A DNA stretch of 24,322 nucleotides from Bryobacteraceae bacterium (GTDB lineage: Bacteria; Acidobacteriota; Terriglobia; Bryobacterales; Bryobacteraceae): NCBI GenBank assembly GCA_039583505.1, contig JAVKSW010000001.1, positions 1-24,322 on the forward strand. Reading direction: 5' to 3'. Shown piece after piece: positions 1-24,322 of this stretch; position 1 is the stretch's first letter, and every line of letters starts with the position of its first letter. Under the pieces are notes generated by a model, which was not told the origin of the DNA, searched no databases, and was given only the letters and a program-made list of their open reading frames with translations. A program made the position numbers and the translations under genes.

Positions 1-1
1 G

Positions 2-493
2 TTTGTTCACGCGGACGGCGCCGTGCCGGAAGCGCAACTCAAGGCCAAGCTGATGGAGAAAGTGAAAACGGCGGGATTAAAGTACGGCGTGATCATCCGT
101 CGGCTGGATTTTCCCTCGACTGCCAATTTCCAGGAGCTGCAGAGTATTGCCCGCCAGCTTCAAAAGAACGGGTACGCTCGCACCCTGAACGTTCCGCTGC
201 TGGCCTATCGGGTGTATCCGGACGGACGTGAGGAACTCGTCCGCGGGTGGCGGTTTAGGGAGTTCAGCGCGAGGGATCTGCGCGACGTGGACGCCGCCTC
301 CGATCAGCCGTACGTTTTGAATTACGTGAATAACGGCTCGAGCTTTAACCTGGCGGACGTTGGTTCAGACGCTACAACGTCCTCGGTGATCTGTCCTTCG
401 CTCTTGTTCGATAGCGTAGACCTCGCGCGGGGAGAAGACCAGGCGTCCAGAGTGCCGGTTGTCCCGCCGCCCGCGCTCATCGCGCAGCCTTAA
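2..493 (+). CDS. TldD/PmbA-family metalloprotease-related protein, C-terminal part (5' partial)
   Basis: The frame is open from position 2 (FVHADGAVPEAQLKAKL...). The segments KYGVIIRRL, PLLAYRVYPDGREELVRG and SVICPSLLF resemble the C-terminal domain of TldD/PmbA proteins. The catalytic HExxH region is not in the window. Confidence 0.65.
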   Translation, partial: FVHADGAVPEAQLKAKLMEKVKTAGLKYGVIIRRLDFPSTANFQELQSIARQLQKNGYARTLNVPLLAYRVYPDGREELVRGWRFREFSARDLRDVDAASDQPYVLNYVNNGSSFNLADVGSDATTSSVICPSLLFDSVDLARGEDQASRVPVVPPPALIAQP

Positions 494-495
494 TC

Positions 496-2847
496 ATGCG
501 CATTCTTAGCAGGGCGATCTTTCGCGAGGTACTCACAAGCGCCAGCCTGGGAACGCTTCTGTTTGTATTCGTCCTGTTTCTCAGAACCATTGAGCGGCTC
601 TCGGCGCTGCTGGTAAAGACGTCAGCGCCTGCCGCGGTGGTGGTGCGGCTGCTGATGTACGCGCTGCCTTCTACCATCCCTTTCGCACTGCCCCTGGGCG
701 TTCTCGTGGGTATCTTAATCGGGCTCAGCCGCATGTCGACGGACAGCGAGATTACGGCCATGCGGGCGTCCGGAATCTCGAGCACGAGCGTGGCGCGGCC
801 CGTCCTGCTGTTTTCCTTCTTCGCGCTTGTGCTGACCGCGATGGCGTCGCTGTGGCTCACACCGTTGTCTCTTCACCTTGAATCGAAGGTGGCGCGCAAC
901 TTCGCCGCGGCACAGCTCACCGGCGCCATCGAATCACGTATCTTCGACGAACAGTTCCCCAACACGGTTCTCTACGTGGGAAACGTCAACACTGCCGCAA
1001 ATAAGCAGATCATGTGGAGTCAGGTTTTTATTGCGGATGTGACGCCTCCCGAGGAACTGCAACAACAGGGAAAGGATCGCGGGGAAGGGCCGCGCATTAT
1101 TGTTGCGGAAGAAGCCATCCCACACGCGGACCCGACCAACAACCGAGTGATTCTCGACATGAAAGGTGTTCGGACGACGGAGCGCGATAAAGAGGGAAAG
1201 GTCATCACGACTGCTGCGACTACACAGATCCAGACGCTCCAGGCGCAGAAACAGGAAGAGCTTCAGCTTAATAAGACCGTGCAGGAGATGGATACCGGTC
1301 CGCTTTACAAACGCGTATACCGTCAGCGCGGTCTTTCGCACGAAGACTACGTCGATGCGGCGATTGAGCTGCATCAACGCTTCGCTCTGCCACTCGCGTG
1401 CGTGTTGCTGGCCCTGGTAGGTATCCCACTCGGCGTGTCCTCGCGCAAGGGTGGCAAATCGGCCGCATTCATCGTCACGGTAGCAGTGGCATTTTTTTAT
1501 TACCTGGGGTTCATCACACTCATAGGGCTGGCGCGAAAAGGAAGCCTGCCGGTGCCGGTCGCGGTTTGGACTCCCGATCTGGTCTTTTCGATCGCGGGTA
1601 TCGTGTTGATGTCGCGTTTGGAAAGGCCGGGCGATCGCGATCTGGTGGCGTGGTTTCAGGGTCTTGCACGGCGCGTCGCTGGGGGCGTGAAATCGGTGCG
1701 GATGACGCCCGCACAAGGCGGACGGGTGAGGACGCTTCAGCGCTTCGGCCTTCGCCCTATGCTGATCGATGGTTATGTGCTGAATGGGTTCGTGTTCTAT
1801 TTCGTCGTGCTGGTAGCAGCGCTCGTAGCTCTGATTGAAATCTTCACGTTTTTCGAGTTGCTGGGTGACATGATCAAAAACGATATCGGCATGTCGACGA
1901 TGTTCGACTATCTGTATCATCTGGCGCCCAGTCTTATTTATCAGCTCACTCCGATTGGAACGCTCGTAGCCTCGTTGATCTGCTTCGGGATCCTCACCAA
2001 ATACAACGAGGTAACGGCGTTCAAGGCGGGTGGAGTAAGCGTGCACCGCCTCGCCGCGCCCGTTTTGTGCGCGAGTCTACTGGTGAGCGTCGCGCTGTTT
2101 GCGTTCGACCATTACTACATCCCCGAGGCGAATCGCAGACAGGAGATGCTGCGCGCACAAATTAAAAAGAAGCCGGTCGCCACCTACCTGCGCCTGGACC
2201 GCCAATGGGTGTACGGCCACGGCTCACGAATCTACAACTACCAATTTATGGATCCGCACCAGGCAATTTTGTCGAAAGTGAACGTCTACGAGTTGAACCC
2301 GAAGACCTTCGAAGTGGTGCGCCAGATTTCGGCAGAGCGGGCGCGCTGGGAACCAGCCTTGCGCACGTGGGTATTCCAGAACGGGATGAGCCACGACATC
2401 GGCGCCGGGGTCGATGCGTACAAGTGGTTCAAGGGTTCATCGGCGTCCTTCCCCGAACTAACCGAGGCTCCTTCCTGGTTCGTGCGGGAAGAGAAAGAGT
2501 ACAAGGAGATGAACTTCGAGGAACTCGGGACTTACATGCGCGAACAGCAGGCGAGCGGACTCGACATCACTCCTCTCCGTGTGCAGTATTACAAGAAATT
2601 CGCAGTCCCTCTGTTTGCGTTCATTATGGCGGTTCTCAGCGTTCCATTTGCTTTCATCGCCGGAAATCGCGGCGCGATGACCGGCGTGGGAATTAGCTTT
2701 GGAATCGCGATTGCCTATTGGACCATAGGAACCGTTTTCGAGCAGATCGGCGATTTAAACCAATTGCCGGCCGTTATGGCAGCCTGGTCGCCGGACGTTC
2801 TCTTTGCGCTATTCGGCTTCTATTTTATGGCGAGGATGAAGACATAG
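496..2847 (+). CDS. lptFG: Fused LPS export ABC transporter permease LptF-LptG (YjgP/YjgQ family, two tandem modules)
   Basis: 783 aa with two repeats of TM helices, a periplasmic beta-rich region and further TM helices. Module 1 has RMSTDSEITAMRASGIS and ELHQRFALPLAC. Module 2 starts near residue 422 (MLIDGYV) and has KYNEVTAFKAGGVS and YYKKFAVPL. No stop lies between the modules. Confidence 0.9.
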   Translation: MRILSRAIFREVLTSASLGTLLFVFVLFLRTIERLSALLVKTSAPAAVVVRLLMYALPSTIPFALPLGVLVGILIGLSRMSTDSEITAMRASGISSTSVARPVLLFSFFALVLTAMASLWLTPLSLHLESKVARNFAAAQLTGAIESRIFDEQFPNTVLYVGNVNTAANKQIMWSQVFIADVTPPEELQQQGKDRGEGPRIIVAEEAIPHADPTNNRVILDMKGVRTTERDKEGKVITTAATTQIQTLQAQKQEELQLNKTVQEMDTGPLYKRVYRQRGLSHEDYVDAAIELHQRFALPLACVLLALVGIPLGVSSRKGGKSAAFIVTVAVAFFYYLGFITLIGLARKGSLPVPVAVWTPDLVFSIAGIVLMSRLERPGDRDLVAWFQGLARRVAGGVKSVRMTPAQGGRVRTLQRFGLRPMLIDGYVLNGFVFYFVVLVAALVALIEIFTFFELLGDMIKNDIGMSTMFDYLYHLAPSLIYQLTPIGTLVASLICFGILTKYNEVTAFKAGGVSVHRLAAPVLCASLLVSVALFAFDHYYIPEANRRQEMLRAQIKKKPVATYLRLDRQWVYGHGSRIYNYQFMDPHQAILSKVNVYELNPKTFEVVRQISAERARWEPALRTWVFQNGMSHDIGAGVDAYKWFKGSSASFPELTEAPSWFVREEKEYKEMNFEELGTYMREQQASGLDITPLRVQYYKKFAVPLFAFIMAVLSVPFAFIAGNRGAMTGVGISFGIAIAYWTIGTVFEQIGDLNQLPAVMAAWSPDVLFALFGFYFMARMKT

Positions 2848-2852
2848 CCGTT

Positions 2853-3170
2853 TCACCTCAACAGCCCCCGTATGTGGCTATCGAGGGATTCACGCGCTTT
2901 CGCCATTGGGATGAGTCGTTCCAGCAGGCCGAGATCGGCATCGATTGTGAGGTCCTTGTCAGTCACTTCAATGGTGCCCTTTATCGGCGTGCTCACGAAT
3001 CCCACCTTCGCGGTAATCGAAAACGTGAGAACTGATCCTTCCCAGCTTCTCTTTTCCTCAACCAATTGAAGCGGGATCGCCCCTATGCCGCGAAACAGAT
3101 CGTCAAACGAACGATCGACAGATCGCATGACCTGTTCCTTCGGCTTTGTGTGTGAAACAGTGATACGCAC
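2853..3170 (-). CDS. Polyhydroxyalkanoic acid system family protein (PHA_gran_rgn-like), 105 aa, function unknown
   Basis: GTG start. The pattern MRITVSH...W.G..L.F....G....G.I.V.D..L.ID.DL.LL matches my recollection of this small family. It fills the gap between lptFG and the tRNA. Confidence 0.65.
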   Translation of the reverse strand: MRITVSHTKPKEQVMRSVDRSFDDLFRGIGAIPLQLVEEKRSWEGSVLTFSITAKVGFVSTPIKGTIEVTDKDLTIDADLGLLERLIPMAKARESLDSHIRGLLR

Positions 3171-3203
3171 GTGCTTTGATCGTGAGGGAGAACTGCGAAG
3201 AAA

Positions 3204-3280
3204 TGGTGCGCCCGGACAGATTCGAACTGCCGACCTTCTGGTTCGTAGCCAGACGCTCTATCCAGCTGAGCTACGGGCGC
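3204..3280 (-). tRNA. tRNA-Arg(ACG), 77 nt, CCA encoded
   Basis: The reverse complement is GCGCCCGTAGCTCAGCTGGATAGAGCGTCTGGCTACGAACCAGAAGGTCGGCAGTTCGAATCTGTCCGGGCGCACCA. It has a perfect 7-bp acceptor stem, anticodon stem TCTGG/CCAGA around loop CTACGAA, T-loop TTCGAAT and the A20 arginine identity base. Confidence 0.98.
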
Positions 3281-3290
3281 AACAGATGCC

Positions 3291-3299
3291 AGTATATCA
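3291..3299 (-). promoter_or_regulatory. Extended -10 promoter (TGA-TATACT) for tRNA-Arg
   Basis: The minus strand reads TGATATACT 10 nt upstream of the mature tRNA 5' end, matching TGnTAnnnT. Confidence 0.65.
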
Positions 3300-3316
3300 G
3301 CGCCGGAAGGTACGAT

Positions 3317-4282
3317 CTATTGAGCCAGACGTTGCGTCGAGTCTTCAAGCGTTAGTCTGGAAACACAGTTTCTGCCATTGCCTTTTGCTCTGTACAGGGC
3401 CTCATCCGCGACCCGGACAAAGACGTCGGGACTGCGCTCGGAGCCGTCCGATACGGTGACTCCAAAACTTGCCGAAACCCGCATCTCGGCGCCATCGACA
3501 ATCATGCTGTCGGAATGAAGCTTGGCCCGCATTCGCTCGGCCTGGTGCGCCGCTGCCTCAATGTCGCAGTTCGGCAGCACCACGAGAAACTCCTCCCCGC
3601 CGTAGCGCCCGACCTCGTCATACGGCCGCATGTTATGGCGTAAGCGAGCCGCCGTCTCACGGAGCACCGCGTCGCCGGCAAAGTGACCATAGGTATCGTT
3701 AATCTTCTTGAAATGATCGATGTCAAGGAGAATCACCCCGACGGTGCGTCGTTCCCGGTGACAGCGTGAAAGTTCGCGCTCGAGCGCCGATGCAATCGCC
3801 GGACGGTTAGGAAGCATCGTGAGCAGATCTTTGTTGGCGCGTTCGCGCAACTCCTCCCGAGCCCTCAAATTCTCCATTTGAAGGTCGACGATACGTTTGC
3901 CGGCCCGCAGCCGGACCTGTAATTCGTGCTCGTTAAAGGGCTTGACGATGTAATCGTCCGCGCCTGCTTCCATGCCCTCGACCGTCGCGCTCTTGGAATC
4001 CATGGAGGTCAGCAGAAGGATGTAGCAGTAAGGCTCCCGACGCGTTTCGCGAACCTGGCGACAGAGTTCCGGGCCAGTCATGAAGGGCATCACCCAATCG
4101 AGAATAGCCATGGGAGGCGAGTCGGGTCCGGACAGGATGTCCCACGCCTCTGCCCCGTTTGCCGCCACGACGACTTCATAGCCCCATCGCAGGAGCGACT
4201 TCTTAAGAAGTGTCCGTGAGGTAAGGTCGTCGTCGGCTATTAAGACCTTCATTCTTGCCGCAGGTTCCGTTTGCTTATCCAC
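3317..4282 (-). CDS. Response-regulator diguanylate cyclase (REC + GGDEF, WspR-like architecture)
   Basis: REC motifs are KVLIADDD, AILDWVMP (phospho-acceptor Asp) and GADDYIVKP. The GGDEF domain has DIDHFKKINDTYGH, an intact GGEEF and an RxxD I-site (RPYD) five residues before it. The start is GTG 4282 or ATG 4252. Confidence 0.95.
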   Translation of the reverse strand: MDKQTEPAARMKVLIADDDLTSRTLLKKSLLRWGYEVVVAANGAEAWDILSGPDSPPMAILDWVMPFMTGPELCRQVRETRREPYCYILLLTSMDSKSATVEGMEAGADDYIVKPFNEHELQVRLRAGKRIVDLQMENLRAREELRERANKDLLTMLPNRPAIASALERELSRCHRERRTVGVILLDIDHFKKINDTYGHFAGDAVLRETAARLRHNMRPYDEVGRYGGEEFLVVLPNCDIEAAAHQAERMRAKLHSDSMIVDGAEMRVSASFGVTVSDGSERSPDVFVRVADEALYRAKGNGRNCVSRLTLEDSTQRLAQ

Positions 4283-4403
4283 CTAATCGTCTGAGCGCAG
4301 CGAAATGATTAGCCGTAGAGTCGCGAACCGGCAAGGTTTTTGATATCGCGGCGGCCAAAATGAATCTCACGCTGCAACCTACAGAAAACAACCCGTTTCT
4401 CCT

Positions 4404-4432
4404 ACTATGATCGGCTGCGCTCGCAGCGTCAA
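4404..4432 (-). promoter_or_regulatory. Putative sigma70 promoter for the diguanylate cyclase (TTGACG-N17-CATAGT)
   Basis: Minus-strand -35 TTGACG at 4427-4432 and -10 CATAGT at 4404-4409, with a 17-nt spacer. Confidence 0.5.
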
Positions 4433-4540
4433 TAGTCCAGCTCCAAGGCCTGACTGCTGCGGGCGGTCGACATCCTATATCATGGGTGTGCCGCTGCATT
4501 TTCAACGTTTCGCGGAAAGCTTTGCAGTAAAGGATCCCGG

Positions 4541-5158
4541 ATGAATAATTCAGTACTTGTCCCCATGGTGGTTGAACAAACCTCGCGGGGTGAACGCGCC
4601 TACGACATCTACTCCCGCTTGCTGAAGGAAAATATCATTTTCCTCGGTACGCCTATAGATGACAACGTGGCCAATTTGGTGATGGCCCAGATGCTATTTC
4701 TGGCCGCCGAAGATCCCGAGCGGGACATCTCTCTCTATATAAACTCCCCCGGAGGCTCCATTACAGCCGGATTGGCCATTCTCGACACCATGCGGCTGGT
4801 AGAACCCGATATCGTGACGTATTGCCTGGGACAAGCGGCGTCCATGGCTGCCGTGCTGCTGGCCTGTGGCACCAAAGGCAAACGCTTCAGCCTCCCCAAT
4901 TCGCGTATTCTAATTCACCAACCGTCCATGAGCGGTTTGGGTGGCCAGGCGGCGGATATCGACATTTATGCTCGCGAGATCCTACGCATGCGGCAATCGC
5001 TCAACGAGATTCTCGCCGACGCAACCGGGCAGCCGGTCGACAGGATCGCTCGCGACGTCGACCGCGATTACATTCTCGAACCCGAAGCGGCGCTCGAATA
5101 TGGCATGATCGATCGGGTCATCTCTAACCGGACTTTGCAGCCGGTTCCCACACGTTAG
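4541..5158 (+). CDS. clpP: ATP-dependent Clp protease proteolytic subunit
   Basis: [30 protein letters not shown], catalytic Ser in QAASMAA, His in ILIHQP and Asp in DRD. SD AAGGA lies upstream. Confidence 0.97.
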
Positions 5159-5299
5159 CCTGGGAGTACTTCCTAAGTCGTTGATCCTGGGTAATTCAGG
5201 GCCGGAAGCCCCCCGCCCTAGCACGCAGGCACCATGGTTCTATGGCGTTATGAGCTTTGAAAGCCGATACAGAATTTGGAAGTTTAACGTCCCATAAAC

Positions 5300-5329
5300 T
5301 TGACCGTGACATTCGGAGTGAGTTAGAGT
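5300..5329 (+). promoter_or_regulatory. Putative sigma70 promoter for the lytic transglycosylase (TTGACC-N18-TAGAGT)
   Basis: -35 at 5300-5305 and -10 at 5324-5329. If real, transcription starts after ATG 5331, which favours ATG 5376 or 5379 as the start codon. Confidence 0.45.
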
Positions 5330-5375
5330 AATGATTCCGTTACAAAATCTCGGGATCATAAAAGCTGCTTATCGA

Positions 5376-7064
5376 ATGATGCTCAGATCGCACCCTGTGT
5401 TGACCGGGGTCGTTTTCCTAACGGCACTTTCCGTCGGTACCTCCAAAGGAGGCACAAACCGAGTTTTTGTTCCTGGCGTAAGCTTTGCGGCGACAGCCAG
5501 CGCGGATGCCGCTGAAGCTGCGGCGGACGCCGAGTGGTCCCTGCCCGACGATTCTTCAAGTGACCTCAGCGCCGCGGCGGGTGACGTGTCCGCGGTCCAT
5601 TCACCGGAAACCGACGACCGCCTGAAGCGCGCGGACGATCATTTCAATACCGGACGAGAGATGTATTTCGAAGGCAACATGGCTGGTGCGCGGCGGGAGT
5701 TCGATGCTGCTGTCGATGTACTGCTGACTGCGCCCGACGCACTGCCCGACCACCGCCGCATTGAACGGCGTCTCGACGAGATTTGCGATCTAATCTACCG
5801 CTTCGACGTGGAGAAACTGGGAGCCGGCCAAACCGAGCAGGACGCGGTGGTTTTCGATAAGGCGCCGATCGACGAAATCAGCCACATGACTTTTCCGGTC
5901 GATCCAGCACTTGCGCCCAAACTTCAGATGGAGTTGAATCAGACCGCCTCGGGCATCCCGCTGGAGCTGGCCGATCCAGTGCTCGGTTACGTTCATTATT
6001 TCTCGACTGATCGCGGCCGCAGGACGCTCGAATCCGGACTGCGCCGTTCCGGCCGGTACAAGCCGCTCATCGAGCGCATCTTCGCGGAAGAGGGTGTTCC
6101 CCAGGAGTTGCTCTACTTGGCCCAAGCCGAATCCGGTTTTCTGCCTCGCGCGGTCTCCTATAAGCGGGCAGTCGGCATGTGGCAGTTCACCTATGCCGCC
6201 GGAGTTGACTATTCGTTGGGACGTAACTCCGTCTATGACGAGCGCCTGGACCCTGAAAAGGCGACTCGCGCCGCCGCCAAATACCTTAAGAGCCTGTACG
6301 CCCGCTATGGCGATTGGTACTTGGCCATGGCCGCTTACAACTGCGGGCCCGGGTTGGTGGATCGCGCGGTGGAGAGAACCGGCTATGCCGATTACTGGGA
6401 GCTCCTGAAGCGTCACGCGCTGCCCAAGGAAACTGCAAATTACGTACCTATCATTCTGGCCATGACCATCATGGCAAAGAATCCGAAGGATTATGGATTG
6501 GAGAACATTGATACCGATGCGCCGGTCGAATATGATTCCATCTATCTCACGGCGCCGACCAATCTGAACCTTGTCGCCGACGCGACCATGCAGCCGCTTT
6601 CGGTGATTCGCGATCTGAATCCATCGCTGCTGAGGATGCTTGCTCCAGCGGGTTTTGAAGTGCATGTTCCCAAAGGCACCGCCGAAACCGCGCAAGCCGC
6701 TCTTGAAACCGTGCCTGCCGATAGCCGTCAGGCTTGGCGCCTCCATCATGTGGAGGCGGGCGATACGCTGGAGGCGATCGCCAAAATCTACCACTTGAGC
6801 GCCGATCGAATCGTTGCCGTCAATCACGCCGCGGATTCGTTGGAAACCGGCGACGTGCTTCTGATTCCCGCGGTTTACCACGCTGAGCCGCAGGCCTCAC
6901 GCCTGTCACGGAGCGCTCACCGCAAAGCCGCACTTTCCTCGGCGTTCCGGTCGAATAAGACTTCGGCAGCCCAGCATGGCTCGCACTTGGCCGCAGGGCG
7001 CCACTTACCTGTGCAGGTCCTACACCGCAAAGCTGCCGTTCGCACGGCGAGCTTAGAACGATAA
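5376..7064 (+). CDS. MltD-like lytic transglycosylase (SLT domain + LysM), secreted
   Basis: N-terminal hydrophobic signal (VLTGVVFLTALSVG). SLT motifs are LAQAESGF (catalytic Glu), AVGMWQF, AAYNCG and ETANYVP. One clear LysM (HHVEAGDTLEAIAKIY...LETGDVLLIP). The ORF track starts it at 5331. Confidence 0.9.
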   Translation: MMLRSHPVLTGVVFLTALSVGTSKGGTNRVFVPGVSFAATASADAAEAAADAEWSLPDDSSSDLSAAAGDVSAVHSPETDDRLKRADDHFNTGREMYFEGNMAGARREFDAAVDVLLTAPDALPDHRRIERRLDEICDLIYRFDVEKLGAGQTEQDAVVFDKAPIDEISHMTFPVDPALAPKLQMELNQTASGIPLELADPVLGYVHYFSTDRGRRTLESGLRRSGRYKPLIERIFAEEGVPQELLYLAQAESGFLPRAVSYKRAVGMWQFTYAAGVDYSLGRNSVYDERLDPEKATRAAAKYLKSLYARYGDWYLAMAAYNCGPGLVDRAVERTGYADYWELLKRHALPKETANYVPIILAMTIMAKNPKDYGLENIDTDAPVEYDSIYLTAPTNLNLVADATMQPLSVIRDLNPSLLRMLAPAGFEVHVPKGTAETAQAALETVPADSRQAWRLHHVEAGDTLEAIAKIYHLSADRIVAVNHAADSLETGDVLLIPAVYHAEPQASRLSRSAHRKAALSSAFRSNKTSAAQHGSHLAAGRHLPVQVLHRKAAVRTASLER

Positions 7065-7190
7065 AGCGGCGCATTCGTTCTTTTCGCAGAGCTTTTTCCA
7101 TTTAGCTCTTGCCATTCCTCACAGCTTGTGAAATCATTTTGCTGCCTGCATCATCTCGATGCTTAGTGAAATGTGTGAAAGGAGGAGTCG

Positions 7191-7931
7191 ATGAGTTTAC
7201 GATACGGGCTTCGACCAGAAGACGAGGACGACGATTTCGAATACGAAGATGAGCACGTCGAAATGGAGTCCGACAAGAACGAGTACGCCGGCGCTGATGA
7301 CGAAGACGACGAGGAAGAGGAACTAGAAGAGGAAGAAGCGGCTACCACCGGCAAGAAGGCGGCATCGAAGCACGAAGGCGGAAGCGCTGCCAGCGAGAAT
7401 GGGAACCGCGGTGAGCAGGCGGAATCGCCTCGCAAGAGCAGCGGCAGTTCGGGAAGAAAAACACGCGGCAGCAGTTCGGAAACTTCCGGGCCGGCCACAG
7501 GCGCTGGCGCGGGGACCGAACATGAGCCGGAAGAACGACCCGCCAAGAAGAGTGCTGGCGCAACGAAGCGCTCCGGCGGAGCAAAGAAGACCTCCGAGGC
7601 GCAGACGAGTTCCGGGGGCCCTCAGAAGAGTTCTGGCCGGACAGCGCCTCTTAAGAAGGCGGGAGCCTCGGGGGGAAGCAGAAGCGCAAATAAGCGAGCG
7701 GGGGGCGCCAGCAAGTCTGCTGCCTCGAAACGCGGCAAAACCGCCAAGAAAACGGCCTCCCGGAGTGCTTCTAGGAAATCCGGTGCCAAAGCCACAAAGA
7801 AGGCCGGTGGTGCGAAAAAGACCGCCCAGAAGAGGACTGCGGCTAAGAAGACTGGTTCCAAAAAGGCTGCCTCCAAGAAAGGCGGCTCTAAGAAATCCGC
7901 ACAGAAGAAGGCCGCCCGGAAAAGGAGATAG
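7191..7931 (+). CDS. Low-complexity protein with Asp/Glu-rich N-terminus and histone H1-like Lys/Ala/Ser-rich C-terminus
   Basis: Strong SD AGGAGG at 7180-7185. Residues 10-49 hold 27 D/E in 40 aa. The C-terminal ~130 aa hold 43 K/R and one acidic residue. Confidence 0.85.
   Translation: MSLRYGLRPEDEDDDFEYEDEHVEMESDKNEYAGADDEDDEEEELEEEEAATTGKKAASKHEGGSAASENGNRGEQAESPRKSSGSSGRKTRGSSSETSGPATGAGAGTEHEPEERPAKKSAGATKRSGGAKKTSEAQTSSGGPQKSSGRTAPLKKAGASGGSRSANKRAGGASKSAASKRGKTAKKTASRSASRKSGAKATKKAGGAKKTAQKRTAAKKTGSKKAASKKGGSKKSAQKKAARKRR
7806..7928 (+). repeat. Tandem degenerate pentapeptide repeat (xxxK[K/R]) x8 inside the H1-like protein
   Basis: GGAKK TAQKR TAAKK TGSKK AASKK GGSKK SAQKK AARKR R, which is a 15-nt period in the DNA. 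Confidence 0.85.
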
Positions 7932-7938
7932 CGCAGGC

Positions 7939-7980
7939 CGGGCGTGCCGGCATGCGCCCGATTGGGCAGCGGCGAACCGC
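7939..7980. terminator. GC-rich hairpins between convergent genes (possible pause or termination signal)
   Basis: CGGGCG...CGCCCG at 7939-7960 and GCGG-CGAA-CCGC at 7969-7980. There is no U-tract on either strand, so these are not canonical intrinsic terminators. Confidence 0.3.
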
Positions 7981-8003
7981 CCGCGAGCGCTTCCGTAGTT
8001 CAG

Positions 8004-8216
8004 CTACTTGGTTTTGCGGACCACGGCGCGGCAGCGCTCGAACAGCTCGAGCAACGACTCGGCGTACTCCTCGCTCGAGCGCGAGCCCTTTCCGCCGAAG
8101 CCGGTGCTCGAAGTGCCTCGCCCGTACCCTGTCGTCACGGCGATAAACTTCATCAACTCGAGTGCAACTTCGTCCGGAGTTTTGGGCGTTTGCTTCTCTG
8201 AGAAGTCTTCAACCAT
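8004..8216 (-). CDS. 70-aa hypothetical protein (predicted helix - Gly/Ser loop - helix)
   Basis: SD AAGGAG sits 11 nt before the ATG. The ORF occupies otherwise empty intergenic space and has protein-like amphipathic segments PDEVALELMKFIAV and EEYAESLLELFERCRAVV. Confidence 0.8.
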   Translation of the reverse strand: MVEDFSEKQTPKTPDEVALELMKFIAVTTGYGRGTSSTGFGGKGSRSSEEYAESLLELFERCRAVVRKTK

Positions 8217-8339
8217 AGTTTCGTTTGCTCCTTAATAGCTGAGTGCTAAAACATAGGCTACCAGTGGCTTGGTTCGAGTTGCCGGATTCGAGTTTCTCGG
8301 ATCCGCCCTCGCTGCCGGTCCCCGCCCTAACTGGAATGC

Positions 8340-9173
8340 ATGCCGGTTCGCGCCCGCAATTTAATCCGTAAGATGCGCGGCGGAGCGCAAGCGCATCTGC
8401 TCGAGGCCGAGGACGGTGGGTTTTACGTGGTCAAGTTCACCAATAACCCGCAACATCGCCGCATTCTCATTAACGAATGGTTGGCCTGCGCGCTTCTTCG
8501 CTACCTGCAGATTCATGTTCCCGAAACCGCCATTGTCGAACTAACTCCCGAGTTCCTCGCCAACAATCCCGAGATCTATCTCTCTATTGGCTCACGCCAC
8601 GAGCCGGTTCCGCCCGGTCTTCACTTTGGCTCCCGGATGGCGGTTCATCCCGAGCGCGTCGCGGTTTTCGACTTCCTGCCCGATAAGTTGCTCGAAAAGG
8701 TGGAAAACCGCATCGAATTCCTGGGTATCCTGGCCTTCGACAAATGGGTCGGAAATGCCGACTCGCGCCAAGCCGTTTTCTTTCGTGCTCGGGCCAAGAG
8801 CTGGACTCCATTAAAGGGCGAAACAGTCGCACGAATTGGGTTTTTCGCCCAAATGATCGATCATGGCTTCGCCTTCAATGGTTCGAATTGGCACTTCCAG
8901 GACTCTCCGATTCAAGGACTTTACTTCCGAACCTCCGTCTATGACGAGGTGCGCTCACTCGATTCGTTCCAGCCATGGCTCGACATGATCGGGAATTTTC
9001 CGGTTGAAGTAATTGATTCTGCCTGGAAGGAGATCCCGCGAGCGTGGCTGGGCGATGATGAGGATGCGCTGGAGCAACTGCTCGAAGCCTTGCTTAAGCG
9101 CCGGGCTCGAGTACCCGCACTCATAAAAGACGTGCAGCGGACACGCTCGAGCGCTTTCCCAAATTGGAGTTAA
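8340..9173 (+). CDS. HipA-like Ser/Thr kinase (HipA_2-type)
   Basis: Gly-rich loop MRGGAQAH, beta3 Lys in YVVKF, alphaC Glu in INEW, catalytic loop FDKWVGNADSR and Mg-binding IDHG. All appear intact. Confidence 0.85.
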   Translation: MPVRARNLIRKMRGGAQAHLLEAEDGGFYVVKFTNNPQHRRILINEWLACALLRYLQIHVPETAIVELTPEFLANNPEIYLSIGSRHEPVPPGLHFGSRMAVHPERVAVFDFLPDKLLEKVENRIEFLGILAFDKWVGNADSRQAVFFRARAKSWTPLKGETVARIGFFAQMIDHGFAFNGSNWHFQDSPIQGLYFRTSVYDEVRSLDSFQPWLDMIGNFPVEVIDSAWKEIPRAWLGDDEDALEQLLEALLKRRARVPALIKDVQRTRSSAFPNWS

Positions 9174-10239
9174 TTTCCATCGCAAGGCGTTGTGCAGTTA
9201 CAGGCGCAAGCAGAATACCGTTTCGATAATGACCGTACGCCAGGTAAAGCCGGGGCGAATGCCAGGAACCAATATGCGGCGCATCGCCGCCGGGGCGAAG
9301 GCCCGTCCAGACTTCCGAAGGCATGGTTTCGAGCAGGTGCGGGAATACATGGCCGGCCTGAGCAGTCAGATGCGCAACCATTTCCGGCTGTATCGCGCGA
9401 TCAAAGCCTACGTGCTCAACTGAGGCTCCTGCAATCAACAAGCCGTTAGCTCGCTGCAGAAGGTATGTGTGCCCGCAGCGCACGATCGTGTTGCATGTCT
9501 GCGCTGGCTGCAAATAACCGATCAAGTGCCCCTTTACCGGTTCTGACACCGGAGGAGCCGGTACGCCCGTGGCAGTGATGCTGTCGCTCCACGCCCCCGC
9601 AGCGATCACAACCGCTTTGTAAGTTTCAATGCCATTCGCGGCATGGATTTTCACGGCAGCGTCGGAAACTTCAACGCGAGAAACCGGGCAGCGCGGAGTA
9701 ACAGACACGCTGTTCTTTCGACAGGCCGCCTCCAGGGCTGCGACCACCTCCCGCGGGTTGACGATGGCGTCCTCGGGATAAAAGCGAGCGCCAACCAAGC
9801 CGCTGGTTTGCACTCGCGGCCAGAACGTTGAAACATAGGCGGTCGTGAGCGATTTGGACGGAATGCCCATACCGGCCTGTCGGGCCGCTCGCACCTCCAA
9901 AGCTCCCATTTCCTCCTGCGAATAGGCCAGATCGAGCGCGCCGCATTCCTGGTAATCAATCGCGAGCCCTGAAGATTGCTCCAGTTCACGGACAAACTCG
10001 CAGTAGAGCTTGCGTGATTCCGTCGCTAGGGTTGCGATCCGCGAAGGACCCTCGATCTCGCCACCCGGAGAGAGCATCCCCGCGCCGGCCCAGCTCGATT
10101 CGCCGCCAATTTCGCCCTTATCGAAGACACTGACCTGCCAACCGGATTGCGCCAGGCGCCAAGCCAGCGACATGCCGATGATTCCGGCACCCGCGATTGC
10201 GATGGAGTTTTCCCGCGCCGTAGAACCGGTCCGACTCAC
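9121..10239 (-). CDS. ThiO-like glycine oxidase / FAD-dependent D-amino-acid oxidase family protein
   Basis: GAGIIG dinucleotide-binding motif, SSWAGAGML, WTGLRP and GHYRNGILLAP. The likely start is GTG 10239, overlapping the LysR stop as GTGA. The ORF track extends it to 10419 inside lysR. Confidence 0.85.
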   Translation of the reverse strand: MSRTGSTARENSIAIAGAGIIGMSLAWRLAQSGWQVSVFDKGEIGGESSWAGAGMLSPGGEIEGPSRIATLATESRKLYCEFVRELEQSSGLAIDYQECGALDLAYSQEEMGALEVRAARQAGMGIPSKSLTTAYVSTFWPRVQTSGLVGARFYPEDAIVNPREVVAALEAACRKNSVSVTPRCPVSRVEVSDAAVKIHAANGIETYKAVVIAAGAWSDSITATGVPAPPVSEPVKGHLIGYLQPAQTCNTIVRCGHTYLLQRANGLLIAGASVEHVGFDRAIQPEMVAHLTAQAGHVFPHLLETMPSEVWTGLRPGGDAPHIGSWHSPRLYLAYGHYRNGILLAPVTAQRLAMEINSNLGKRSSVSAARLL

Positions 10240-11144
10240 GCCGGCGCCTGCAACGACTCCGTTTCCGTACTTGCGCGCTTCACAACTTCCAGAAACGCCT
10301 TCGCCGCATGGCTCAACGCTCGCCTCGCCGGATAGATCAGCCGGATTTTCCGCTCCAGATTCAGCTCTTTGACGCGAATCTCGCGCAACAAACCCTGTTT
10401 GAGCTCCTGCTCCACGCACATGCGCGGAAGAAACGCGACGCCTTCGTTATCCTGCACCAGCCGCCGAATCGATTCCACAGTGGGCATCTCGACATCCATG
10501 TTCAACGGCACTTTGTTGCGCTGGAATTCGCGCAGCACCGCCTCCCGATAGGGAGAGAGCGCATTGTGCGCAATGAACGTCTCCATATCCAGCTCCGAGA
10601 TGACGATGTCGATGCGATCCGCAAACCGGTGCTTTGGCGATACAATCAGCGTGAGCCGGTCTGTAAAGATCACCTGCGAAAGTAGATGATCATCACCGGG
10701 ATCATAGCTGATCACCCCCAATTCCAGCTCGCCATCCAGCAACTGTGACGGTATCTTGCTTGATTCGGATCGCCGCACCTGCACCTTCACCTTTGGAAAC
10801 AGGCGGCGGTACTGCTCAATGTGTTGAATCAGGTATAGCGTGGTCGATTCGTTTGCGCCGATCGAGAGCCGACCCGCGTAGTTGTCCTTCAGCTCACGAA
10901 GGGCATTCTCCAGGTCTGCTTCCAAGTTCTGAAAGCGCCTGGCATACTCCAGGACCACACGCCCGGCGTCCGTAAGCAGCAATTCACGGCCGGAGCGGTC
11001 AATCAGCTTCTCTTTCAAGTCGCTTTCCAGGCGCTGGATAGCGATCGAGATCGCCGGCTGAGTGCGCAACAACTTCTCGCCGGCTCGCGAAAAGCTTCGC
11101 TCTGTCGCGACCGTCAGAAAAACTTTGAGAGGATAGAGTTCCAT
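10236..11144 (-). CDS. LysR-family transcriptional regulator
   Basis: N-terminal HTH (SFSRAGEKLLRTQPAISIAIQRLESDL..LIDR) and a ~300-aa substrate-binding domain. It is divergent from leuA. Confidence 0.95.
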   Translation of the reverse strand: MELYPLKVFLTVATERSFSRAGEKLLRTQPAISIAIQRLESDLKEKLIDRSGRELLLTDAGRVVLEYARRFQNLEADLENALRELKDNYAGRLSIGANESTTLYLIQHIEQYRRLFPKVKVQVRRSESSKIPSQLLDGELELGVISYDPGDDHLLSQVIFTDRLTLIVSPKHRFADRIDIVISELDMETFIAHNALSPYREAVLREFQRNKVPLNMDVEMPTVESIRRLVQDNEGVAFLPRMCVEQELKQGLLREIRVKELNLERKIRLIYPARRALSHAAKAFLEVVKRASTETESLQAPA

Positions 11145-11173
11145 AACGCCTACCCCGATCAGGCGTTTATACC

Positions 11174-11239
11174 ATTATAATGACTTATATAAATGTCGAG
11201 TACTATAAATTTGCATAATCTATCCCATTCGCCTAGGAT
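11174..11239. promoter_or_regulatory. Divergent lysR/leuA control region
   Basis: AT-rich region. The minus-strand -10 is TATAAT at 11174-11179. The plus strand has TTGCAT (11211-11216)-N17-TAGGAT (11234-11239). T-N11-A boxes lie at 11189-11203 (ATAA-N7-GTAC) and 11205-11219 (ATAA-N7-TAAT), the latter overlapping the -35. Confidence 0.55.
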
Positions 11240-11269
11240 GGTGAAAAGTCCTGCAATAGGAGTACCATT

Positions 11270-12463
11270 TTGAGCCGCGTTTACATATTCGATACTACCC
11301 TGCGCGATGGAGAACAGTCTCCGGGTTGCAGTATGACCACGCCGGAAAAGCTCAAAATGGCGGGGTATTTAGTGGACCTGGGTGTAGATATTCTCGAAGC
11401 GGGATTTCCGATCGCTTCGGAAGGCGACTTCGAAGCAGTTGACGCCGTCAGCCGCCAATTTCCCTGGATTCAGGTGGCCGCTCTTGCACGCTCCTGCACG
11501 CTTGATGTGGAGCGTGCCGCGAAAGCCCTTCAGCACGCGAAGCGCGCGCGCATTCACACCTTCATCGCCACAAGCGATATTCACCTGAAGTACAAATTGA
11601 GAAAGAGCCGGCAGGAAGTGTTGGACAATGCTGTTGCCGGAGTAACTCTTGCGCGCAACTATACGGACGATGTGGAGTTCTCGGCGGAGGACGCAACGCG
11701 AACCGACTTCGATTATTTGAAAGAGGTTTGCAAGTCCGTCGTCGAAGCAGGCGCCCGTACGGTGAATCTTCCGGACACCGTGGGCTACTCCGTTCCGGAG
11801 GAGTACGGCGAATTGATTGGTAGGATCGTGAAAGAGCTTGGCGATCGCGCCGTCGTTAGCGTCCATTGTCATGACGATCTCGGACTCGCTGTCGCCAACT
11901 CCCTTGCTGCCGTGAAAGCTGGCGCGCGCCAGGTCGAATGCACGATCAACGGCATTGGCGAACGTGCCGGTAACGCGGCTTTGGAGGAGGTGGTGATGGC
12001 GATCAACACTCGTCATGATCGGCTTCCGTTTGAGACAAAGATCCATCCGGAGAGACTGTTCCCAGCAAGCCAGATGCTTTCACATCTCATTACCTTCGGC
12101 CCGCAGCCCAATAAGGCAATTGTTGGCGAGAATGCGTTTGCCCATGAAGCAGGCATCCACCAGGACGGGTACCTGAAGGAAAGAACGACCTATGAAATTA
12201 TGGATCCCGCCAGTGTGGGCGTGCCGGAAAGCCGCATCGTACTCGGAAAGCATAGCGGCCGGCATGCTCTGAAGCAGCGCGCTGAAGATTTGGGGTTCAC
12301 GCTGACGCGCGAAGAGCTTGACGAACTGTATCACCGCTTCACCATGGTCGCCGACAACAAGAAAGGTCTTCGTAACGAGGAGATCGCCTTACTGGTGCGC
12401 GAAGTCACCAGGCCGCCGGCGAGCACGGAACCTGTAGCGGTGCAGACCACCGCGGCACGTTAG
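11270..12463 (+). CDS. leuA: 2-isopropylmalate synthase, short form lacking the C-terminal regulatory domain
   Basis: [27 protein letters not shown] and [10 protein letters not shown] motifs. TTG start with SD AGGAG at 11258-11262. It is 397 aa long and is the first gene of leuABCD. Confidence 0.92.
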
Positions 12464-12466
12464 GCA

Positions 12467-13570
12467 ATGCAGCTAAACGTTCTCAGCTTACCCGGCGACG
12501 GCATTGGCGTTGAGGTCACCCGCGAAGCACTGAAGGTCCTGCGGCACATAGCGGATGCCTACGGTCACGCCCTTTCTCTCAGCGAAGGCCTGCTGGGCGG
12601 AATCGCCATTCGCGAAACAGGAAATCCTTTTCCGAACGAGACTCGCGAACGTGCGTTGCAGGCGGACGCGACACTTCTCGGGGCGGTCGGCCTACCCGAA
12701 TTCGACAACGCTCCTCCGGAGAAGAGGCCGGAGCGTGGCCTGCTGGGCATACGCAAGGCCCTTGGCGTCTATGCGAACCTCCGGCCCGTCCGGTCTTATC
12801 GCGCGCTCATCGATTCATCGCCCCTCAAAAATGAGCTAGTCCACGGAACCGACATGATCATCGTGCGCGAGCTGACCGGCGGCCTGTACTATGGCACGCC
12901 GCGCGGCATCTCGGGCAACGGCGCGGAAGAACGCGCGGTGAACACCATGACCTACACGCGCCCTGAGATCGAGCGTGTGGCGCACATGGCGTTTCAGCTT
13001 GCCCGCAAGCGGCGCAAAAAGGTGACCAGCGTCGACAAATCGAATGTACTTGAAAATTCCCAACTATGGCGGCGCGTGGTGACCGAAGTTTCTGCTGGAT
13101 ACCGGGACGTCACGCTCGATCACCTGCTGGTCGATAATTGCGCCATGCAATTGGTTCTGACTCCCAAGCGCTTCGATGTCGTGCTCACCGAGAATCTGTT
13201 TGGCGATATCTTGAGCGACGAAGGCGCTGTCCTGGCCGGGTCCATCGGCATGTTACCCTCTGCTTCGATTGGCGACAGGAGGCCTTCAGGCGCGTGGGTG
13301 GGGTTATACGAGCCGGTGCACGGATCGGCGCCTGACATCGCGGGGCAGAATAAGGCCAATCCGCTGGGCGCCATCGGGTCAGTGGCGGCGCTGCTCGAAT
13401 ACAGTTTCGGCTTAATGGATGAAGCCGGAGCTGTGAATCGCGCCATCGATGAGGTTTTAAACAGTGGGCGTGTAACAGTGGATCTAAAGCCGCCTGGACG
13501 CCCTGCAACAACAACTGAGGTGGGCGATGCGGTCTGCGCCCTGGTTTCGGGTCGCGCAGTTTCGGTGTAG
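12467..13570 (+). CDS. leuB: 3-isopropylmalate dehydrogenase
   Basis: [43 protein letters not shown] and [12 protein letters not shown]. Confidence 0.97.
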
Positions 13571-13607
13571 CTTTCGCCCGCAAGCGCATCCAATTACATA
13601 GAACTTT

Positions 13608-15035
13608 ATGCCGGAAGGAAACAGCGCGGCAGCTAAGCCGCGCACCATCATCGACAAAGTTTGGGACAACCATGTCGTTGCCGAACGCGACGGCGCGCCA
13701 ACGCTTCTCTACATTGATTTGCATTTGGTCCACGAAGTCACTTCTCCTCAGGCCTTTTCCGGCCTGCGTGAACGTGGTCTCAGGGTTCGACGCCCTGATC
13801 TGACGATTGGCACAACCGATCACAGCATCCCCACGCATGACCGCTCGCTGCCCATCCTCGACAAAATCGCGGAAGCGCAGATCACACAATTTGAAAGGAA
13901 TTGCCGTGATTTCGGCATTCCGTTTTACGGTCCGCGGAGCGACAAACAAGGCATCGTGCATATCATCGGTCCGGAACAAGGGCTGACGCAGCCTGGCATG
14001 ACGGTCGTCTGTGGCGACAGCCATACGGCCACGCATGGCGCTTTCGGCGCTCTGGCTTTTGGCATCGGCACCAGCCAGGTTGAGCACGTGCTCGCCAGCC
14101 AATGTTTGTTGCAAGGGCGCTCTAAGACGTACGAAGTGCGCGTCGAAGGCGCTTTACGGAACGGCGTCACGGCGAAAGACATCATTTTGAATTTGATCTC
14201 TCGCATCGGTATCGGCGGCGGCACTGGATGCGTGTTTGAGTATAGCGGCTCGGCGATCCGTTCGCTTTCTATCGAGGAGCGGATGACCATCTGTAACATG
14301 TCCATCGAAGGCGGCGCGCGCGCCGGCCTTGTCGCCCCCGACGATTTGACCTACCAATACATTGCGGGTCGCCCTTACGCTCCGAAAGGTGCGGATTGGG
14401 ATCGGGCATTGAGGCTGTGGCGGCAATTACCGACGGATCACGGAGCGCAATACGATAAGCGCATCGACATTGACGCCAGCGCGCTGGAGCCGATGATTAC
14501 CTTCGGGACGAACCCGGGGATGGGCATCCCGATTACCGCACCTGTTCCCGATCCCACGTCTGTAATTGATCCAGTCGAGCGCGAGACGCTCGGCAAAGCG
14601 CTTCGCTACATGGATCTGCCCGCGGGTAAATCGCTGCTGGGCCACCGCGTCAATGTGGTGTTCATCGGAAGTTGCACGAATTCACGTATTTCCGATCTGC
14701 GCGCGGCTGCGGCGATTCTTAAGGGCAGAAAGGTGAGTCCGAATGTCCGCCTCATGGTCGTTCCTGGCTCACAGTTGGTGAAAAAACAGGCGCAGGCGGA
14801 GGCCCTGGATCGCGTGTTCCAGGACGCCGGAGCCGATTGGCGTGAAGCGGGCTGTTCGATGTGCATCGCCATGAACGGCGATCAGCTCCAGCCGGGTGAG
14901 TACAGCGTGTCCACCAGCAATCGCAATTTCGAAGGACGACAAGGCAAGGGTGGACGTACTTTCCTGGCGAGTCCTCTCACGGCTGCGGCGACTGCGGTGA
15001 CCGGCGTCGTCACGGATGTCCGAACAATGATCTAG
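13608..15035 (+). CDS. leuC: 3-isopropylmalate dehydratase large subunit
   Basis: [29 protein letters not shown] and [12 protein letters not shown]. The Fe-S Cys ligands are present. Confidence 0.97.
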
Positions 15036-15045
15036 GAGAGCGATC

Positions 15046-15660
15046 GTGGAAAAATTTATATCTTTCACCAGCCGCCTTGCTCCGCTGCCCATCGACAATA
15101 TCGATACGGACCAGATTATCCCAGCCCGTTTTCTGAAGACGATCTCAAAGGCCGGCCTGGGCGATCAGCTTTTTTTCGACTGGAGATATGACGCTGAGGG
15201 AAAGCCAAGACCTGACTTCATCCTCAATAAACAGGAAGGCCGGGCTGCACAGGTTTTACTCGCGGGAGATAATTTCGGCTGCGGAAGTTCACGCGAGCAC
15301 GCGCCCTGGGCTCTGCTGCAATACGGGTTTCGCGCCGTGATCAGCACGTCGTTCGCGGACATCTTCCGCGGCAACTCTCTCAAGAACTCGTTCTTGCCGA
15401 TTGTCGTGCCGCAAGACGTGCACAAGTCTCTATTCCAAGCCGTCGCGAGCGACCCTGCGGCCACCGTGACGGTGGACCTGGCACAGCAGAAGCTTCTTCT
15501 GCCCAATGGCTCCGATGTCGCATTTCCGATCGACGAATTCGCCAGGCACTGCATGCTGGAAGGTATCGACGAGCTGGGCTACATTCTCCAGCAGGAAAGC
15601 GCAATCGCGCGCTATGAGGCCGGGCGGCCGCTCACCATCGATACCTTAGTGTCTGCGTAG
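15046..15660 (+). CDS. leuD: 3-isopropylmalate dehydratase small subunit
   Basis: NIDTDQIIPARFL and NFGCGSSREHAPWAL. SD AGGAG lies upstream. Confidence 0.97.
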   Translation: MEKFISFTSRLAPLPIDNIDTDQIIPARFLKTISKAGLGDQLFFDWRYDAEGKPRPDFILNKQEGRAAQVLLAGDNFGCGSSREHAPWALLQYGFRAVISTSFADIFRGNSLKNSFLPIVVPQDVHKSLFQAVASDPAATVTVDLAQQKLLLPNGSDVAFPIDEFARHCMLEGIDELGYILQQESAIARYEAGRPLTIDTLVSA

Positions 15661-15698
15661 CCGCGCGGTTTCGAGTTCCTCCGAAAAGCTCCGAACGT

Positions 15699-15717
15699 CC
15701 GTAAATACGGCAGTTTT
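15699..15717 (+). terminator. Weak hairpin with short T run after leuD (possible leu operon terminator)
   Basis: CCGT-AAAT-ACGG followed by CAGTTTT. The stem is short. Confidence 0.25.
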
Positions 15718-15720
15718 GCG

Positions 15721-15729
15721 TGATATGGT
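15721..15729 (+). promoter_or_regulatory. Extended -10 element (TGA-TATGGT) 7 nt before the scpA start codon
   Basis: TGATATGGT-GTAGCTA-GTG, with no SD. Confidence 0.55.
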
Positions 15730-15736
15730 GTAGCTA

Positions 15737-16519
15737 GTGTCCTCGCCCTTGAACTTTCATCTCGAGCAATATGAGGGCCCGCTGGACTTGTTGCTCGATC
15801 TGATCCGGAAGCAGGAAATTAACATCTACGACATTCCAATTTCCCGGATTACGTCGCAATACCTCGACTATATGCAAAGGGCGATGGAGTTGGATATTGA
15901 ACTGAGCTCCGACTTCGTCTACATGGCGGCAACACTCATTCACATCAAAAGCAGGCTATTGCTTCCCCGCGATCCTGAGCTCGACAAGATCTCGCCGGAA
16001 GAAGATCCTCGCAAGGAATTAGTCGACCGCCTCATCGAGCACGAGCGCTTTAAAAATGCCGCCGAGATGCTGCAGCAGAAACGAGTCGTCGAAGAAGCCA
16101 TGTGGTCCAACCCGCAAATCGAGCGCTTCTTCTCCGAAGATCAGGGACCAGAGCTCGCGGTTACCGTGTTCGACCTGGTGCAGACGTTTCAAAGCGTTCT
16201 CGAACGTGTTAAGAACCGCCCCGTGTATGAGGTCGGCAAAGAAGACGTCAGCGTGCCCGATATGATTCTGTTCCTACGTGGCGAGCTCGAACGATCGCGA
16301 CGGGACTCTCTCTCCGCCACGCAACTATTTGAACGGCAACGCAGCCGCCGTGCCATGATTTGCCTGTTTCTTGCGATCCTCGAGCTGGTCAAGTGTGAAA
16401 CAGCCGAACTCGTACAAGGCGAGGCGTTCGGCGATATCCGGCTCCGTCGCGGTCCCCGCTTTGAGGATGCGGTTGATCGGGTGGAAGATCTGGCGGCTGT
16501 TGAACAGGAATATCACTGA
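15737..16519 (+). CDS. scpA: Segregation and condensation protein A (SMC kleisin)
   Basis: YEGPLDLLLDLI..QEINIYDIPI..IT.QYL, AATLIHIKSRLLLP and FLAILEL C-terminal winged helix. Confidence 0.95.
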   Translation: MSSPLNFHLEQYEGPLDLLLDLIRKQEINIYDIPISRITSQYLDYMQRAMELDIELSSDFVYMAATLIHIKSRLLLPRDPELDKISPEEDPRKELVDRLIEHERFKNAAEMLQQKRVVEEAMWSNPQIERFFSEDQGPELAVTVFDLVQTFQSVLERVKNRPVYEVGKEDVSVPDMILFLRGELERSRRDSLSATQLFERQRSRRAMICLFLAILELVKCETAELVQGEAFGDIRLRRGPRFEDAVDRVEDLAAVEQEYH

Positions 16520-16527
16520 TAAGCAGC

Positions 16528-17250
16528 ATGGAAGAAGTAGAACAGCCGGCCGAGATATTTATCGCGGAAACCGTCGCTGACTCCGCACCCGCGATCGACC
16601 CATCGGCGACTCTGAAGGCGGTCATCGAAGCAGCCATCTACGTTACGGACGAGCCGCTGACGACAAACCAAATCGCGTCCGCGCTTGATGAACCCATCGA
16701 GCGCGTCAAGGAAATCCTGAATCGATTGGTCACCGAGTACTCGGCGCCCGATCGCGGGTTATCCGTTCGGGAGCTTGCGGGCGGATACAAGATGGCGACC
16801 AAGCCTGAGCACCACGAGTCGATTCGCCGTTTCGTCACAAAGCTGCAACCGTCAGTCAAATTGTCGATGGCTGCCTTAGAGACCCTGGCGGTTATCGCCT
16901 ACAAGCAACCGATTACCGCACCCGAAATTATGGAGATCCGCGGCGTGCAAGGCGCAGGCGTGCTGAAGACACTCCTTGATCGTCAGTTGATCGCAACGGC
17001 CGGCAGAAAGAACGTGCTTGGGAAGCCGATCATGTACAAGACGACGCGCGAGTTTCTGGTGCACTTCGGGCTGAGCTCGCTCGCTGAATTGCCCAGCCTT
17101 AAGGAGTTCGAAGAGATCCGGCGCTTCGCTTTGAGCGAATCGGAAGAAGAGACATCACCGCTGGAACCCGGGCAAGTCACCCAAGAGCAGTCTGCTTCGC
17201 AAGAGTCGGCGGAGACTGCGGGAACAGAAACGCACCAAGCCGATGCGTGA
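16528..17250 (+). CDS. scpB: Segregation and condensation protein B (SMC kite subunit)
   Basis: IEAAIYV, LSMAALETLAVIAYKQPIT..EI.EIRGV, G.P.MY.TT.EFL.HFGL..L.ELP. Acidic C-terminal tail. Confidence 0.95.
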   Translation: MEEVEQPAEIFIAETVADSAPAIDPSATLKAVIEAAIYVTDEPLTTNQIASALDEPIERVKEILNRLVTEYSAPDRGLSVRELAGGYKMATKPEHHESIRRFVTKLQPSVKLSMAALETLAVIAYKQPITAPEIMEIRGVQGAGVLKTLLDRQLIATAGRKNVLGKPIMYKTTREFLVHFGLSSLAELPSLKEFEEIRRFALSESEEETSPLEPGQVTQEQSASQESAETAGTETHQADA

Positions 17251-18037
17251 GGAGCGGCTGCAGAAAATTCTCGCGCATGCCGGCGTCGCCAGCCGTCGAA
17301 AGGCGGAGGACCTCATTGTCGCCGGCCGAGTTTCAGTGAACGGCAAGACTGTCACGGAGCTGGGCTCGAAGGCAGATTTGTCCGTCGATAAAGTGAAAGT
17401 AGACGGACGGGTGCTGAGCGAGCCCAAGCACCATCTGTATGTCGCTCTGAACAAGCCGAAGAATTGCGTGAGCACGGTGCGAGATCCACAGGGCCGCGAA
17501 ACGGTGATGTCGTTTTTCAAAGGACTCCACGATCGCCTTTACCCCGTAGGACGGCTCGATTACGCCAGTGAAGGACTGTTGCTGTTGACCAATGACGGTA
17601 AGCTGGCCAATAAGCTCATGTCGCCGGCCAGCCACGTCACTAAAACATATCTTGCCAAGGTGAATGGCGGACTCACACCCGACCAGGAAGAAGAATTTCG
17701 CCGCGGGATCCCCATGCATGGCCGACGGACGGCGCCGGCCGGGCTGAAGCTGATCCGGAAAGCTGTGAATCCTTGGTACGAAGTACGGCTGGTCGAAGGC
17801 CGTCAGAACCAGGTCCGCATCATGTTTAAGCATTTCGGCCGGTTGGTCGAAAAGCTAAAGCGAGTGAAAATCGGATTTCTCGAGCTCGGAGATCTGAAGC
17901 CTGGCGCATACCGCACCCTAACCAAAGCAGAAGTAGAGCGTTTCCGTAAACTCTTACACCTCGATGATGGAAACACGAACGAACACTCAAAGCACAACGG
18001 CTCAAGAGAGGAAGCGACGGTCAATGATGAGTCATAG
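17243..18037 (+). CDS. rluB: 23S rRNA pseudouridine synthase, RsuA/RluB family
   Basis: S4 domain (ERLQKILAHAGVASRRKAEDLI..GRVSVNG), catalytic VGRLD and SEGLLLLTNDG. It overlaps the scpB stop by 8 bp, in the well-known scpA-scpB-rluB order. Confidence 0.9.
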   Translation: MREERLQKILAHAGVASRRKAEDLIVAGRVSVNGKTVTELGSKADLSVDKVKVDGRVLSEPKHHLYVALNKPKNCVSTVRDPQGRETVMSFFKGLHDRLYPVGRLDYASEGLLLLTNDGKLANKLMSPASHVTKTYLAKVNGGLTPDQEEEFRRGIPMHGRRTAPAGLKLIRKAVNPWYEVRLVEGRQNQVRIMFKHFGRLVEKLKRVKIGFLELGDLKPGAYRTLTKAEVERFRKLLHLDDGNTNEHSKHNGSREEATVNDES

Positions 18038-18428
18038 AGAGCTCACCGATCTGCTGAAAGCCTCCAAGACTGTTGCGGTCGTCGGGCTGTCCAATAACCG
18101 CATGCGCGCCAGCTTCGGTGTCTCTCGATTTCTGCAGCGGCAAGGTTATCGCGTCATCCCCGTCAATCCGCATGAGACGGAGGTTCTGGGCGAGCGCGCT
18201 TACCCAACTGTCAAAGACGTGCCGGAAAACGTCGATATAGTCGATATTTTTCGCCGTTCTTCTGCCGTTCCCGAGATTGTCGAAAGTGCGCTCGAAAAAC
18301 CCGGGGTTCGTTGTATCTGGATGCAAGAAGGAGTCGTGAACCACGAAGCTGCCGCAAGAGCGCAAAGCGCCGGCATCCACGTTGTCATGGACAAATGCAT
18401 TCTAAAGGAACTGGCGCGCCTCCTCTGA
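18024..18428 (+). CDS. CoA-binding protein (YccU-like, CoA_binding_2)
   Basis: TVAVVGLS, YRVIPVNP, VDIVDIFRR and IWMQEGV...C. The start is ATG 18024 or 18027 after GAGGAAG. Confidence 0.9.
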   Translation: MMSHRELTDLLKASKTVAVVGLSNNRMRASFGVSRFLQRQGYRVIPVNPHETEVLGERAYPTVKDVPENVDIVDIFRRSSAVPEIVESALEKPGVRCIWMQEGVVNHEAAARAQSAGIHVVMDKCILKELARLL

Positions 18429-18440
18429 GCAAGTAAGTCC

Positions 18441-19739
18441 ATGCGCACGGCCGCAATAAGGATTAGTTCGCTGTCCTTGCTGCTCGGCTTCCTCCTCGGA
18501 TTCGCGGGCTGTGGCAAAGATTCGAGCGACGTGCTCGGTCAGGCATACGTTGCGCCCGCATCGCTTAACCTACGGCGCGAGCTGACGCAAAAGAATAGTT
18601 CGGTAGCCGTGTTGAAGCACGGAGAGCGCGTCAGCATCATCGATATTCACCGCCGCTTTGTCAAAATTCGTACCGTCCAGGGTGACGAGGGATGGGTCGA
18701 CTCATTGCAACTCCTCAGCCCTGAGCAGATGGATCAAATCCGGCGCGAGACTCAGCAAGCTCTCGCTATGCCGTCGGAAGGCTCGGCAAGCGTGTACGAA
18801 GCTCTCAACGTGCACCTCGAACCTAGTCGGCAATCACCCGCATTCGTAAGAATTCCGGAAGGCGGCTCGGTGACCGTCCTGGCGCATCGCCTCGAACCGC
18901 GGAAGAACACTCCCTCTAAATCAGATCTCTTCGCCCCCGAGCGGCCACAACAGCTTTCGCGGCGGCAAAGAAGGCAACGTGAAGCCAAGAATACCAATCG
19001 ATTCCTTCCGCCTTTTCCGCCGCCACCTAAGCCTCCCGCGAATTGGCAGGAACTTTCGGCTGAGCGGATTGAGCCCGGCAACGAGAGTATTGCCGATCTC
19101 AAAGCGCGAAAAGACCAGGAAACGGCTGAGAAGAAAACCACGGAGCTGAAGAAACCCGTCATCCTGGAGGACTGGAGCTTGGTTCGCACCAAGGATAATC
19201 AGTGCGGCTGGGTTCTCTCGCGGAATCTAGTCATGTCGATTCCAGATGAAGTTGCCCAATACGCAGAGGGCAAACGAATCACCTCCTATTTCGATCTCGG
19301 AGCCGTTCAAGATGACAAGAAGGGAGTGAAACACCACTGGTTGTGGACTACCGCCTCGGCGCTTGAACCATTTGATTACGACGCTTGGCGTGTGTTTATC
19401 TGGAACCGCCGCCGTCATCGCTATGAGACTTCGTACCGGCAGCGCGACGTAGAAGGCTATTTTCCCGTTCACGTTGATGCGCCCGAGTCGAACACTCTCG
19501 AGCGCACGTTCGAGCTGGTCATGAAAGACGATGACGGGAAACTTCGGCGGCGCACTTATTCCTTCGATGGCGTTCGCGTTCATCTGGCCGGCACCGAAAA
19601 TTACCAGCCTGGAGCTTCGAGCGGCCAAAACAAACCAGGCGCGCTGGATACCACCAAACTACAAGCCAAGCTGCCCCGGGAAGGCTGGTTCCGCCGCAAT
19701 TGGAAGACGCTGAAGCGCCGGATTTTCGGAACCAGCTAG
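18441..19739 (+). CDS. SH3b-domain putative lipoprotein
   Basis: Hydrophobic signal ending in lipobox-like FAG-C. The first SH3b has LNLRRE...LKHGERVSII..HRRFVKIRT..GDEGWV. A second SH3b-like unit follows, then a beta-rich C-terminal domain. Confidence 0.75.
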   Translation: MRTAAIRISSLSLLLGFLLGFAGCGKDSSDVLGQAYVAPASLNLRRELTQKNSSVAVLKHGERVSIIDIHRRFVKIRTVQGDEGWVDSLQLLSPEQMDQIRRETQQALAMPSEGSASVYEALNVHLEPSRQSPAFVRIPEGGSVTVLAHRLEPRKNTPSKSDLFAPERPQQLSRRQRRQREAKNTNRFLPPFPPPPKPPANWQELSAERIEPGNESIADLKARKDQETAEKKTTELKKPVILEDWSLVRTKDNQCGWVLSRNLVMSIPDEVAQYAEGKRITSYFDLGAVQDDKKGVKHHWLWTTASALEPFDYDAWRVFIWNRRRHRYETSYRQRDVEGYFPVHVDAPESNTLERTFELVMKDDDGKLRRRTYSFDGVRVHLAGTENYQPGASSGQNKPGALDTTKLQAKLPREGWFRRNWKTLKRRIFGTS

Positions 19740-20512
19740 GTCTCTTCGATCCTGCCGGCGACCTCCACTTTGTCCATGGCGAGAAACTGCTGCACGTGCG
19801 GATGTTTGCAGTTATCCAACTCAGAAACCCGGCCAAAGTAGATCGCCTTTCCTTTATAGAGGAACACGACGGAATCGGCCACCTTGTACATTAGATCCAA
19901 ATCGTGCGTAACAACGATTGCGGTCAGCCCCAATTGCCGCTTCAGCCGCAACATAAGATTGCCGAGATCATCGGACATGATCGGGTCCACCATAGTGGTC
20001 GGCTCGTCATATAAAATGCACTCCGGCTGGGCGGCCAAAGCACGCGCAATCGCAACCGCTCGCTTATACCCCGTCGATAGATCGCCTGGAAACAGATCCC
20101 TCACGTGGCGGAGATCCACCATATCCAGCAAGCCATTCACGACGTCTTCTTTGTTCTGCTCGTTATAATCGTCGCGAAGTTCCAGGGAGAACAGGATGTT
20201 TTCACCAACCGTCAGCGAATCGAAGAGCGCACCCGACTGGAATACCATGGTCACTTTCTTGCGGATGCGTCTCAACTCCGCCTCCGGCATATTGGTGATG
20301 TCCATGTGCGAGACAATCACCTCGCCCTTGTCGGGCTTGATAAAGCCCATGATGTGGCTGAGCGTCACCGATTTGCCGACGCCACTGCGACCAATGATCG
20401 CCAGCGTCTGCCCCGGATCTACGTAGAAACTGACGTCGATCAAAACCGGATGGTCGAAACTCTTGCTGACGTCGCGGAATTCTACGTAGTGCGGATATCC
20501 CTCAGTTGGCAT
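19736..20512 (-). CDS. ABC transporter ATP-binding protein, MlaF/Mkl-like
   Basis: Walker A GRSGVGKS, Q-loop VFQSGALFDS, variant signature LSTGY, Walker B ILYDEPT and H-loop VTHD. The start is uncertain (20512, 20521 or 20545). Confidence 0.85.
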   Translation of the reverse strand: MPTEGYPHYVEFRDVSKSFDHPVLIDVSFYVDPGQTLAIIGRSGVGKSVTLSHIMGFIKPDKGEVIVSHMDITNMPEAELRRIRKKVTMVFQSGALFDSLTVGENILFSLELRDDYNEQNKEDVVNGLLDMVDLRHVRDLFPGDLSTGYKRAVAIARALAAQPECILYDEPTTMVDPIMSDDLGNLMLRLKRQLGLTAIVVTHDLDLMYKVADSVVFLYKGKAIYFGRVSELDNCKHPHVQQFLAMDKVEVAGRIEET

Positions 20513-21054
20513 ACGTTCCATTCTTCGGGCGTATTGACGTTCCAAATCACGCGATCGGCTTCGATCGTAACGGTACTGAGTTGATTGAGAAATTTAAATA
20601 ATTGCAACTGACCCGCATCGAGAGCCTCGCGCACTTTGGTCAAGCAGCTACTTCTGTATACCGCGCATAGTGGATGCACAGTACCGTCGACCTCCCGAGC
20701 CACGACGCATTCAGCCCCGCTCGCGTCAGCCTCGTGCAGCAAGCGGGCCAACAATGTGCTCTCCAGGCCAGGCATGTCGCAGGCAACGACCAGATTCAGC
20801 TCGCCTCGTTGACTTTGGAGTGCAGCCTCGAGCCCGGCCAAAGGCCCCAAGCCCGGACGCAAATCCGGCAAGCAATCGAATCCCAGATGCGAATAGCGCC
20901 GCGGATCACCGACGAGAGCCACATTACCGGCGGCGGATGCTACCCCGCTCGCTACTTCCTCGACCAGCGAACTGGAATGCCATGGCAGAAGAGCCTTATC
21001 CCGGCGCATGCGCAAGCTACGGCCGCCCACCAGCACGAACCCGGCCATGCGCAT
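20482..21054 (-). CDS. mobA: Molybdenum cofactor guanylyltransferase
   Basis: LVGGRSLRMRRDKA (variant of LAGGxSxRMGxDKA), GPLAGL, VVACDMP and NVNTPEE. The likely start is ATG 21054. Confidence 0.85.
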   Translation of the reverse strand: MRMAGFVLVGGRSLRMRRDKALLPWHSSSLVEEVASGVASAAGNVALVGDPRRYSHLGFDCLPDLRPGLGPLAGLEAALQSQRGELNLVVACDMPGLESTLLARLLHEADASGAECVVAREVDGTVHPLCAVYRSSCLTKVREALDAGQLQLFKFLNQLSTVTIEADRVIWNVNTPEEWNVCQLRDIRTT

Positions 21055-21060
21055 GCCCAA

Positions 21061-21069
21061 ATAGTAGCA
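21061..21069 (-). promoter_or_regulatory. Extended -10 element (TGC-TACTAT) 6 nt before the mobA start codon
   Basis: The minus strand reads TGCTACTAT-TTGGGC-ATG, with no SD. Confidence 0.55.
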
Positions 21070-21090
21070 CCGGGAAGGCCGTTTTCCGGT

Positions 21091-21096
21091 TATAAT
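21091..21096 (+). promoter_or_regulatory. Consensus -10 (TATAAT) upstream of the amidase gene
   Basis: Perfect TATAAT ending 53 nt before ATG 21150. Confidence 0.45.
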
Positions 21097-21149
21097 GCGA
21101 ACAAACAAACTCTGTCTGTTTGTAAGTGCGCAGCCGCTGAGTCGATTTC

Positions 21150-22706
21150 ATGTTCCGCCTTCCCCATCGAATCGTTGCCTGCGCTATCGCCTTGACCCTG
21201 CTCTGCTCCGGTAATCTGCTCGCCCAGGTCCAATCTCGTGTCGAAGCCGTGCGTTATTGGTCTTTCGGGGATGTGACGCGCATCGCTGTTCAGACGGAAG
21301 GTGATTACACCTTAGCCTCGGACCAGATCGATAACCCGCATCGGGTCTATTTCGACCTGAACGGGCTGCGGCCGCCCGCTACGATGCATCGCGGAATGCA
21401 AACCATCCTCGTGCGGGATCGTTTGGTGCGGCAGATTCGAATCGCCGAAGTGAGTCCTGGGAGAACGCGGATTGTCTTCGACCTTGAGGGTGCCGTTGAG
21501 GTGAATTCGTCGCAGTTGGTGAATCCAGACCGCCTCATGATCGAGATCCGGCCGAAGGGGACGAGCATTCCCGCTTTGGCGCTCGTGCATAGCGTCACCG
21601 GATCTCAACGTGTCGACTTGTCTTCGAGCTTAAACACGACGGCGGCCGATATCGCGGCACTCCCGGCGGCAGGAAAAATTTCGGATTCGGAAAGCTCGGA
21701 GGAAACGCAGCCGCTCGAGGCCACTGTTCCCCCCCAAGGCCCATCCCCGCGCGTCACAACAATTCAGCGACCCGATGGTCTGATTGTGCAAAAGACGTAC
21801 CCAGCTCTGAGCACGACCTTGCCGCCGAGGACTACAAGCGTGGCCAGCGTCTCGCCAACGCCGGCGCCACGGCCTGCCATTCTTCCGGCGGCAAGCAAGG
21901 CGACCATCCCCGGGACTAGTCCCACAAGCAAAGTTGTCGGGGTAGCGGCGGCCGCCAAGCGTGACAGCAGCGGCGATCGTTCCTTAGTCCGCGTCTTCGG
22001 ATTGAAACTTGGCAAAGTCGTTATCGATCCGGGGCACGGCGGCCATGACACAGGAACTATCGGCCCCAATGGATTGATGGAGAAAGATCTGGTGTTGGAT
22101 GTGGCGCTCCGGTTGGGCAAATTAGTCTCCCAGCAATTGGGTGCGCAAGTCGTCTATACTCGTTCCGATGACACGTTCGTACCGCTCGAAGAGCGAACAC
22201 GTATGGCGAACGAAGAGAAGGCCGACCTGTTCATCTCCATTCACGCGAACTCGTCGCCGGAGCCAAGCGCAACCGGGGTCGAGACCTACTTCTTCAACCT
22301 CACTTCGGATAAGAGCGGCTTAGATCTGGCTACGCGCGAAAACGCGACGTCGGCCAGCTCGATTTCCGATCTCAACGACTTGCTTCACCGAGCCGTTTTG
22401 CAAACGAAGTTAGAGGAATCTCGTGAATTCGCGCAGCGAGTGCAGGCTTCGCTCTGGGTGAGTTCCGTGAAAATGAACAGCCGTTCGCGAGATCGCGGCG
22501 TACGGCAGGCGCCCTTCGTTGTTTTGATCGGGGCAACCATGCCGTCGATTCTGGCCGAGATCGGTTTCGTTTCGAATCCTCACGACGAGAGATTATTGCA
22601 GCGCTCAGATCAGCGGCAAAAGTTGGCGGAGGCTTTGTTCAAGGGAGTTTCGCAGTATGCGAGTTCTCTCAGCCACGTTCAAATGGCGCGCACGGCCGGG
22701 CAGTAG
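21150..22706 (+). CDS. N-acetylmuramoyl-L-alanine amidase (signal peptide + AMIN + Pro/Ser/Thr linker + Amidase_3), AmiC-like
   Basis: Signal peptide and AMIN-like region (RVYFDL...VRQIRI......TRIVFDL). Zn ligands are in IDPGHGG, EKDLVL and SIHANS, with catalytic Glu in ILAEIGF. Confidence 0.93.
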   Translation: MFRLPHRIVACAIALTLLCSGNLLAQVQSRVEAVRYWSFGDVTRIAVQTEGDYTLASDQIDNPHRVYFDLNGLRPPATMHRGMQTILVRDRLVRQIRIAEVSPGRTRIVFDLEGAVEVNSSQLVNPDRLMIEIRPKGTSIPALALVHSVTGSQRVDLSSSLNTTAADIAALPAAGKISDSESSEETQPLEATVPPQGPSPRVTTIQRPDGLIVQKTYPALSTTLPPRTTSVASVSPTPAPRPAILPAASKATIPGTSPTSKVVGVAAAAKRDSSGDRSLVRVFGLKLGKVVIDPGHGGHDTGTIGPNGLMEKDLVLDVALRLGKLVSQQLGAQVVYTRSDDTFVPLEERTRMANEEKADLFISIHANSSPEPSATGVETYFFNLTSDKSGLDLATRENATSASSISDLNDLLHRAVLQTKLEESREFAQRVQASLWVSSVKMNSRSRDRGVRQAPFVVLIGATMPSILAEIGFVSNPHDERLLQRSDQRQKLAEALFKGVSQYASSLSHVQMARTAGQ

Positions 22707-22711
22707 CCCTG

Positions 22712-23509
22712 CTAGCCTGAACGCTCGCGGCTAATCCCTCGTTTGCTGCGTTTGATGAAATTCACTAAATGTTGCGTGTGCTCGGATGGCACTTCGGCCT
22801 GAATGCGAACGAGCGCTTCGTCCAGCTTCAACCCCGTTCGATACAGGAGTCTGTAGGCCTGTTTCAGCAACCCGATTTCATGCGGCTTCAAACCAGCGCG
22901 CCGTAATCCGACAAGGTTCAGACCTTCCGGCTCTACATCGAAACCGGAGTACAGGAAGTAAGGCGGCACATCGCGATTCACTCGCGTATTCCCGCCAACC
23001 ATCGCCAGACGGCCGATTTTCGAATACTGATGAACAACGACTCCGCCGGAGATGAAGGCTTGGTCTTCAATTTCGACATAACCGGCTATCAATGCGCAAC
23101 TCGCCACGACAATGTTGTCACTCAGAACGCAGTTGTGCGCGATGTGCCCTGAAGTCATGATGTAGTTTTCACTGCCGATGCGCGTTTCCGATTCTGGCTG
23201 CGTGCCGCGAGAAATCGTGTAGTGCTCGCGTACCTTGTTCCGATTGCCGATCACCAGGTAACTGCGCTCGCCCGTAAACGCTCTATCGAGCGGATCGGTG
23301 CCGAGCACGGTACCAGCCGAGATCTCGTTCTCATCGCCGATCGTGGTCCAGCGTTTCACGTAAACATAGGGTTCCAACCGACAGCGTACCCCGATGACGA
23401 CGTCCTGTTCAATGACGCAGAACTCACCGATGCGTGTCCCTTCGCCCACCACTGCCTCAGGATCCACACGCGCGGTGGGCGCAACCTGGGCTGATCGATC
23501 AATCGCCAT
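22712..23509 (-). CDS. lpxA: LpxA-like acyl-ACP acyltransferase (left-handed beta-helix) with divergent acceptor site
   Basis: Hexapeptide repeats and full-length colinearity with LpxA: RE..TI.RGT, HIAHNC, VHQ, DVPP, GLN.VGLRR.G and the helical C-terminal domain. Confidence 0.8.
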   Translation of the reverse strand: MAIDRSAQVAPTARVDPEAVVGEGTRIGEFCVIEQDVVIGVRCRLEPYVYVKRWTTIGDENEISAGTVLGTDPLDRAFTGERSYLVIGNRNKVREHYTISRGTQPESETRIGSENYIMTSGHIAHNCVLSDNIVVASCALIAGYVEIEDQAFISGGVVVHQYSKIGRLAMVGGNTRVNRDVPPYFLYSGFDVEPEGLNLVGLRRAGLKPHEIGLLKQAYRLLYRTGLKLDEALVRIQAEVPSEHTQHLVNFIKRSKRGISRERSG

Positions 23510-23527
23510 ACATGTTAAGTATGTGAG

Positions 23528-24322
23528 ATGCCAGCTCTAACCGTCAGGCAACTCGCCGAAATCTGCAATGGACAGGTGGAAGGCGACAGCCAACGCCTGA
23601 TCAGCGGCGCAAACACGCTGGAGAATGCGAGAGAAGCGGATCTGGCGTTTGCCGCCAGCCGAAAGGGGCTAGACGCAGCACGATCCTCTCGAGCGGGTTG
23701 CTTATTGGTAACGCCGCAGTTTGCCCACACTGGTTCCTGGTCTCTCATTCGAGTGCCGGATCCTCGCATTGCGTTTGCTCGTGCCCTCGCTTCTCTCTAT
23801 CCGGCACGCAGCCCTGTGCCGGCGGTGCATTCGACTGCCCTCATCGCGACGACCGCACAGATTGGAAGCGATTGCTTCGTGGGAGCATACGCGAGCATAG
23901 GCGAGCACACGACTATCGATAGCGGCTGCCATATCGGAAACGGATGCGCGATCGGGGAGCGCGTTTCGATCGGCAAAGATACCGTCTTGTACGCAAACAC
24001 GACCATCTATAACGACGTGCGCGTGGGTGCGCGCGTCATTCTGCACTCCGGTTGTGTGATCGGAGCGGACGGCTTTGGGTTCACGTTAATGGACGGTCAT
24101 TACGAAAAGTTCCCCCAGGTGGGAACGGTCGAGATCGGCGACGACGTTGAAATGGGCGCAAACTGCTGTGTCGACCGCGCCGCACTGGGCGTAACCCGGA
24201 TCGGCCGGGGAACGAAACTCGACAATCTCGTCCATGTCGCGCACAACTGTGAGATCGGCAGCCATGTCGTCGTGGCGGCGCAGACTGGATTCTCCGGCAG
24301 TGTCGTGGTCGGCGACTACGCC
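23528..24322 (+). CDS. lpxD: UDP-3-O-acyl-glucosamine N-acyltransferase (3' partial)
   Basis: Translated by hand because it is missing from the ORF track: MPALTVRQLAEICNGQVEGD...V.DPRIAFAR...IGADGFGF....G.YEKFPQVG.VEIGDDVEMGAN..VDR......TKLDNLVHVAHNC. The frame stays open to the window end. Confidence 0.93.
   Translation, partial: MPALTVRQLAEICNGQVEGDSQRLISGANTLENAREADLAFAASRKGLDAARSSRAGCLLVTPQFAHTGSWSLIRVPDPRIAFARALASLYPARSPVPAVHSTALIATTAQIGSDCFVGAYASIGEHTTIDSGCHIGNGCAIGERVSIGKDTVLYANTTIYNDVRVGARVILHSGCVIGADGFGFTLMDGHYEKFPQVGTVEIGDDVEMGANCCVDRAALGVTRIGRGTKLDNLVHVAHNCEIGSHVVVAAQTGFSGSVVVGDYA

What the first reader, a model, noticed from the sequence alone, without database searches (positions are those of the whole stretch)
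7191..7931. Charge-segregated disordered protein: polyacidic head fused to an H1-like polybasic tail
Seen: 27 D/E in residues 10-49, a Gly/Ser-rich mixed middle, then 43 K/R with one acidic residue in the last ~130 aa, ending in eight xxxK[K/R] pentapeptides. No globular domain is evident and there is a very strong SD. Established: bacterial H1-like proteins (Chlamydia Hc1/Hc2, Pseudomonas AlgP, HupB tail) carry basic repeats, and the acidic disordered protein prothymosin alpha binds H1 and releases it from DNA. Inference: this chain may carry its own acidic chaperone or auto-inhibitor, acting as a switchable DNA/RNA/polyphosphate condenser or phase-separating scaffold.
Basis: partly seen in the sequence, partly recalled or inferred. 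Interest (0 to 1): 0.62.

Follow-up and report, generated by a model that had tools for sequence, protein, structure and literature searches.

The report
Conserved acid-head, basic-tail disordered protein
This is a real, unannotated gene for a fully disordered protein with a strongly acidic front end and a histone-H1-like basic tail. It is kept in nearly every family of the soil bacterial class Terriglobia and most likely coats DNA, RNA or another cellular polyanion, with the acidic end acting as a built-in brake or docking site.

Summary
Window 7191-7931(+) encodes 246 aa, with 27 D/E in residues 10-49, then 43 K/R and one acidic residue in the last 130. It ends in eight in-register xxxK[K/R] pentads and has a strong SD.

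The gene is real. Only this frame is open in 18/18 orthologues, and it has its own conserved promoter and leader. There is no Pfam or NCBIfam hit, and AlphaFold2 predicts no structure.

Both charge blocks are kept in 93 unique orthologues (head about -24, tail about +42, net positive in 89/93). The layout is found across most families of class Terriglobia and in only 1 of about 270 genomes from other classes. Sequence turns over quickly except for a short acidic/aromatic N-terminal motif.

The ancestral gene order is MltD-like transglycosylase, then this gene, then a vertically inherited HipA_2-like kinase. A phosphatase joins in two families. The protein also occurs in kinase-less families, so it does not depend on the kinase.

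My best reading is an H1/Hc2-like polyanion binder with a partly neutralising acidic head; function is untested. Sources call members only "hypothetical protein". This scan met the same kinase/phosphatase/acid-basic trio before on other DNA (e1-1372611).

The parts
7109..7137 (+). Promoter-like site: TTGCCA, 17 nt, then TGTGAAATCAT (extended -10-like)
   Evidence: Consensus scan. The GAAAT core is invariant and its flanks are highly conserved in 18 same-genus loci (A3).
7138..7176 (+). Conserved 5' leader containing the inverted repeat GCATC-ATCTC-GATGC (7148-7162)
   Evidence: Many invariant columns in A3. The fold is not better than shuffles and changes are not compensatory, so conservation is at sequence level (operator or leader). 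No Rfam match.
7177..7187 (+). Shine-Dalgarno GAAAGGAGGAG
   Evidence: AAAGGAGGAG-like in nearly all orthologues, 3-8 nt before ATG/GTG.
7191..7931 (+). Coding sequence of the 246-aa disordered protein (stop included)
   Evidence: Only this frame is open in 18/18 orthologues; the other five frames have stops in 18/18. Orthologues in 18/24 same-genus genomes.
7191..7286 (+). Conserved N-terminal acidic/aromatic motif (aa 1-32: MSLRYGLRPEDEDDDFEYEDEHVEMESDKNEY)
   Evidence: A2: D15 F16 Y18 E19 D20 E21 H22 S27 K29 E31 Y32 are invariant in 18 sequences. The profile hits 63/200 genomes of the family.
7218..7337 (+). Polyacidic block (aa 10-49, 27 D/E)
   Evidence: Head net charge has median -24 across 93 orthologues.
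7338..7538 (+). Variable Gly/Ser/Ala/Glu linker (aa 50-116)
   Evidence: poorly alignable and length-variable. It is a Pro-rich hinge in other families.
7539..7928 (+). Lys/Ala/Ser/Gly-rich basic tail (aa 117-246; 43 K/R, 1 acidic), ending KRR
   Evidence: Tail net charge has median +42. Tails of two relatives hit PF07382 HC2 below the cut-off.
7806..7925 (+). Eight in-register xxxK[K/R] pentapeptides (aa 206-245)
   Evidence: 0 of 20000 shuffles. At the DNA level there is only a weak 15-nt repeat at 7857-7895.
5331..7064 (+). Upstream neighbour: MltD-like lytic transglycosylase (SLT + LysM)
   Evidence: Pfam. Directly upstream of the gene in 36/42 family loci, in families f4, f103, f106, f107 and f6, and in f5 5/5.
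8004..8216 (-). Convergent 70-aa conserved protein ('small70'), divergent from the kinase gene
   Evidence: Present in 40/42 loci. AF2 gives a helical hairpin at pLDDT 75. No PDB fold match. Detected by profile only in f1, f106, f105 and one f5 locus.
8340..9173 (+). HipA_2-like Ser/Thr kinase, 277 aa
   Evidence: PF20613 at 6.5e-13; PADLOC PDC-M66A at 3e-10. Found in 165/251 genomes of the class and in none of about 270 from other classes. Its tree mirrors taxonomy.

Best explanation
Window 7191-7931(+) is a genuine gene with its own promoter and a strong ribosome-binding site. It encodes a 246-aa, fully disordered 'diblock' protein with three parts:
- a conserved N-terminal acidic/aromatic motif plus a polyacidic run (net about -24);
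- a fast-evolving Gly/Ser (elsewhere Pro-rich) hinge;
- a Lys/Ala/Ser tail of the histone-H1/Hc2 type (net about +43) ending in K/R-R-R.

It is the Bryobacteraceae form of a gene kept in most families of class Terriglobia.

Proposed mechanism (inferred, not shown): the acid-free polycationic tail binds a cellular polyanion. Nucleoid DNA is the most likely target; RNA, ribosomes or polyphosphate are possible. The acidic head folds back on the tail or bridges to tails of other molecules. This partly neutralises the tail, so binding is weaker, salt-sensitive and reversible, and self-association or condensate formation is favoured. The conserved aromatic motif in the head may also dock a specific partner.

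In most lineages the gene lies beside a vertically inherited HipA_2-like Ser/Thr kinase, joined by a dual-specificity phosphatase in two families. These could tune the charge balance by phosphorylation. That coupling is optional, because kinase-less families keep the protein.

Shown here: gene reality, disorder prediction, conserved architecture and charge budget, taxonomic range, gene order.
Inferred: the ligand, auto-inhibition, condensation and phospho-control.
For: Coding and expression signals:
- Only this frame is open in 18/18 orthologues.
- SD, promoter-like site and leader are conserved.

Disorder:
- No Pfam or NCBIfam domain.
- AF2 gives pLDDT 46.6 with no secondary structure.

Architecture under selection:
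- In 93 unique orthologues the head is -24 (IQR 21-28), the tail is +42 (IQR 38-47), and 89/93 are net positive. Length ranges from 105 to 331 aa and identity to the window protein falls to about 20-35%.
- The tails carry no or almost no D/E.
- Aromatic residues make up 6.1% of heads versus 0.9% elsewhere.
- The N-motif has 11 invariant non-Met positions within the genus.

Range:
- The cross-family profile hits f103 33/35, f4 34/37, f105 4/4, f106 6/7, f104 11/14, f5 27/38 and f100 5/6.
- It hits 1 of about 270 genomes from other classes.
- There are 319 cluster representatives in 1.84 billion proteins, and 129 of the best 150 have the same layout.

H1/Hc2 likeness of the tail:
- Eight pentads.
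- PF07382 HC2 at 32 and 26 bits in two relatives, below the 40-bit cut-off.
- An Atlas neighbour cluster carries HC2 in 11% of members.

Established knowledge (not tested here): Lys/Ala-rich tails of Hc1/Hc2, AlgP and HupB bind DNA or polyP (AlgP: PMC9239181, abstract seen). Acidic tracts damp basic DNA-binding regions in HMGB1, SSB and ProT-alpha/H1.

Kinase link:
- Adjacent in f1 40/42.
- Adjacent in f4 8/10, f103 9/9, f104 8/8 (inverted there, without the SLT gene), f106 4/4, f107 1/1 and f6 1/1.
- DSP phosphatase next to the module in f104 and f106.
Against: - There is no experimental datum of any kind: no expression, binding or localisation evidence.
- Head and tail charges barely co-vary (rho 0.20, uncorrected for phylogeny), and the head covers only about half of the tail charge. 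Full self-neutralisation is therefore not the design.
- Four orthologues with expanded polyacid runs are net negative (L015, L027, L028, L054). That fits poorly with a simple DNA binder.
- The window protein itself does not reach any Pfam H1-like model.
- Kinase coupling is not obligatory. The protein occurs in kinase-less f100 and f102 and lies far from the kinase in many f5 genomes.
- A candidate conserved Ser-x-Tyr site in the head is only weakly enriched over shuffles (69% versus 61%).
Confidence: 0.5

Rival explanations
1. The protein's main role is as partner of the HipA_2-like kinase. It would be the kinase's substrate, or a disordered neutraliser standing in for the missing DUF3037/HipB-type antitoxin. 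The basic tail would be incidental or a tether.
For: - Adjacency to the kinase is kept across kinase divergence down to about 40% identity.
- It is kept even after inversion and loss of the SLT neighbour in f104.
- A DSP phosphatase joins the pair in f104 and f106.
- No DUF3037 lies at the locus, although in the known HipA-like+DUF3037 pair DUF3037 neutralises the kinase (PMC12548924).
- An earlier scan note, e1-1372611, saw the same trio.
Against: - Proteins of the same layout exist in kinase-less families: f100 5/6 and some f102.
- In f5 the gene stays with the SLT-LysM gene while the kinase lies 11 kb to more than 400 kb away.
- Adjacency has been broken several times inside kinase clades, in part by an insert carrying a terminase-like gene.
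- The kinase is single-copy and vertically inherited, unlike mobile toxin-antitoxin pairs.
Confidence: 0.17
2. The polyanion target is RNA or the ribosome rather than DNA. The protein would be an RNA chaperone, ribosome-assembly or hibernation factor, or a scaffold of an RNA-rich condensate, like charge-patterned RNase E tails.
For: - Same physical features as the main reading: polycationic acid-free tail, disorder, strong expression signals.
- A weak Pfam echo of the 'Ribosome receptor lysine/proline rich region' in one relative (E 0.35), which is not significant.
Against: No ribosomal or RNA-metabolism genes are conserved next to it. There is no RNA-binding domain. Nothing here separates RNA from DNA as ligand.
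Confidence: 0.15
3. It is a stress protectant of the hydrophilin/LEA type, or a generic polyampholyte 'molecular shield' against desiccation or freezing in soil, without a specific ligand.
For: The protein is fully disordered and very hydrophilic, with high Gly/Ser/Ala/Lys/Glu content, and it is found in soil-dwelling Terriglobia (record titles).
Against: - Strict segregation of charges, an acid-free tail and a conserved aromatic head motif are not needed for a shield.
- No LEA or hydrophilin Pfam family matched.
Confidence: 0.08
4. It works with the upstream MltD-like lytic transglycosylase in cell-wall remodelling or division.
For: SLT-LysM followed by this gene is the most widely kept adjacency: f1 36/42, plus f4, f5 5/5, f6, f103, f106 and f107.
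Against: - There is no signal peptide or membrane segment, whereas MltD-type enzymes act outside the cytoplasm.
- The gene has its own promoter.
- f104, f100 and f102 keep the gene without the SLT neighbour.
Confidence: 0.05
5. It is not a real gene: the ORF opened by chance in purine-rich DNA.
For: Low-complexity sequence keeps long ORFs open in other frames too (7399-7998 on +, 7163-7546 on -).
Against: Only the called frame is open in all 18 orthologues. SD and promoter are conserved. Hundreds of homologues keep the same layout.
Confidence: 0.01

Closest known systems
Chlamydial histone H1-like proteins Hc1/Hc2 (HctA/HctB; Pfam PF07382 HC2)
   Same: Lys/Ala-rich, acid-poor, disordered region built of pentapeptide-type repeats. 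Tails of two relatives score 32 and 26 bits on HC2.
   Different: Hc2 has no conserved polyacidic/aromatic head. The window protein does not match HC2 at E<=0.1, and relatives stay under the 40-bit cut-off. Taxon and gene context differ.
Pseudomonas AlgP (AlgR3), an H1-like protein of polyphosphate granules (PMC9239181)
   Same: A bacterial protein with a long Lys/Ala/Pro repeat tail that associates with a cellular polyanion.
   Different: From my own knowledge, AlgP has a structured or coiled N-terminal part rather than a polyacidic head. Here AF2 shows no helix. No sequence relation was found.
Eukaryotic acidic-brake systems: the HMGB1 acidic tail, the prothymosin-alpha/H1 complex, and Drosophila dBigH1 with its acidic N-terminal domain (PMC7192587)
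   Same: A polyacidic disordered segment paired with a polybasic DNA-binding segment. dBigH1 carries both in one chain, with the acidic part at the N-terminus.
   Different: There is no homology and no globular winged-helix or HMG domain here. This case is bacterial and restricted to one class. Intramolecular contact is untested.
Streptomyces DdbA and other bacterial proteins with H1-like tails (HupB/Hlp, PhaF) (DdbA: PMC3643593)
   Same: They use a Lys/Ala-rich low-complexity region as the DNA-binding element.
   Different: Those proteins join the tail to a folded domain (DksA-like, HU, phasin). Here the partner block is itself disordered and acidic.
HipA-like kinase + DUF3037 pair (PADLOC PDC-M66; DS-6), in which DUF3037 neutralises a toxic kinase (PMC12548924)
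   Same: The neighbouring kinase is of the same short HipA_2 type (PF20613, PDC-M66A).
   Different: No DUF3037 lies at the locus. The kinase is single-copy, vertically inherited and confined to one class. The neighbour is a disordered acid/basic protein instead.

Membership tests
Histone H1-like nucleoprotein HC2 (PF07382) | Match to the Pfam model above the gathering score (40 bits) | tested here: not met
   The window protein has no hit at E<=0.1. Relatives L078 and L015 score 32.2 and 26 bits, below the cut-off.
Histone H1-like nucleoprotein HC2 (PF07382) | Lys/Ala-rich pentapeptide-type repeats in an acid-poor region | tested here: met
   Eight in-register xxxK[K/R] pentads. The last 130 aa hold 43 K/R and 1 acidic residue.
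Histone H1-like nucleoprotein HC2 (PF07382) | Binds and condenses DNA | not testable with these tools
   Needs EMSA or microscopy.
HipA_2 + DUF3037 toxin/neutraliser pair (PDC-M66) | Short HipA-like kinase of family PF20613 | tested here: met
   PF20613 at 6.5e-13, above the cut-off. PDC-M66A at 3.3e-10.
HipA_2 + DUF3037 toxin/neutraliser pair (PDC-M66) | Adjacent DUF3037 (PF11236) gene | tested here: not met
   None in the window or in G000, which is 65% complete. In complete relatives DUF3037 lies megabases from the module.
HipA_2 + DUF3037 toxin/neutraliser pair (PDC-M66) | Patchy, mobile distribution typical of defence or TA modules | tested here: not met
   The kinase is mostly single-copy, found in 165/251 genomes of the class, and its tree follows taxonomy.
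Auto-inhibited basic DNA binders (HMGB1 / ProT-alpha-H1 type mechanism) | An acidic disordered tract and a basic tract, both conserved | tested here: met
   93/93 orthologues keep both blocks.
Auto-inhibited basic DNA binders (HMGB1 / ProT-alpha-H1 type mechanism) | The acidic tract contacts the basic tract and lowers nucleic-acid affinity | not testable with these tools
   Needs NMR, smFRET and binding assays of full-length versus head-deleted protein. The indirect test (charge co-variation) was weak: rho 0.20.
AlgP-type polyP-granule protein | Structured or coiled N-terminal part followed by KPAA-type repeats | tested here: not met
   AF2 predicts no helices. The head is polyacidic.
LEA / hydrophilin stress proteins | Match to LEA or hydrophilin family models | tested here: not met
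   No Pfam family at E<=0.1.

The most novel reading that the evidence does not exclude
Terriglobia have a class-specific, self-chaperoned analogue of a linker histone. It would be one disordered chain that joins a prothymosin-like acidic head to an H1-like tail and forms salt- and phosphorylation-tunable condensates with the nucleoid (or RNA, or polyP). Its charge balance would be set by a domesticated HipA-type toxin kinase and, in some families, a dual-specificity phosphatase. That would be a chromosomal phospho-switch built from a former toxin.
Probability: 0.15. Interest if true: 0.8.

Novelty: new variant of a known kind. Interest (0 to 1): 0.6.

Why it matters
Bacterial H1-like proteins are known as basic tails, either alone or attached to folded domains. 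A class-wide family in which the tail is always paired in cis with a conserved polyacidic/aromatic head has not been described, as far as my searches reach. There is no Pfam or NCBIfam model, and public sources say only 'hypothetical protein'.

It would give a natural, minimal, fully disordered diblock polyampholyte for testing how charge patterning controls nucleic-acid binding and condensation in bacteria. Acidobacteriota are abundant soil organisms whose nucleoid biology is almost unknown.

The conserved neighbourhood with a vertically inherited HipA_2-type kinase also bears on how toxin-type kinases become housekeeping regulators.

Tried and rejected
- **Whole-protein word-index search:** swamped by low-complexity words, no hit.
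- **Same search limited to residues 1-45:** one hit only, because E-values are too harsh for 45 aa in 5.8 billion sequences.
- **Exact look-ups of 10 orthologues:** none on record. Start codons probably differ or the MAG proteins are not indexed.
- **PDB sequence search with the N-motif profile:** nothing.
- **Foldseek on the small70 model:** nothing.
- **Rfam on 6950-8400:** nothing.
- **5' leader hairpin and the inter-gene stretch after the stop:** neither folds better than shuffles. I rejected a structured RNA element.
- **Stoichiometric head-tail charge compensation:** rejected (rho 0.20).
- **A universal Ser-x(0-4)-Tyr/Phe phospho-site in the head:** only weakly enriched, so not claimed.
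- **Phyletic co-occurrence with the kinase:** at first kinase-less families seemed to lack the gene. The genome-wide profile search overturned this.
- **'No-IDP' loci:** several were displaced genes or genes cut by my fetch window.
- **Codon-usage inference of expression level:** considered and dropped as too weak for such a skewed composition.
- **Literature searches:** no paper on this family.
Full report
**1. Observation**

The ORF at 7191-7931(+) exists as described. It encodes 246 aa.
- Residues 10-49 contain 27 D/E and one K/R.
- Residues 50-116 are a Gly/Ser/Ala-rich mixed stretch.
- The last 130 residues contain 43 K/R and one acidic residue.

A charge-segregation measure exceeds all 2000 shuffles of the sequence. 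Residues 206-245 are eight in-register xxxK[K/R] pentapeptides, a run never reached in 20000 shuffles of the tail. At the DNA level there is only a weak 15-nt repeat, so this is not a recent tandem expansion. GAAAGGAGGAG ends 3 nt before the ATG.

**2. It is a real gene**

Orthologues were found in 18 of 24 genomes of the same genus. All 18 that I extracted carry three things: an AAAGGAGGAG-type SD with a GTG or ATG start, an N-terminus of the form VSLxYWLxPEDEDDDFDYEDEHVE[LM]ESDKDEY followed by a polyacidic run, and a (A/S/P)KK-repeat tail of 72-158 residues free of D/E that ends in K/R-R-R.

Across these orthologues only the called frame is open in 18/18. Each of the other five frames has stops in 18/18. 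The long alternative ORFs are therefore by-products of the composition.

The 80 nt upstream are better conserved than the coding linker. They hold a TTGCCA-17-TGTGAAATCAT promoter-like site and then a leader with many invariant positions that contains GCATC-N5-GATGC. The gene thus has its own promoter. The leader does not fold better than shuffles, its changes are not compensatory, and Rfam has nothing. I read it as sequence-level conservation, an operator or a leader.

**3. No fold, no family**

Pfam, NCBIfam and PADLOC give nothing for the protein. AlphaFold2 with the 18-sequence alignment gives mean pLDDT 46.6 and no secondary structure; only the first 40 residues rise to 54-58. A PDB sequence search with the N-motif profile finds nothing. 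The ESM Atlas lists only unnamed clusters of Acidobacteriota and Gemmatimonadota, one of which carries PF07382 HC2 in 11% of members. Tails of two relatives reach 32 and 26 bits on HC2, under the 40-bit cut-off. Public sources call members 'hypothetical protein [Terriglobia bacterium]'.

**4. Range**

*The genus-level N-motif profile (A2).* Eleven non-Met positions are invariant. The profile hits 63 of 200 genomes (50 of 140 genera) of the window's family and nothing in 397 genomes drawn across the rest of the phylum. Named records are all MAGs labelled Bryobacteraceae, Terriglobia or Acidobacteriaceae.

*The family is much wider than the motif.* In four of five family genomes without a motif hit, the same slot holds a diverged protein with an acid/aromatic head and an AKK tail. 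The fifth has it elsewhere, behind the SLT-LysM gene.

*Using the neighbouring kinase as anchor.* I found proteins of 105-233 aa in six further families of the class. They have an acidic/aromatic head, a Pro-rich hinge and a K/R tail ending in RRR(R).

*The cross-family profile (A5), genome-wide*:

| Family | Genomes with a hit |
|---|---|
| f103 | 33/35 |
| f4 | 34/37 |
| f105 | 4/4 |
| f106 | 6/7 |
| f104 | 11/14 |
| f5 | 27/38 |
| f6 | 1/1 |
| f100 | 5/6 |
| f102 | 6/35 |
| f101 | 0/31 |
| f107 | 0/4 |

- The profile is insensitive to the long f1 forms and even misses the window's own genome.
- It also scores f107 0/4, although one f107 locus (L120) holds such a protein. So zero counts are weak evidence of absence.
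- In about 270 genomes of other classes it hits once, weakly.
- In 1.84 billion cluster representatives it finds 319 proteins at E<=0.001, and 129 of the best 150 have the same layout.

Three unpublished genomes (G693, G710, G716) enter only the tallies. No sequence from them is used or shown.

**5. What is conserved**

Over 93 unique orthologues:
- head net charge has median -24 (IQR 21-28);
- tail net charge has median +42 (IQR 38-47);
- 89 of 93 are net positive;
- length ranges from 105 to 331 aa.

Identity to the window protein in the cross-family alignment is 18-38%. Four members with expanded polyacid runs are net negative.

Head and tail charges hardly co-vary (Spearman 0.20, not corrected for relatedness). 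Each block therefore seems held near its own set-point rather than matched to the other.

Aromatic residues are concentrated in the head (6.1% versus 0.9%). In my curated cross-family set the N-terminus reads M-x-[F/L/I/Y]-[D/E/...] in most sequences (MAFD, MSFD, MTFD, MRLD, MSLxY). An automatic count over uncurated starts was much lower (44-61 of 171), so I give this as an impression only. A Ser-x(0-4)-Tyr/Phe element is only weakly enriched.

**6. Gene order**

In the window the order is ClpP, MltD-like SLT+LysM transglycosylase, this gene, a convergent 70-aa gene, a HipA_2-like kinase, a ThiO-like oxidase, then a LysR regulator and leucine-biosynthesis genes.

Within the family, the 70-aa gene and the kinase follow the gene in 40 of 42 loci and SLT-LysM precedes it in 36 of 42. 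This holds even where all other neighbours differ.

*The kinase.* It is found in 165 of 251 genomes of the class and in none of about 270 from other classes. It is mostly single-copy and its tree reproduces the taxonomic families. It is therefore a vertically inherited gene, not a mobile toxin.

*Adjacency of the disordered-protein gene to the kinase*:

| Family | Adjacent loci | Note |
|---|---|---|
| f4 | 8/10 | |
| f103 | 9/9 | |
| f104 | 8/8 | gene divergent from the kinase, no SLT neighbour; one copy frame-disrupted |
| f106 | 4/4 | |
| f107 | 1/1 | |
| f6 | 1/1 | |
| f5 | 0/4 | |
| f2 | 0/1 | |
| f105 | 0/2 | one of these loci runs off its contig end |

- In f5 the gene stays directly behind SLT-LysM (5/5). 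The kinase lies 11-16 kb away on the same contig in several genomes and far away in others.
- There, and in two f4 genomes, a terminase-large-subunit-like gene sits directly before the kinase. In G783 a 4.3-kb insert separates the two genes.
- A dual-specificity phosphatase (PF00782 at 7e-11) sits in the module in f106 and in most f104 loci.
- DUF3037 is the known neutraliser of HipA-like kinases in the PDC-M66/DS-6 pair (PMC12548924). It is not at the locus, and where relatives have it, it lies megabases away.
- Kinase-less families f100 and f102 have proteins of the same layout in other contexts. The protein therefore does not depend on the kinase.

*The 70-aa neighbour.* It is a conserved helical hairpin with pLDDT 75 and no PDB fold match. 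My profile detects it only in f1, f106, f105 and one f5 locus.

**7. Interpretation**

Shown:
- a real, probably well-expressed gene;
- a fully disordered product;
- long-term selection for an acidic/aromatic head, a hinge and an acid-free polycationic tail with stable charge budgets;
- restriction to class Terriglobia;
- an ancestral gene order between an MltD-like gene and a HipA_2-like kinase that has been broken at different points in different lineages.

Inferred from established properties of Lys/Ala-rich tails (Hc1/Hc2, AlgP, HupB) and of acidic brakes (HMGB1 tail, SSB tip, ProT-alpha/H1, dBigH1):
- the tail binds DNA or another polyanion;
- the head partly neutralises it or bridges molecules;
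- the aromatic motif may dock a partner.

The kinase, with or without the phosphatase, is a plausible but optional tuner. I put about 0.5 on this composite. Lower weights go to a kinase-centred role, an RNA or ribosome target, a stress-shield role and an envelope role.

**8. Novelty**

No literature on this family turned up. It is best filed as a new variant of the bacterial H1-like polycationic proteins, one with an obligatory conserved acidic head. It is not a member of PF07382, because the model threshold was tested and not met.

This scan has met the same kinase/phosphatase/acid-basic trio before in another acidobacterial genome (e1-1372611). It has also noted the stand-alone kinase with its divergent small gene in other windows.

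Noticed in passing
window 7109-7190: Promoter-like site plus a highly conserved 5' leader with the inverted repeat GCATC-ATCTC-GATGC (7148-7162). It is better conserved than the coding linker. It has no RNA-fold signal and no Rfam match, so it may be an operator.
   Followed up: partly
window 8004-8216 (-): An unannotated-type 70-aa gene, conserved in 40/42 family loci. AF2 gives a helical hairpin (H13-28, H47-67) with a Gly-rich loop. The invariant positions form an AL..MKF block and a C-terminal L..RC, with conserved TGYG and a Gly between them. No Pfam hit and no PDB fold match. It is divergent from the kinase gene.
   Followed up: partly
window 8340-9173 (+): A HipA_2-like kinase (P-loop-like RGGAQ, YVVKF, GNADSR, IDHG) that is single-copy, vertically inherited and confined to class Terriglobia, with no DUF3037 or HTH partner. 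It looks like a domesticated toxin-type kinase.
   Followed up: partly
L119:3388-3906 (+), L118:3394-3909, L127:2705-3142, L153/L155/L156/L157: A dual-specificity phosphatase gene (PF00782, motif HCSAGVHRG) is inserted in the module in families f106 and f104. This gives a kinase/phosphatase pair around the disordered protein.
   Followed up: partly
L121:2324-3901, L143:1384-2964, L168:5884-7464: In f5 and two f4 genomes a ~525-aa terminase-large-subunit-like gene (Terminase_6C) lies directly upstream of the kinase. In G783 it is part of a 4.3-kb insert that separates the disordered-protein gene from the kinase.
   Followed up: partly
L156:3939-4807: In one f104 orthologue the acidic head and the AKK tail lie in different frames. 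This is either a frameshifted pseudogene or an assembly error.
   Followed up: no
L015:2153-3145, L027:802-1614, L028:880-1617, L054: These orthologues have greatly expanded polyacidic regions (62-80 D/E) that make the whole protein net negative (-18 to -32) while the basic tail is kept.
   Followed up: no
L119:2452-2928, L118:2549-2947: In f106 the tail is Arg/Pro-rich, with perfect PARRKPARR-type repeats instead of AKK repeats. The charge is kept but the chemistry has changed.
   Followed up: no
window 496-2847 (+): A 783-aa ORF with two LptF_LptG stretches, apparently a fused LptF-LptG permease.
   Followed up: no
window 5331-7064 and orthologues (L111, L115, L118): The MltD-like SLT-LysM proteins themselves end in Ser/Lys/Arg-rich low-complexity tails.
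   Followed up: no
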